A stretch of DNA of 64,000 nt from a virus, in the IMG/VR virus record IMGVR_UViG_3300036834_000189, positions 52,207-116,206 of that record; one strand, given 5' to 3'. The notes under the pieces were generated by a model that saw only the letters and a list, made by a program, of their open reading frames with translations, made no database searches and was not told where the DNA came from. A program made the translations under genes and the position numbers. The first letter of the stretch is position 1, and every line of letters begins with the position of its first letter. Positions 1 through 64,000 of the stretch are shown here, piece by piece.

Positions 1-1698
1 GTGGCTTGGCCGGTCAGCCACCCCGAACTGCCCAATGATTGGGGACTTCCGCTCGCGCTCAACATGACGCAGCGCTTGCGCTGGGTGGCGCATCATGCCG
101 GGTTCGAGCTGGCGTGGCTGACCGAGCACGCCCGCCGCCAGTCGATCCCCTGGGAGCCGGCAGCCGGGTTTGACGATTCGATGGTCGCGGCGCGCCTGTA
201 TCAGCGCCGCGCGTCGTGCCTCAATCTCGGGGTCTTGACCCGATTGTACTGCGGTGTCAACGTCAAGCGCCTCTCCGACATCAACCCGAACAAGATCGCC
301 GAGACCCCGCTGTCGGAAGTGCTGCCGTACAACGGACTGGATGCGTGGGGCTCGTGGCAGATCCTCGACCGGCTCGGCGACCGCGTCGACCCCGACAATT
401 ACCGATCGATCATCGAGACGATCCAATCGGTCACCGAGATGCAATTGCTCGGTCTCGATGTCGACCGCGCCGCGGCGACGGAATTGCTCGGCGAGTGGCA
501 GGGACGGGCGCAAGCCGCAGCGTTGCGTGCGATGACGGTGTACGAGGTCAAGCGCTATACCAAGGATCGCGAGTTCAACATCGGGTCCAACGAGCAGGTC
601 GGCGAAGCCCTGGTGACCTATGGCCGGGTGACCTTGCCCAAGACGCCGGGCGGGCAATACTCGACCGACGACAAAACATTGACCGATGCCGCGCCCGACA
701 ACCCGCTGGTCAAGGACGTGCTGGAATACCGCCATGCCAAGAAGATGGAGTCGACTTATGTCCTCCCGGTCCTCGCCGCCGCCGAGCGGTTTGTCGACGG
801 GCGGCTGCACCCGGTCTACAGCACCAGCTTGACCCATACCCTTCGGTTATCGTCCGAGGACGTGAACATTCAGAATTTTCCAAAGCGCAAAGACCACGAG
901 CTGCGCCGCCCGGTCGTCCCGCCGAAGGGCTGTCTGTGGGCATCGGCGGATTGGGGGCAGTTGGAAGCCCGAGTCTATGGGATGGCGTCGAAAGACCCCG
1001 CGCTGTGCGATTCGATCATCGCCGACGAGGACATTCACAGCTACTGGCTCAATGTTATCCTCGAAGCCTATCCGCCCTACTTCGACCGGCTCGCCAGCAA
1101 GGTCACGCCCAACGACACCGAAGCCCAGATCCGCAAGGGCGGTCGCGACATCATCAAAAGCGACTTTGTCTTCGCCACGTTTTTTGGGACTACGGCGCGC
1201 AACGTCAGCGAACGCACCGGCATCCCCCCAGACATCGCCACCGAGGTCCTGGGATTGTTTTGGCGACGCTATGCCGCCGCTCATCGGTGGCTCAAAGGCC
1301 AGCGTTCAGGCTATCGCGACAACGCGGCGGTGCGCAATCTGTGTGGGGTCGAGCGCTACGGGATCATGCTCGGAAACGAGCCGATCAATCACCCGATCCA
1401 GTCGACTGCGGCGCGCCTCGTCCTCGAAGCACAGAACGAGGTGTTCGGTCTGGCGAAGCGGCACGGCGATCTTCACTTCATGCCGCGGATCAATATTCAC
1501 GATGATCTCGTCTTTGCGTTGCCCGACGACAGCGACCTGATGATCACCTACATCAAAGAGATCTCCAAGGTGTTGACCAAGGTCCGGTTCGACTGGCAGA
1601 TCGTACCGCTGAAGGTTGAGTGGAAGGTCGGGGCGAATTGGGCCGATCTCGAAGCGGTCCACGAGTTCACCGGCGACTACCGCCGCAAAGCGCGATAA
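1..1698 (+). CDS. polA: Family A DNA polymerase (5' partial)
   Basis: Motifs RLSSEDVNIQNFP, ADWGQLEARV (A), KSDFVFATFFG (B), NHPIQSTAA, NIHDDLVF (C); exonuclease YNGLDA. Confidence 0.93.
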   Translation: MAWPVSHPELPNDWGLPLALNMTQRLRWVAHHAGFELAWLTEHARRQSIPWEPAAGFDDSMVAARLYQRRASCLNLGVLTRLYCGVNVKRLSDINPNKIAETPLSEVLPYNGLDAWGSWQILDRLGDRVDPDNYRSIIETIQSVTEMQLLGLDVDRAAATELLGEWQGRAQAAALRAMTVYEVKRYTKDREFNIGSNEQVGEALVTYGRVTLPKTPGGQYSTDDKTLTDAAPDNPLVKDVLEYRHAKKMESTYVLPVLAAAERFVDGRLHPVYSTSLTHTLRLSSEDVNIQNFPKRKDHELRRPVVPPKGCLWASADWGQLEARVYGMASKDPALCDSIIADEDIHSYWLNVILEAYPPYFDRLASKVTPNDTEAQIRKGGRDIIKSDFVFATFFGTTARNVSERTGIPPDIATEVLGLFWRRYAAAHRWLKGQRSGYRDNAAVRNLCGVERYGIMLGNEPINHPIQSTAARLVLEAQNEVFGLAKRHGDLHFMPRINIHDDLVFALPDDSDLMITYIKEISKVLTKVRFDWQIVPLKVEWKVGANWADLEAVHEFTGDYRRKAR

Positions 1699-1711
1699 AG
1701 CGATGTATAAT
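1684..1711 (+). promoter_or_regulatory. Putative promoter CGCAAAG-N14-GTATAAT upstream of the clamp loader
   Basis: TATAAT in an AT-rich intergenic patch; same motif and spacing at 3750-3777. Confidence 0.5.
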
Positions 1712-1843
1712 TAAAATGCCAAGCGGAGCCATGGAATGGGATTTGGATCACCGACTTTGAGCGAAGCCGGGCCTGGCGGTGCCCCACTTGGCGCGCGGAT
1801 CCCGCGCCTTGTGGGGCACTCACGTGAGCAGCGGAAATAAACC

Positions 1844-2794
1844 ATGCAGACCGACGGCGCCGCGCAACCGCTCATCGTGCGTCACCGCCCTGCCACGTTT
1901 GACGGGGTGTGGGGCCACAAAGCCATCGTCGACGCGCTGCAGCGGCGGATTACCGGTGATGGGCGTCCACACGCCTACCTGTTCACCGGGAAGTCCGGGG
2001 TCGGCAAGACCACCCTGGCGCGGATCATCGCCCATACCCTGAACTCCGAGATCCTCGAAATCGACGCGGCGTCGAACAACGGGGTCGATGCGATGCGCGC
2101 GCTGGTCGACATCGGGTACTACATGTCGCCCGGTGCCGGCTCGCGGATGATCATCCTCGACGAATGTCACATGTTGTCGCGCTCGGCCTGGAATGCGGCG
2201 CTCAAGGTCTTGGAGGAGCCGCCCAGCCATCTCTATCTGGCGTTGTGCACGACCGAACTGTATCGTGTCCCGGAGACCGTCGTCACGCGCTCGTACCATG
2301 TCAAGCTCGACCGGCTCAGTGATCTCGACATCGAGGACTACCTGATCGACATCCTCATCAAAGAAGAGTGGGATGTCGACAAGGACGTTTTCCGCCTCGT
2401 CGTCAAAGAGGCCGAAGGCAGCCCGCGATTGGCGCTCGCGCTCCTGCAGGAATGCTACGACGCGCCGAACGAAGCCGAGGCCAAGCGGATCATCGCGACC
2501 GCCGGATCGAGCGCCCCGTTGCTGCAGATCATCGATCTGGTGATGCGGGGCGACGGGAATTGGAAGGAGCACATTCAGCCGCTGCTCGGGCAAATCCCGG
2601 ACGACGATTTTTCCGAGGCGGGGATCACCGGGGCGTGTCGCCGGATCATCGGCTGGATCAGAAATGCCGAGACCGAGAACCAGGCGCGGCGCTATTGGAG
2701 TTTTCTGGCCTATCTGACTTATCCGGCGCACTCCTACGATCCCAAAAGTTTGTTTTATACCGCGCTTGGGCGGATGCTGTGGAGTAATGAATGA
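1844..2794 (+). CDS. dnaX: DNA polymerase III gamma/tau-like AAA+ clamp loader subunit
   Basis: HRPATFDGVWGH, GKSGVGKTT (Walker A), EIDAASNNGVD, LDECHMLS, NAALKVLEEPP. Confidence 0.9.
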   Translation: MQTDGAAQPLIVRHRPATFDGVWGHKAIVDALQRRITGDGRPHAYLFTGKSGVGKTTLARIIAHTLNSEILEIDAASNNGVDAMRALVDIGYYMSPGAGSRMIILDECHMLSRSAWNAALKVLEEPPSHLYLALCTTELYRVPETVVTRSYHVKLDRLSDLDIEDYLIDILIKEEWDVDKDVFRLVVKEAEGSPRLALALLQECYDAPNEAEAKRIIATAGSSAPLLQIIDLVMRGDGNWKEHIQPLLGQIPDDDFSEAGITGACRRIIGWIRNAETENQARRYWSFLAYLTYPAHSYDPKSLFYTALGRMLWSNE

Positions 2795-2819
2795 TTATCG
2801 GAGTGCTCGGCGGCATGGG

Positions 2820-3344
2820 ATGCGTGACATGACCGAACCGCGCGACTCATCGCTCAGCGCATGCATGCAAAAATATTACGAGTTGCGGCGCCACCTCGGG
2901 ATCGATCTCCTCGAACTCGACCATGCCTTTATGGTCACGCCGACAATTTTGCAGAGCGCCGGGGAGCTGGCGGCGGAGGCGGACCGCGACGAAGCCGTGG
3001 CCAAGCACAACTTCGACATCGCCAAGGGCGAAGCCGGCGAGCGGCTGCGCGCGGTGCGCGCCGGGATTTCGGAAGCCCGGCTGGCGACCTTGGTGCCGCT
3101 CGACAACGAGGTCAAAAGCGCCCGCAAAGCCGTCGAACTCGCGACTTTCGAGTCGTCGATCTGCACGTCGCTGTATAAAGCGTTTGACGCACAATGGCGG
3201 ATGGTGAATAAAGCAGTCGACATGATCGCGGCCGGATATGTCAACCCCGAGCAAGCCCATCTGCAGCGGCGGGCCGAGATCAATCGTGCGCGACGAGCGG
3301 CGCAGACCGACGCTCCGATGAAACCACTTGTCCGGCCTAGCTGA
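2820..3344 (+). CDS. Coiled-coil protein, possibly UvsY-like recombination mediator (start uncertain)
   Basis: Helical protein between clamp loader and SSB/RecA; context only. Confidence 0.4.
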   Translation: MRDMTEPRDSSLSACMQKYYELRRHLGIDLLELDHAFMVTPTILQSAGELAAEADRDEAVAKHNFDIAKGEAGERLRAVRAGISEARLATLVPLDNEVKSARKAVELATFESSICTSLYKAFDAQWRMVNKAVDMIAAGYVNPEQAHLQRRAEINRARRAAQTDAPMKPLVRPS

Positions 3345-3610
3345 TGCATAGCCCGATTGACGATACAGTTGTTCGTGCGCTGACCGACACCAGCCGGGTG
3401 CTGCAGCAGGTCAGTCTCGCGATCGACGGCGGCATGGAACGGTTGGATCTCGTGTTGGACACGGCACCGGCGCTGTCTCGCCCAATTCTCGAAACGCTTA
3501 TGCGCGCGCTCGGCGACTGCAACGACGGAGTGGGTCAAGCCGCCAAGACGTTCCGCAGTGCTCTGGAGCAGGTGCAGCTGCTTGCGTTTCCGCCCGACGG
3601 CCATGCTTGA
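3344..3610 (+). CDS. Hypothetical protein
   Basis: Start overlaps upstream stop (TGATG). Confidence 0.55.
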   Translation: MHSPIDDTVVRALTDTSRVLQQVSLAIDGGMERLDLVLDTAPALSRPILETLMRALGDCNDGVGQAAKTFRSALEQVQLLAFPPDGHA

Positions 3611-3776
3611 CATCGCGCGCTACGCAGTCGCCGCAGTCGTCGCGCTGCTGGTGTTTTACGTTCTGCTCAGAGTCGGTACTCTGGCGATCCTCCGCTCGAT
3701 CGCCGAGTTTCGCGCCGCGGAAAATGCGCAAAAATCTTCCCCGATCAAACGCAAAGTCGAAGAAAAACCGGTATAA
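3603..3776 (+). CDS. Small membrane protein
   Basis: MLDIARYAVAAVVALLVFYVLLRVG hydrophobic helix. Confidence 0.5.
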   Translation: MLDIARYAVAAVVALLVFYVLLRVGTLAILRSIAEFRAAENAQKSSPIKRKVEEKPV

Positions 3777-3777
3777 T
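3750..3777 (+). promoter_or_regulatory. Putative promoter CGCAAAG-N14-GTATAAT upstream of SSB
   Basis: Second copy of the motif; followed by GGAGGAG RBS and ATG at 3810. Confidence 0.55.
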
Positions 3778-3809
3778 CTATTAGACTGTTCCGAACCGGA
3801 GGAGTTCCG

Positions 3810-4901
3810 ATGCCTGCATTCAAATACCGGGTACGCTCGCGCGAGGATATGGATAAACGCGCCAATCAAAGCGGCAGTGATTTCGAGGGTTGGCTGAAGG
3901 ACGAATATCGGATGTATACCCCGACCAAAGGGGAGAACTGCATTCGGATACTGCCGCCTTCGCCGGCTTGGGATGAGACGCATTACAGCATGGACGTTTG
4001 GGTGCACTTTAGCGTCGGTCCCGAACGCGCATCGGTCATTTGTCTGTGGAAGATGAATGGTCAGCCTTGTCCGGTCTGCGAAGAGCGCGCACGCGCCGAA
4101 CGGGCGCGCGACGAGGAGACCGCCAAGCCGCTCAAACCCTCGCGACGGGTGTTGATGTTTCTGATCAACCGCAAGGACGAGGCACAGGGTGTGCTGGCCT
4201 GGGGCATGCCGTTTACCCTGGACCGTGACATTGTCAAAGCGTCGAAGGATCGCTCGACCGGTGAATACTTTTTTATCGACGAGCCCGAGCAGGGATACGA
4301 CATTTATTTTGACAAAGAGGGCGAGCAGCTGATGACCAAATATACCGGTGTCGCACGCGCGCAGCGCGCCAGCTCGATCAATCCCAAGCATCTCGATTGG
4401 CTGGCCGACAATCCGCTTCCCGAGGCCTTGCGATGGCGTGATTACGACGAGGTCAAGCGTCTGTACGAGGGGGCCGGGCGCGGTGAGGCGCGTCCGCAAG
4501 AGTCGGCGCGCCCGCAAGAGTCGGGGCGTTCACAAGAGCGCCCGCAAGAGTCGGGGCGTCCGCAGTCGGGACGTTCGCAGTCGGAGCGTCCGCAAGCATC
4601 GGCGCGTCCGCAAGCGCGTCCGCAAGCTCGGGACGAAGACGACGAGGACATCGACGACAGCATAGACGACAACGATTACCGCGGCGCTGCCGGGCACTCT
4701 GGTACGGTAGCCGAGCCGCCGCCGCGCGACGAGCCGTTCGCGCGGACCGCGCCTCTCCGGCGCCCCAGCGCAGCCAAGCCGCAAGCCGAGGATGCTCCGC
4801 CATTCGAACCGGGGCCAAAGCCGCGCGACAATGGCGCTGGGAAGTCGACATCCGGGGTCTCGCGCGCGGATGAGTTGCGCGCCAAATTCCGTTCCGGGTA
4901 G
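3810..4901 (+). CDS. T4 gp32-like single-stranded DNA-binding protein
   Basis: GENCIRILPP, VHF, VICL...CPVCE Zn site, low-complexity acidic C-terminus. Confidence 0.75.
   Translation: MPAFKYRVRSREDMDKRANQSGSDFEGWLKDEYRMYTPTKGENCIRILPPSPAWDETHYSMDVWVHFSVGPERASVICLWKMNGQPCPVCEERARAERARDEETAKPLKPSRRVLMFLINRKDEAQGVLAWGMPFTLDRDIVKASKDRSTGEYFFIDEPEQGYDIYFDKEGEQLMTKYTGVARAQRASSINPKHLDWLADNPLPEALRWRDYDEVKRLYEGAGRGEARPQESARPQESGRSQERPQESGRPQSGRSQSERPQASARPQARPQARDEDDEDIDDSIDDNDYRGAAGHSGTVAEPPPRDEPFARTAPLRRPSAAKPQAEDAPPFEPGPKPRDNGAGKSTSGVSRADELRAKFRSG
4491..4629 (+). repeat. Degenerate coding tandem repeat (RPQES-type) in the SSB tail
   Basis: About 9 copies of CG(T/C)(C/T)CGCA(A/G)-like units. Confidence 0.8.
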
Positions 4902-4912
4902 GAGGCGACCAA

Positions 4913-5311
4913 ATGAGCGACATCACACGCCGGTATCACCGTGATAATCCGCAGAGCGCGGCGGCCAACAAGCGCGCCAACAAGTACAAGTATCAAGCCC
5001 TCATCGTGTGGTTTCTCAAATCACGAGGTTGGCGCGGCGCGACTTGTGACGAGGCGATAATGGCGATCGACCCGCAAAAGCATCAGAGCATCTCGCCGCG
5101 CTTTACCGAGCTGAAGCAGGACGAGGTGATCGTTCCGAAAATCATTTGGGGTGAAGGCCGCGACGCAGTCCCGGAAACGCGCCCGACGCGGACCGGAAGT
5201 GACGCGGTGGTGTATGTTCTGGCGCCCGGGCTCGAACCGCCGGACCACTGGACGGTAGAGGACATCCAGAAATGGCTGATGTCGTGCCCGCGGCGTCGAC
5301 ACAGTGCGTGA
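4913..5311 (+). CDS. Putative winged-helix DNA-binding protein
   Basis: GATCDE...HQSISPRFTEL...TRTGSDAVVY pattern; GGAGG RBS. Confidence 0.6.
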   Translation: MSDITRRYHRDNPQSAAANKRANKYKYQALIVWFLKSRGWRGATCDEAIMAIDPQKHQSISPRFTELKQDEVIVPKIIWGEGRDAVPETRPTRTGSDAVVYVLAPGLEPPDHWTVEDIQKWLMSCPRRRHSA

Positions 5312-5312
5312 C

Positions 5313-5681
5313 ATGGCACTGAAACCTGATCGCCACGACCGGCCCAGGAAACGGCACGGGATGACAGTCATTCCGCTGTCGATGGTCGAGCGCAATCTGC
5401 AGACCATCAATCAGGCGATCGACGAGCTTGGCGGCTATCCAGATCCGTTCCGTAGCTCAGACGATGAGTATCGCGCGTATCACGATCGAGTGAAGCAGAT
5501 CGTCGATTGGCAGTCGGCTGGAATGCATGAGGCGCTGGAACGCCGGTCTACCGATCTACTGGCTGATACGCGAGCCCTGATGTGCGAGCTGGTGTTGTAT
5601 CTGGTCCTGGAATCAAAATTTCACCAGTCACAAGCAGCTGAACATGCGGCCGAGCTTGATTTCCGTGATGGTAATTTGTAA
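5313..5681 (+). CDS. Hypothetical protein
   Basis: Fills the gap in an operon-like run. Confidence 0.5.
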   Translation: MALKPDRHDRPRKRHGMTVIPLSMVERNLQTINQAIDELGGYPDPFRSSDDEYRAYHDRVKQIVDWQSAGMHEALERRSTDLLADTRALMCELVLYLVLESKFHQSQAAEHAAELDFRDGNL

Positions 5682-5687
5682 ACCCTA

Positions 5688-6674
5688 ATGCCCGTCACCC
5701 GCATGACCCGCCCCGCGGCGCCGCCGCCGCGCGTGTTCCCGACCGGCTCGACTTTGCTCGATCTGCAGAACGGCGGTGGCTGGGCGCTGGGCCGTGTGGT
5801 CAACGTGGTCGGCGATTCGTCGTCCGGCAAAACTCTGCTGGCGATCGAGGCGTGCGCCAATTTCGATCGGCTCTACGGGGTCGAGGCGATCCGCTATGTC
5901 GAGAGCGAGTCGGCGTTCGACCAGGATTATGCGCTGACCCTGGGATTGCCGCCCGGCATCGCGGTGATCAGCGACCAGATCCATACCGTCGAGGATTTCG
6001 GCGACGATCTCAGTGATTTTCTCAAGCGGGTCGATGGCCCCGCCGCGCTCTACTGCCTCGATTCGGCGGATGCATTGTCGAGCAACGCCGAGGTCGAGCG
6101 AAAGATCGGCACCGCGACTTACGGAGCCGACAAAGCCAAGGCCTTCTCGGAGATCTTCCGCCGCCACATCGCCGAGGTTGGCAAGAAGAATTGTTGTTTG
6201 TTCATCATCAGCCAGACCCGCGACAACATCGGCAACATGTTTGTCCCGAAGACCCGCTCGGGGGGAAAAGCCCTGCGGTTCTACGCCAGTCAGGAAGTCT
6301 GGCTGCACGAAGTGCAGAAGGAGCGGCGGCAGGCATTGGGCGGGGTCGAACGCGTGGTCGGCATCCATGTCCGGGCGCAGAACAAGAAGAACAAGATCAG
6401 CCTGCCGTTCTACGAAATCGACTTCCTGCTGCTATTCGGCTATGGCGTCGACGACGAATTGTCGATGGTCAGCTGGTTGAAAAAGAACAAGGCCGACTCC
6501 CGCGATCTCTCCGAGCCGTTGGAGCGCTATGGTCTGGCGATCCGCAAAGCCCGCGACCGGCGGGATCTGGCGGTGTTGTCCGAGTATGCCGGGGAATTGC
6601 GTGCGGCGACGCGCGCCCGCTGGCTGGAAATCGAGGAGGCGTTCAAACCGCCGATCGCCAAGTATGCCAGATGA
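5688..6674 (+). CDS. recA: RecA/UvsX-like recombinase
   Basis: PTGSTLLD, GDSSSGKT, ESESAFD, LDSADAL, ISQTRDNIG, SGGKALRFYAS, KNK. Confidence 0.92.
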   Translation: MPVTRMTRPAAPPPRVFPTGSTLLDLQNGGGWALGRVVNVVGDSSSGKTLLAIEACANFDRLYGVEAIRYVESESAFDQDYALTLGLPPGIAVISDQIHTVEDFGDDLSDFLKRVDGPAALYCLDSADALSSNAEVERKIGTATYGADKAKAFSEIFRRHIAEVGKKNCCLFIISQTRDNIGNMFVPKTRSGGKALRFYASQEVWLHEVQKERRQALGGVERVVGIHVRAQNKKNKISLPFYEIDFLLLFGYGVDDELSMVSWLKKNKADSRDLSEPLERYGLAIRKARDRRDLAVLSEYAGELRAATRARWLEIEEAFKPPIAKYAR

Positions 6675-6864
6675 CCCGCGTCTGGCTAAGGGGATACCGA
6701 TGCAAATCCGCCGATTTGGGACCATTACCACGGGGTTGGGTGTTTCTTACGATCGGGCGTTGGACGCTCTCATTGTACTGGGTGCGAGAAAAAGGTGCTC
6801 GGCGCGAACCAACCCCCGACTACGATTCAATTCCGTGAGGACGGCCCGAATACCACGGTGACAC

Positions 6865-7317
6865 ATGATCCTACCGGCGCAAACCATCCGTACCCTCGGC
6901 ATCCTCACCCCGTGTTGTGAACGGACTCGCCTACACGGGGTCACCTACGGCCTGGGACCGGCGGGTTACGACCTGCGCACCGCCGAGGACATCACCCTGT
7001 GGCCGAGCAGCTCCGCCCGCGTCGACGCCATCGAGCGCTTCGACATGCCAAACGATGTCATGGGGTTACTCTACTCGAAGTCGACCTGGGCACGCCTCCA
7101 CATCGAGCACGCGGCCACCGTCATCGAACCGGGCTGGCGCGGAACCCTGCGGCTGGAGGTCAACATGCACTATGGCGACAAACCGATCACGATCCGCCGG
7201 GGGACGGGGATCGTGCAGGCCGTCTTTTTTCGTCTGGAGAGCGCGACCGAACAACCCTACGAAGGCAAGTTCCAGGCCCAGGGACCGGGACAAGACGCCA
7301 TCTTCGACCCGCCATGA
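6865..7317 (+). CDS. dcd: dCTP deaminase/dUTPase family protein
   Basis: [32 protein letters not shown]. Confidence 0.85.
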
Positions 7318-7574
7318 CGACGCTGTACTGCAACTTTTGCGGCAAGTCGCAGCACGAGGTCGCCCCGATGGTGTACATCTGCGACGCGTGCGTCGACCTG
7401 TGCCACGCCATTGCGCATCCGCCGGATGCGGCAACGACCGACAAGCAGCCGATACCGCCGCCGCTCGACGAGGGGCTGCGGCTGGCCAAGATAGCGATAG
7501 AAACGCTGTGCGATCTCTGTGACTGGATGCGCGAGCATCAGAAGCATTGGACGACACCGGAGGACGAGGATTGA
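7314..7574 (+). CDS. Stand-alone ClpX C4-type zinc-finger protein
   Basis: [16 protein letters not shown]...[11 protein letters not shown] resembles the ClpX N-terminal ZBD; ATGA overlap with dcd. Confidence 0.75.
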
Positions 7575-7833
7575 ACCGTTGAAGCTGTGCAAGGATTGTA
7601 AATGGGCACTGAACCGGGGAGCGGAGCTGGGCACCCCTCGCCCCTACGACTGGAGTTGTCGGCACCCGGCTGCGCTGCAGCCCCCGCTCGCCGATTATGT
7701 CACCGGAACCCCGCAGCAGCCGCACCCGCGCGACTGCCTCGGGATGCGCGACGATCCCGACCTGTGCGGTCCCGAGGGGCGCTACTGGGAAGCGGCGATT
7801 TCGGAGGTCGAGGAATTGGACGCGCGGCGATGA
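7519..7833 (+). CDS. Cys-rich hypothetical protein (start uncertain)
   Basis: LCKDCKW...CRHP...C..MR...[10 protein letters not shown]. Confidence 0.6.
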
Positions 7834-8039
7834 GACAGCTTACCCCGGCAGCCAGGCTGACCCTCGCGTTGCGTGAAGCCGGTGCGCCGCAGGACATGAT
7901 CGACCGCGCCGCCACCGGGTATTACGGCGATTTCACGTCACCGCTGCCGTTCCCGATCAGTCGATTGGTCAAGGATGCCAGAGCCGCCGGGCTCGACGCG
8001 ATCGCGCGCCGCGCGATGGATGGCGAGTTCGACGGCTGA
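7830..8039 (+). CDS. Hypothetical protein
   Basis: ATGA overlap; [10 protein letters not shown]...GEFDG. Confidence 0.6.
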   Translation: MRQLTPAARLTLALREAGAPQDMIDRAATGYYGDFTSPLPFPISRLVKDARAAGLDAIARRAMDGEFDG

Positions 8040-8288
8040 CCGGAGAGCAAATGATGCTCACGACTGACAATATCCTCGATTTGCTGCGTAAGATGCCTGA
8101 CAGCCTGAAGCCGCTCATGGATGGGCTCGGCTGCGGCATAGCGCCGATTGCTCGCATAACTTTGCGCGACACAGACCTGCACGGCAACAAGCTGCGCCTT
8201 GTTTGCGGCGTCGAGTTCATTGAGGACGATGAAGCCGTCGAGGACGATGAAAACGGCGACATGCCTGATAGCGATTGGGAAACCCAGA

Positions 8289-8555
8289 ATGCCGACGATC
8301 AAGCAGAAAGCCGATCATGTCCGTGCCGCGCAGCAGACGCGGACCCATGAATGTCACTGGCCGGGATGCGACCGGCAGGTACCCCCGGCGAAATGGGGAT
8401 GTCTGCGTCATTGGCGGATGCTGCCGCGGTCTCTGCAGCAGCGGATCTGGCGGGCGTACCAGCCGGGGCAGGAAACGACGCTGACCCCGAGCCGGGAATA
8501 TGTCGAAGCGGCCCGCGCGGTGCAGGAGTGGATTCGCGATGGGCGCCGTGTATAG
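8289..8555 (+). CDS. Small Cys/His zinc-binding phage protein
   Basis: HECHWPGC...WGCLRHW. Confidence 0.65.
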   Translation: MPTIKQKADHVRAAQQTRTHECHWPGCDRQVPPAKWGCLRHWRMLPRSLQQRIWRAYQPGQETTLTPSREYVEAARAVQEWIRDGRRV

Positions 8556-8586
8556 TGAGCAAAACCGCCATTTTTGGAGGATTTTA

Positions 8587-8978
8587 TGATCGTCGACCGC
8601 CTGCCCTTTGGTCCCGTTCCGATCGAGCCGATGGCCGAGATCACCACCCGCTTCGAGGTCGCGACCGACGGCAAGATCACCCTCGGCGAGCGCGACGCCG
8701 ACCACCCGCTGATCGAGGCCGAAACCGACGAGATCGCGCTGAGCGTGAGCTACAGCGAGATCGCCGAGCATGTCGGCGGCGACCGCGTCGACTGGTGCTG
8801 GCTGCGGCTGACGACGCAGGGCGCCAGCGCCGACACCGGGCGAGCCTTCGAGGCGTGCCTGGAAGCCTGTCTGCCGTGGACCCAGCTGCGCCAGCTGCAC
8901 GCCTATCTCGGGTTCCTGCTCGCTCAGGTCGAAAAAGGCGACCGGCGCGAAGCGAAGCCGCGCGAGGACATGCCGTGA
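8587..8978 (+). CDS. Hypothetical protein
   Basis: GGAGG RBS before ATG. Confidence 0.6.
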
Positions 8979-9096
8979 CCAATCGTTGACCCGGTTGGGC
9001 AATCTTGGTGTGCAACCTTGGATTGCGTTATCCATCCGGTGTGCATTCTCCGGTCGATGCTCGATTCCGCCATTCGGACACCACATCTATGTCGTG

Positions 9097-9603
9097 ATGA
9101 AGGGCCATCTCAAAGGCAGCGCCTTCGAGCGTCTGTTGTGCCGTAAATTGTCGTTGTGGCTGTCGCACGGCGAGCGTTCCGATCTGCTGTGGCGATCCTC
9201 GATGTCGGGCGGCCGAGCCACGTTGCAGCTCGCCAAGGACGAGGTCAATCGGGCGCAGAGCGGCGATCTCACCGCGATTGCCCGCGACGCCTACCGGTTC
9301 TGCGACCGGACGTTTATCGAGGCCAAGCACTACCGTGATCTGGCCATTGCGCGGGGTCTGCTGTGCGACACCGGCCGGCTGGCGGGGTTCTGGAAAAACA
9401 CCGTGGCCGCCGCCGCCAAGTACGACAAGACACCGCTGCTGATCGCCCGGCAGAACCGCTATCCGATCATCGCGATCACCGGCGCCACGGTGTTCGCCTG
9501 CCCGCCGGTGCTGACACTGCACGGCTGGAGTGCGCAGCTGTACCTGCTCGACGATGCGCTCAACGAGCCGGCGGTGACCATGCTGCGCCGCCCGCGCCAC
9601 TGA
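9097..9603 (+). CDS. Hjc-like PD-(D/E)XK Holliday junction resolvase
   Basis: KGSAFER, RSSMSGG, GDL, IEAKHY. Confidence 0.8.
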   Translation: MKGHLKGSAFERLLCRKLSLWLSHGERSDLLWRSSMSGGRATLQLAKDEVNRAQSGDLTAIARDAYRFCDRTFIEAKHYRDLAIARGLLCDTGRLAGFWKNTVAAAAKYDKTPLLIARQNRYPIIAITGATVFACPPVLTLHGWSAQLYLLDDALNEPAVTMLRRPRH

Positions 9604-9730
9604 CACCGCCAAAAAAGCCGGATAAAAAACGCTTGGCAAGCCCGCCATCTGCTGCTAATGGGAAAACCGCTGCCGGGGGAACGACGCTCAGCCTTGGTGC
9701 GGTAGCCGTGAAGCGCTGACGACACGACAG

Positions 9731-10633
9731 ATGCCGCAGTCCCGCTCGATCAACAACTACAAGCCGGCCATACCCTACGACTACATCGGTCTGCAGCCGT
9801 CGCACAAGCGGCTGGTCGACGAGTATCTGGTCGATTTGAACATTGCGCAGGCGGCGCAGCGCTGCAACATCAACCTGACGACCGCCGAGCACATCATCCG
9901 GCGTGACGACGTGCAGCGCGCGGTCAAGGAGCGCCGCACCTTTCTCGACAGTGGGCGTGCCCTCAAAGGCGCCAAGTTTGTGCTCGACAAGCTGTGGGAG
10001 GTGGCCACCGCCGACCCGCGCGATCTGGTGCAGATCTGGAAATTGCCGTGCCGCTTCTGCTGGGGATTGAACGGGCGCTACCAATTCACCAAAGCGGAGT
10101 TCGACCGGTTGTTGAAGGCGCATGAATACGGCTTGAGCGACCGCCCGTTCGACGCGTTGTGGCCGCGCTCCGACGCCGACCGCGCCGCCTGGGTGTGCGG
10201 CAAGAACCGGCTTGGTCTGGACACGCTCGGCGGCGACGGCTACACGACGCGCCGCGACCCCAACCCGAATTGCACCGAGTGCGCCGGTCAGGGGGTGACA
10301 ATCAACGTGACCGCGGACACCCGCAAACTGTCCAAGGGCGCCCAGGCGCTGTATCGCGGCGTCAAGCTCGACAAGCAGGGCCGGATCGAGGTCCTGATGG
10401 CCAACGCCGATATCGCCAACGGTTTGTTGGCCAAGCACTATGGGATCATCGACAAGCACAAGGCCGGGTCCGGGGAGAGCATGACGATCGATCCGTCGAC
10501 CTTGTCCGAGGAAGAACTGGCGCAGGCGATCACTCATCTGGAGCAGATGGTCGACGGCGAGTTCACGGTGATCGAGTCGGGTGCGCCGGTCGAGCAGATC
10601 GCACCACGCAAGCTCACTCGGCCGGTCGGATGA
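9731..10633 (+). CDS. terS: Terminase small subunit with zinc-ribbon insertion
   Basis: EYLVDLNIAQAA, ATADPRDL, CRFCWG...PNPNCTECAGQG, LYRGVK. Confidence 0.82.
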   Translation: MPQSRSINNYKPAIPYDYIGLQPSHKRLVDEYLVDLNIAQAAQRCNINLTTAEHIIRRDDVQRAVKERRTFLDSGRALKGAKFVLDKLWEVATADPRDLVQIWKLPCRFCWGLNGRYQFTKAEFDRLLKAHEYGLSDRPFDALWPRSDADRAAWVCGKNRLGLDTLGGDGYTTRRDPNPNCTECAGQGVTINVTADTRKLSKGAQALYRGVKLDKQGRIEVLMANADIANGLLAKHYGIIDKHKAGSGESMTIDPSTLSEEELAQAITHLEQMVDGEFTVIESGAPVEQIAPRKLTRPVG

Positions 10634-10845
10634 CCGACAGCAAGCTCGTCGAGCTTGACGGCAATCTCGATGTCGAGCGCCCGACCGCGCTGGCTTACCG
10701 GTTCTACGACGGGCGGGTGCACGTCTGGCTGCCGAAGTCGCTGTGCACATGGACGCCGGATCACGGGGCGGTCGACGAACTTGAAGGCGAATGCGGTACG
10801 ATGGAAGTGCCGGAGTGGCTCGCCCTCAGGGCGGGGCTTTTGTGA
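10630..10845 (+). CDS. Hypothetical phage protein
   Basis: VWLPKS...MEVPEWLA..GL; ATGA overlap. Confidence 0.65.
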   Translation: MTDSKLVELDGNLDVERPTALAYRFYDGRVHVWLPKSLCTWTPDHGAVDELEGECGTMEVPEWLALRAGLL

Positions 10846-11051
10846 TGCCTGACGATCCCGTCTCAGAGCCGCTGCTGCAATTCTTCCGCTACGAGCACCT
10901 GCGCCCGGAATTGCAGTCGATCAGCAAGGTGTTCGGCGATCTGGCGCACGACCTCGTCGTCGCGTTGCCGCGCAACCCCGAGCGCACGGTCTGCTTGCGC
11001 AAGCTATTAGAGGCAAAGGACTGCGCGGTGCGCGCCTTGCTGTTCAAGTAA
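10845..11051 (+). CDS. Small helical-hairpin protein, possibly Acb2/Tad1-like
   Basis: LQFFRYEHL...LPRNPERTVCLRKLLEAKDCAVRA. Confidence 0.55.
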   Translation: MPDDPVSEPLLQFFRYEHLRPELQSISKVFGDLAHDLVVALPRNPERTVCLRKLLEAKDCAVRALLFK

Positions 11052-11089
11052 GTCGAGTCGATCTGCCCCCGCATGCTCAGCGCCAGTGA

Positions 11090-11299
11090 GTGACTCGCAT
11101 GCCTGTTCCCCCCGACGGTTCGAAGAACCACCCGCTCTACGTGGTCACCACCACGGCTCCGGGCACCGCTCCGACAGTCCCGCCCGACGGGACAGCAGGC
11201 AACCCGCTGTATGTCGTGACCGTGGCCGCCCCGGCGGTTGCCGCCACGGCGCCTCCCGACGGCACCGCGGGCAACCCGCTGAATGTGACGCCGGGCTGA
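11090..11299 (+). CDS. Small protein with three PPDG(S/T)xxxPLxV repeats
   Basis: Internal repeats in DNA and protein. Confidence 0.5.
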   Translation: MTRMPVPPDGSKNHPLYVVTTTAPGTAPTVPPDGTAGNPLYVVTVAAPAVAATAPPDGTAGNPLNVTPG

Positions 11300-11336
11300 T
11301 GTCGGCACCGCGCATTGATACATAACAATCCAGAGA

Positions 11337-11495
11337 CGCGCGTGGGGAGTTAGCCTGGGACAAGCCGCGGGGCGCGGTCGTAGTTGCCCGCGCGGCCCGA
11401 GGCCCCGCAGGTCTCCCTGCGCGCTGCGGCGAAGGCCGCCCGATGGCCCTTTCGGCTTTGGCCGGGGTTATCTAGCCCTCGGGGCTCCACGCGTG
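11337..11495 (+). ncRNA. Candidate multi-hairpin structured RNA (or structured DNA element)
   Basis: 11-bp closing stem CGCGCGTGGGG/CTCCACGCGTG enclosing several hairpins in an ORF-free gap. Confidence 0.4.
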
Positions 11496-11549
11496 CCTAC
11501 GGGCTTCTACGGGGTTTTTGACGGCACAACAATAGATCGGGAGGGGCCG

Positions 11550-11996
11550 ATGCCGATGCCGCTGCGGGCGCTGTTGGGGCTGTGCATGCTGGCGGGGGTG
11601 ACATTGACCTACTGCAGCGCGCAGGCGGTTCCCCACCAGCCGCCGTGCGGCCATGGGCACCAACCACCCTGCCCACAACCACCACCCCCGCCACCCCCGC
11701 CACCCCCGCCGCCGCCGACGCCGACGCTGACCCTGACCTTTGCGCCACAGATGCCGGCGATCCCGGCGGACACGCCGCTGGGCACCACCGTCGCCACGGT
11801 CACCGCGGCGTGGAGCGACGGCTCGGCGTTTACCGGAACCCTGATGTTCGCCGCACCTTATGCCGATGACGGCGGCACCTTCGCGCTCAGCTGCATGCAG
11901 TGCGCGACCGCCAATATCATCGTCAGCCCGCTGGGGTTGGGGCTGAGCGGGGACGGCGGCACGGTGCAGTACCTCACCGTGTCCGCCACGCCGTGA
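11550..11996 (+). CDS. Exported protein: signal peptide, poly-Pro linker, beta-rich (cadherin/Ig-like) domain
   Basis: MPMPLRALLGLCMLAGV..AQA, poly-Pro run, PLGTTVATVTA. Confidence 0.6.
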   Translation: MPMPLRALLGLCMLAGVTLTYCSAQAVPHQPPCGHGHQPPCPQPPPPPPPPPPPPPTPTLTLTFAPQMPAIPADTPLGTTVATVTAAWSDGSAFTGTLMFAAPYADDGGTFALSCMQCATANIIVSPLGLGLSGDGGTVQYLTVSATP

Positions 11997-12139
11997 GAGG
12001 GATCAGGGAGGGCCGAGCCATGACGGACGGGGACGAGGCGGTTTTCGCCAATGGCGGACGCCGCCTATTGGGCGAAACCGGTTGCCCCTGTGCCGGTGGC
12101 TGGGGAGCGGCTTTCGCGCATCAGCGGGCTCCGTAGAGG

Positions 12140-13726
12140 ATGCCCATGGAACGCCCCGCCGCCGAGCGTTATCTGCTGACCCTGCAGGACCGTGTCTATC
12201 GCGACGCGCTCGGCGCGCGCCGAGCGCAGCCGCGCGCCGAGGATTGGGCGTACGACTACAGCGGTCGACCGACCGCGTTTCTCGGCGAGCTGATCGGGCC
12301 GCAGTGGCACGACGACGACTGGCTGGCGTGGCGGACCTTTATCAAGGCGGTGTTTGTCGAGCCGCTGACCACAGCCGGCGAGCATCGCATCTTCCAGCGC
12401 TGCACAAACCTGTCGACCCCGCCGACGACCAGACCGCCTTCGGTGTGGATGCCGATCGGTCGACGCGGCGGCAAGAGCCGCATCCTCGCCGCGATCGCGG
12501 TCTATCTGGCGATGTGCTTCGACTGGTCGCATTACCTCGACCCCGGCGAGATCGGCGTCATCCCGGTACTGGCGATGGACCGCCGCCAGGCGCGTACGAT
12601 CATGAGCTATGTCAAGGCGTTTGTGGCGCACGACAAATTGAAGGCGCGAGTGGTCGCCGAGTCGGCCGAGAGCATCGTGCTCAAAGGCAATCTGCTGATC
12701 GAGGTCGTCACGGCGTCGTTCCGCGCCGTGCGGTCGCGCACCGTGCTCGCCGCCTTGTGCGACGAGCTGGCGTTCTGGCGGAGCGAAGAGAGCAGCCTCA
12801 ACCCGGATCGCGAGATCATCGCGGCGCTCGAACCGGCGATGGCGACAATCCCCAACGCTCTCCTGCTCGGCGCGTCGTCGCCTTATGCCCGGCGCGGCGT
12901 GTTGTGGGAGAATTACGACCGGTACTATGGCAGGACCGGCGGCCCGCTGATCTGGAAGGCCGCGACACGGGTCATGAACCCGACCGTGCCGCAAGCCTTC
13001 ATCGACGCGAAATACGCCGAGGACCCGGTCGCGGCGCGCGCCGAATACGGCGCCGAGTTCCGTGTCGATGTCGACGCCTTCCTGACCCGCGAGGTCCTCG
13101 ACGACGCGGTCGTGCGCGAGGTCCGCGAGCTGCCGCCCATGCCGCAGACCATCAAGTACCGGGCATTTGTCGACCCCAGCGGCGGATCGAGCGACTCGAT
13201 GACCTTGGCGATCGGTCATGTCGACAAGGAATCGAAGCGCGGGGTCGTCGATGTGGTCCGCGAGCGCCGCCCGCCGTTCTCGCCCGAGGCGGTCGTCACC
13301 GAGTTCGCCGAGCTGCTGCGCCTGTACCGGGTGTTTCGCGTCAAGGGCGACCATTACGGCGGCGAGTGGCCGCGCGAGCGCTTCCGCATCGCCGGCATCG
13401 ATTACCAGGTCGCCGACAAGCGCAAATCCGACATCTATCTGGAGTTCCTGCCGCTGCTCAACGCCGGCCGTGTGCAGTTGATCGACGACCGCCGGCTCTA
13501 CGACCAATTGCTCACGCTGGAGCGGCGCACCGCGCGCGGCGGGCACGAATCGATCGACCACCCGCCGCACGCGCACGACGATCTGGCCAATGTCGTCGCC
13601 GGGGTCATCGTCGACTTGCTCGCCAAGCGTCAGATGCTCGATGTCGACCCGTCGGTGCTGGCGCGGTCCCTGGTGTTCAATCGGCCATCGCTGGACCGGC
13701 TCGCCGAGCCGGGTCCGCGATGGTAG
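12140..13726 (+). CDS. terL: Terminase large subunit
   Basis: GRRGGKS (Walker A), LCDELAFW (Walker B), ASSP, FVDPSGG, HDDLAN nuclease motifs. Confidence 0.92.
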   Translation: MPMERPAAERYLLTLQDRVYRDALGARRAQPRAEDWAYDYSGRPTAFLGELIGPQWHDDDWLAWRTFIKAVFVEPLTTAGEHRIFQRCTNLSTPPTTRPPSVWMPIGRRGGKSRILAAIAVYLAMCFDWSHYLDPGEIGVIPVLAMDRRQARTIMSYVKAFVAHDKLKARVVAESAESIVLKGNLLIEVVTASFRAVRSRTVLAALCDELAFWRSEESSLNPDREIIAALEPAMATIPNALLLGASSPYARRGVLWENYDRYYGRTGGPLIWKAATRVMNPTVPQAFIDAKYAEDPVAARAEYGAEFRVDVDAFLTREVLDDAVVREVRELPPMPQTIKYRAFVDPSGGSSDSMTLAIGHVDKESKRGVVDVVRERRPPFSPEAVVTEFAELLRLYRVFRVKGDHYGGEWPRERFRIAGIDYQVADKRKSDIYLEFLPLLNAGRVQLIDDRRLYDQLLTLERRTARGGHESIDHPPHAHDDLANVVAGVIVDLLAKRQMLDVDPSVLARSLVFNRPSLDRLAEPGPRW

Positions 13727-13946
13727 CAGGGAGGCGGCGGCATGTGGGGAGAAAGCCGGTACCAGGAGCTGGTCGACACTGTCAGGACACTGCTCCCGCT
13801 GCTCGAAGAGCGGTTGCGGGAGGGCGTGAAGGAGCGCCCGCTGCCGTTCGCGCTGCGTTTGCAATTGGAAGAACTGAGCGCTCTGGTGGGGACGCCGGGC
13901 ATGCGGTTGTGAGCTTCACCGATCGGGGCATGATCGTCGCCACCCA

Positions 13947-14414
13947 ATGAGTAGGGCGCCGTGGCGCGCCTCTGGCGTTCCGGGCATCTATATCGTGCCT
14001 GCCGGGGTGCACGTGCCTGAGCGATTTGCCGTCGGCTGCATGGTACACGGCGTCTGGACCCTGCTCGGGATTTTTCGCAATTGGGATGTTGCCGTGAGGG
14101 TGCGCCGCGCCACCCTGGACGAGTATCCGGGCAAAAAGGGACGCGGTTGCGTTTCTCGTGCGCGCGGCCTGACAAGGCCCTACCGGGCGTTTCTGCCGGG
14201 TGGAACGGCCCTTGGCTTCTTCACCACCGAGTGGCGCGCTCGGCGGGCCATTCGGGAATGCATCGAAGATCCAGCGGCAATCGCCAAGTATCGGCACAAT
14301 CACCGCGGGCCACGGCTGGCCGGGCACTTCTGTCCCGCGTGCGGCAACCGGGATAGGGAGGAGGACGGCGCGGTCGGTATTGGACCCAGTACGTCGGGCA
14401 TTGCCAGTGGGTGA
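13947..14414 (+). CDS. Hypothetical protein
   Basis: ORF only. Confidence 0.35.
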   Translation: MSRAPWRASGVPGIYIVPAGVHVPERFAVGCMVHGVWTLLGIFRNWDVAVRVRRATLDEYPGKKGRGCVSRARGLTRPYRAFLPGGTALGFFTTEWRARRAIRECIEDPAAIAKYRHNHRGPRLAGHFCPACGNRDREEDGAVGIGPSTSGIASG

Positions 14415-14426
14415 ACCAAGCGCGCT

Positions 14427-14924
14427 TCACTGCCGGGTGGTCAGCAGATCCATGAACCGACCTTCGAACATCATGGCGGGCGGCTGCGGCCGGCGGCGCA
14501 ATTCGCGGATCCTGCCCTTGTAGTCGCGCACCGTGTCGAAGCTGGCGAACAAGCTGCCGGTGCGGTCGCCGACGGTGATCTGGTAGCCCTCGGTGCGGCG
14601 GTCCTTGAGGAAGCCGCCGGTGCCCTCGCGCTGTGCGCGCTCGGCCTCCTCGGACTCGACCGTAGCCATCCAGCACGCCGTGATGACCGCGTAGCGCACC
14701 GCCTGGACCTTGACCAGCAGCGCGCGGAACAGCGCCATGGTGAGATCCTTCTCGAAGCCGCCGCCCAGCTGGATCGACTTGGGGTCGACGACGCTGGTCG
14801 CGCCGTCCGCGCCGTCCATGACGAACAGCGGCGGCAGATCCTTGCCCGCCGCCACTTTCCCGATCGCGCCTTGCAGATGGCGGCAATGAATTTCGAGATA
14901 CTGCTCCAGCGAGGGCTCGGTCAT
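14427..14924 (-). CDS. Hypothetical protein (minus-strand island 1)
   Basis: Codon pattern consistent with coding; last gene of the island. Confidence 0.65.
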   Translation of the reverse strand: MTEPSLEQYLEIHCRHLQGAIGKVAAGKDLPPLFVMDGADGATSVVDPKSIQLGGGFEKDLTMALFRALLVKVQAVRYAVITACWMATVESEEAERAQREGTGGFLKDRRTEGYQITVGDRTGSLFASFDTVRDYKGRIRELRRRPQPPAMMFEGRFMDLLTTRQ

Positions 14925-15044
14925 CAGAGGTCGTCCATCACAGTGGTTTCCTCGTGTCGTGCGGCGTGCTGCTGCCGTCGGCGGCGCATACGACCATGAC
15001 CTTGTGCTCGTCCATTTGCTGGCAACCCAGAGCGGTCGGCTCGG

Positions 15045-15242
15045 TCATTTCGCCCTCGCTGCCCGCTTGCGGAATTCGTAGATCGCACTTTCGAGCGAGC
15101 GTCGGGCGTCGCCCTCGGCGTAACCCTCTTCCCACGCGTCGACGACGGCAAGGTAACGATCCGCCGCCCGGGCGAGATATTCGCCGAACTCGATCGCGTA
15201 ATCCTTCGAGGTGCGCTCGGGAGTACGTGCGTCGTGCGTCAT
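15045..15242 (-). CDS. Hypothetical protein (island 1)
   Basis: AGGA RBS; tandem gene run. Confidence 0.55.
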   Translation of the reverse strand: MTHDARTPERTSKDYAIEFGEYLARAADRYLAVVDAWEEGYAEGDARRSLESAIYEFRKRAARAK

Positions 15243-15272
15243 GGCTTTGGGTTTCCTGGCCGTGCGGGTTCA

Positions 15273-15461
15273 CTATAACTTGTCGATCTGCGCCGCGGCA
15301 CGCTCCAGGATCCGCGCAATCCTGCTCCACACCCGGTGTGGGTCGCGATCCTGCCACGCGCTCTGCAGCACGCCAGCGCTCTCGTAATACTGCTCTGCGG
15401 CATGACGCAGGACCGCCGCGACCTTGTCCGGCGCGTCAACGTCGAGATCCAGGCTTTTCAT
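15273..15461 (-). CDS. Hypothetical protein (island 1)
   Basis: MKSLDLDVDAPDKVAAVLR. Confidence 0.55.
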   Translation of the reverse strand: MKSLDLDVDAPDKVAAVLRHAAEQYYESAGVLQSAWQDRDPHRVWSRIARILERAAAQIDKL

Positions 15462-15506
15462 AGCTGTTTCACTTCCAGATTTTGGGTCCATCACATTTGC
15501 CCCTTA

Positions 15507-15869
15507 TCAATACTCGCTGGGCAGCAGGATGGTGCCGCCAGTGAACCACAGAGTAATTCCTCCCTCCGGGAAGTCGGTGTAGTCGATCCGTTTCGACCAC
15601 ACCTTGTTGTCGTTGCCATCCTCGACAAACAGTTTGGCGGTACCGTTTTCCGCGACGACGAGTTTCCACACCTGGAATTCTTCACGGCGGATCTTTGGGC
15701 GGTGCTGGCCAAAGGCGATCTCGTCCAAGAGCCAGTAGGCGCCGGCCGTCTCGGCGACGTACTGCACGCCCTCGGTGTAGAGGACGTTGCGCGCGAGACC
15801 GTGGCGGAACCATTGCTCGGTGCCGGTGAATTGACCCAGCACGACCGGGTCGAGTTTGTGGTTGGTCAT
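15507..15869 (-). CDS. Conserved hypothetical protein (DUF6876-like)
   Basis: QFTGTE, YTEGVQYVAE, AYWLLDEI, FQVWKL, YTDFP, ILLPSEY; GGAG RBS. Confidence 0.75.
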   Translation of the reverse strand: MTNHKLDPVVLGQFTGTEQWFRHGLARNVLYTEGVQYVAETAGAYWLLDEIAFGQHRPKIRREEFQVWKLVVAENGTAKLFVEDGNDNKVWSKRIDYTDFPEGGITLWFTGGTILLPSEY

Positions 15870-15896
15870 TTCGGTCTCCGTGGAAGAGAGGGGCGC

Positions 15897-16103
15897 CTAG
15901 CGCGCCCCGTAGTGCAGTCGAATGCCGCGCGCGATCGCCGATTGGGTCGCGGCGTTCCATTGGTAGGCGCGGGCGTCCTGGACCATGTTGCGCATCGCGT
16001 CGTGCAGGCCTTCGTTGCCGAGCGTGCCGAGGAAGTTCTCGACGGCGATCTTGCGGACGCCTTTGCGGGTCGCGAGCTGCTCGATTTGTTCACTAGTGAT
16101 CAT
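15897..16103 (-). CDS. Hypothetical protein (island 1)
   Basis: GGAGAGAACCG-ATG leader. Confidence 0.65.
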   Translation of the reverse strand: MITSEQIEQLATRKGVRKIAVENFLGTLGNEGLHDAMRNMVQDARAYQWNAATQSAIARGIRLHYGAR

Positions 16104-16130
16104 CGGTTCTCTCCGTGGATCAAGAGGGGA

Positions 16131-16364
16131 TTAATAAAAGCACACGCCTTTGTCCCCGATGCTGACCGTGAGACCGCGCAGCGCCGCTTCCTGGTCGATG
16201 CCCTGCGTCGCAACGGTATCGCACCCTGCCGGCCAACGATCGATGAACCGGATGTAGATCCCGTCCCGCTCCTTACCCTCGACCCATACGGTCATGGGTT
16301 CGTGCCGAATATTGCGGGCAGTCAGCCAGAAGTCGAAGCTGCTCAACCTGGTGGGCGTCGTCAT
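16131..16364 (-). CDS. Hypothetical protein, first gene of island 1
   Basis: GGAGAGAACCG-ATG leader directly after the conserved promoter. Confidence 0.6.
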   Translation of the reverse strand: MTTPTRLSSFDFWLTARNIRHEPMTVWVEGKERDGIYIRFIDRWPAGCDTVATQGIDQEAALRGLTVSIGDKGVCFY

Positions 16365-16382
16365 CGGTTCTCTCCGGTCGGT

Positions 16383-16438
16383 GGTGGGGCTCGATTGCCC
16401 TACCCCTGCTTATATAGCGTGATTGACGAAAAAGTCAA
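16383..16438 (-). promoter_or_regulatory. Conserved sigma70-like promoter plus AAUCGA-loop leader hairpin, copy 1
   Basis: TTGACT-16nt-TATATA then GGGC-AATCGA-GCCC. Confidence 0.8.
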
Positions 16439-16446
16439 GCACTAAA

Positions 16447-19400
16447 ATGAGCGACACCAAAATCACCAATCTGCAGGAAGTCGCACGGACCGAGAAGCCG
16501 ATCTCGCGGATTCTCGACAGCGTCGTGGAGCACAGCGCGCGCAAGCCGCAGCCGTTCTCGGCGTACGACTTTGATCGTCTCAACCGGCTCTTTCCGCCGG
16601 TTGTCGAGAAGGCGGTACGCGACGCCGGCATCCCGACTCTGGCGCAAGACCAGACGGTCATGGGCACGTATGGCTGGGCGGCGCAGGATGTCATCTACTC
16701 GGCGTTCGCCGAGGGCGTGGTCTTCCTCGGCTACAGCTATCTCGCGACCTTGGCGCAGCGCGCCGAGTACCGCGTCGTCACCGAGACGATCGCGGGCGAG
16801 ATGACCCGCGAATGGATCGAACTCAAAGCCGCCAGCGGCGACGACAGCAAGCACGACCGGATCAAGGCGATCGAGGACCGGCTCGACGCGCTCGACGCCC
16901 GCAACTGCTTTCGCAAATGCGCCGAGAGCGACGGGTTCTTCGGCCGCGGGCATCTGTACCTCGACACCGGGATGACCGACGATTCCGAGGAACTGCTCAG
17001 CGATCTCGGCAGCGGCCGGTCGGTGATGAGCCAGACCAAGATCGGCCCCGACAAGAACCAGAAGCTGATCGGACTGCAGCCGGTCGAGGCGACCTGGGCG
17101 TACCCGACGCATTACGAGTCGGTGGACCCGCTCAAGCGCGATTGGTACAGCCCGACGACCTGGTACATCATGAGCCGCGAAATCCACAAATCGCGATTAT
17201 TGACATTTGTCAGCCGTGAAGTCCCCGACATCCTCAAGCCCGCCTACGCGTTTGGCGGATTGTCAATGTCGCAAATGCTCAAGCCCTACGTAGACAATTG
17301 GTTGAGGACCCGCCAGTCAGTCTCTGATCTGATCCAGAATTTCAGCCACAACGTGCTGCACACCAACATGGACGCCACGACCGCGGTCGGCGGCGACAAC
17401 ATGTTCGCCCGCGTGGCGCTGTTCAACAACATCAAGAACAACCAGGGCACCATCCTGGTCGACAAGGACGCCGAGGACTGGAGCAATGTCAGCGTGCCGC
17501 TCGGCGGGCTCGATCACCTGCAGGCGCAGGCGCAGGAGCACATGGCGGCGATCGCCCGCATCCCGCTGGTCAAACTGCTCGGCATCCAGCCGGCCGGTCT
17601 CAACGCCTCGTCGGAGGGCGAGCTGATCTCGTTCGAGGACTGGATCGCCGCGTTGCAGGAACTGCTGTTCCGCAAGCCGCTGACCTCGGTCATCGACTTT
17701 GTCCAGTTGTCGATGTGGGGCTTTATCGACCACGACATCACGTTCGACTTCGTGCCGCTGCGCCAGCTCAAGCCGCAAGAGCAGGCAGAATTGAGTTCGA
17801 CGGTCGCGCAGACCCGTGAACTCTACATGAACATGGGCGCGGTCGACGGCCAAGAGGTCCGTGAGGCGCTGGCGCAGGACGACGATGCGCCGTTCGCCGG
17901 TCTCGATTTGTCGCAGCCGCTGCCGCAGCCGCCGATGCCGCCGGGTGGAATGGGGGGACCCGGCGGCCCGGGTGGTCCTCCAGGCGGCGCGAAGCCCAAT
18001 GGCGCGGGCGGCCCGCCGATGCAGCCGCCGATGGGGGATACAAGGTCGCCCGCGCTGCCGTTTCCGACCGGTGCGCGCGATGTTGGGATAGCACGCGGGT
18101 TCGCGCACGACGCCGCGCTGCTGTCGCATGCGAGTGTCGCGTTCGAGCACCCGGCGCAAGGGGTCGACCACTGTGCGCAGTGCGGGCATTACCTCGGCGT
18201 CGACGACTGCGAGCTGGTGCGCCCGCCGGTCAAGCCGGCGGATTGGTGCGACCGGTTCACCGATGCCGAGGTCGAGGACGATGTCGAGGACGACGACTTC
18301 GCCGAGGACGCCGACTGGGATCCGCAGGAGCATCCGCAAAGCGCGAAGACCGGCCAGTTTATCGCGAAGGGCACCAGTGAAGGCGGTGGCGCGATCCCGG
18401 AGCCGCCGCAGATCCAGTCGCAGCACGCCGCGAACATCGGCAAGCAGAAGCACCTGGACGCATTGCACGCGCACGCCAAGGCGGGCGACTGGAGCAAGGT
18501 CGCGGCGTACCCGACACCGGGCACCAACACCTACGCGAAGAAGGTCCAGAAGTACAAGGCCGACCTGCTGAAGCTCGCGCCCAAAGGCGAGGGCGCGCCC
18601 AAAAGCGAGGAAGAAGCCGAAGCTTATAAACCCGAAGTGCCGGATTTTTACAAAAAGGATCTCGGCAAGCAGGGGTTCGGGTTTATGGGTGAGGGGTCGG
18701 GCGGCAGTCAGCTGTTCCAGGAACCAGCGACCCAGATTTCTGTGAAGGTCGAGCCCCCGGCGGCAGAGTCGGGCAACGCGACATGGTCGATCTTCGATAA
18801 AGCAGGCAAGGTAATCCAGGAGGGCGAGGCCGCTGGGCATCTGGAGTTCGCGGTTAAAAAGCACCTCGCCGCCGCCAAATCCGCTGGGCCGTCGCCCGAG
18901 CCCGCAGCCGCGCCTGAAGCCGCCAAAGTCACCTCCATGGAGGTGACCAAAACAGCCCAAGGCATGGGGTTTGAGGTAGCCGGTTACGGTGAAATGGTCA
19001 ACCCGGCCACCGGTCATGTTCTCAAGGTGGACCCCGGCGGTAAATGGACGATCAAGGAGAAGAACGGCGATCTCGAAGCAAAGGGCGACAGCTTTGCAGA
19101 ACTGAAGAGTGCCCTTGAATTTGGTGCGGTAAACGGTCCTGTCACTTGGGGATCACCAAAACTTGAAGCCGAAACCGAGGCTGCGACTAAAGAAGCCGCG
19201 TCCGTGGTCAAGCCCAAGGGCGCCAGCAAGATTTACTCGCACGAGACCGCCACGAAATGGGCCGCCGACCCGAAAGCCGTCTCCGAGCCCGCGCTTCGCT
19301 ACTCGAATGGCGACGCCACAAACGAGACCGAGACCTTGGTCATCGGTACCGGCGCCAAAAACCAGGGCAAGTGGCAGATCTGGAAGAAGGGCGAGGGGGT

Positions 19401-21318
19401 TGTCGCCAAGGGTTCTGGTCAGGACGAGCTGAACGCCGCGTTCGAGGAGTTGCACCCGCGCGGGCCGGGCGGCAAGTTCGCCAAGAAGTCCAGCGAGGTC
19501 GAGCACTGGACCGCCAGCAGCCCGATGCCGGACGAGCTGAACGGTGTCGCGTTCAAGCCGTTCAACGCGCCCACCACTACCGCGGGCTGGAACAAGGTCG
19601 CCGGGCAGAAGCCCGATCTCGTCGAGCCGGATATAGAGGTTCCTCCCGGCAAGCATGTGAGCGCCGGGCTATTGATCCAGGAACCGGATGGTCGCGTGTG
19701 GCTGGTCAAGCCGAAGGGTGGTTATGGCGATTACAACTACACATACCCGAAGGGGACGCAGGACCCGGGACTGTCGTTGCAGGCGACCGCGATCAAGGAA
19801 GCGTTCGAGGAGTCGGGTCTGCACGGCGAGATCACCGGGCTGGCGGGTGACTACCTCGGCGAGACCAGCATCACGCGGTATTATCTCGCCAAGCGGATCG
19901 GCGGCTCGCCGACCCAGTTCGAAAAGGAGAGCGAAGGCGTCAGTCTGGTCCCGCCCGAGAAGCTGCACGACTTCCTGAACAAGGAGCGCGACCGGAATAT
20001 TGCGACCAACCACTTCATCGCGCCGCCCAAGCCGGTCATCGGCAAGACGGTCGATACCGGCGCGATGAAAAAGGTCGGCGGGAAACTCGGCAGCAACCCC
20101 GGAGCGCAGTACGAGGACGACGAGGGCAACAAGTATTACGCCAAGTTCCTCAAGTCGCCCGATCACGCCAAGAACGAGTTGCTGGCTGCCGCGCTCTACA
20201 ATGCGGTGGGCTCGCCGACCCTCAACTATCACCCCGACAAAGACCCCAAGAATGTCGTCACCGACTGGCAGGAGCCCGACAAGAAAGGCGGCGTGAAGAA
20301 TTTCACCCCGGACGAGAAGCGCGAGGCGCAGAAGCATTTCGCAACGCATGCGTGGCTGGCGAACTGGGATGCCGCTGGTTTGGGCGGCGACAATCAGCAG
20401 ATCATCGGCGGCAAGCCGATGACCGTCGATGTCGGCGGTGCATTACTCTACCGCGCGCAGGGCGATTCCAAAGGGTCGGCGTTCAACACCGCGGCGAGCG
20501 AGTGGGAGACGATGCGCGACGCCAAGACCAACAAGGATTCGGCGGATCTGTTTGGCGGCATGACGCCCGCGATGCTGAAAAACTCGGCCGACCGGCTGGG
20601 ACAGATCACCGATTCGCAGATCCGCAACCTGGTCGACGTGCACGGGCCGGGCTCGACAGTCGAGAAATCGGCGCTCGCCGCGATGCTGATCAAGCGCAAG
20701 GAGAACATCCTGGCCAAGGCGGTCCCGCCCGCGCCGCCAAAGCCCGCCGAGCCGCAGCATCATCCCACCGGTTATGCGCTGCCGACCACGAATTCTCCCG
20801 GCGCCGCGATGCCGGCGCTGAACGACGCGGCGCCGCCGACGGCATCGGGGGTGCAGCGCACCGCGATCAAGAATTACACCGATCACCATTACCGTGAGAT
20901 CAACCAGCAGCTGCGCTATGGACTGGTCAGCGAGCACGGCCAATACGGCAAGACCATCTCTCAGCTGACCGACTGGCTCGACAAGGCGGACTTCCCCGAG
21001 GACCGCGTCTTGACCCGCGGCGTCGATGGTTCATACGCCGAATTTCTCAAGGGGCTGCACATCGGCTCCGAGTTTCGCGATGTCGGGTTTGTATCGATGA
21101 GCGTCAAGAAAGACCCGCCGATGGGGTCTCATACGATCATGGAAGTGCGGGTGCCCAAGGGTTCGAAAGCCGCCTCGGCGCATCATATCAGCGATCACCA
21201 TACCGAGTACGAAGTCATCGGCCAGCGCGGCAGCTACCTGCGTCTGGTTGGCAAGATGCCGAATGGCCGATTGATTGTTGACTTGTTGCCGCCAACATAT
21301 GAACCGAAGAAGAAGTGA
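16447..21318 (+). CDS. Portal protein (DUF1073-type) fused to HiPIP-like, Nudix, kinase-like and ADP-ribosyltransferase domains
   Basis: N-terminal FLGYSYLATLAQRAEYR...IPLVKLLGIQPAGLNAS; CAQCGHY..C..WC; YPKG..KEAFEESGL; GSNPG..YYAK..NE..LANWD..VDVGG; YREIN..RGV..FVSMS..EYEV. Confidence 0.85.
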   Translation: MSDTKITNLQEVARTEKPISRILDSVVEHSARKPQPFSAYDFDRLNRLFPPVVEKAVRDAGIPTLAQDQTVMGTYGWAAQDVIYSAFAEGVVFLGYSYLATLAQRAEYRVVTETIAGEMTREWIELKAASGDDSKHDRIKAIEDRLDALDARNCFRKCAESDGFFGRGHLYLDTGMTDDSEELLSDLGSGRSVMSQTKIGPDKNQKLIGLQPVEATWAYPTHYESVDPLKRDWYSPTTWYIMSREIHKSRLLTFVSREVPDILKPAYAFGGLSMSQMLKPYVDNWLRTRQSVSDLIQNFSHNVLHTNMDATTAVGGDNMFARVALFNNIKNNQGTILVDKDAEDWSNVSVPLGGLDHLQAQAQEHMAAIARIPLVKLLGIQPAGLNASSEGELISFEDWIAALQELLFRKPLTSVIDFVQLSMWGFIDHDITFDFVPLRQLKPQEQAELSSTVAQTRELYMNMGAVDGQEVREALAQDDDAPFAGLDLSQPLPQPPMPPGGMGGPGGPGGPPGGAKPNGAGGPPMQPPMGDTRSPALPFPTGARDVGIARGFAHDAALLSHASVAFEHPAQGVDHCAQCGHYLGVDDCELVRPPVKPADWCDRFTDAEVEDDVEDDDFAEDADWDPQEHPQSAKTGQFIAKGTSEGGGAIPEPPQIQSQHAANIGKQKHLDALHAHAKAGDWSKVAAYPTPGTNTYAKKVQKYKADLLKLAPKGEGAPKSEEEAEAYKPEVPDFYKKDLGKQGFGFMGEGSGGSQLFQEPATQISVKVEPPAAESGNATWSIFDKAGKVIQEGEAAGHLEFAVKKHLAAAKSAGPSPEPAAAPEAAKVTSMEVTKTAQGMGFEVAGYGEMVNPATGHVLKVDPGGKWTIKEKNGDLEAKGDSFAELKSALEFGAVNGPVTWGSPKLEAETEAATKEAASVVKPKGASKIYSHETATKWAADPKAVSEPALRYSNGDATNETETLVIGTGAKNQGKWQIWKKGEGVVAKGSGQDELNAAFEELHPRGPGGKFAKKSSEVEHWTASSPMPDELNGVAFKPFNAPTTTAGWNKVAGQKPDLVEPDIEVPPGKHVSAGLLIQEPDGRVWLVKPKGGYGDYNYTYPKGTQDPGLSLQATAIKEAFEESGLHGEITGLAGDYLGETSITRYYLAKRIGGSPTQFEKESEGVSLVPPEKLHDFLNKERDRNIATNHFIAPPKPVIGKTVDTGAMKKVGGKLGSNPGAQYEDDEGNKYYAKFLKSPDHAKNELLAAALYNAVGSPTLNYHPDKDPKNVVTDWQEPDKKGGVKNFTPDEKREAQKHFATHAWLANWDAAGLGGDNQQIIGGKPMTVDVGGALLYRAQGDSKGSAFNTAASEWETMRDAKTNKDSADLFGGMTPAMLKNSADRLGQITDSQIRNLVDVHGPGSTVEKSALAAMLIKRKENILAKAVPPAPPKPAEPQHHPTGYALPTTNSPGAAMPALNDAAPPTASGVQRTAIKNYTDHHYREINQQLRYGLVSEHGQYGKTISQLTDWLDKADFPEDRVLTRGVDGSYAEFLKGLHIGSEFRDVGFVSMSVKKDPPMGSHTIMEVRVPKGSKAASAHHISDHHTEYEVIGQRGSYLRLVGKMPNGRLIVDLLPPTYEPKKK

Positions 21319-21329
21319 GGAGAACCGCG

Positions 21330-21512
21330 ATGAGCGACGACAAGCAAAGCGATCGTGACGACAAATTTACCTACAAGCAAGGCGACCTCGAATTGGTGTA
21401 CGAGCCGACAACCGGTCCAAAGGTCGGTGACACGATCGTCGACCTGTCGCAGCCGGGCGAAGGCGCAGGCGAGGAATCCGAGGAAGCCGAGGAATCCGAA
21501 GAGTCGGAGTAA
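21330..21512 (+). CDS. Small acidic protein, candidate cognate inhibitor of the ART domain
   Basis: GAGGAG RBS immediately after the ART-coding end; KFTYKQGDLELV. Confidence 0.55.
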   Translation: MSDDKQSDRDDKFTYKQGDLELVYEPTTGPKVGDTIVDLSQPGEGAGEESEEAEESEESE

Positions 21513-21529
21513 GCAGGAGGATCACGAAA

Positions 21530-21769
21530 ATGTCGGATCTCGACAAATTGTGGGTGATGTTTCATCGCTACGAACCGATGCTTGCCGAGCAGTACGCCGC
21601 GTGGCTGGCGCAGCAAACGCCGCCCGCCGAGCCGGCGTCCGAGGAAGCCGAGCCGGCGCCCGATGAAGAGCCGGGCGGCGAAGAGCCGGGAACCGGGCAT
21701 CTCACCCGGCCTACCGGCGACCCGCGGACCACGACTCGACACACCACGACGACCACGACTCGCACGTGA
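21530..21769 (+). CDS. Hypothetical low-complexity protein
   Basis: GGAGG RBS. Confidence 0.55.
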   Translation: MSDLDKLWVMFHRYEPMLAEQYAAWLAQQTPPAEPASEEAEPAPDEEPGGEEPGTGHLTRPTGDPRTTTRHTTTTTTRT

Positions 21770-21779
21770 TGGCGAAACG

Positions 21780-23042
21780 ATGCCCGCCGATCAGAACGGT
21801 GCGCAGTTCCTCGGGCAGTTGAAGACCGCCGTCCGCGGACTTCTGGCGTGGCTGAGCGAGGAAGCGGACGAGCCCGAGCACCCGTCAGCACAAGCCGGGA
21901 TGATGCCCAGGGGGCGTCTGCCTAGCCCTGGGGGCGGTGCCGGGGGCGATGCCGGGGGCGATGCCGGCAGCCCGACTACGGCGAGCCCAGCCGGCCCGCA
22001 GGGCACCACGGGGGGTGGTGTAAAGGGCGGCGGCACCAAGGACACCTCGCTCAACGCACCAGCCTCGCTCGAAGCGGGATCGTTCCGCGAGCCGCACCTG
22101 ACCGAAGCCGGCAACCCGCGTGTGCCGCTGCAGGACTGCGGCGACGCGACAAACAATGGCGGTTGGGGCTCGCCGCCGATCAAGCCGCGTCCCTCGGTCG
22201 ACGCGCGCAGCGGCGGGCGTACCGGCTGGCGTTCACCGTCGTTTGATCTGGCGCCGTCTCAGTCTCGGTTTACGGCTCCAGGACGGCGGAACAATGTCGC
22301 GACCGATCCGCCGGTCTCGGAGGCGCAGCGCCGCGCGATGGGTGCGGCGAAGAGCGGGCGGTCCAATCTCGGGATCCCGCAATCGGTTGGCAAGGAGTTC
22401 ATCGAGGCCGACCCCGGCGGCAAATTGCCGGCGACCACTGACCAGCGCGGCGCGATCTCGACCGATCCGATCCACGCGCAAGCATTGCGCAGCGCCCCGG
22501 TGAGCAGCCAGGTGCTCAACCCGCCGGTGGCGACACCGCGCGCCGCTGATCAGCCCGAGCTGCGCGAGGCGCACCAGGGGTCGACGGTCGACCCGGCCAA
22601 AGCCTACCATCTGAACCAGTTCAAGCAGAAAGAGCACCTATACAATTCGATGAAGGGTCAGCAGGTGCCGACGGTGTTTGCCGACAAGCATTTGAAGGAT
22701 CTCGACAACCTGCAAAAACAAATGCTGGAGCATGCGCAGCACGGCGGGTTCGCGCACGGCCAGCAGTCGCCGGGGGCCGAGGGCGACCATGGGATGACCG
22801 GCACGGCGGGAACCGCCAACTGGCAGTCGCCGATGTTCCCGTCGACTGACGCCGGCACTCCCGAGGGTGCGCGCAAAGCGGCGCAGACCCGCGCCGGTGG
22901 TGCCGGTGGTGCAGCTCTGCGCTCGCAGATGGGGAAGGGGCCATCTCCCCTAAAGCCGTATAAGCCTAGCGGTGCCGAGTCGCGAGCCAAAAGGCGCGAA
23001 GCCGGATCGCCGTACCGCCCGCCGACTGGTGGTTGGTCGTAA
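21780..23042 (+). CDS. Putative internal head (poly)protein
   Basis: Gly/Pro-rich modules bounded by xxD sites; VSEAQRRAM..LGIPQSVGKEF module; WQSPMFPSTDAGTPEGARKAA. Confidence 0.6.
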   Translation: MPADQNGAQFLGQLKTAVRGLLAWLSEEADEPEHPSAQAGMMPRGRLPSPGGGAGGDAGGDAGSPTTASPAGPQGTTGGGVKGGGTKDTSLNAPASLEAGSFREPHLTEAGNPRVPLQDCGDATNNGGWGSPPIKPRPSVDARSGGRTGWRSPSFDLAPSQSRFTAPGRRNNVATDPPVSEAQRRAMGAAKSGRSNLGIPQSVGKEFIEADPGGKLPATTDQRGAISTDPIHAQALRSAPVSSQVLNPPVATPRAADQPELREAHQGSTVDPAKAYHLNQFKQKEHLYNSMKGQQVPTVFADKHLKDLDNLQKQMLEHAQHGGFAHGQQSPGAEGDHGMTGTAGTANWQSPMFPSTDAGTPEGARKAAQTRAGGAGGAALRSQMGKGPSPLKPYKPSGAESRAKRREAGSPYRPPTGGWS

Positions 23043-23055
23043 GAGGGTACTGAAC

Positions 23056-23946
23056 ATGTGGTCTTCACCGCGGTTCCCGGTCATGGCATTGGACGCCGTG
23101 AAACACGATCCGCATACCGGCCAATTCACCAGCGGTGGCGGTGGTGGTGCGCCCACTGGCAAGTTTACCGCATCCCATCTCGATCAGCTGCGCAGTCAGA
23201 TGAGCGGGATCAAGCGCATCGATCCGTCATCGCCGTCTTACAAAAAGATGACCGCGCATCTCGACTCATTGAACCCGGCGCAGTTGAAACAGATACACGA
23301 AGCCAAGATCCCGTTCTTGAGCAATCTGGCTCATAACCGAATCATCCGCGCCGCCAATAAGCCCCCAGCGACCGACGCCGGCACCAGCGAGGGCGCGCGC
23401 AAAGCCGCCGCGACTCGTGCGTCTGGGGGAGGCGGTGGTGATCCCAAAGCCGAGCACCGAACCGCTCACGCCTATCACAAGGCCCAGGGCATCGCCGGGA
23501 AAGAAGGTCATGGAGCCGCGGCGGCGCTGCATCAGCACGCGTTTCATATGCATACGAACATAAACCCGATGGTGCGCAGCAAGGCTGGAGAGGCGTCGCA
23601 AAAGGCTTGGGCAGCTTCTGAGAAGCTCGGTTACAAGCCCCCAGCGACCGACGCCGGCACTAGCGAAGGGGCGCGCAAAGCGGCTGCGACGCGCGCAGCA
23701 GGAGGCGCCGCTCCCGCCAAAAAAATAGCTGAATCTGGAGGCCAGAAGTGGATTTCCTCTGGTGGTGGGGCATATAAACCAATCGGTAAGTTTTCTGTTC
23801 ACAAATACGAAGAAAATAGTGAACCAAGTTTACATAATATGGTTCACCATACTAATAGTGAGCAGGAGGCTAATAAGAAAGCTAGTAATCTTTGGCAGAA
23901 GACTGGTATTCCACATATTACTAGACATACTCAATATTTACGATGA
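23056..23946 (+). CDS. Putative internal head protein with repeated TDAGTSEGARKAAATR modules
   Basis: MWSSPRFPVMALDAVKHDPHTGQFTS leader; DNA repeat near 23360 and 23635; AT-rich last module. Confidence 0.65.
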   Translation: MWSSPRFPVMALDAVKHDPHTGQFTSGGGGGAPTGKFTASHLDQLRSQMSGIKRIDPSSPSYKKMTAHLDSLNPAQLKQIHEAKIPFLSNLAHNRIIRAANKPPATDAGTSEGARKAAATRASGGGGGDPKAEHRTAHAYHKAQGIAGKEGHGAAAALHQHAFHMHTNINPMVRSKAGEASQKAWAASEKLGYKPPATDAGTSEGARKAAATRAAGGAAPAKKIAESGGQKWISSGGGAYKPIGKFSVHKYEENSEPSLHNMVHHTNSEQEANKKASNLWQKTGIPHITRHTQYLR

Positions 23947-24150
23947 ATCCGGGGTAAGAAGCCCGACGACGCCGCGGTGAAGGCGCGTGTATGAAGACGG
24001 TGTACCGGTGGGTCCGGATGCTCCTGGTCGACGCCGGTATGTGGTATTTGAGGTGGGTGGTGCCGCGCGATCAGCGGCTGGTGATCACAATCGATCCGGT
24101 TGAAGAGCCGGACTTCACCTGGCTGATCGACAAGCCAAAAACCAAGATCG

Positions 24151-25839
24151 ATGAGGACGCTTAGATCCGGCATGTTCGAGCATCTGGCGCTTGATCAAGC
24201 GACTGTGCGCAGCCGCAGTGAAGACGGGCATCTGCACGTCGGCCAGTCGAACATCTCGAAAGCCACGGTCAACCCCTATTGGGGCCGCGAGATACCAGGC
24301 TACGACGAACTCGGTCTGGACCCCGACAAGAAGTACCTGCTGTGGCGGCACCCCGGCGAGCTGGCGAAGGGGGCCAAGACCTTCAACAACCTGCCGATCA
24401 TGGCGGACCACGTCCCGATCAGCGCCGACAAGCACCGCCCCGATCTGGTGATCGGCTCGACCGGGACCGACGCGCAGTTCGCCGATCCCTACCTCAGAAA
24501 CTCGCTGGTGTTCTGGACCAAGCCGGCGATCGACGCGATCGAGAGCAACGAGCAAAAAGAGCTTAGCGCCGCTTATCACTATGTCCCGGTGATGACCCCG
24601 GGTGTCACGCCCGACGGTCAGCGCTACGACGGCATCATGACCCAGCTACGCGGCAATCACGTTGCTTTGGTGGAAGACGGACGCGCTGGGAAGGATGTCG
24701 TCGTTGGCGATTCTGCTTTTGACCCGACCGCTGCAAGCGGCATTGCAAGGAGTACCCAAATGGCAAAACTAGCGCCTGCTGGCTTGGTAGCGCGCAGTGC
24801 TCTGTTCACCTACCTGTCGCCGCGGCTGGCGGCCGACCAGTCGATCGATCTCAACAGTCTGGTCGCCGGGATCACCTCGAAGAACTATGCGGCGCGGCGC
24901 GGTGCATTGAAAGACAAGGTAACCGCCGCGGCGCGTGGCAAGCTCGCGATGGACGCCGATCTGCGGGATCTGGCGAACCTGCTCGACGCGTTGTCGCCCG
25001 ACGCCGAAAGCGCCGACCAGCTGACGACCGCGCCGTCAGCCGGTCCGCCGATGGGCGCCGTGGGGGGCGGCGCTGCCCCACCGATGGACGCCGAGCCACA
25101 CGACACTCTGGCGAAGATCAAGGCGTTTCTCGAAGAGCAGGGGGTCAGCCCCGAGATCATCAACAATCTCGACGCCTTCGCCGCCAGCGCCGGGCAGCCG
25201 CCAAATGGCGCTGGCGGCAACGGACCAGCGCCCCCGCCGCCGCCTCCGGGACCCGGCGACCGGCGCACCGCGGGCGATCAGGGTCCGGCGAATGCCGGCA
25301 TGTTCGCCAAGGAGAAGACCGGTGCGGACGAGGGCATGGAGACGCGCGGCGAGGAGGGCGAGGGGGAGCCGAGCGAGCTGTCCATCGACCAGGAGGAAGC
25401 CTGTGACGAGGACGAGACCGAGGAAGAGCGGAAAAAGCGAGAGGCGGAGGACGAAGTGATACCCAACAAGCAGGACGACGTGGATGGCGTGGTCACCAAG
25501 AGCGCCATGGACCGGGCGATCAAGATCGCCCAGGACCGCGCGATCCGCAATCAGCGGGCGGTGCGCGACGCCGAGCGTTTTGTGCGCCCGTGGGTCGGCG
25601 ATCTCGCGATGGACGCGATGCACCCGGCCGATATTTACCGGACCGCATTGAAGTCGCTCGGGGTGCGCGGTGCCGACACAATGCACAACGACGCGCTGCG
25701 CCCGGTGCTCGAAGCGCAGCCGCGACCGTCGCGGACGACGGGCCGGGTTGGTGTGCCGCGCGATATGGCGGCCGACGCCAAGCCGCAGCAGAGCTTTTTG
25801 GAGCGGTTTCCGGAAGTGAAGGGCGTTCGGCTGCAGTAA
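24151..25839 (+). CDS. DUF2213 prohead protease/scaffold protein (start 24151 or 24172)
   Basis: [35 protein letters not shown], acidic scaffold tail. Confidence 0.88.
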
Positions 25840-25938
25840 GAGGTGAGTGAGCCCTACAGTAGGCTGTAGGTTGTAAGGCTCATTCAAAAAAGCCCGCGGA
25901 GCCCCGCTAGAGCCCCTTAGAGCCGGGGAGCTGTCGCA

Positions 25939-26130
25939 CTACCGGCCGACCCGCTTCACGCGCTCAGGCGGGCACGGGCGCGGCTCTGTCGGGGGGTTCA
26001 TACCGCTCAACGCGGCCTCTATCTCGCGAATGACGCGGTCGATCTCCGGGAGCCGCATGCCGAGCGTGGGGCGCGCGCGTTCCTGCTGCCAGGCGCGGAG
26101 TCGGTCTCTGAGTCGTGGCTCGCTCACCAT
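25939..26130 (-). CDS. Small hypothetical protein starting inside the last unit of array 2
   Basis: GAGGAGGGG and ATG supplied by array spacers. Confidence 0.35.
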   Translation of the reverse strand: MVSEPRLRDRLRAWQQERARPTLGMRLPEIDRVIREIEAALSGMNPPTEPRPCPPERVKRVGR

Positions 26131-26305
26131 CGTTGGTGCTCTCCCCTCCTCTATGGCTCGCTCTCTCGCTTTGGTTCAACTCTCAGTCAGTGGCTCGCTC
26201 CCTTTTCCTGGTGCTCTCTAGCCTCATGGCTCGCGCCCGTTGGTTCAACTCAGCGGATATGGCTCGCTCGTCGCCCTTGGTTCGACTCAAGTCCCTTGGC
26301 TCGCG
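26116..26305 (-). ncRNA. TIGR-like dual-repeat guide array 2 (5 units)
   Basis: Minus strand: AGCCA-spacer-(AGTYGAACCA/AGAGCACCA)-spacer-(A/C)GCG x5; same repeats as array 1, different spacers. Confidence 0.85.
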
Positions 26306-26447
26306 CTGACCATCTGAGTTTATCTCTCAGCAAACAAGTAAAAAGTCTCCCGAGACTCGCACTAAGATGGTCGCGGCTTGGGAAGCTCGTAGAGCAAAGT
26401 TCGGACCATCTGGTCGTAAACCCAAGTCATCAAAGGAGGATTAGGAA

Positions 26448-27419
26448 ATGGCCCTCGGGTTTCAAGCGCAAGTATTCCCCCAGCCAGCACCGGGAGTCGA
26501 AGGCGATTTTTGTGACCACAACCCGCGCGCCACGGTGGATGCCGGTCCCGGCGGATTAGTGGCCGGGGTCAACGGCGTGACCGTCGGTCATTTCGCGTGG
26601 CTCGACGCATCGCTGATCGACCCCAACAATGCGCCGACCGTCGTGCAGTCCTTTGCCACACCGGGCGCCCTCAACGTGGCGGGGTTTGTCCACCGCGAGC
26701 AGCAGGGCCTGATCACCAACTGGCTGGGTGGCGCGTCGATGCAGGTGATGGGCGGGTTCCCGGTCACGCTGATGAACGAAGGCGGGTTCTTTGTCCGCAA
26801 CAACGGCGTGACCTATTGCCAGCTCGGGCAGAAGGCGTTTGCCCGCACGAGCGACGGCGCGGTGCTGTTTGGCGCCGCCGGGTCGAGTCAGGGCGCGGTG
26901 ACCGGCGCCACCGGCGCGATCGCCGCTGGTCCCGCCGTAGCGCTGACTGGCGGGATTCAAGGCAATGTACTCACTGCTACTGCGGTCGCCACGGGTCCGG
27001 TCGTCCCCGGCACCACGATCGCCGGCACCGGCATCCCGGCCGGCACTCAGATCATCTCGCAGCTCAGCGGGACGCCGGGCGGGGTCGGCACCTACGCTGT
27101 CACACCTGTCGCCGAACTCAATGTCGCCCCCGGCACGGCTATTACCGGCACCTACGGCATCCTCACGGTCACCGTTGCGCCAACCACCGGGGCTTTTGGT
27201 GTCGGCACTGTGCTCACCGGCACCGGGGTGGCGGCGGGCACGGTCATTACAGCGCTCGGCACCGGCACTGGCGGGCTCGGCACGTACTACGTCAACAACA
27301 ACACGGTCGTCGCCTCGACCGCCCTCACCGGCGGCGGTGCGGTCGAGACCAAATGGTACGCGACCAGCGCCGGGGCACCCGGCGAGATCGTCAAAATGTC
27401 GTCATGGCCGCTGGGCTGA
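26448..27419 (+). CDS. Head decoration/cement protein with Gly/Thr-rich insertion
   Basis: PAPGVEGDF..NPR, GFVHREQQGLI, ETKWY; directly upstream of MCP. Confidence 0.8.
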   Translation: MALGFQAQVFPQPAPGVEGDFCDHNPRATVDAGPGGLVAGVNGVTVGHFAWLDASLIDPNNAPTVVQSFATPGALNVAGFVHREQQGLITNWLGGASMQVMGGFPVTLMNEGGFFVRNNGVTYCQLGQKAFARTSDGAVLFGAAGSSQGAVTGATGAIAAGPAVALTGGIQGNVLTATAVATGPVVPGTTIAGTGIPAGTQIISQLSGTPGGVGTYAVTPVAELNVAPGTAITGTYGILTVTVAPTTGAFGVGTVLTGTGVAAGTVITALGTGTGGLGTYYVNNNTVVASTALTGGGAVETKWYATSAGAPGEIVKMSSWPLG

Positions 27420-27443
27420 TCGGTTAACGGAAAGGAGACTAGC

Positions 27444-28604
27444 ATGGAAAATTTCAGCAGTGCACGGGCCGCCTGGCAGTCCGACCGCGCCGAGTGGGAA
27501 GCAAAGGGTGTCGTTCTCCCTGGGGTGACCAGCTATCTGCCCACCGAGTGGAAGAACAACAGCAAGCTCGCGATGGACGAGATGGACCGGATGGCGCAGG
27601 ACATGATGCCGTACGGCTACGGTCACAACTCGATGGCGATGGATGCGCCGCCGCTGCTCTACACTCAGCCGAACTCGGCGGTGCCGGCGCTCCTCACCAC
27701 GACAATCGACCCCGATGTCTTCCGCATCCTGTTCAGCCCGAACAAGGCGGCGGAAGCGCTCGACGGCGAGGTCAAGCGCGGCACCTGGCTCGACGATGTG
27801 ATCTTCTTCCCGGTGGTCGAGGCGACCGGCGAAGTATCGTCATACGGCGATTACAGTGAACAAGGCAATGCCGGGGTCAATGTCAACTGGCCCTCCAGAC
27901 AAAACTACCTCTTTCAAGTCATCAAGGAATATGGTGAAAGAGAAGTCGAGCGCGGTGGCCTTGCGAGAATTAACTGGGTCAGCGAGATCGACCGCGCCGC
28001 GGCATTGACGATTGCCAAGTTTCTCAACATGGCGTATCTCTTTGGAGTCGCCGGCCTGCAGAATTTCGGGCTCGCCAATGATCCGAACCTGTCGGCGGCG
28101 CTGACCCCGGGACCCAAGATCGCGGGCGGCACGCGGTGGGTCATCAACGGTGTGGTCAACGGCAGCGCCAACGAGATCTATCTCGACATCGAATCGCTGT
28201 ACTACCAGCTGGTGGTCCAGACCGGTGGTCTGGTCGAGCTGGACTCGGATTTGAAGCTCCTGATGTCGCCCGGCTCCTCGGTGGCGATGACCGCGACCAA
28301 CTCGTACGGCGTCAATGTCGGCGACCTGATCACCAAGAACTTCCCCAATCTGGAGGTCATCACGATCCCGCAATACGCGGCGCGGTCCAGTGTCATGCCG
28401 CAGGGGGTCGCGGCCGGCGAGTTTGTCCAGATGATCACGATGGCGGTCGAAGGGCAGAAGACGGCGTTTCCGGCCTACTCAGAAAAAATGCGAGCGCATC
28501 CAGTAATTCGGGCACGCTCTTCTTTCAGCCAAAAAGTTTCCGCCGGGACCTGGGGTACCGTCATGCGCATGCCAGCTGCGGTCTCCAGCATGGTTGGCGT
28601 TTGA
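27444..28604 (+). CDS. Major capsid protein (DUF2184-type)
   Basis: MAMDA, EVKRGTW, VEATGEVSSYGDYS, NWPSRQNY, GLANDPNL, GTWGTV. Confidence 0.9.
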   Translation: MENFSSARAAWQSDRAEWEAKGVVLPGVTSYLPTEWKNNSKLAMDEMDRMAQDMMPYGYGHNSMAMDAPPLLYTQPNSAVPALLTTTIDPDVFRILFSPNKAAEALDGEVKRGTWLDDVIFFPVVEATGEVSSYGDYSEQGNAGVNVNWPSRQNYLFQVIKEYGEREVERGGLARINWVSEIDRAAALTIAKFLNMAYLFGVAGLQNFGLANDPNLSAALTPGPKIAGGTRWVINGVVNGSANEIYLDIESLYYQLVVQTGGLVELDSDLKLLMSPGSSVAMTATNSYGVNVGDLITKNFPNLEVITIPQYAARSSVMPQGVAAGEFVQMITMAVEGQKTAFPAYSEKMRAHPVIRARSSFSQKVSAGTWGTVMRMPAAVSSMVGV

Positions 28605-28718
28605 TTTCAATCACTTAGCCGGATAGGCAGCATCCGCAACTAAGATACCTGCTACTATTGCCATAGCGGCGCGGTCTGGCATGTGCGGGACATCCAGAAG
28701 CGCCGCACCTGGGCATGG

Positions 28719-36493: not shown

Positions 36494-36669
36494 GCGCGCT
36501 TCTCCGCTGTCGTACCGACCGCGGCTCACCCCGCGGCAGCGCCGTGTCGTCATCCGTTTCGTCATCCGCTTCTTCGCCCTGCTGTGCGGCGCGATAAGTG
36601 CCTGGGCGCTCGTTCTGGTGGTCCTCTACCTTGCCGTCGTCACATGGCTGAATTTGTAGGATCTTGATC

Positions 36670-37530
36670 ATGTCGGCTGTTCCCGGTTACCCGCCGACCG
36701 CTCCCGCCGCGTCGCGGATCGTCGTGTTGCCGCCGATCTATCCGGCGCCGGTCCGCGATTTTCGCATTTTTGACTTTACTGCGCCGATCAAGCCGGCGAC
36801 CAAGGCCGCGATCACCGCGGCATCGTGGAGCTGCACGGTCGACGCGCAGAGCGAGGTCGTCGACCCTACTCCCTCCGGTCGCCTGATCGGAGCGCCGAGC
36901 TTTGACACCTTCACCACGACACAGCTGATCGGCGACTGTGTCGATAACTGTCTCTACGCGCTGAGCGCGCAGGTCACCGTGACCGACGGCCGGATCCTCG
37001 TGCTCAACGGATCGCTCTACTGCTCCGGTCTCCCTGCTGTCGCGATCTTGCCGGACGGCGCGCTGGTGTTCGACTACGACGAGTTCGTTATCAAGTTTCC
37101 CGAGTTCATGCCGCTGTCCGAAGAGCTGTTGGCCGGGTATTGGGCGCAGGCCGGCATGCTCTTTCGCAACGACGCGACATCATCGGAGCAGGACCCGGTG
37201 ATCCGCCGCGAGATCCTCGATCTGCTGACCGCGCATTGCGCCGTGCTGTTTGCTCCGCCGCCCGTAGGACGCGGTGGCGGGGGGTCAAGCGCGCTCGGCG
37301 GGGTGTTGACCTCGAAATCGGTCAATGGCGTCTCGGTGGGCTCCTCCGGGGTTTTTCCGGGGATGAGCGGTACGCAGGCGTGGTACATGTTGAGTAGTTA
37401 TGGTCAGAAGGCGTGGATGATGACGCGAGCGTATCGTACCTTTCATTACCTTCCCGGTCCTCAGAGATTTCCCAGTTCAAACAACCCGATCTGGCCATTT
37501 GGGCCTTTTAATCCGTACTATTGGCATTGA
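36670..37530 (+). CDS. Head-tail adaptor (DUF4054-like) with N-terminal extra domain
   Basis: FDYDEF..FPEF, LLTAH, AWY..SSYG..W..TRAYRTFHY. Confidence 0.75.
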   Translation: MSAVPGYPPTAPAASRIVVLPPIYPAPVRDFRIFDFTAPIKPATKAAITAASWSCTVDAQSEVVDPTPSGRLIGAPSFDTFTTTQLIGDCVDNCLYALSAQVTVTDGRILVLNGSLYCSGLPAVAILPDGALVFDYDEFVIKFPEFMPLSEELLAGYWAQAGMLFRNDATSSEQDPVIRREILDLLTAHCAVLFAPPPVGRGGGGSSALGGVLTSKSVNGVSVGSSGVFPGMSGTQAWYMLSSYGQKAWMMTRAYRTFHYLPGPQRFPSSNNPIWPFGPFNPYYWH

Positions 37531-37613
37531 CGGATTGGTTTCGCATCACCTGTGCGCGCGGCGATCGATGCACGTGCTTCCAGGAGTCCTTTCTCATCTG
37601 CCCGGATACAGTG

Positions 37614-38054
37614 ATGAGATTTGAATGGCGCTCTCCGCGGTTCCCGGTGATGGACGCCGAGTTCAAGGAGCATGAGCACGCGCGCAACGAAAGCGGTCAG
37701 TTCACCAGTGGTGGCGGCGGTGGTGGTGCATCGGAGAAAACGCCGCATCGGCGCGATTCCAAGGCTGTTCTGCACATGACTGATCCGTTGGGCTGGCACC
37801 ACATGAAAGACGCCGACGGTAATGTCTGGCGGCACTCCGAGAAGCATCACGCACTGGTCGCCAGCAACAAAGCGATGCCCGATCAGCCGGGCGGGGGCTG
37901 GCTCAAGGCTCCCGAGATCAAAGCCAAGCGGATGATCCCGAGAGGCATGCCGGGTGGCGGAAAAAACCCGCCGCCGGCATCTGCTGCGGTCTGGAAGAAG
38001 CTCGAAGCACAGGGGCTGGTCAAGCCGGCGCGTACCGGGTGGGAAAAGAAGTGA
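37614..38054 (+). CDS. Putative internal head protein
   Basis: WRSPRFPVMDAEFKEHEHARNESGQFTSGGGG leader shared with the 23056 ORF. Confidence 0.6.
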   Translation: MRFEWRSPRFPVMDAEFKEHEHARNESGQFTSGGGGGGASEKTPHRRDSKAVLHMTDPLGWHHMKDADGNVWRHSEKHHALVASNKAMPDQPGGGWLKAPEIKAKRMIPRGMPGGGKNPPPASAAVWKKLEAQGLVKPARTGWEKK

Positions 38055-38057
38055 CGC

Positions 38058-38819
38058 ATGCAGTCGGCACGCGACCGTTTTGCCCGTGCCCGCCGCGCCG
38101 AGGTGCGTTACGGCATCCAACTGCGCCAGATCGCGCGGCAGATCAATGCCTTTGTGCACGGGATCTTCCACCCGCAGGACCCGGCCACCGCGTCGTACCT
38201 CGAACGCACATTGCACGACTACGAGGACACGATCCGACCGTGGGCCGAATCAGTCGGTCGGCGCATGCTGGTCGATGTCAGCCAACGCGACTTCACGGCG
38301 TGGCTTGAGCACGGCAAAGCGATTGGCAGAGCCTTACGGGGGATTGTCGAGACCGCGCCGATCGGCAATGAGTTCCGCCAGTTGCAGGACACCCAGGTCG
38401 ACCTGATCACCAGCATTCCGCGCGACGCCGCTCAACGGGTGCACGACCTCAGTCTGGAGCATCTGCTCCAAGGTCGGCGGTGGGAAGAAGTCGCGCGCGA
38501 CATTCTCGACCAGGGCGATGTCAGCCGGTCAAAAGCCAATCTGATCGCGCGGACCGAGACCTCGCGCGCCGCTGGCCAGTTCACGATGGTCCGTGCGATG
38601 CACATGGGCAGCGAGGGGTACATCTGGCGGACCGTGCGCGATGCCGATGTTCGGCTCGAACACCGCAAGCTGGAGGGCACGTTTCAGCGTTGGGACAGCC
38701 CGCCGGTCGCCGGTTATGGGCGCGGGCACTCGGAGCAGCGGTATCATCCAGGGGGCGGGCCGAATTGCCGCTGTATGAGCGAGCCGGTAATGCCCGACGA
38801 GCCGCAAAAGGGCTATTAA
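38058..38819 (+). CDS. MuF/SPP1 gp7-like minor head protein (no C-terminal toxin domain)
   Basis: LIARTE, YIWRTVRDADVRLEH, HPGGGPNCRC. Confidence 0.88.
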   Translation: MQSARDRFARARRAEVRYGIQLRQIARQINAFVHGIFHPQDPATASYLERTLHDYEDTIRPWAESVGRRMLVDVSQRDFTAWLEHGKAIGRALRGIVETAPIGNEFRQLQDTQVDLITSIPRDAAQRVHDLSLEHLLQGRRWEEVARDILDQGDVSRSKANLIARTETSRAAGQFTMVRAMHMGSEGYIWRTVRDADVRLEHRKLEGTFQRWDSPPVAGYGRGHSEQRYHPGGGPNCRCMSEPVMPDEPQKGY

Positions 38820-38837
38820 ATCAAGGCAGACTGAAAG

Positions 38838-39452
38838 ATGCCGACGACACCCGACAAACTCGCCCAAGCCTTGGCCGACCTGCAGCGCCGCCGTGTGCTG
38901 ATCGGCATCCCCGCTGGCGAGCCGCGCGAAGGCGGGACGATCACCAATGCGGCGATCGGCTACATCAACGAATTCGGCTCGCCCGCCGCCAATATCCCGG
39001 CGCGTCCGCATCTCGTCCCCGGGGTCCAAGCCGCATTGCCGGCGATCACCAAGTATCTTCAGGCTGCGGCGCGCGCCGCACTGACCGGGGCTGACCCCAG
39101 TGTCGTCGACAGCTACTTCGAGCAAGCCGGGCAAAAGGGAGTCGACTCGGTCAAGGCGCTGATACGAGCCAAGCTCAAGCCGCAACTGGCCGAGTCGACT
39201 GTGAAGGCTAGGCGACTGCGTCGTCCCGATATTCATTATCGGGTTCGCATGCAGATTGTCGACGCAGTGGAAGCGGCGAAGGGGACGCCGCGCGGGTCGC
39301 CCGCCCGGCTGCTGCTCGCGCAATTGCGCGAGCGCTACAACCTGGGCAAGCAGGTTTATCTGCGCGCGGCGCAGACGCCGGAAGAGGCGACACCGTTGCT
39401 CGACACATCGAATTACATCAACTCTTTTACTGCGGTCGTCGTCAAGAAATAG
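38838..39452 (+). CDS. Neck/virion morphogenesis protein
   Basis: IGYINEFGSP..IPARP, PLLDT. Confidence 0.75.
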   Translation: MPTTPDKLAQALADLQRRRVLIGIPAGEPREGGTITNAAIGYINEFGSPAANIPARPHLVPGVQAALPAITKYLQAAARAALTGADPSVVDSYFEQAGQKGVDSVKALIRAKLKPQLAESTVKARRLRRPDIHYRVRMQIVDAVEAAKGTPRGSPARLLLAQLRERYNLGKQVYLRAAQTPEEATPLLDTSNYINSFTAVVVKK

Positions 39453-39501
39453 CAAGCTTCGCTGGGGCACGTCGTTTCCTTGGCCGGCGTTCTCCGGACG
39501 A

Positions 39502-39571
39502 AGAGAGGAGGGGCCGTCGCCCCCTTGGGTTTAAACTGAGGATGAGGGTGACGGGCGGCGGCCTCTCTTTT
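39502..39571 (+). terminator. Long hairpin followed by T-tract
   Basis: AGAGAGG/CCTCTCT, CCGTCGCCC/GGGTGACGG and CCTTGG/CTGAGG stems, then TTT. Confidence 0.45.
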
Positions 39572-39675
39572 CTAGGTTTGTTTGTGTGACACACCTCGCT
39601 CCCTCTTTTCGGGTCTCTCTCGCCGCTCGGCAATGGTGTGTCGCACTTCTAATTTATACCACGGTTGAGATCAAA

Positions 39676-40089
39676 ATGCCGTTGCTCGATGTCTCCGAAG
39701 CCTTCGATGTGCTGTTCTGGGACGACATTACCGTGACCCGGCGGTCGACGACGATCTCGCAGTATGGGCGGGTAGCGACAATCAATACCCAGTTCACGAT
39801 GCAGGCAGTGGTCACTGCCGCGTCGCCCGACGACCTCAGTCGCGTCCCGGATTACCAGCTGATGCACAAGACCATCTCGATCTACTCGATCACGCGGCTG
39901 CAGGGACCGGCAGACGACGGGTCGGGCAATCAGACGATGCCCGACCTCGTCCTGTGGCACGGCTCGACTTACGTGGTCCGGATGGTCGACGACTACTCGG
40001 GCTATGGCCGTGGTTTTATCCACGCAGTCTGCGAAGGGGTTCAGGCAGTCGACCCGGCGCCGATGGCTGACCCGGTCGGCAGTGCCTGA
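39676..40089 (+). CDS. Head-closure/head-tail joining protein
   Basis: MPLLDVSE..PD.V.W.G..Y.V..VDDYSGYGRGF. Confidence 0.75.
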   Translation: MPLLDVSEAFDVLFWDDITVTRRSTTISQYGRVATINTQFTMQAVVTAASPDDLSRVPDYQLMHKTISIYSITRLQGPADDGSGNQTMPDLVLWHGSTYVVRMVDDYSGYGRGFIHAVCEGVQAVDPAPMADPVGSA

Positions 40090-40092
40090 GGC

Positions 40093-40278
40093 GTGGACAT
40101 CATGCCGATCTCCGGGATCTTCTGGGTGCTGTTTGGGCTGTGGGTGGTGTTTGCGGTGCGGAACTATTGGTCGACAGCCGTAGGTCGCCAAACCGGCGCG
40201 AGCGGCTGGGGCGAGCGGCTGCTGCTGGCAGCCGCGCTATTGCTGCTCGGTCTGCGGGTGTTCGGGGTCGTCGAGTAA
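40093..40278 (+). CDS. Small two-helix membrane protein
   Basis: Hydrophobic; similar to the 41502 ORF. Confidence 0.5.
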   Translation: MDIMPISGIFWVLFGLWVVFAVRNYWSTAVGRQTGASGWGERLLLAAALLLLGLRVFGVVE

Positions 40279-40435
40279 TGGCTGATCCGGGGAACCGTGC
40301 GGCTCATCGGCGTCATCGGCGGCCGAAGTCCAGCTCTCGCGAGTATCAGAACGCTTGGCGACGACGCGACTATGTGATGCGCCGCAAGCGTCTGGCCCAG
40401 CGCCTGCGGCGACTATGGCTGCGGCTTGGCAATCA

Positions 40436-40750
40436 GTGAAAGGGACGCGCAGTCAATTCCCCGGCACCTTCCGCAGCAGCCGCAATCGCTGGGGCATGAA
40501 GGTGTGGATCGACGGCGAGCTGCACTACCTCGGCACCTTGCCCGACCGCGCCGCGGCGGCCGACTACGTGCGCTTGGTCGAGAGCCGCTATCCGCAGCGC
40601 CTGCGCCGCCGCCGCGGCACCGTGTATCGGCAAAGAGGGCGCCGCAACTGGGTCGCCTTGGGGCCGCGCCCGCAGCGCCGCCGGCTGGGGAGCTTTGCAA
40701 CCCGGTGGGCCGCCGAGCGCGCGCTCGCCGTCGATCGCTCAAGGAGCTGA
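40436..40750 (+). CDS. AP2-like DNA-binding protein
   Basis: Two W...YLGT/LGSF..AA motifs. Confidence 0.45.
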   Translation: MKGTRSQFPGTFRSSRNRWGMKVWIDGELHYLGTLPDRAAAADYVRLVESRYPQRLRRRRGTVYRQRGRRNWVALGPRPQRRRLGSFATRWAAERALAVDRSRS

Positions 40751-40795
40751 CCAAATGCCGCTGTTGGATGTCGCCAGCCTGGACAGCCCGCCGCA

Positions 40796-41497
40796 ATGAC
40801 GATCCCGAACCAGGCGCGTGACAGCAGCGAGCGCGGCTTTCTCCAGCCGGTCGCGCCGGTCCTGCCGCTCGACGACGATGCGCTGGAGGATTTCCTGCAG
40901 CAGTGGATGGCTGGGGTCGCCGGGGTGGACGGCACGATGGTGCGCCATCGTTGGCAACCGGAACCGCCGAATATCCCGGATTTTGGCACCGACTGGGTCG
41001 CCATCGGCATTACCCGCGTGGTCACCGAGACCTTCCCGTGGATCGGCGGCAACGACCCGCTGTACGACCAGATGCAGCGGCACCAGACGATCGACGTGAT
41101 GGCGAGCTTTTACGGTCCGCATTCCGCAAGCATTGCCGGGCGATTGCGCGACGGTCTGTTTGTGTCGCAGAACCGCGAGATCCTGCTGCTCAACGAGATG
41201 GGGCTGGTCGAGGTCGGCGAGCAGCGGCGCGCCCCCGATTTGATCAAGAACCAGTGGGTCGACCGCGAGGATCTGACAGTCACGGTACGCCGCCGCATCG
41301 TGCGCCAGTACCCGGTGCGCAACATCATCGAGGCGCACGGCGTGGTGACGGCGCAGCCGCCGGGCGACGGCCTGTTGGTGTCGAGCACCTTCGACGCGCG
41401 CCTGATGGCGGGTCGCATACGGATCGTGAGTTCGGCCGCCGGGGCATTGAGCACGGGGCCGGGCAAGGCCGATCTTGCGGGAGGAGAGGGGAGTTAA
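40796..41497 (+). CDS. Neck/tail terminator protein
   Basis: VRHRWQPEPP, SFYGP, DGL.VSQNR, W..R.DL. Confidence 0.78.
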   Translation: MTIPNQARDSSERGFLQPVAPVLPLDDDALEDFLQQWMAGVAGVDGTMVRHRWQPEPPNIPDFGTDWVAIGITRVVTETFPWIGGNDPLYDQMQRHQTIDVMASFYGPHSASIAGRLRDGLFVSQNREILLLNEMGLVEVGEQRRAPDLIKNQWVDREDLTVTVRRRIVRQYPVRNIIEAHGVVTAQPPGDGLLVSSTFDARLMAGRIRIVSSAAGALSTGPGKADLAGGEGS

Positions 41498-41501
41498 ACC
41501 G

Positions 41502-41675
41502 ATGCTGGTCATCCAAATCCTGTTCTGGGTTCTGCTGATCCTTTGTTTCGTCGTCGGGCCGCCGTGGGGGGCCTGGGGTCAAGCCGCGCCGGCTTGGTCG
41601 CCGCACGTCGTTTATCTGGTGTTGTTCATCTGTCTTGGTCTCGCCGTCTTCAGCGGCGGCGTTTTGATGCGCTGA
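41502..41675 (+). CDS. Small two-helix membrane protein
   Basis: ILFWVLLIL..LFICLGLAVF. Confidence 0.55.
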   Translation: MLVIQILFWVLLILCFVVGPPWGAWGQAAPAWSPHVVYLVLFICLGLAVFSGGVLMR

Positions 41676-41729
41676 CCCTGTCGACCCGCTGACCATCCAC
41701 CCGTCGATATCCAATAGGAGGCTTTTGCC

Positions 41730-43226
41730 ATGGCGCTCGGCTTGCCGGTCTCCCGGCTGATCAATGTTACGGTAAACATCAACCCGGCGGCGATCCCGTT
41801 TGCCAATTTCGACTCGCTGTTGGCGGTCGGCGACAGTCCGGTGATCGACACGCAGGAGCGTATCCGCGCCTACGGGTCGCTGGGGGAGGTGGCCGATGAT
41901 TTCGGCACCGCCGCGCCTGAATATGCCGCGGCGAGCCTATTCTTCGGCCAAACTCCGCAGCCTGCCTCGCTGTTCATCGGGCGCTGGGCGCACACCGCGA
42001 CGAACGGTGAACTCTATTGCGGGCCGCTGACTGTCACCGAGCAGCAGATGGCCAACTGGACCAACATCACGAACGGCTCGTTCGAGATCTCGATCGACGG
42101 CACGGCGCACGCGATCACCGCGCTGACTTTCTTGGGCACCAGCAATTTGAACGGGGTCGCGGCGGCGATCCAGACCGAGCTACACACGGCGGGGGCGACC
42201 ACGGCCACGTGCATTTGGAACGGGTTGCAGTTTCAGTTTGGCTCGGGCACCACCGGGCCGGCTTCGACGGTCAGCTATCTGACCGCGGTCAGTCCGACCA
42301 GCGGTGTCGACATCAGCGCGCAGCTCAAAGGCACCGCGGCGCTGGCGCAGCGCAATGTCGCGGGCGCGCCCGCCGAGAGTGCGCTCGACGCGGTCATCGC
42401 GCTCGACGGCATCGGCACCTACTGGTACGGACTGACATTTGCGTCGCCGAATATCGTCGATGCCGATCGTGAGGCGATTGCCCAGTACATCGAAGGCGCC
42501 AACAACAAGCACGTCTTCGGGATCAACACCAACAATCCGGTGGCGCTGACCAATACCGACAACTCCAGCATCGGGTATGTGCTGAAGCAGGCCGGCTACC
42601 GTCGCAGCTTCTGCATGTACTCATCGACGAACCCTTATGCGGTGTCGGCGTTTTTTGGGCGCGCCTTCACAGTCGACTTCCTCGGCTCCAACACCGCCAT
42701 TACGATGATGTGGCAGGAGCTGGCCGGGATCACGCCGGAATATCTCGGGACCGCCCAGGCCGACGCGCTCGACACCAACAATTACAATTACCTTGCCGAG
42801 TTCAACAATCAGCGCGCCATCGTCATGAACGGCAAGATGTGCGCCGACTACTTCTTTGATGAAGTGTGGGGTTCCGACTGGCTGGCGGGTGGTATCCAGA
42901 CTGCGCTGTTCGATCTTCTGAGCACGATCCGCACCAAGGTGCCGCAGACCGATTCCGGCATCCACATGCTGACCAACATCTGCACGGCGACTTGTGCGCA
43001 GGCGGTGGTCAACGGCTATGTCGCGCCGGGGCAATGGAACGCCGCGGGGTTTGGGATACTGCAGACCGGCGAATACCTGGACAAGGGATTTTACGTCTAC
43101 GCGCCGCCAATGGCGACTCAGCCACAGCCCGACCGCGAGGCGCGCAAGAGCCCATTGATCCAGATCGCGGTCAAGCTGGCTGGCGCGATCCACACGGTCG
43201 ACGTGCTGATCAATGTGAACCGCTAA
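41730..43226 (+). CDS. Contractile tail sheath (DUF3383-type)
   Basis: GLPVSRLINV, FFDEVWGSDWL, KVPQTD, GAIHTVDV. Confidence 0.9.
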   Translation: MALGLPVSRLINVTVNINPAAIPFANFDSLLAVGDSPVIDTQERIRAYGSLGEVADDFGTAAPEYAAASLFFGQTPQPASLFIGRWAHTATNGELYCGPLTVTEQQMANWTNITNGSFEISIDGTAHAITALTFLGTSNLNGVAAAIQTELHTAGATTATCIWNGLQFQFGSGTTGPASTVSYLTAVSPTSGVDISAQLKGTAALAQRNVAGAPAESALDAVIALDGIGTYWYGLTFASPNIVDADREAIAQYIEGANNKHVFGINTNNPVALTNTDNSSIGYVLKQAGYRRSFCMYSSTNPYAVSAFFGRAFTVDFLGSNTAITMMWQELAGITPEYLGTAQADALDTNNYNYLAEFNNQRAIVMNGKMCADYFFDEVWGSDWLAGGIQTALFDLLSTIRTKVPQTDSGIHMLTNICTATCAQAVVNGYVAPGQWNAAGFGILQTGEYLDKGFYVYAPPMATQPQPDREARKSPLIQIAVKLAGAIHTVDVLINVNR

Positions 43227-43241
43227 AGGAGGGCGGGGTAG

Positions 43242-43739
43242 ATGGCTACTTATTCGTTCACCGATGTTTCATGCACGATCAGTGGGCCGGCGGGGGCGGC
43301 TATTGTGTTGAACAATCTTGCGGCTGGCGCGACGACGCCGATGGGCTCCGGCTATGGGGCCGCGGAAGAGGGCATCACAGTCGAGATGACAGAAGACAAG
43401 GATACAATGACGTGGGGCGCCGACGGAAGTTTGATGCACTCATTGCACGCGGCGATTGCCGGTCGCATGACGGTGCGGCTGCTCAAGACTTCGCCAACCA
43501 ATGCGCAATTGCAGACGATGTACACGGCGCAGCAGACCTCGGCGGCATTGTGGGGCAGCAACACGATCACCATCCAGGATCACGCGCGTGGTGACAACAT
43601 CACCGGCACGCAGATGGCTTTTATGAAGTTTCCCAATGTGGTGTACGCCAAAGACGGCAACATCATGGAATGGGTCTTTGGCGGGCGCGTGTCGCATGTC
43701 ATTGGCGGCGGCATCGCAATTAACGCCACGAGCTTCTGA
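43242..43739 (+). CDS. Tail tube protein (DUF3277-type)
   Basis: TYSF.DV, AEEGI, GADGS.MHS, LLKTSP.N. Confidence 0.85.
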   Translation: MATYSFTDVSCTISGPAGAAIVLNNLAAGATTPMGSGYGAAEEGITVEMTEDKDTMTWGADGSLMHSLHAAIAGRMTVRLLKTSPTNAQLQTMYTAQQTSAALWGSNTITIQDHARGDNITGTQMAFMKFPNVVYAKDGNIMEWVFGGRVSHVIGGGIAINATSF

Positions 43740-44212
43740 TGGCTGAGGTCGAGCTTGCGGAGCATACCTATCGGGTCGGGCGGCTGAACGCGATCCAGCA
43801 ATGGGAAATTTTCCGCCGCCTCGGGCCGGTACTGCCGATGCTCAGCGCCGAGATGGACGGCAGTGTCGCTGCGACCCCTGGGGCGCGGTGGATCATGAGC
43901 GCAGTGGCTGGCTTTTTGTCGCAACTGAAACAGGAGGATGCCGACTACATCCTGCACGCGGCGCTGGCCGTGGTCGAGCGCTTCGACCCGCAGAATCAGC
44001 GGTGGTTCCGCGTCGCCTCGATGAACGGCACGGGCGGGCTGATGTATCAGGACATCGAGTTGTTGACGATGTTGGAATTGATGGACCGCGCGCTGCAGGA
44101 GAACATGGGAAGTTTTTTCGCTCAGCTGCGGGCCGCTTCCGACGCGTCGACCTCAACGCGGACGGAGACGGACGCGGCGGGTCTCCCCGCTTTGCCAGTG
44201 GACTTGCACTGA
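43739..44212 (+). CDS. Tail assembly chaperone
   Basis: Between tube and TMP; LNAIQQW..RRL. Confidence 0.78.
   Translation: MAEVELAEHTYRVGRLNAIQQWEIFRRLGPVLPMLSAEMDGSVAATPGARWIMSAVAGFLSQLKQEDADYILHAALAVVERFDPQNQRWFRVASMNGTGGLMYQDIELLTMLELMDRALQENMGSFFAQLRAASDASTSTRTETDAAGLPALPVDLH
44113..44119 (+). other. Putative -1 ribosomal frameshift heptamer T-TTT-TTC
   Basis: In-frame X XXY YYZ; the -1 frame is open to 44403. Confidence 0.55.
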
Positions 44213-44217
44213 TCGGC

Positions 44218-44403
44218 ATGTCCAATGAGCGCGACTGGCTGTTGCGGCCCGTGCGCCTCGGCATGTGCCGCTACGAGAGCCTCATTGACGGCGCGCTCGG
44301 GCTCGACGATGTCGCGGACATGAACGAAGCACTGGACGTGGCCGATGAAAACCAGCAGCGCTATCAGGACAGCGTGACCCCGCCAGGTGGCCGCGGTGGC
44401 TGA
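44218..44403 (+). CDS. Second chaperone segment (DUF6889-like), likely frameshift extension
   Basis: WLLRPV..CRYESL.DG.L...D.A.MNE.LD. Confidence 0.7.
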   Translation: MSNERDWLLRPVRLGMCRYESLIDGALGLDDVADMNEALDVADENQQRYQDSVTPPGGRGG

Positions 44404-47140
44404 CGTTATCCAGGAATTCCGCGTCGGTCTGGGGTTCAGAATCGACGAGTCATCGTTCAAAAAAATCACTGACGCAATCGCCGTGGTAAAGGCCAAGGCG
44501 ACGCAGATAGTAGTGAATGTCGGCGTCAATTGGGACGACGCCAAGCAGCGCGGTCTTCAGAAATCCCTCATCGAGATCAGCGAGCGCGCCCACAAGCTGG
44601 GGACCGAATTCGCCGCGGTTGGTGCGATCGCGGTCGGCAGCCTGGAGAGGATCGCCGAACGATACGCGCAACTGTTTTTCCTGTCGGAGCGCACGGGCGT
44701 CGCGGCCGGTCAACTAAAGACAATGGCGTTCGCCTTCGACACGATCGGCGGCAACGCGGCGACCGCGGCACAAGAGGTCGCGACATTGGCGGCGCGGGCT
44801 CGCGAGATGCCGCCGGGGTATTTCCAGACCTCGATCGAGGCGGTGATTCGTAGCCAGACCGGCTCGACGGAAAAGCTCAAGACCGCGAAAGAGCAGCAGA
44901 TGGGCCTGATCAAGATGGCCCATCAAATGGGAGAGGCGCGTCAGGCGGAAGCTTCGGCGATATTCAAAATGTATGGGGTCTCCTACGAGGCCAACATTTG
45001 GGAGATCAAGCATTACGATTTGACGATAGCGCGCGACAAAGAGGCGGCAGACCGCCGCAAGGCGATGGGCGTCGACTTGGACCGCGTCGCCGATATCGGC
45101 CAAGAAATGTACTACCAGTTCAAGCGATTATGGGATGTGGTCGAAGTTACTGGTAACAAGATATTCCAAGTATGGGGACCGCCGCTCATCGCTGTATTGC
45201 GAACCGTCAATTGGCTGCTGAACGGGATTATTTGGACTGTCGACACGTTGCATCTGCAAGGCCCGATTGCTTTGATCCTCGGGTTTGCCGCGGCGTGGTG
45301 GACATTGACGAGAGCGCTCAGGGCGGCGCGGGTGGCAATGGCGGCATGGGCCGCGCTGAGTCGCTTCGGTGCTGCGGGGGCAGGTGCGGCGGCTGCGGGG
45401 GCAGGTGCGGCGGCTGCGGGGGCAGGTGCGGGCGCAGGCGTGGCTGCGGGGGCGGGTGCCGCGGGGGCAGGTGCCTTGGCGGCAACGGCGGCAAAGCGCG
45501 GGCTATTGATGCGCGGGCTTGGGCTAGCGGCGCGCGGCGGCTCAGCGCTGCTGCGGATCGCTACGGGGCCGGTCGGGTGGGGCTTGCTCGCCGCAGAAAT
45601 AGCCTACGAGACCGGGCTTTTGGACAAGCTATTCGGCGGCAGCGAGAAAGGCGAAGGTACTGAAGGGCCGCACATGCAGCACGGCGGCATCGTGCCGATC
45701 AACGCGCATGCCGGTGAGATGGTGTTGCCGAGAAACATCTCGGAAGGGCTGCAGGATTGGTTTACCGGCAACGACAGCGCCGCAGAGGAACTGCAGACTT
45801 GGCTGTCCGGGGCCGGATCGGTCCCTAGGGTATTCGTTGACAATGCCCGTGAGCTGGGGCGTGAGCTGACCGGTGGCTTCGGAACTGACGGCGGCGTCCG
45901 GACGCCGCAAGAGATGTACGGCGGTGCGCCGGGCGGTGGCCAAAATCGGACGCCGCAAGAGATGTACGGCGGTGCCCCTGCAGGCGGTGCCCAAAATCGG
46001 ACGCCGCAAGAGATGTACGGCGGTGCCCCTGCGGGCGGTGCCCCTGTGGGCGGTGCGCCTGTGGGCGGTGCGCCTGTGGGCGGCGGAACGGCAGAGAATG
46101 CGTTTCTGGCGGAAGCGGCCAAGCGCGAAAGCGGCATGCGCAACATCACCCAGAAAGGCGGTGGGCCAGCATCGGGTTATTACCAGATCGAGGACGCGAC
46201 GTGGCGCGACTTTGCACCAAAACTCGGGATCGATACCGCACGGGCGATGGGGGCCTCACAGGCCGACCAGTTGCGTGTCGCGCTGGCGATCCTGCATAAA
46301 CAGGGACCAGGGGCGTGGACGACAATGCGCGGTCTGACGCCGCAGTCATTTGCGCCACAGGCATTGGGAACACCGTTGTCGACCGGGGGGCTGGGTGTGG
46401 GCGGCGGCCTGACGCCACAGGCACCGGGAACGCCGTTGTCGATCGGGGGCGGTGCTCCTGGTGACGCTAGTGTGGCGCAACTCACCAAGGGCACTGCGAT
46501 GACCCCGGCTGGCGCGGTCGACACAATGCTGAACATGCAGGGGATGACCGACACTCGTCACCGCAAGACGATAAAAGATTTCATCACGGCGGGCGGCGGC
46601 AATTTGGACCCAGGCGCGCTCGCGTGGTGCGCTGCTGTAACAAACGCCGCGCTTCAATTGCACGGCATCCGTGGCACGACCGGTCCAGACCGGAATATGG
46701 CGTCGAGCTTTGCCAATTGGGGCCAGGGAGTGGACCCAGCCAAGGCGATGAAGGGCGATGTTGCGCTATTACCGCCCCAGGTTCGCGGCAGTAGCGGTCA
46801 TGTCGGCATGGTGGCTGGGACGCGCTGGCGCGGCGGCAAGGAAGAGATCGAGATGATCGCGGGCAATACTGCTCATCAGATGATGGATAGGTGGCTTCCC
46901 GTCGAGAGGTTCGCCGCGATCCGCCGCGCCACCGAGGCAGAGCAGATGCGTCAGACGTTGACCAGCCCGCAGGCTCCGTCGACCGTCAATAACAGCGGCG
47001 GCCACACGTTCCACGTCGACAACCGCACCGACATCCAGGTGGCACACGCCGACGACGGCAGTCATGTGCCCGCAATGCGCCACATGATCGAGCGGCAGAA
47101 CGCCGACATGGTGCGCAATTTAGGACCGAGCATCAGATGA
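44387..47140 (+). CDS. Tape measure protein with lysozyme-like transglycosylase and NlpC/P60-CHAP-like domains
   Basis: ESG..ASGYYQI..ATW; WCAA..GD..GHVG..GN; RTPQEMYGGAP x3. Confidence 0.85.
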   Translation: MAAVADVIQEFRVGLGFRIDESSFKKITDAIAVVKAKATQIVVNVGVNWDDAKQRGLQKSLIEISERAHKLGTEFAAVGAIAVGSLERIAERYAQLFFLSERTGVAAGQLKTMAFAFDTIGGNAATAAQEVATLAARAREMPPGYFQTSIEAVIRSQTGSTEKLKTAKEQQMGLIKMAHQMGEARQAEASAIFKMYGVSYEANIWEIKHYDLTIARDKEAADRRKAMGVDLDRVADIGQEMYYQFKRLWDVVEVTGNKIFQVWGPPLIAVLRTVNWLLNGIIWTVDTLHLQGPIALILGFAAAWWTLTRALRAARVAMAAWAALSRFGAAGAGAAAAGAGAAAAGAGAGAGVAAGAGAAGAGALAATAAKRGLLMRGLGLAARGGSALLRIATGPVGWGLLAAEIAYETGLLDKLFGGSEKGEGTEGPHMQHGGIVPINAHAGEMVLPRNISEGLQDWFTGNDSAAEELQTWLSGAGSVPRVFVDNARELGRELTGGFGTDGGVRTPQEMYGGAPGGGQNRTPQEMYGGAPAGGAQNRTPQEMYGGAPAGGAPVGGAPVGGAPVGGGTAENAFLAEAAKRESGMRNITQKGGGPASGYYQIEDATWRDFAPKLGIDTARAMGASQADQLRVALAILHKQGPGAWTTMRGLTPQSFAPQALGTPLSTGGLGVGGGLTPQAPGTPLSIGGGAPGDASVAQLTKGTAMTPAGAVDTMLNMQGMTDTRHRKTIKDFITAGGGNLDPGALAWCAAVTNAALQLHGIRGTTGPDRNMASSFANWGQGVDPAKAMKGDVALLPPQVRGSSGHVGMVAGTRWRGGKEEIEMIAGNTAHQMMDRWLPVERFAAIRRATEAEQMRQTLTSPQAPSTVNNSGGHTFHVDNRTDIQVAHADDGSHVPAMRHMIERQNADMVRNLGPSIR

Positions 47141-47769
47141 GTGGATTACCGCCAACTATCGTGTTTCCCGCGCTTGAGCAGGCGACGATAGCGCTTGTCG
47201 AGGGGGCGTTGTTTGCCAGCGTAAATCGGCAGTTTATCCCGCTCGACAACGGCGCTGCGCAGGGGCCACCAGGACTATTCCCGCCACCGACAGTGTGGGT
47301 TGAGGAGCAGCACCAGGACCAGATGATGATCACCGAGCATCCGGTCGAGAACGGTGCGCCGGTCAGTGACCACGCCTTCCCGCGCCCGGTCGACTTGACG
47401 CTTCGACTCGGCTGGAAAGGCGAGAGCCTGACGGAAATCCAAACTCTCTACAGTCAGCTCACCGGGTTCAAGGACGCCCGCGTGCTGTTCGACATCATGA
47501 CCGGCAAGCGGCTCTACAACAATATGCTGATCCAGAGCATCCAGGTGGCGACCGATCAGCGCACTGCGGTCGTGCTGATGGCGACGGTGCGGTGCAAGCA
47601 AGTGATCCTGGTCGGCACGGACATCGTAACGCTGCCACAGAATCAAGCAGAGCCAGCAAAGACTGCGACTACGATCAACAATGGCGACAAGGCGCTGGTA
47701 CCGGCTGGCACCTATAATCCGGCTGGCAACCCGCCAGAGGCGGCTGTTCCGATAACACTTCCTGGTTAA
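47137..47769 (+). CDS. Baseplate tube-initiator (Dit-like) protein
   Basis: EEQH...ITEHPVENG..VSDH, TGKRLYNNM. Confidence 0.78.
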   Translation: MSGLPPTIVFPALEQATIALVEGALFASVNRQFIPLDNGAAQGPPGLFPPPTVWVEEQHQDQMMITEHPVENGAPVSDHAFPRPVDLTLRLGWKGESLTEIQTLYSQLTGFKDARVLFDIMTGKRLYNNMLIQSIQVATDQRTAVVLMATVRCKQVILVGTDIVTLPQNQAEPAKTATTINNGDKALVPAGTYNPAGNPPEAAVPITLPG

Positions 47770-48923
47770 TGTCAATGACCGGTCACGACCAATGGATCAG
47801 AAAATGCTCGTTGACGATCACGCATTCGAGTTCACCATTAGTCACGCCCACCGATCCTACGTCGGGCATCCCGATCGCCGGGGATGCGCCCAAGGCGCTC
47901 AACCTGTCGGACTTCCGCATCCGCTTTAAGACGTACCAAGCTGAGGGTGGCGGGCGTCCGCCTGGTGCATGGATACGCGTCACCAATCTCGCGCCCGACA
48001 CCGAGTGGAGTTTTATCAAGGAGTACAATGGTATCGTGCTGCAGGCGGGATACCTGAACGGGCGGTTTGGGATAATTTTCGCGGGCACGATCAAGGAATA
48101 TCGGCGCGGCCACGAGACGGTGACCGACAGTTTTCTCGACATCTGGGCCGGTGACGGCGACATCGCGTTCAGCCGGTCGGCGATGAACGAAACTCTGGCG
48201 AAGAACTGGAACAACCAGCAGCAGCGCGACAAAATTATAGCTCAGATGGAAAAGGATGGCGGTGTGCAACGTGGGTACAACGCTCAAGCGATAGCCGCTT
48301 TCGCCGCTAATGCGCGCGGCACGACGATGTGGGGGTTCTCGCGCTCGCTAATGAACGGCAATGTCGCGCGCGACGGTCTGGCGTGGGTGCCGATCAACGG
48401 CAAGATCAATGTCGTGCCGTTGAACGGCTACAAGCCCGGTGAGGCAATCGAGTTGTCGAGCGCCACCGGGATGGTCGGCTGGCCTGAGCAGACGCCCGAG
48501 GGGATCGCGGCTACCTGTCTGCTGAACCCGGCGGCGCAAGTCGGCAATTTGATGCACATCGACAACAAGGACATCAATCAGTCGCGCGCGCCCGGTGGCG
48601 GGTTTACGACCCCGGCTATTGGCGGCAGCCCCAACAACCCCGGCTGGGGGCCGACCTTTCTGCAGCCGGTCACCGACGACGGGTTCTACCGGATCATCAA
48701 GGTCGAGCATCACGGCGACACGCGCGGCAACGAGTGGTACACCGAGCTGCTCGGGCTGGCGATCGACGTATCGCAGCCAGGCGCTCAGCAAGGCCAAGCC
48801 GGGACCAGTGATCACGACATCCCGGTGCCGCCGCCGGTTGGGAGCAACCTGCCGACCGGCGACAAACCGGACACCGACCCGACCTCGCCGTTTTACAGTC
48901 CGCCGCTCAATCCGCCAACCTGA
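47769..48923 (+). CDS. Baseplate hub protein
   Basis: LQAGY..IIF.G.I, TGMVG.P, CLLNP, GDTRGNEWY. Confidence 0.8.
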   Translation: MSMTGHDQWIRKCSLTITHSSSPLVTPTDPTSGIPIAGDAPKALNLSDFRIRFKTYQAEGGGRPPGAWIRVTNLAPDTEWSFIKEYNGIVLQAGYLNGRFGIIFAGTIKEYRRGHETVTDSFLDIWAGDGDIAFSRSAMNETLAKNWNNQQQRDKIIAQMEKDGGVQRGYNAQAIAAFAANARGTTMWGFSRSLMNGNVARDGLAWVPINGKINVVPLNGYKPGEAIELSSATGMVGWPEQTPEGIAATCLLNPAAQVGNLMHIDNKDINQSRAPGGGFTTPAIGGSPNNPGWGPTFLQPVTDDGFYRIIKVEHHGDTRGNEWYTELLGLAIDVSQPGAQQGQAGTSDHDIPVPPPVGSNLPTGDKPDTDPTSPFYSPPLNPPT

Positions 48924-48936
48924 CGAAGGTTCGCAA

Positions 48937-49926
48937 ATGCTGCGTCATGAACGCTGGGAGGAGCCTGCCAATGCCGTCGAGGCGGCGATCGGTGGCAAGC
49001 AGGCCGAGATGTGGACGGCGATCCCCGGCATCGTGCAAAAGTTCAACGCGCAGAACAACACGGTCGAGGTACAACCGGCGGTGCAGCGGCGGCGATTGCT
49101 GCCGACCGGCAAATGGATCAACGAGACATTGTCGCCGTGCGTCGATGTCCCGGTGCATTTCCCAGCGGGCGGCGGCTTTACATTGACCGTCCCTGTCAAG
49201 GCTGGTGACGAGGTTCTATTAGTGTTCTCGTCGCGCTGCATCGACGGTTGGTGGGACAAAGGAGGGGTGCAGCCGCAGACTGTCCCGCGCATGCACGACC
49301 CATCGGACGGCTTCGCGATCCTCGGCACCCGCTCGAAGAAGCGCGCCCTGGCGAACGTCTCGACGACGAATGTGCAGTTGCGCGCGGACGACGGCAAGAC
49401 CTTCCTTGAGATCGACGCTAACCAGACGGTGCGGATCGTCGCGCCGACCAAGGTTCGACTCGAAACTCCGTTGCTGGAGGTGACGGGCGACATCAAAGCG
49501 GGCGGCGATGTCATGGCGCATGCCGGTGTCGCGGGTGTTTCGCTTCGGGTGAGCACAGGCAGCACAAGCACAAGCAGCACACCAACGACGACTGATGTAC
49601 CGACGACTACGACTATCAGCGGCATATTGCACATCGCTTCGCAAGTCGATCAAGTCCTGCAAACCGGCGACTTTATCCAAATTGCCGGGGCGCTTGCGAT
49701 CGGCTCGATACCGGGCGGCTCGGAGATCCTCAATGCCGTGCATACGGTCGCCTCGGTCATCGACAGCCGCAATTTTACCGCACTGCTCTCGGGCTTGCTC
49801 CCTGGACAGATCCAGGCAATTGCCGGCAACCCGATCATGCAAGCCATTGTGCACTTGGTGAGCCACGATCACCACGGTGTAAGGGCCGGCTCCGAGATTA
49901 GTCAGAAACCCGTCACCGGCACCTAG
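48937..49926 (+). CDS. Baseplate spike (gp138/gpV-like)
   Basis: TAIPGIV, DVPVHFP, GDEVLLVF..RCID.W, C-terminal HDH. Confidence 0.85.
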   Translation: MLRHERWEEPANAVEAAIGGKQAEMWTAIPGIVQKFNAQNNTVEVQPAVQRRRLLPTGKWINETLSPCVDVPVHFPAGGGFTLTVPVKAGDEVLLVFSSRCIDGWWDKGGVQPQTVPRMHDPSDGFAILGTRSKKRALANVSTTNVQLRADDGKTFLEIDANQTVRIVAPTKVRLETPLLEVTGDIKAGGDVMAHAGVAGVSLRVSTGSTSTSSTPTTTDVPTTTTISGILHIASQVDQVLQTGDFIQIAGALAIGSIPGGSEILNAVHTVASVIDSRNFTALLSGLLPGQIQAIAGNPIMQAIVHLVSHDHHGVRAGSEISQKPVTGT

Positions 49927-49943
49927 GCACCTAAGGGGGAGAA

Positions 49944-50612
49944 ATGACCGGGTTCACCGACCGCACCGCGCAGGGCATCCTCAACCACATAACCGGCAAG
50001 GCCGCGCTCTATGGCCTGCCGGTGGCTTATGTCGCACTGTACACTGGGGTCGGCAATGACGGCGGCGTTGGCTTTACCGAGCCTGCCGGCGGTGGCTACG
50101 CACGCGTGACGACTGCTGCAGCCGACTGGAACTCGGCCTCGGGGTCCAGCCCCAGCATCATCACCAACGCCAACCCGCTGGTGTTCCCGACTGCGCCGAC
50201 CGGCAGCTGGGGCACGGTCTTCGCTTTCGGGATTCATGATGCATTGACCGCCGGCAACATCAACGCATGGGACTATCTCGGGAATTTCCCGTGGGTTCCG
50301 GTGACGATCTCGGCGGCATCCCCGGCGGTGCTGACGGCGCACGCGCATGGCTACCTCGCCGGGGACAATGTGGTGTTCTCGGTCGAGTACGGCGGCGCCA
50401 ACCCAGCGTTCAGCGCCGGCAACCTGACCGGCCTCCTGGTGGTTGCGCCCCCGGTCACCACCGACACCTTCACCGTCACCAATGCCGGGGTCGCGGTCAA
50501 CACCTCGGGTACGGGCAGCGGCATGATCCGCAAGGTGGTGGCGCAGGCGATCCCGAGCGGCGCCTCGGCCCCGTCCTTCGCGGCCGGCTCGCTGACCATC
50601 TCGGGCGCGTGA
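49944..50612 (+). CDS. Virion structural/fibre-associated protein
   Basis: YVALYT, GGGYARV, WGTV..GIHDALTAGN with inserted TAHAHG domain. Confidence 0.7.
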   Translation: MTGFTDRTAQGILNHITGKAALYGLPVAYVALYTGVGNDGGVGFTEPAGGGYARVTTAAADWNSASGSSPSIITNANPLVFPTAPTGSWGTVFAFGIHDALTAGNINAWDYLGNFPWVPVTISAASPAVLTAHAHGYLAGDNVVFSVEYGGANPAFSAGNLTGLLVVAPPVTTDTFTVTNAGVAVNTSGTGSGMIRKVVAQAIPSGASAPSFAAGSLTISGA

Positions 50613-50615
50613 TCG

Positions 50616-51632
50616 ATGACCATCCTATTCGCCGGTGGCGAGGACACTTCGTTCACCATTTACGGCGGCGTGCAATGGGGGACCGGTCCCGGCAGCGGCG
50701 GCAACCGCCCGGCCTTCAGCCGGCTGGCGGCCGAGATCCAACAGAGCACCGCCGTCGATCCTCCGACCATGCGCATCCAGACCCCGGCTTTCACGCCATC
50801 CGCGGCGATCTGGATTCACGGTTGGGTCTTCAATGGCGACGCAGCGGGCAATAATTTTACGGTAAACCAACAGGTTGCGCTGGCGCGGAGTCCCGACGGT
50901 GTCTCACGGGTACTACTGCGCGCCACCACAACCCGCAATCTCCTCAAACTGTCAACACGCAACGCCGCCGGGACCATCACCGACGTTGCGACCGCGACGA
51001 CGATCATCCCGATAAATGTTTTGGCACAGATCGACTGGCTGATCAACTTCAGCACCGGCTCGACCCTGTACGTCAACGGCGCGGCGGCACTGACCTATGC
51101 CGGCGATCTGCGCACCGACGCCGCGACGGCACTCAACCAGATCGACATCAGCGGGATGAACTATAATTTTTGGGGAGACTACTGGTCGGAAATCATCGTC
51201 GCCGACACCGACACCCGCTCGATGGGGTTGTGGACCCTGCCGCCGGCAGCAGCAGGCAACGCACAGTCCTGGACGCCGAACACGCTCGGGAACATCAACA
51301 AGACGGCGATCAACGACAGCACCTTTATCAGCACGACGGCGAACACCGCGCTAACGGAATGGACGACGCTCACCGCGCCGCCCTCGGGCACCTGGACCGT
51401 GCAGGCGATCGTGCAGAATGCGCGAGTGCAGGTATCGACGACCGGGCCGCAGCATTTCGACTTTGTGGCGCGCACCGCGGCCACCGATTTCCTCGCTGGT
51501 GCGCCGCAAGCGCCGTCATTGGCCTTTAGCAATTTTCAGCACATCTGGCCGGTCAACCCCAACACCGGATTACCCTGGCAAATCACCGACATCGCCGCCG
51601 GGTTCAACCTCGGGATCGAATCGCAGGCCTGA
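50616..51632 (+). CDS. Virion structural protein
   Basis: Beta-rich; NP.TG.PW C-terminal motif. Confidence 0.65.
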   Translation: MTILFAGGEDTSFTIYGGVQWGTGPGSGGNRPAFSRLAAEIQQSTAVDPPTMRIQTPAFTPSAAIWIHGWVFNGDAAGNNFTVNQQVALARSPDGVSRVLLRATTTRNLLKLSTRNAAGTITDVATATTIIPINVLAQIDWLINFSTGSTLYVNGAAALTYAGDLRTDAATALNQIDISGMNYNFWGDYWSEIIVADTDTRSMGLWTLPPAAAGNAQSWTPNTLGNINKTAINDSTFISTTANTALTEWTTLTAPPSGTWTVQAIVQNARVQVSTTGPQHFDFVARTAATDFLAGAPQAPSLAFSNFQHIWPVNPNTGLPWQITDIAAGFNLGIESQA

Positions 51633-51635
51633 CGT

Positions 51636-52544
51636 GTGGCTGACGTTTCAAAGCTCGTCTCCTATGCCGTTCTTCAGGGCGGCGCGGAGAACGCCTCCAA
51701 GCTCGTCTCCTATGCCGTTCTTCAGGGCGGCGCGGAGAACGCCTCCAAGCTAGTCTCGTTCGCGGTCCTCGCGCCGCTGTCGATCGCGCTCACCGGTCGG
51801 ATCGCCACGCAGAGCCAGACGCGCGGCACGGTCGGCATCGGTGTGGCTCCGGCGCTCGCCGGTCGCATCCGCTTCCACGCGACGGGCGCTCTCGCTTCAC
51901 CGCTGCCGCTGGCGGGACGGGCGAGCGCGGTGGGCCGCGCGACCGGCTCGATCGGCGTGAGCCTTCCGGTGCCGCTGGCTGGGCGCATCCGCGTCTCGCT
52001 ACAGGGGCACCCCGCCGATGTCGCGTTCGGCATCGCGCTCGGCGGGCGGATCACGTTCGCTGCACGAGCGCATCCCGAACTGCGAATTCTGATCCCGCTG
52101 CCGCCGACGCCGCTGGTGGCGCCGCCGTCGCGGCCGGCGTTTCAAGTCTACGAGATCCCGATGACGGCGGGTGCACCGCAATTTCAGGTCATCCGGTTGA
52201 GCGGTGTGCGCTACCAAATCGCGGCACACTGGTGTGATCCGCTCGGGGTCTGGGTGCTCGATATCGCCGATCTCGACGGCCACGCAATCGTCAGCGGCAT
52301 TCCGATGATCACCGGGGCCGATCTGCTGGCGCAGTACGCCTATTTGAATTTTGGTGGTCTGCTGCTGGCGCAGAGCGACTTCGACTGGACTGTGCCGCCG
52401 ACCTTCGATACGCTTGGCCGGTTCGGCCACCTTTACTGGATACCGACGCCGCCACCTGTGGTGCCGCCGCCGCGCTACCCGCTGTCGCCGGAAGATCCGC
52501 GCAACGCGCCGCTGCCGACCGAGTCGCCACCGGTCCCGTCATGA
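51636..52544 (+). CDS. Structural protein with C-terminal baseplate-plug (DUF6983-like) domain
   Basis: 48-nt tandem repeat near the start; GIPMITGADLLAQY..LYW. Confidence 0.65.
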   Translation: MADVSKLVSYAVLQGGAENASKLVSYAVLQGGAENASKLVSFAVLAPLSIALTGRIATQSQTRGTVGIGVAPALAGRIRFHATGALASPLPLAGRASAVGRATGSIGVSLPVPLAGRIRVSLQGHPADVAFGIALGGRITFAARAHPELRILIPLPPTPLVAPPSRPAFQVYEIPMTAGAPQFQVIRLSGVRYQIAAHWCDPLGVWVLDIADLDGHAIVSGIPMITGADLLAQYAYLNFGGLLLAQSDFDWTVPPTFDTLGRFGHLYWIPTPPPVVPPPRYPLSPEDPRNAPLPTESPPVPS

Positions 52545-54346
52545 CCGTGTACGAGATCCCGCTGAAGGGCGGCCAAGGCTCGATCCAGAACCTCGAACTG
52601 ATCCAGGCCGATGGCGTGACGACGCTCGGCGTCCGTCTGTTCGTGCACTGGAACGCTCCGCTCGGGGTATGGGTGCTCGACCTGGACGACGCGCAGGGCA
52701 CCCCGCTGGCCAGCGGCATCCCGATGATCACCGGGGCCGATCTCCTCGCCCAATATCCCTATCTTGGGCTGGGCGGCGCGCTCCTGGCACAGAGCGACTT
52801 CGACTGGACCGTGCCGCCGAACTTTGCCGATCTCGGCGCGACCGGCCATCTGTACTGGATACCCATCGGACCGGCACCGTCGCCACCGCCGGCTTATCCG
52901 CTGTCGCCGGAAGATTTGTCGGACGAGCCGCAACTGCCGACCATCCCGCCGCCGCATGTCGCGCCGCCGCCGTTGACCCCGGCATGCCTCGCCAACGTGG
53001 GGTGGGTCGCGTCGACCGGCGGTCACGGACAGGGTCTCGACCAGTACAACAACTATCTGTCGGATTCGATCTACAACGCCACTACCGGCGCGATCAACGC
53101 GACCATCACGGCGGCAGAGATGGCCGCCGGGGTCAACGCGTGGATCGGCAGCCCGGTGTGCCAGCTGGGCTACGTCAGCCCGACCAGCACGGTGTTGCTA
53201 CACCCGATCCTCGGCGGTCAGTACCTGATTGGCTATTTCGGCGGCAACGACCAGTATGGCGATGCCGCCTTCGCCAAGTGGTTCGCGCTGTATCAGCCCA
53301 GCGCGACCGGTGCGCCGACCGTGGTCGGCGCGGTGTGGTACTCCAACCTGCTCGGCATTCCCTACGCATCGGTGCCGCAGCCGTTTCTCGCTGGCCTGCA
53401 GACTGCCGACGACCCGATCCTGATCCTTGGCGGCTATGGGATTGGCGCATTCGTCACGAGTTTGGCGCCGCTGCCGTCGATCAATCAGATCAAGAGCGGG
53501 ATTTACAGCGGGACAAGCAACCCGTATTACCCGACGCATCCCGGTCAGGTGCCGTACCTGGGCTGGCAATGGCTCGGCAACGAGAACCTCTGCACGTACC
53601 TGTACAATTCGCTGTGGGGACTGAACCTCAACCCGCGCGGCCTGTGGACATTGCCCGGTCCCAATGGCGGCACCAACGTCTATCTGTACTTCAACCGCGC
53701 CTACACCGAATCGTGCATGGGCACGCCCTCGGTTCTCAAGAACCCCGAATTGAACCTGGTGCTGGCGGCGGAATACCCGCATGGCTGTGTGGTGCGCGTC
53801 AACCTGGGTGTGATCCCGGACTTCGACACGTTGCACCGCATCGCCGCCGGCAGCGGTGCACTGCCGCCAACGCCGATGTACACCGTCGACAATGCCGACT
53901 GGCTCGACGCGACCGGCGCGGTGGCGGTGCCGTTCGTCGACGAATACACGTGGTTGTCGACCGGCGCGGCGGGCGGCACCGACGCTTATCAACAGCAGCC
54001 GGCGATCCTCGCTCCGGTTGGTGCGGCGGCTCCCGGCCAATGGTCGGTCGGCATGATCATGCAGGGCATCGACGATGCGCGGACCAACCTCGGGAACACC
54101 CACGAATTTGCCACTATCCGGCTGTTCCGCTACGATCCGCAAACCCAGATCTTCCGCCAGCGGGTAATAATCACTTGTACGGCATGGACCAACGCCACTG
54201 TGCCGCAGCCATACCCGAACAGCGGCGACTACACGACCTTCTTTCATTTTGACGCGGGTGGTCATCTGTGGCTGACCGGCTCGACCGGCAGCACCGGCGT
54301 GGCCAATGTCTATCTCAGCGAATTTGCGTCCGGCATCAGTCCATAA
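52541..54346 (+). CDS. Baseplate-plug domain fused to a large C-terminal (receptor-binding?) domain
   Basis: N-terminal paralogue of the upstream gene's C-terminus. Confidence 0.65.
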   Translation: MTVYEIPLKGGQGSIQNLELIQADGVTTLGVRLFVHWNAPLGVWVLDLDDAQGTPLASGIPMITGADLLAQYPYLGLGGALLAQSDFDWTVPPNFADLGATGHLYWIPIGPAPSPPPAYPLSPEDLSDEPQLPTIPPPHVAPPPLTPACLANVGWVASTGGHGQGLDQYNNYLSDSIYNATTGAINATITAAEMAAGVNAWIGSPVCQLGYVSPTSTVLLHPILGGQYLIGYFGGNDQYGDAAFAKWFALYQPSATGAPTVVGAVWYSNLLGIPYASVPQPFLAGLQTADDPILILGGYGIGAFVTSLAPLPSINQIKSGIYSGTSNPYYPTHPGQVPYLGWQWLGNENLCTYLYNSLWGLNLNPRGLWTLPGPNGGTNVYLYFNRAYTESCMGTPSVLKNPELNLVLAAEYPHGCVVRVNLGVIPDFDTLHRIAAGSGALPPTPMYTVDNADWLDATGAVAVPFVDEYTWLSTGAAGGTDAYQQQPAILAPVGAAAPGQWSVGMIMQGIDDARTNLGNTHEFATIRLFRYDPQTQIFRQRVIITCTAWTNATVPQPYPNSGDYTTFFHFDAGGHLWLTGSTGSTGVANVYLSEFASGISP

Positions 54347-54365
54347 AAACGGGGTAAATCCTGTT

Positions 54366-54812
54366 ATGCGGTACAGAAGTTTAGACATCAATGGTGACTA
54401 CAGCTGGGGGAACAATCTCGCCGATTTTCTCGTCGACCGACCCGAGGCGGTGGCCCAGGCGATCCTCACCCGGCTCAAATTGTGGACCGGCGAGTGGTTC
54501 CTCGATTTAACAGCCGGCACCACGTGGCTGCCCAACGTGCCGACACCGGGCACGCCGGGCGTGGTCGGCGTCCAATCCGCCAACGCGGCGCGCGACATCA
54601 TCCTGCGCAACCGCATCTTGGGGACGCAGGGCGTCCTCAGCCTGGTCGACTATCAGAGCCGGGTCGATCCGATCGCGCGGCGGTTCTACGTGTTCGCGAC
54701 AGTCGACACAATCTATCAGGAGCCGGTGTCGATCGCGCTCGGGCTCGGCCCGACCGGATGGTTCACGCTCGACCAGTCGGCACTGGGCGGCCCCGACCGG
54801 CTGGCCCCGTGA
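54366..54812 (+). CDS. Baseplate wedge/sheath initiator (gp25/gp46-like)
   Basis: MRYRSLD.NGDY, AVAQA..TRL.LW.GEWFLD. Confidence 0.8.
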   Translation: MRYRSLDINGDYSWGNNLADFLVDRPEAVAQAILTRLKLWTGEWFLDLTAGTTWLPNVPTPGTPGVVGVQSANAARDIILRNRILGTQGVLSLVDYQSRVDPIARRFYVFATVDTIYQEPVSIALGLGPTGWFTLDQSALGGPDRLAP

Positions 54813-54998
54813 CACCGCAACGGGCGTTCTGGTGGGGCTTCTGGACCGCTCTGTGGCGGCACCGCAAGCGCGGCAATACCGCGATCCCGCCGCTGGGCTT
54901 TGTCAAGTCGTGGCGGATGGGGGAGTGCTGTCGCTTTCTGTCCAGCGGGGGCAACCCGCGATATGCGCCTCGATACCTTCGCTGGATGCTAAAATAAC

Positions 54999-56327
54999 AT
55001 GCTGACGTCGCCGACCTACCCGCTGTCGACTTTGGCATGCACGATCGACTCGACGGGCATCAGCGCGCCGACCTACGACCAGATCCTGTCGAGCCTGCAA
55101 ACCTCGTTCCGCAGCATCTACGGCAGCGACCTGTACCTCGACCCGGATGGCCAGGATATGCAGATGCTGGCGGTGTTTGCGCTGGCGATCTACGACTCGA
55201 ACCAGGCCGCCATCGCCGTCTACAACGAGTTCTCGCCCGCGACCGCGGTCGGCGCGGGGCTCAGCTCGGTCGTCAAGATCAATGGGTTGTTGAGGCTGGT
55301 GTCGACCAACAGCACGGTCGGTGTCGTGATTACCGGGGTTGGCGGCACGGTCATCACCAACGGCGCGGTGTCGGACGACCTCGGCACGCTGTGGGCCTTG
55401 CCGCCTTCGGTGGTCATCGACCCGATCCAGGGCGACGTGCAGGTCACCGCCACGTCTACCGTGCCGGGCGCGATCCAGGCTGGGATCGGCACGGTCACCG
55501 GGATCGCGACACCGACGCGCGGCTGGCAGACCGTCACCAATCCGCTGGCGGCGGTGATCGGTGCCCCGGTCGAGACCGACGCTGCGTTGCGTGAGCGCCA
55601 GTCGATCTCGACGGCATTGCCGAGCCTGTCGGTCAAGGACGGCATCAACGCCGCGGTCGCCGCCGTCAATCAGGTCCAGCGTCTCGAAACCTACGAGAAC
55701 GACACCAACAGCACCGATGTCAACGGCATTCCGCCGCACTCGATTTCGGTCGTTGTCGAGGGTGGCGATGAAACCGACATCTGCAACGCCATTGGCGTCA
55801 AGAAGACCCCAGGGTGTTTCACCTACGGCGATACGGCGCAGATCGTCCTCGACCAGCAGGGGATGCCCAATACCATCGCGTACTTCCCGTTGCGGCTGAT
55901 TACGATCCTGGTCGAAATCACCATCATGCCGCTGCCCGGGTTCACCTCGACGATCAAGGACAACATTGCGCAGTCGGTGGCGTCGCAGATTACCGCGCTG
56001 CCGATCGGTTATGATGTGTATCTCAGCAAGGTCTATGCGTTCTCCGAATTGCCGGTCGATCAGGGCGGGTTGACCTACGATGTTACGAAGATCCGCCTGC
56101 GCCGCCAGGGCACCTTCATCTGGAACGCCGCCGACCCGTCGTTTCACGGGTGGAATTTTGGTCGTTGGGACGGGCCGTTTATGGAGGGTGATGTATCGAT
56201 CGCCTTTAACGAGGCGGCGATCTGCGATGCGGTCGCCGACATCGTCTGGATACAGCTTGCTCCAGGATTGCCGCGCGCCATGGGGGGCGGCACAACCGGG
56301 CGGTCGAGGTTGGTCGCGTGGCGATGA
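54999..56327 (+). CDS. Baseplate J-like protein
   Basis: SPATA.G..L, ETDAALR.RQ, YENDT...NGIPPHSI..VVEGG. Confidence 0.88.
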   Translation: MLTSPTYPLSTLACTIDSTGISAPTYDQILSSLQTSFRSIYGSDLYLDPDGQDMQMLAVFALAIYDSNQAAIAVYNEFSPATAVGAGLSSVVKINGLLRLVSTNSTVGVVITGVGGTVITNGAVSDDLGTLWALPPSVVIDPIQGDVQVTATSTVPGAIQAGIGTVTGIATPTRGWQTVTNPLAAVIGAPVETDAALRERQSISTALPSLSVKDGINAAVAAVNQVQRLETYENDTNSTDVNGIPPHSISVVVEGGDETDICNAIGVKKTPGCFTYGDTAQIVLDQQGMPNTIAYFPLRLITILVEITIMPLPGFTSTIKDNIAQSVASQITALPIGYDVYLSKVYAFSELPVDQGGLTYDVTKIRLRRQGTFIWNAADPSFHGWNFGRWDGPFMEGDVSIAFNEAAICDAVADIVWIQLAPGLPRAMGGGTTGRSRLVAWR

Positions 56328-56845
56328 GCACCGATCTGACCTACTACACCACCAAAGTCACCAGCGAACACAACGACAAGCCCAACTTCATGGCGATGGT
56401 CTCGTTGCTGGCGCAGGCGCTGGTCGACGAGCAGAAAATACTCTTGTCGATGCCGGGGCTCTACGATCTCGACGCTGCCGTCGGCGCCCAACTCGACACG
56501 GTCGGTCGGTGGATCGGGGTTACGCGTTTTGTCCAAGTGCCCTTTGGCACGGGCACTCTGACCGAGCTTGAGGATACCCACTACCGCATCCTGCTGCGCG
56601 CCAGGATCATCTCGAACCAATGGGACGGTACCGTCGCCGACGCCTATCGGGCGTGGGGTGTGCTGTTCGCCGGTACCGGCTTACAGGTGCTGATCCAGGA
56701 TTACGACAACATGTCGATGGGGCTGGGATTGACCGGCCCGTCCGATGCCGAGACCCAGGCGCTCTTCCTCGCCGGGTTGTTGGAACTCAAACCCAGCGGC
56801 GTCAGTGTCGCCTATTACATCGGCACGCCGCCACCACCACCATAA
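56324..56845 (+). CDS. Baseplate wedge protein (DUF2612-type)
   Basis: DLDAAVGAQLD.VG.W.G, YRILLRA.I..N.WDGT. Confidence 0.85.
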   Translation: MSTDLTYYTTKVTSEHNDKPNFMAMVSLLAQALVDEQKILLSMPGLYDLDAAVGAQLDTVGRWIGVTRFVQVPFGTGTLTELEDTHYRILLRARIISNQWDGTVADAYRAWGVLFAGTGLQVLIQDYDNMSMGLGLTGPSDAETQALFLAGLLELKPSGVSVAYYIGTPPPPP

Positions 56846-56860
56846 ATAAAGAGGGAACAG

Positions 56861-57964
56861 ATGCCCCCGATAGTCGATTTCTATCCGTTCGCCGACGCAG
56901 CCGGCGCCAACGTCATCGATCAGGCGACCTGGGCCGCCGGCAATCTCAGCCAAGGGCAGATCCGCGACAACGGGTTTCTCGGCGGCACCATCGCCGAGAG
57001 CCAGGAAGCCAACAAGGCGTGGCGGCAATCGACCTTTGTCGCCGCCGCAATCGCCAATTTGATTGCTCAGGTCAAAAACGTCGATGTGCACGACGACGGC
57101 AATCTGCAGGCGTTCATCGACGAATTGAAGGCGGCGATTGCCGCGCTCAGCCCGAGCGCTCGGAAGCCCGTTATTCCCGGCACTTCGACCAGTGATTTCT
57201 TTATCGCGACGAATGGCAGTGATGCAAACGGCGACGGCAGCGCGGCGAGCCCGTGGGCGACCCTGCAAAAGGCCTGGAACACGATCATCTCGACATTGGA
57301 TTTTGCCGGGAACGTCGTCACGATACACGTGGCCGACGGCGTTTACACCACACCGCTCTATGCCTCAGGTGTGGCGATCGGCGCGACCGCCCTCTGCCCG
57401 GTCATCATCACCGGCAATGCGGGAAATGCCGGTGCCGTGGTGTTTAACGTCATCGGCGGCAATTGCATCGAGGCCGACATCGGGGCCGCGCTGCACCTGC
57501 AGCACGTGACGGTTGAGTCAACGATATCGGGCGGCATTGGCGGGGCTGGGCTGGCGACTTCCTTTAGCGGCTTTATCGAGTTTGTCGATGTGACTTTTCT
57601 GGCTTGCACCTTTGCTCACATGTTTGTGACGGCGGGCAGCCGAATGAGGGTGCTCGGCAACTATTCGATAGCCGGTCCCAGTGAGACTCACGCGCACGCG
57701 AGTTTGGGCAGCTATCTCGATTTGTCGAACGTCGCCTCCGATTATACGGTGTCGATTAGCGGCACGCCAAATTTTTCGTGGTCCTTTGTCACCGCTGAGC
57801 AAGGCTCAGTGATCTATGCACCTCGCAACATCTATAGCGGAGGCGCCACCGGGCTGAGCTATATAGGCGAATCGAACGGCATCATCGACACGGGGGGACA
57901 CGGTGCAGGGTATTTTCCCGGCAACCAGCCGGGCCTGCTATACACCGGCGCTCAGTACGTCTGA
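56861..57964 (+). CDS. Tail fibre/spike protein
   Basis: FYPFA..AGANV, NKAWRQ, GSD.NGDGS..PW.T. Confidence 0.75.
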   Translation: MPPIVDFYPFADAAGANVIDQATWAAGNLSQGQIRDNGFLGGTIAESQEANKAWRQSTFVAAAIANLIAQVKNVDVHDDGNLQAFIDELKAAIAALSPSARKPVIPGTSTSDFFIATNGSDANGDGSAASPWATLQKAWNTIISTLDFAGNVVTIHVADGVYTTPLYASGVAIGATALCPVIITGNAGNAGAVVFNVIGGNCIEADIGAALHLQHVTVESTISGGIGGAGLATSFSGFIEFVDVTFLACTFAHMFVTAGSRMRVLGNYSIAGPSETHAHASLGSYLDLSNVASDYTVSISGTPNFSWSFVTAEQGSVIYAPRNIYSGGATGLSYIGESNGIIDTGGHGAGYFPGNQPGLLYTGAQYV

Positions 57965-57976
57965 GGAGGGGGGCGC

Positions 57977-58579
57977 ATGCCGCGATACGATGCGCGCGAT
58001 TGGTACTGGGTGATCGCCCAGAACACGACACAGGTGTTTTCGTCGGCTCGTGCATTGTCGGTGCCGGTCGCGGATGGCACTTACCAGAACTGGCTCTCAG
58101 CCGGCGGGTGGACCGTGCCGATCGCCAGCGAGGCCGAACTTTACGACGTGCTCACCGTGGCGGCGCCAGCGGCGGCGGCGTCGGCGGCGCCGGCCTGGGT
58201 CAGCGGCGATCTATTGACCCCGCAGCAGGCGCACGACTGGCTGATCAGCGCGGGATTGACGATCACCTCGACGGGGACTGCGGCGGTCAATGGGACTTAT
58301 GCGGTCGATGATGGTACGCGCACGCGGATAAACGCCATCGTCACTGGGCTCAATGCCGTACCGCCGACGTTCCCGGCCGGACTCAATCCATTTCCGTGGA
58401 ACGATATGTCAAACGTCGCCCATAACTGGCAAGGGGGCACAACTGCGACGACCGGAAGATTTTTCGATTTTGCGTTTGAGGTGCGCGACTATATCGAGCA
58501 CCTCAATGCCACGTTGCTGGCGCGGCAAGGCAGCAACCCGACAGCACCCTGGCCATCATCCTCGGTGACAATCGCTTGA
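57977..58579 (+). CDS. Tail fibre-associated protein/chaperone
   Basis: DWYW, Y..WL; follows the fibre gene. Confidence 0.6.
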   Translation: MPRYDARDWYWVIAQNTTQVFSSARALSVPVADGTYQNWLSAGGWTVPIASEAELYDVLTVAAPAAAASAAPAWVSGDLLTPQQAHDWLISAGLTITSTGTAAVNGTYAVDDGTRTRINAIVTGLNAVPPTFPAGLNPFPWNDMSNVAHNWQGGTTATTGRFFDFAFEVRDYIEHLNATLLARQGSNPTAPWPSSSVTIA

Positions 58580-58594
58580 GAAGCCCGGAGAGTC

Positions 58595-59590
58595 ATGGAC
58601 AATCGGAGCTTCTTGCGGCTGTTCGAGCGGCCGGAACGCCCACGGAATGTGCCGCCGGCCACGCACGTGTACGCTCCGATGCCCCCGGTTCAGCCGCCCC
58701 GGCCGTCTCCCGTCCCATCGCCCGCACCGCCCGACCGCCGTCCATCGCCCACGCCGCTCCGCATCCCCCTTCCGACGCGGCTCACCGCTGATCAGGCCTT
58801 CCTGCGGCTGTTCGAGCGGCACCCGCGTCGAGCCCCTACGGAGCCCGTGGAGGACCGGAAGCCGGAAGCCGCTGTCATACCCCCGCCTGCACCGGAGATG
58901 CCCATCAGGCGGGCTCCGCTGCGGCCCGTGCCGCGTCCTCCCGCGCCGGCCCCAACCCCAAGCGCCGCCGATCTCGGCTACCCGTTCGCCGCTAACGACA
59001 TCCTGCCCGCCGCCGCCCTCAACGCCGCGTTGGAGGGCAATCCCGGTCTGGGGCTGATCGGCAACAGCTTCAAATTGTGGTTCGATACCAGCACGCAGGA
59101 AGTGCGGCAGCGCTGGTGGGACGGCGCGCAGTGGGTCACCGCCGCGGCGCTCGATCCCGGCGCGCATCTGTGGCTGCCGCTGTTTGGCGGCGGCACCACC
59201 ACCCTCGCCAGCGCGGCTATTGTCGACCTCGGCAGCGTCTTCGAGACCCGAGTCACGATTACCGGCAGTGTGCCGATAAGCTCGTTCGGCACAAGCTGGC
59301 CGCGCGGCTCGGGCAAGCTCCTCAGCTTTCGAGACGGCGCGACACTGACCGCCAGCGCGTCGATGGTGATCCTTGGCGGGAGCGGCGGCAATCTCGTCAC
59401 CGCGCCCGGCGACGGCGCGTTCGCGTGGGCGCTCGGGTCGGGCAATTGGGAGGTGTTCTTTCTGCCCGCGATCTCGGCGAGCGGCCTGCTCGACGCCCCG
59501 GCGGACGGTCGATCCTACGGTCGACGGAACGCCGCCTGGAACCCAGTCCTTGCATTGTCGAACGACATATTGGATGGCGGCAATTTTTAG
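58595..59590 (+). CDS. Fibre-associated protein with Pro-rich N-terminus and C-terminal DGGNF
   Basis: DAPADG..YGR.N.AW; LDGGNF. Confidence 0.6.
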   Translation: MDNRSFLRLFERPERPRNVPPATHVYAPMPPVQPPRPSPVPSPAPPDRRPSPTPLRIPLPTRLTADQAFLRLFERHPRRAPTEPVEDRKPEAAVIPPPAPEMPIRRAPLRPVPRPPAPAPTPSAADLGYPFAANDILPAAALNAALEGNPGLGLIGNSFKLWFDTSTQEVRQRWWDGAQWVTAAALDPGAHLWLPLFGGGTTTLASAAIVDLGSVFETRVTITGSVPISSFGTSWPRGSGKLLSFRDGATLTASASMVILGGSGGNLVTAPGDGAFAWALGSGNWEVFFLPAISASGLLDAPADGRSYGRRNAAWNPVLALSNDILDGGNF

Positions 59591-59614
59591 GCGATGAGCA
59601 AAGAAACAAACTAG

Positions 59615-61162
59615 ATGTCCGATGTAATCCGCATCAAGCGCAGGTCGACGGGCGCACCGGGGGCTCCAGCCTCCTTGGCGAGCGCCGAGCTGGCGTACAA
59701 CGAAGTCGATCACACCCTGTATTACGGAGAAGGGACTGGGGGTGCGGGCGGCTCGGCCACGGTCGTGGTGGCGATCGCAGGTCAAGGTCTGTCGAGTAGC
59801 GCCCTCCCCTTAATGGACAGCAGTGGCGCCGACGCGGGGACCGCCTCGACCTGGTCACGCGGCGACCACGTCCACCCAACCGACACTTCCCGCGCCCCAA
59901 TACTCAGCCCAGCCTTCACCGGGACGCCGATCGCCCCGACGGTCATCCCGGGGACGGACAACACGACCAAGCTGGCGACTACCGCCTTCGTCCAGTCCGC
60001 GGTCGCGGCGGTCTCGGCGGGCGTCACCAACATCACGGTGGGCCAGGGTCTTACGGGGGGCGGGACCGGGAACGTCACCATCGCCGTCGCCAACGGCGGC
60101 ATCGCCAACACCATGCTGGCGACGATGCCAGCCAACACGCTGAAGGGGAACAACACGGGCGTGGGCGCGGCCCCGTTGGACCTCACCGTCGCACAGACCA
60201 TGACCCTGCTGGGTGCAGCTCCACTGGCTTCCCCGGGGTTCATCGGAGTCCCGACCGCACCGACCCCGACCAATGGGACCAACACGATACAACTGGCGAC
60301 CACCGCCTTTGTCCTGGCGACCGGCCTCAACCAACTACAGCCGCCGACGGGGACGGTCAGCTTCAACAACCAGCAACTGATCGGACTGACGGACCCGACG
60401 ACCGCCCAGGGCGCGGCGACCAAAGGCTACGTGGACGGTCTGGTCCAGGGGATCAACACCAAGGCCTCGGTCCTGGCGGCGACGGCGGTAGGCCAGAACA
60501 TCGTCCTCTCGGGCACCCAGACGATTGACGGCGCCGCGGTCAACGTCGGCGACCGCGTCCTGGTCAAAAATCAAACCAACGCGGCACAGAACGGCATTTA
60601 CGTGGTCGCCACGGGCGCCTGGACCCGCGGCCCGCAAACCGACACCTGGGCCGAGTTGGTGAGCGCCTACACCTTTGTCGTGGAGGGTACCACCAACGCC
60701 AGCACCGGTTGGCTCTGTACGGTGACCCCCGGCGGAACCCTCGAAACCACCCCGGTCACCTGGACCCAATTCTCGGGTGCGGGGCAGGTCACCGCCGGCA
60801 ACGGTCTGACCCAGACCGGCAACACCATCTCAGCGGTGGGCACCGCCAACCGCATCGCCTCGACCCCCGCCGGCATCGACATCGCGACCAACTACGCGGG
60901 CCAGAACAGCATCAACACCCTGGGCACGGTCGTCACGGGGACGTGGAACGGGAGCGCGGTCGGGGTGCCCTACGGCGGCACCGGCGCGTCGGCCCTGACC
61001 GGCTACCTCCTGGGGAACGGCACGAATCCCGTCACCGCGAGCCCGAACATCCCAAACACCGCCATCACTGGCTTGGGCACGATGAGCACCCAGAACGCCA
61101 ACGCGGTCGCCATCACCGGAGGCACAATCGACGGTTGTACGATCGATGGTGGGATTTTTTGA
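59615..61162 (+). CDS. Tail fibre protein
   Basis: IRIKRR..ELAYN, DHVHP, LATTAFV x2, RVLVKNQ..NGIY, C-terminal IDGGIF. Confidence 0.8.
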   Translation: MSDVIRIKRRSTGAPGAPASLASAELAYNEVDHTLYYGEGTGGAGGSATVVVAIAGQGLSSSALPLMDSSGADAGTASTWSRGDHVHPTDTSRAPILSPAFTGTPIAPTVIPGTDNTTKLATTAFVQSAVAAVSAGVTNITVGQGLTGGGTGNVTIAVANGGIANTMLATMPANTLKGNNTGVGAAPLDLTVAQTMTLLGAAPLASPGFIGVPTAPTPTNGTNTIQLATTAFVLATGLNQLQPPTGTVSFNNQQLIGLTDPTTAQGAATKGYVDGLVQGINTKASVLAATAVGQNIVLSGTQTIDGAAVNVGDRVLVKNQTNAAQNGIYVVATGAWTRGPQTDTWAELVSAYTFVVEGTTNASTGWLCTVTPGGTLETTPVTWTQFSGAGQVTAGNGLTQTGNTISAVGTANRIASTPAGIDIATNYAGQNSINTLGTVVTGTWNGSAVGVPYGGTGASALTGYLLGNGTNPVTASPNIPNTAITGLGTMSTQNANAVAITGGTIDGCTIDGGIF

Positions 61163-61206
61163 GAGCTACAGATGGATAAATATACTCGTTACCGTCAGCA
61201 CCCCCA

Positions 61207-64000
61207 ATGACCGATGTCATCCGCATCAAACGGCGGAGCACAGGCTCCCCTGGGGCTCCAGCCGCCTTGGCGAGCGCCGAACTGGCGTTCAACGAACTGG
61301 ACAACACCCTCTACTACGGCGCCGGCAACAGCGCCGGACAAGCAACGAACATCATCACCATCGGGGGACCAGGAGCTTACCTGCCCCGTTCGGGCGGGAC
61401 CATGACGGGGCCGATCACCCTGGCGGCCGACCCGGCTGCGGCGCTCCAGCCGGTCACGCTGCAATACTACAACGCCCACCTGCCGACCGGCACCCTTCCG
61501 ACACCGGGGCCAAACGGCAGCGTACTCGGCTCGAACGGCACAACCGCGGCGTGGACGCGCGACCTCACGAACCTCAATACGGTTGTCATCAACAGTGGCA
61601 CCGTAGCCCTACCGCCATTGACCGGTGGACTCGCCAGCGGCGCAATTCTACGGATGGGACCGGATAATGCAGGTAACTTTTGGGGACAGATAATCGATGG
61701 ATTTGGCGGCAGCACCCCAGGCATAGTTTTTCGCACTGCCGGTGGCACGGCCACAGCACCCAGCTCCATGCCAGCAGGTGGTGTGTTGGGCGCCATTGTA
61801 TGTGTTGGCCATGGTACGACCAGTTACGGCGGGACGAGCGCCTCCATCCAAATGGTTACTGGTGAAGCCTGGACTGATTCAGCGCAAGGCACTCGAATCC
61901 AATTTTCGACGAACACTTCTGGAACTACCGGGCCGATCAACCGGATGACGATCGGCCAGGGCGTCATGATCGGCACCACGACCGCCGATCCCGGCGTTGG
62001 CCGGCTGGTGCTTAACGCCAACTCGGCGCCGCTGCCGGCAGCCGTACCGGACCCATTCCGGCTGCGGGTGTCGGGGGCGGACGGCGAATACACCGCGATG
62101 CTGATCGAAGGGTGGCAAGGGACCGCTACCGACTCGGGAGTCGGCATAGATTTTCGTTTCTCGCATGGTACCGCCGCCGCTCCGACAGCGACCCAGTCGG
62201 GCGATTGGCTCGGATGGTTCTCCTGGGGCGGTTACGGAGCCACCGCCTACGCCGACTGGACCGCGTGGGTGGCCGGGATCGCGACCGAGACCTATTCGGC
62301 AACGGTCCACGGCTCAGGTATCCAATTTGCCACCACCACAAGAGGAACGACTGGTGCAGTTCGCCGGATGCAGATCGGCGAGGGGATTTCAATCGGTACC
62401 ACCACCGATCCCGGCGCAAACAACCTCAGCGTTCAGGGCACGCTCACCGTCGGCACGACCACCACCGGCGGCGGCAACATCGCGAGCTTCAATGCGCCGA
62501 CGACGCAGGATTGCTACCTGTATTTCAATGGCGCGCGCGGCTGGTTGGTTGGGCCGCAGGCCACCGGTGGAAGCGCCGGCCGGTTTCTCATCTACGACGT
62601 CACAGCGGCCCGCTACGATTTGATCTTCGGGACGGACGGCGGGGCGACATTCGGCAACTGGATACAAGTGCCCAACGGCATCTGGATCAACAGCCTGAGC
62701 ACCACCGGCACCGCGCTCAACCTGATCGCGATCGACAGCAACAACAACATGCTGGTCGGCTGGAATGTGCCGGGAAGCATAGTCCTGGGAGGCTCCAGCC
62801 AAAACGTCCAGATCGGTTACCGCCTGCGTGTGCAAGCCGACGGCTCGAACTATTTCTGGATCACCGGCACCAACCTCTCACCGGAAACCGGCTCGATCGG
62901 CGTCACCCTCAGCGGTGGACAGCCGACCGCCATCACCCTCGTCCAGCCAACGACGTGCAGTGCGGCGCTGACCGTCAACGGTAGCATCTATCAGGCCAGT
63001 AACACCTCCCATTTTTTCCGCAATTCGGCCAACACCGGCTGGATCACCGGTATCGGGATCGACACATCCAACAACCTCGGCATCGGCTGGTGGAACCCGC
63101 CCTCAGGTCAGGTCTACATCGGGAGCGGCGTCCAAACCAACTTCGGTGGCGCCATAAACGTTTCAAGCAGCGTCTATGCCGGTACTTATGTTCAAGCCAA
63201 CACATACATGACGAGCGCGCAGGGTGCGTACTTCAACGGCAACTATCCAGGCCAGGGCTACGGCTTGATCGCGCAGAATCCGGTACAGTTCCGCAGCAAC
63301 CTGCGGGTCGAAGGCAACATGTCGCTGAACGGCTGGTTCTACAATCCGGGTGGCAGCGACCCGCTGGGTGTTTACGCCGATCAGGGCTATTACGCACGCG
63401 CCCGCTACAATGTTGCGGGCGTTCGTACATGGTCCTGTGGCTGTGACACCAACGGTTGGTTTGCGATCGCCGACGAGACCGCAGGGGCCTACCGGCTCTG
63501 GATCGATACCGGTGGTGGTCTTCACTGGGTCAGCGACCAATGGTTCATCGCCGGCTCGATCCAGATGATCGCGATCAACGCCAACGCCAACGTGTGGATC
63601 GGCGGCAACGCGAGCAGCATCACGCTGTACGCGCCGACAACATGCAACAGCACGATCTCCACCGTCGGTGCCAACGCCGGCTATTACTTGGCCGACCGCG
63701 CCGGCACGGCGCCCACCCAATGGGTGTTCTATGCGTACGGCGGCTCCCTCAACGTGTATGAAAATGCCGACGGCGACCGTTTTCGCTTCAACCACTATGC
63801 ATTCTATCCGGCCGGCGACAATTCTTTCTATTGCGGCGCGCAAGGCGGCAATGTGTGGGCCGCTGTCTACTCATACAACTTCGTCACTCAAAGAGACCTC
63901 AGGCACAAGACCGACATTGAAGACCTGCCCGACTGCCTCGCCGTCCTGCATGTCCTCAAGCCGAAACGCTTCCGCTTCAACAACGCGCGGCCCGAAGACG
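61207..64000 (+). CDS. Long tail fibre with C-terminal peptidase S74-like chaperone domain (3' partial; absent from the ORF track)
   Basis: Reads MTDVIRIKRRSTGSPGAPAALASAELAFNE..., same frame at the window end gives TQRDLRHKTDIEDL..LKPKRFRF; frame spot-checked, not fully translated. Confidence 0.8.
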   Translation, partial: MTDVIRIKRRSTGSPGAPAALASAELAFNELDNTLYYGAGNSAGQATNIITIGGPGAYLPRSGGTMTGPITLAADPAAALQPVTLQYYNAHLPTGTLPTPGPNGSVLGSNGTTAAWTRDLTNLNTVVINSGTVALPPLTGGLASGAILRMGPDNAGNFWGQIIDGFGGSTPGIVFRTAGGTATAPSSMPAGGVLGAIVCVGHGTTSYGGTSASIQMVTGEAWTDSAQGTRIQFSTNTSGTTGPINRMTIGQGVMIGTTTADPGVGRLVLNANSAPLPAAVPDPFRLRVSGADGEYTAMLIEGWQGTATDSGVGIDFRFSHGTAAAPTATQSGDWLGWFSWGGYGATAYADWTAWVAGIATETYSATVHGSGIQFATTTRGTTGAVRRMQIGEGISIGTTTDPGANNLSVQGTLTVGTTTTGGGNIASFNAPTTQDCYLYFNGARGWLVGPQATGGSAGRFLIYDVTAARYDLIFGTDGGATFGNWIQVPNGIWINSLSTTGTALNLIAIDSNNNMLVGWNVPGSIVLGGSSQNVQIGYRLRVQADGSNYFWITGTNLSPETGSIGVTLSGGQPTAITLVQPTTCSAALTVNGSIYQASNTSHFFRNSANTGWITGIGIDTSNNLGIGWWNPPSGQVYIGSGVQTNFGGAINVSSSVYAGTYVQANTYMTSAQGAYFNGNYPGQGYGLIAQNPVQFRSNLRVEGNMSLNGWFYNPGGSDPLGVYADQGYYARARYNVAGVRTWSCGCDTNGWFAIADETAGAYRLWIDTGGGLHWVSDQWFIAGSIQMIAINANANVWIGGNASSITLYAPTTCNSTISTVGANAGYYLADRAGTAPTQWVFYAYGGSLNVYENADGDRFRFNHYAFYPAGDNSFYCGAQGGNVWAAVYSYNFVTQRDLRHKTDIEDLPDCLAVLHVLKPKRFRFNNARPED

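Follow-up and report, generated by a model that had tools for sequence, protein, structure and literature searches.

A phage portal polyprotein with a HiPIP-like domain and a Nudix, kinase-like and ADP-ribosyltransferase chain as candidate head-loaded, injected cargo

The locus described here raises the question of whether a phage portal protein can double as the carrier of a series of enzymes and, if so, how these enzymes could be detached from it and reach a new host. It lies in a window of 64,000 nucleotides (the whole stretch of DNA that was analysed) from an uncultured phage, whose record of about 116 kb is linear and estimated to be 87% complete. The reading frame is open and stop-free over 16423/16447..21318 on the plus strand and encodes 1623 aa when counted from the ATG, which bears out the one continuous ORF of about 1620 aa of an original prediction made from the sequence alone. 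The identical 1623-aa protein is recorded from 2 contigs. From N- to C-terminus, the protein consists of a PF06381 portal domain, a Pro/Gly linker, a HiPIP-like Cys4 domain, helical and repeat modules, a Nudix domain, a kinase domain and an ADP-ribosyltransferase (ART) of the R-S-ExE type (Table 1).

Table 1. The portal-cargo gene, its predicted modules and head-module genes discussed in the text; positions are those of the window.
Feature	Residues or motif	Position	Strand	Basis
Portal-cargo polyprotein gene	1623 aa	16447..21318	+	continuous ORF
Portal domain, PF06381 / TIGR01555 type	aa 1-505	16447..17961	+	Pfam E 1.4e-70; phrog_146 E 4e-93
Pro/Gly-rich linker	aa 506-551	17962..18099	+	read from translation
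Predicted head-protease site 1	F-A-H-D555/A556	18100..18114	+	motif enrichment
HiPIP-like Cys4 domain, core	aa 559-608; Cys 576, 579, 588, 601	18121..18270	+	invariant Cys, Foldseek
Predicted head-protease site 2	F-A-E-D621/A622	18298..18312	+	junction consensus
Degenerate cargo tag 1	A-D-W-D-P-Q-E-H-P-Q-x4-G-Q-F	18310..18360	+	aligned to P0003 tag
Helical module B	aa 623-735	18313..18651	+	recurrence in other proteins
Three weak repeats of ~60 aa	aa 735-1012	18649..19482	+	pairwise local alignments
Nudix hydrolase domain	aa 1069-1184	19651..19998	+	Pfam, PDB, conserved core
CtkA/HipA-like atypical protein-kinase-fold domain	aa 1195-1440	20029..20766	+	fold comparison
ADP-ribosyltransferase, R-S-ExE type	aa 1467-1598	20845..21240	+	Pfam, PDB, motifs
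Small protein	leader + M-A-L-D/A site + degenerate tag K-H-D-P-H-T-G-Q-F	23053..23946	+	
Head maturation protease (DUF2213) fused to scaffold-like C-terminus		24151..25839	+	PF09979 E 5e-45; phrog_2229 E 1e-111
Major capsid protein	M-A-M-D67/A68 at predicted maturation boundary	27444..28604	+	phrog_264
Small protein just upstream of MuF	leader S-P-R-F-P-V-M-D/A + degenerate tag	37614..38054	+	
MuF, bare	253 aa	38058-38819		PF04233 only

The N-terminal domain was matched by Phage_portal_3 (PF06381, formerly DUF1073) at aa 97-456 over profile positions 2-354 of 357, scoring 238 bits where 33.8 are required, and thus belongs to this family, while it missed the equivalog cut-off of TIGR01555 (82 versus 196 bits). 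It also aligned to residues 212-505 of the solved gp19 portals of E217 and Pa193 (E 1e-33). The domain is therefore a homologue of a dodecameric portal of solved structure placed within a head-gene module, the genes for the protease, a decoration protein and the capsid protein lying downstream. A second portal gene was not found in the 116-kb record, for which some room is left since the record is linear and incomplete, and the 1623-aa gene encodes the only recognisable portal subunit of this phage. The linker is GC-rich and of low complexity, and six consecutive G at about 17952-17957 might give rise to a truncated product. A programmed frameshift at this G6 run, near 17952, after which the +1 frame would reach a stop at 18091, was considered and dropped, as nothing was found in its support.

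For the portal and for the three enzyme domains in the C-terminal half, the original prediction proved correct (portal, Nudix, HipA/PI-kinase-like kinase, R-S-E ART), by Pfam matches in the case of portal, Nudix and ART and by fold comparison in that of the kinase. The NUDIX (PF00293) match reached E 1.6e-10 in the whole protein and E 4.5e-12 when the domain was scanned alone (46.5 bits versus a cut-off of 21.1), and an Ap4A hydrolase was matched in the PDB (E 4e-5). The Nudix box reads G-x5-L-x7-K-E-A-F-E-E-S-G-L against the consensus G-x5-E-x7-R-E-U-x-E-E-x-G-U; two consensus residues are replaced (E7 to L and R15 to K), but the metal-binding E-x-x-E-E core is intact, and K-E-A-x-E-E-S-G is kept in 16 relatives. 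Likewise, ADPrib_exo_Tox (PF03496) matched with E 1.1e-13 in the whole protein and E 6.9e-16 in the isolated domain (58.6 bits versus 23.4), Lmo0066 was found in the PDB (E 2e-9), and the motifs R1524, S1550-M-S and E1587-Y-E1589, kept in 9 aligned relatives, place the domain among the R-S-E enzymes of the VIP2/C2/C3/Alt-like kind. With their catalytic motifs conserved in relatives, the ART and Nudix enzymes look active.

The kinase domain of the 1623-aa protein had no Pfam match, to HipA_C and PF20613 included, and no PDB match in a single-sequence search. Weak sub-threshold HipA_C (PF07804) matches were obtained with 10 of 47 members of the kinase family (best E 0.0013), and a profile searched against the PDB returned a chance beta-propeller match and a weak match to LepB (E 1.2), the latter being explained later by fold comparison. 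In its fold and in its catalytic residues, namely an ATP-binding Lys, a helix-C Glu, a catalytic Asp...Asn and a metal-binding Asp, the domain agrees with the atypical kinases Helicobacter pylori CtkA (JHP940), the Legionella LepB kinase domain and HipA/HipT. It differs from them by an identity of only 10-15%, by having no antitoxin partner and by its place in a predicted virion cargo chain. Membership of the PI3/PI4-kinases was not favoured over CtkA/HipA.

Between portal and Nudix the original prediction had seen only a Pro/Gly linker; the linker is there, but a HiPIP-like domain, a helical module and three weak repeats follow it. The four cysteines of the first of these modules are invariant in 59 sequences together with Trp600, with the spacing C-x2-C-x8-C-x12-C and a W-C pair. 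A structure prediction covering aa 541-660 gave a core with pLDDT 94-96, for which all 18 of 18 Foldseek matches in the PDB were HiPIPs, the best being PioC (TM 0.76, rmsd 1.5), at a best E of only 0.038. The NCBIfam model of the iron oxidase Iro matched with E 1e-6 and 29 bits, under its cut-off of 100, and the domain had no match in Pfam, where PF01355 is the HiPIP family. Its predicted small fold and its four-Cys pattern resemble those of the short HiPIPs of the PioC/Iro type (PDB 6xyv, 3h31), whereas the phage domain is internal, carries no Tat signal, would reside in the cytoplasm or the virion, and lies below the family cut-offs, its cluster binding being putative. The 66-residue mini-protein that would be excised here probably binds a [4Fe-4S] cluster; stand-alone homologues of the module mostly measure about 55-135 aa. 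Helical module B is shared with many small stand-alone proteins and, as their N-terminal part, with cargo proteins. The repeat alignments scored z 5.9 and 5.2 against shuffles, and the last repeat ends in a second tag, L-H-P-R-G-P-G-G-K-F (aa 1002-1011). Module B and the repeats found nothing in Pfam, PHROGs or NCBIfam; a search of IMG/VR with aa 552-1038 yielded no relative and one of the ESM Atlas with aa 541-1050 no usable match.

The motifs FAHD/A and FAED/A, at which release of the cargo had been proposed, are indeed present, at aa 552-556 and 618-622. The generalised pattern [LMFIV]A.DA occurs 11 times in the crude proteome of 36,018 aa, and 8 of these 11 occurrences fall in the head module, which makes up 11% of the residues, corresponding to an enrichment of about 22-fold (binomial P 2.5e-6, an optimistic value because the pattern was generalised after inspecting head proteins). 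Site 2 falls exactly on D(-8)A(-7), the commonest residues at these positions of a junction consensus drawn from 70 distinct tags, and tag 1, for which the relative P0003 (without a portal) has an HPR tag at its N-terminus as the aligned counterpart, fits that consensus except for E(-3) to P and R to Q. In related loci, L-A-M-D-A is found in the N-terminus of the capsid protein and x-A-x-D-A directly ahead of HPR tags. Within the head module of the phage itself, D67 of the capsid protein aligns to D64 of Pa193/E217 (S-A-M-D64/S65), the E217 capsid model starting at residue 66, and the DUF2213 protease-scaffold protein, a homologue of Pa193 gp24, contains three A-x-D/A motifs. The product of 23053..23946 is likely another head cargo or internal protein, and its leader recurs in the small protein encoded just upstream of MuF. 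Release at FAHD/A and FAED/A, which we infer from sequence comparison, thus gains support from head enrichment, from the mature N-terminus of the homologous capsid protein and from recurrence before cargo tags in related phages. It is to be noted that these are the only two candidate sites in the 1623 aa, with none separating Nudix, kinase and ART and no Asp site preceding tag 2, so that processing may be more limited or may use other signals.

The fusion is not confined to this phage. In 57 metagenomic proteins, PF06381 is joined to variable, swappable cargo that includes 20 ART, 12 type IB topoisomerase, 8 Nudix and 6 Zeta toxin domains, as well as the toxin domains EndoU and RelA_SpoT; a kinase-like domain akin to aa 1195-1440 is present in 14 of the 57. 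Hint/intein Pfam matches in relatives were discarded as cargo, the BLAST layout placing them as insertions inside the portal fold. The order portal-Nudix-kinase is repeated in several independent IMG/VR contigs from different samples, and P0008, P0023 and P0026 also carry the HiPIP domain and the site-plus-tag junction after the portal. Cargo modules are found too on stand-alone proteins starting with a tag, on proteins matching the protease-scaffold protein of the phage, and on P0003 (992 aa), which is 52-58% identical over aa 618-1601. Kinase, ART and Nudix are kept together across unrelated phage lineages, including cultured Pseudomonas and Aeromonas phages of about 90 kb, such as Jeremy, Dolphis and ST4, that encode a kinase-ART protein plus a nearby Nudix gene. 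We conclude that the portal-cargo fusion is real and recurrent.

The reading that we consider rather probable is that of a polyprotein portal whose cargo is cut off by the head protease, carried in the capsid and injected. The portal fold (aa 1-505) would form the usual ring at one capsid vertex, and the residues beyond it would hang into the procapsid interior like the C-termini of related solved portals. Indeed gp19 of the Pbunavirus phages E217 and Pa193 (PDB 8fvh, 9b41), a 765-aa protein of the same portal family, has its last ~237 residues unseen in the maps: the E217 model covers residues 97-528, with the C-terminal barrel projecting into the head, and no density was observed for residues 529-765 of Pa193. 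Since the residues after about 505-528 project into the capsid in these phages, the inward direction assumed by the original prediction for loading of the fused chain would follow by analogy. During head maturation, the DUF2213 protease would probably cut after Asp in a motif composed of a hydrophobic residue followed by A-x-D/A, that is at D555/A556 and D621/A622. Three products are predicted: a mature portal of about 61 kDa, the HiPIP-like mini-protein of 66 residues and 7 kDa, and a 107-kDa chain starting with the degenerate HPR tag and continuing with Nudix, CtkA/HipA-like kinase and arginine-type (ExE) ART. The head would enclose as many as 12 copies of each, which could exit through portal and tail with the DNA, and the injected enzymes would act in the new host ahead of any phage gene expression, which makes proteins of this kind prime candidates for first-strike takeover or anti-defence. 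Cleavage, a copy number of 12, packaging, injection and a role in host takeover or anti-defence are what we infer from the locus. Twelve extensions of 1068 residues may hinder portal assembly. To our knowledge, very few injected proteins have been studied, namely T4 Alt and IPI*, the P1 Dar proteins and the N4 virion RNA polymerase.

Other readings of the locus were weighed against this one. An assembly or sequencing artefact that fused two distinct genes, one for the portal and one for the cargo, would be in line with the close relative P0003, which carries the cargo without a portal, and with the low-complexity, GC-rich linker and its G6 run. Such an artefact is highly improbable, however, given that dozens of independent contigs from different samples have portal and cargo in one frame and that the join is followed, here as in P0008, P0023 and P0026, by a conserved in-frame HiPIP domain and the site-plus-tag junction. 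Alternatively, the cargo might stay attached to the portal and never be injected, acting in the head, for instance to retain the DNA or to plug the exit, or late in the producer cell, in which case its location in the capsid would be incidental. The 237-residue extension of Pbunavirus portals, invisible in the maps and without recognisable cut site or tag, would agree with such a role, as would the paucity of candidate sites and the fact that the portal is a late protein, so that the enzymes are present in the producer cell too. Yet a head filled with DNA offers no substrates to NAD- and ATP-dependent enzymes, cuts at the two Asp motifs on either side of the HiPIP module would leave it with 66 residues, near the size of its stand-alone homologues, and the same cargo modules occur on portal-less tagged proteins; we therefore regard permanent attachment as unlikely.

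The chain could also be a polymorphic toxin for competition or superinfection exclusion, a role proposed for the MuF toxins of temperate phages, and have no part in taking over the host of the phage itself. The readily exchanged cargo of this portal family, with classic toxin domains such as Zeta toxin, EndoU, RelA_SpoT and ART, resembles the polymorphic MuF toxins (PMC5576092). The 1623-aa protein contains no MuF domain and falls outside the MuF polymorphic toxins of Jamet et al. 2017, in which an N-terminal MuF domain carries the toxin. Against this, no immunity gene is evident among the neighbouring ORFs, themselves without family matches, and the conservation of the kinase-ART-Nudix trio across unrelated lineages fits a cooperative function better than interchangeable toxins. 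We accordingly see a toxin as quite improbable and retain cleavage, packaging and injection of the cargo as the preferred reading.

A wider version of that reading is possible, although we lean slightly against it: in this head type a protease site (here A-x-D/A) and a tag of about 20 residues (HPR...G-K-F) may form a general loading code, modular in nature, by which almost any enzyme, whether carried by the portal, by the protease-scaffold protein or by a free protein bearing the tag, would be cut loose inside the capsid and injected. In the present case a HiPIP-type Fe-S protein would be freed from the portal as well, so that each virion would contain as many as twelve Fe-S proteins along with twelve effectors of three enzymes each, and the kinase would stand for a hitherto undescribed family of HipA/CtkA-like kinases delivered by virions. 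Should the site-plus-tag junction prove to be a genuine loading signal, chosen proteins could be loaded into phage heads by means of it. The locus predicts two cut sites, three products of given size, three enzyme activities and possibly an Fe-S cluster.

How does this protein relate to described systems? Iyer, Aravind and colleagues (2017, 2022) reported that PBECR, 2H, InPase, ART and T4-NudE-like Nudix domains occur as fusions on portal or MuF proteins and predicted their packaging and injection (PMC5512222, PMC9503650). The original prediction held that such effectors are usually fused to MuF, a fair statement, and the MuF protein of this phage is bare, as it had noted. It overstated the unusualness of the portal fusion: because ART and Nudix portal fusions had already been described computationally in these two papers, the 1623-aa protein is a richly equipped variant within a known class, and its arrangement is less unusual than had been implied. 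Like phage-type polyvalent proteins, it has several effector domains in one chain that is continuous with a head protein and whose gene sits among the head genes, with Nudix, kinase, ART and HiPIP-like domains on a single portal-linked polypeptide. The HiPIP domain, the CtkA/HipA-like kinase and the HPR tag are not named in PMC5512222 or PMC9503650; the kinases grouped by Iyer et al., from Verrucomicrobia and Bacteroidetes, have no C-terminal subdomain. These authors propose an in-chain zincin peptidase for release, whereas none is present here and the phage head protease is the candidate.

The Pbunavirus phages, whose capsid and protease-scaffold proteins are homologous to those of this phage, have A-M-D/S at the capsid maturation boundary. 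Their gp19 extension is a single domain without a site-plus-tag junction, probably of the InPase type described by Iyer et al. for the portal of BcepF1, whereas about 1070 residues with five or more modules are found here. With the same portal, protease and capsid families and existing virion mass-spectrometry data, they link the locus to cultured systems. In T4, internal head proteins depend on a short N-terminal capsid-targeting sequence, L/I-x-E sites and the gp21 protease. T4 Alt, an Arg-specific ART, is packaged in the head, is shortened at a small motif by the prohead protease, and enters the host with the DNA to modify host proteins (PMC9503650). In contrast to Alt and the other T4 internal proteins, the carrier here is the portal, the candidate protease is DUF2213 and the motif is A-x-D/A. 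The proposed cargo would be comparable to T4 Alt (a packaged ART), T4 NudE (a Nudix enzyme) and T7 gp0.7 (a kinase) combined.

The portal-fusion gene lies in the 3' part of a linear 116,206-bp IMG/VR record (bases 52207-116206, GC about 63%; estimated completeness of the record 87%), in a frame that is open from window position 16423, with its first ATG at 16447. Its product had been predicted to begin with a DUF1073-type portal, and residues 97-456 indeed match the PF06381 portal family in Pfam (E 1.4e-70), with PHROGs concurring on a portal. The solved gp19 portals of the Pbunavirus phages E217 and Pa193 (PDB 8fvh, 9b41) match the same part at E 1e-33, in an alignment that reaches their residue 505. 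Of the 765 residues of the E217 portal, 97-528 were modelled, with a C-terminal barrel that extends into the head; the Pa193 portal displays no density for residues 529-765. Homology to these portals stops at the counterpart of their residue 505, so that linker and cargo alike are predicted to begin in the capsid interior. Searches of the record for another portal, of the PF06381, PF04860, PF05133 or PF05136 type, found none; a search for PF07230 was uninformative, its control matching nowhere. MuF, described as bare in the original prediction, is a stand-alone protein. The MuF gene shares a reading frame with a tagged small ORF (37521-38819 together), one stop and one codon preceding the MuF ATG, which may be mere chance or may permit read-through into a tagged MuF.

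Head-module and further genes, predicted products of the portal fusion and A-x-D/A-type motifs (slash, predicted cut)
Feature	Window position	Strand	Size or residues	Remarks
Portal fusion	16447-21318	+	1623 aa	first gene of the head module; two motifs
Predicted product: portal			aa 1-555	61 kDa
Predicted product: acidic HiPIP-like protein			66 residues	7.2 kDa; fits sizes of stand-alone homologues
Module A (HiPIP-like domain)	18121-18270		aa 559-608
Predicted product: remaining chain			1002 residues	107 kDa; module B, repeats, Nudix, kinase, ART
Two ORFs	between portal fusion and DUF2213 protease gene			no family matches; the interval includes the tagged protein of the next row
Tagged protein	23053-23946			one motif near N-terminus
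DUF2213 head-maturation protease with scaffold-like tail	24151-25839			three motifs in the tail
ORF	25921-26556			one motif
Decoration or minor head protein	26448-27419
Major capsid protein	27444-28604			M-A-M-D67/A68
DUF3383 protein and other structural genes	3' of capsid gene
Tagged protein	37614-38054
MuF	38058-38819		253 aa	bare

A Pro/Gly linker had been proposed between the portal and the Nudix domain. The linker is present, right behind the portal fold, but a full HMMER scan of residues 541-1050 divided the region into modules that the original prediction had missed: a HiPIP-like domain, a helical module and repeats. The first of these, module A, lies between the two predicted cut sites and has over 100 relatives, which include many free-standing proteins of about 55-135 aa. 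Cys 576, 579, 588 and 601 as well as W600 are invariant in 59 aligned sequences, and the core of the structural model has a pLDDT of 94-96. All 18 Foldseek matches in the PDB were high-potential iron-sulfur proteins, albeit with modest E-values (best 0.038), the best structural matches being R. marinus HiPIP and PioC (TM 0.76 on target, rmsd 1.5 over 48 columns). The NCBIfam model for the iron oxidase Iro, itself a HiPIP, gives E 1e-6, under its cut-off. Module A also follows the portal in three related proteins bearing other cargo (P0008, P0023, P0026), precedes the kinase in portal-less proteins (loci L004, L016), and occurs in short ORFs of some loci, directly after the portal-cargo gene in L033, L035 and L062. 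The literature searched yielded no publication that deals with HiPIPs in the capsids of phages. Module B (residues 623-735) is helical and recurs in many small proteins; residues 735-1012 form three weak repeats.

The Nudix box and the R-S-E ART of the original prediction were both recovered as Pfam matches, NUDIX at residues 1069-1184 and ADPrib_exo_Tox at 1467-1598. The Nudix box retains K-E-A-F-E-E-S-G-L, with L and K replacing the consensus E and R, and the ART motifs R1524, S1550-M-S and E1587-Y-E1589 are all kept in relatives. The kinase-like domain (residues 1195-1440) lies outside every curated family, matching no Pfam, PHROG or NCBIfam model and no PDB entry by sequence. It is nonetheless common in viral metagenomes, being encoded in 64 IMG/VR loci at 32-55% identity. 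The G of G-S-N-P-G, K1233, E1244, H1301-A-W-L-A-N-W-D1308, N1316 and D1328-x-G-G are invariant in 47 aligned copies, a pattern that fits an ATP-binding Lys, a helix-C Glu, a catalytic loop and a metal-binding Asp. An AlphaFold2 model of the domain (pLDDT 96.2, pTM 0.91) had H. pylori CtkA as its top Foldseek match (E 4e-7), and sub-threshold HipA_C matches were detected in 10 of the 47 relatives. The "PI3/4K- or HipA-like kinase" originally proposed is thus right at the level of the fold, nearer to its CtkA/HipA side.

The Asp sites predicted in the portal fusion, FAHD/A (D555) and FAED/A (D621), were checked against the other expected protease substrates of the same phage, and similar motifs were present there (see table). 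The pattern [LMFIV]A.DA occurs 11 times in a crude gene set (126 ORFs, 36,018 aa), and the head module, with 11% of the residues, contains eight of these (P 2.5e-6, a generous value as the data had been seen before the pattern was broadened); the rate of the pattern is 2.0 per 1000 aa in head proteins versus 0.09 in the six-frame background. The capsid site aligns with D64/S65 (S-A-M-D-S) of the homologous Pa193 and E217 capsid proteins, and the E217 capsid model starts at residue 66, its authors suggesting possible cleavage of the 65 residues before it. In relatives that share these protease and capsid families, L-A-M-D-A is retained at the N-terminus of the capsid protein, and x-A-x-D-A both within scaffold tails and ahead of cargo tags. 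A V-A-M-D/S motif at residues 69-73 of the Pbunavirus portal, seen in the 765-aa gp21 of Pseudomonas phage Nello (L068, 6368-8665) and shared with the maturation boundary of the capsid protein, fits the Pa193 portal, whose first 93 residues are missing from both map and LC-MS. The capsid boundary, the related loci and the Pbunavirus portal provide three independent supports for the predicted sites. Judged by title and abstract, none of the seven papers that mention DUF2213 deals with a phage head protease.

A tag, H-P-R-x3-G-[KQ]-F, repeatedly marks the start of a module in the fusion and its relatives; from 70 distinct copies, its consensus with flanks is D(-8) A(-7) x [FW](-5) x E(-3) x x H-P-R x3 G [KQ] F x x G x G. 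The second site of the portal fusion, F-A-E-D621/A622-D-W-D-P-Q-E-H-P-Q-x4-G-Q-F, stands in exact consensus register with a degenerate tag, and the portal-less proteins P0003 and P0019 start about 30 residues ahead of the same tag. Another copy (residues 1003-1011) forms the end of the third repeat, where no Asp site precedes it. Cleavage at both D555 and D621 would yield three products (see table), and since no more cut sites were seen, the Nudix, kinase and ART domains probably stay in one chain. The two tagged proteins at 23053-23946 and 37614-38054 share a leader, S-P-R-F-P-V-M-(A-L)-D/A, with a degenerate HPR-type tag and a run of Gly behind it; they too are likely to be head-cargo or internal proteins processed by the protease. 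The former also carries P-P-A-T-D-A-G-T-S-E-G-A-R-K-A-A-A-T-R-A repeat units, and ORF 21582-23042 has the same units close to its end.

A search for relatives, limited to proteins of 892-2841 aa, returned 73, of which 57 join PF06381 to a variable C-terminal part. According to precomputed Pfam annotation, this cargo is an ART (PF03496) in 20 of the 57, a type IB topoisomerase in 12, a Nudix domain in eight and a Zeta toxin, in some cases with AAA_33, in six; PF18763, PF18760, GNAT, EndoU or RelA_SpoT are found in the remainder. The kinase occurs in 14 portal-cargo proteins, with the Nudix/kinase order going both ways. About 17 of the 64 kinase loci encode portal fusions, several, from different samples, with the same portal-Nudix-kinase order; the other loci encode portal-less proteins of 500 to >4200 aa. 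This recurrence across samples makes it very unlikely that the fusion is an assembly artefact. Slippage at a run of six G in the linker (17952-17957), behind which the +1 frame closes at 18091, is a conceivable source of bare portal; nothing was found in its support. Five related portals (P0010, P0046, P0053, P0055, P0058) contain insertions of about 200-310 residues within the portal fold itself, and Hint or intein Pfam domains were detected in all of these except P0010; these insertions are probably inteins, not cargo. Two kinase-bearing proteins (L004, 5248-8109, with a HiPIP-like module; L028, 2-2923, with an ART) also match the protease-scaffold protein of the present phage, and in relatives of this type the cargo may ride on that protein and not on the portal.

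In the cultured-phage collection, no record covers most of the portal fusion. Its Nudix-kinase part is matched by the cultured phages Aeromonas ST4 and Pseudomonas Jeremy, Dolphis and Touem01, all of about 90 kb. ST4 (L001, 3692-8502) and Jeremy (L002, 4087-9072) encode the kinase in a protein of about 1200 aa annotated as an ADP-ribosyltransferase, whose C-terminal ART was confirmed by Pfam in Jeremy only of these two, and both have a Nudix gene two genes further downstream, which indicates that the three enzymes travel together across lineages. The region is not obviously structural in either phage. Both are tractable systems in which to test the enzyme trio.

Judged from its family, the ART, being of the ExE type, would ADP-ribosylate proteins on Arg in the manner of T4 Alt. 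On the same grounds, host proteins would be the targets of phosphorylation by the CtkA/HipA-like kinase, as they are for T7 gp0.7, and the Nudix domain could remove ADP-ribose, molecules derived from NAD, or nucleotide signals. Portal-fused effectors are already known as a class, computationally only: phage polyvalent proteins were defined by Iyer et al. 2017 (PMC5512222), who reported portal domains fused to PBECR, 2H and InPase, e.g. in BcepF1, and the survey of Iyer et al. 2022 (PMC9503650) names MuF, portal and capsid-processing peptidase as fusion partners of ARTs and of T4-NudE-like Nudix domains. The HPR tag is named in neither paper. Compared with these papers, the new elements are the family of kinases, the HiPIP module with a predicted site on either side, and the junction of head-protease site and tag as a likely release and loading signal.
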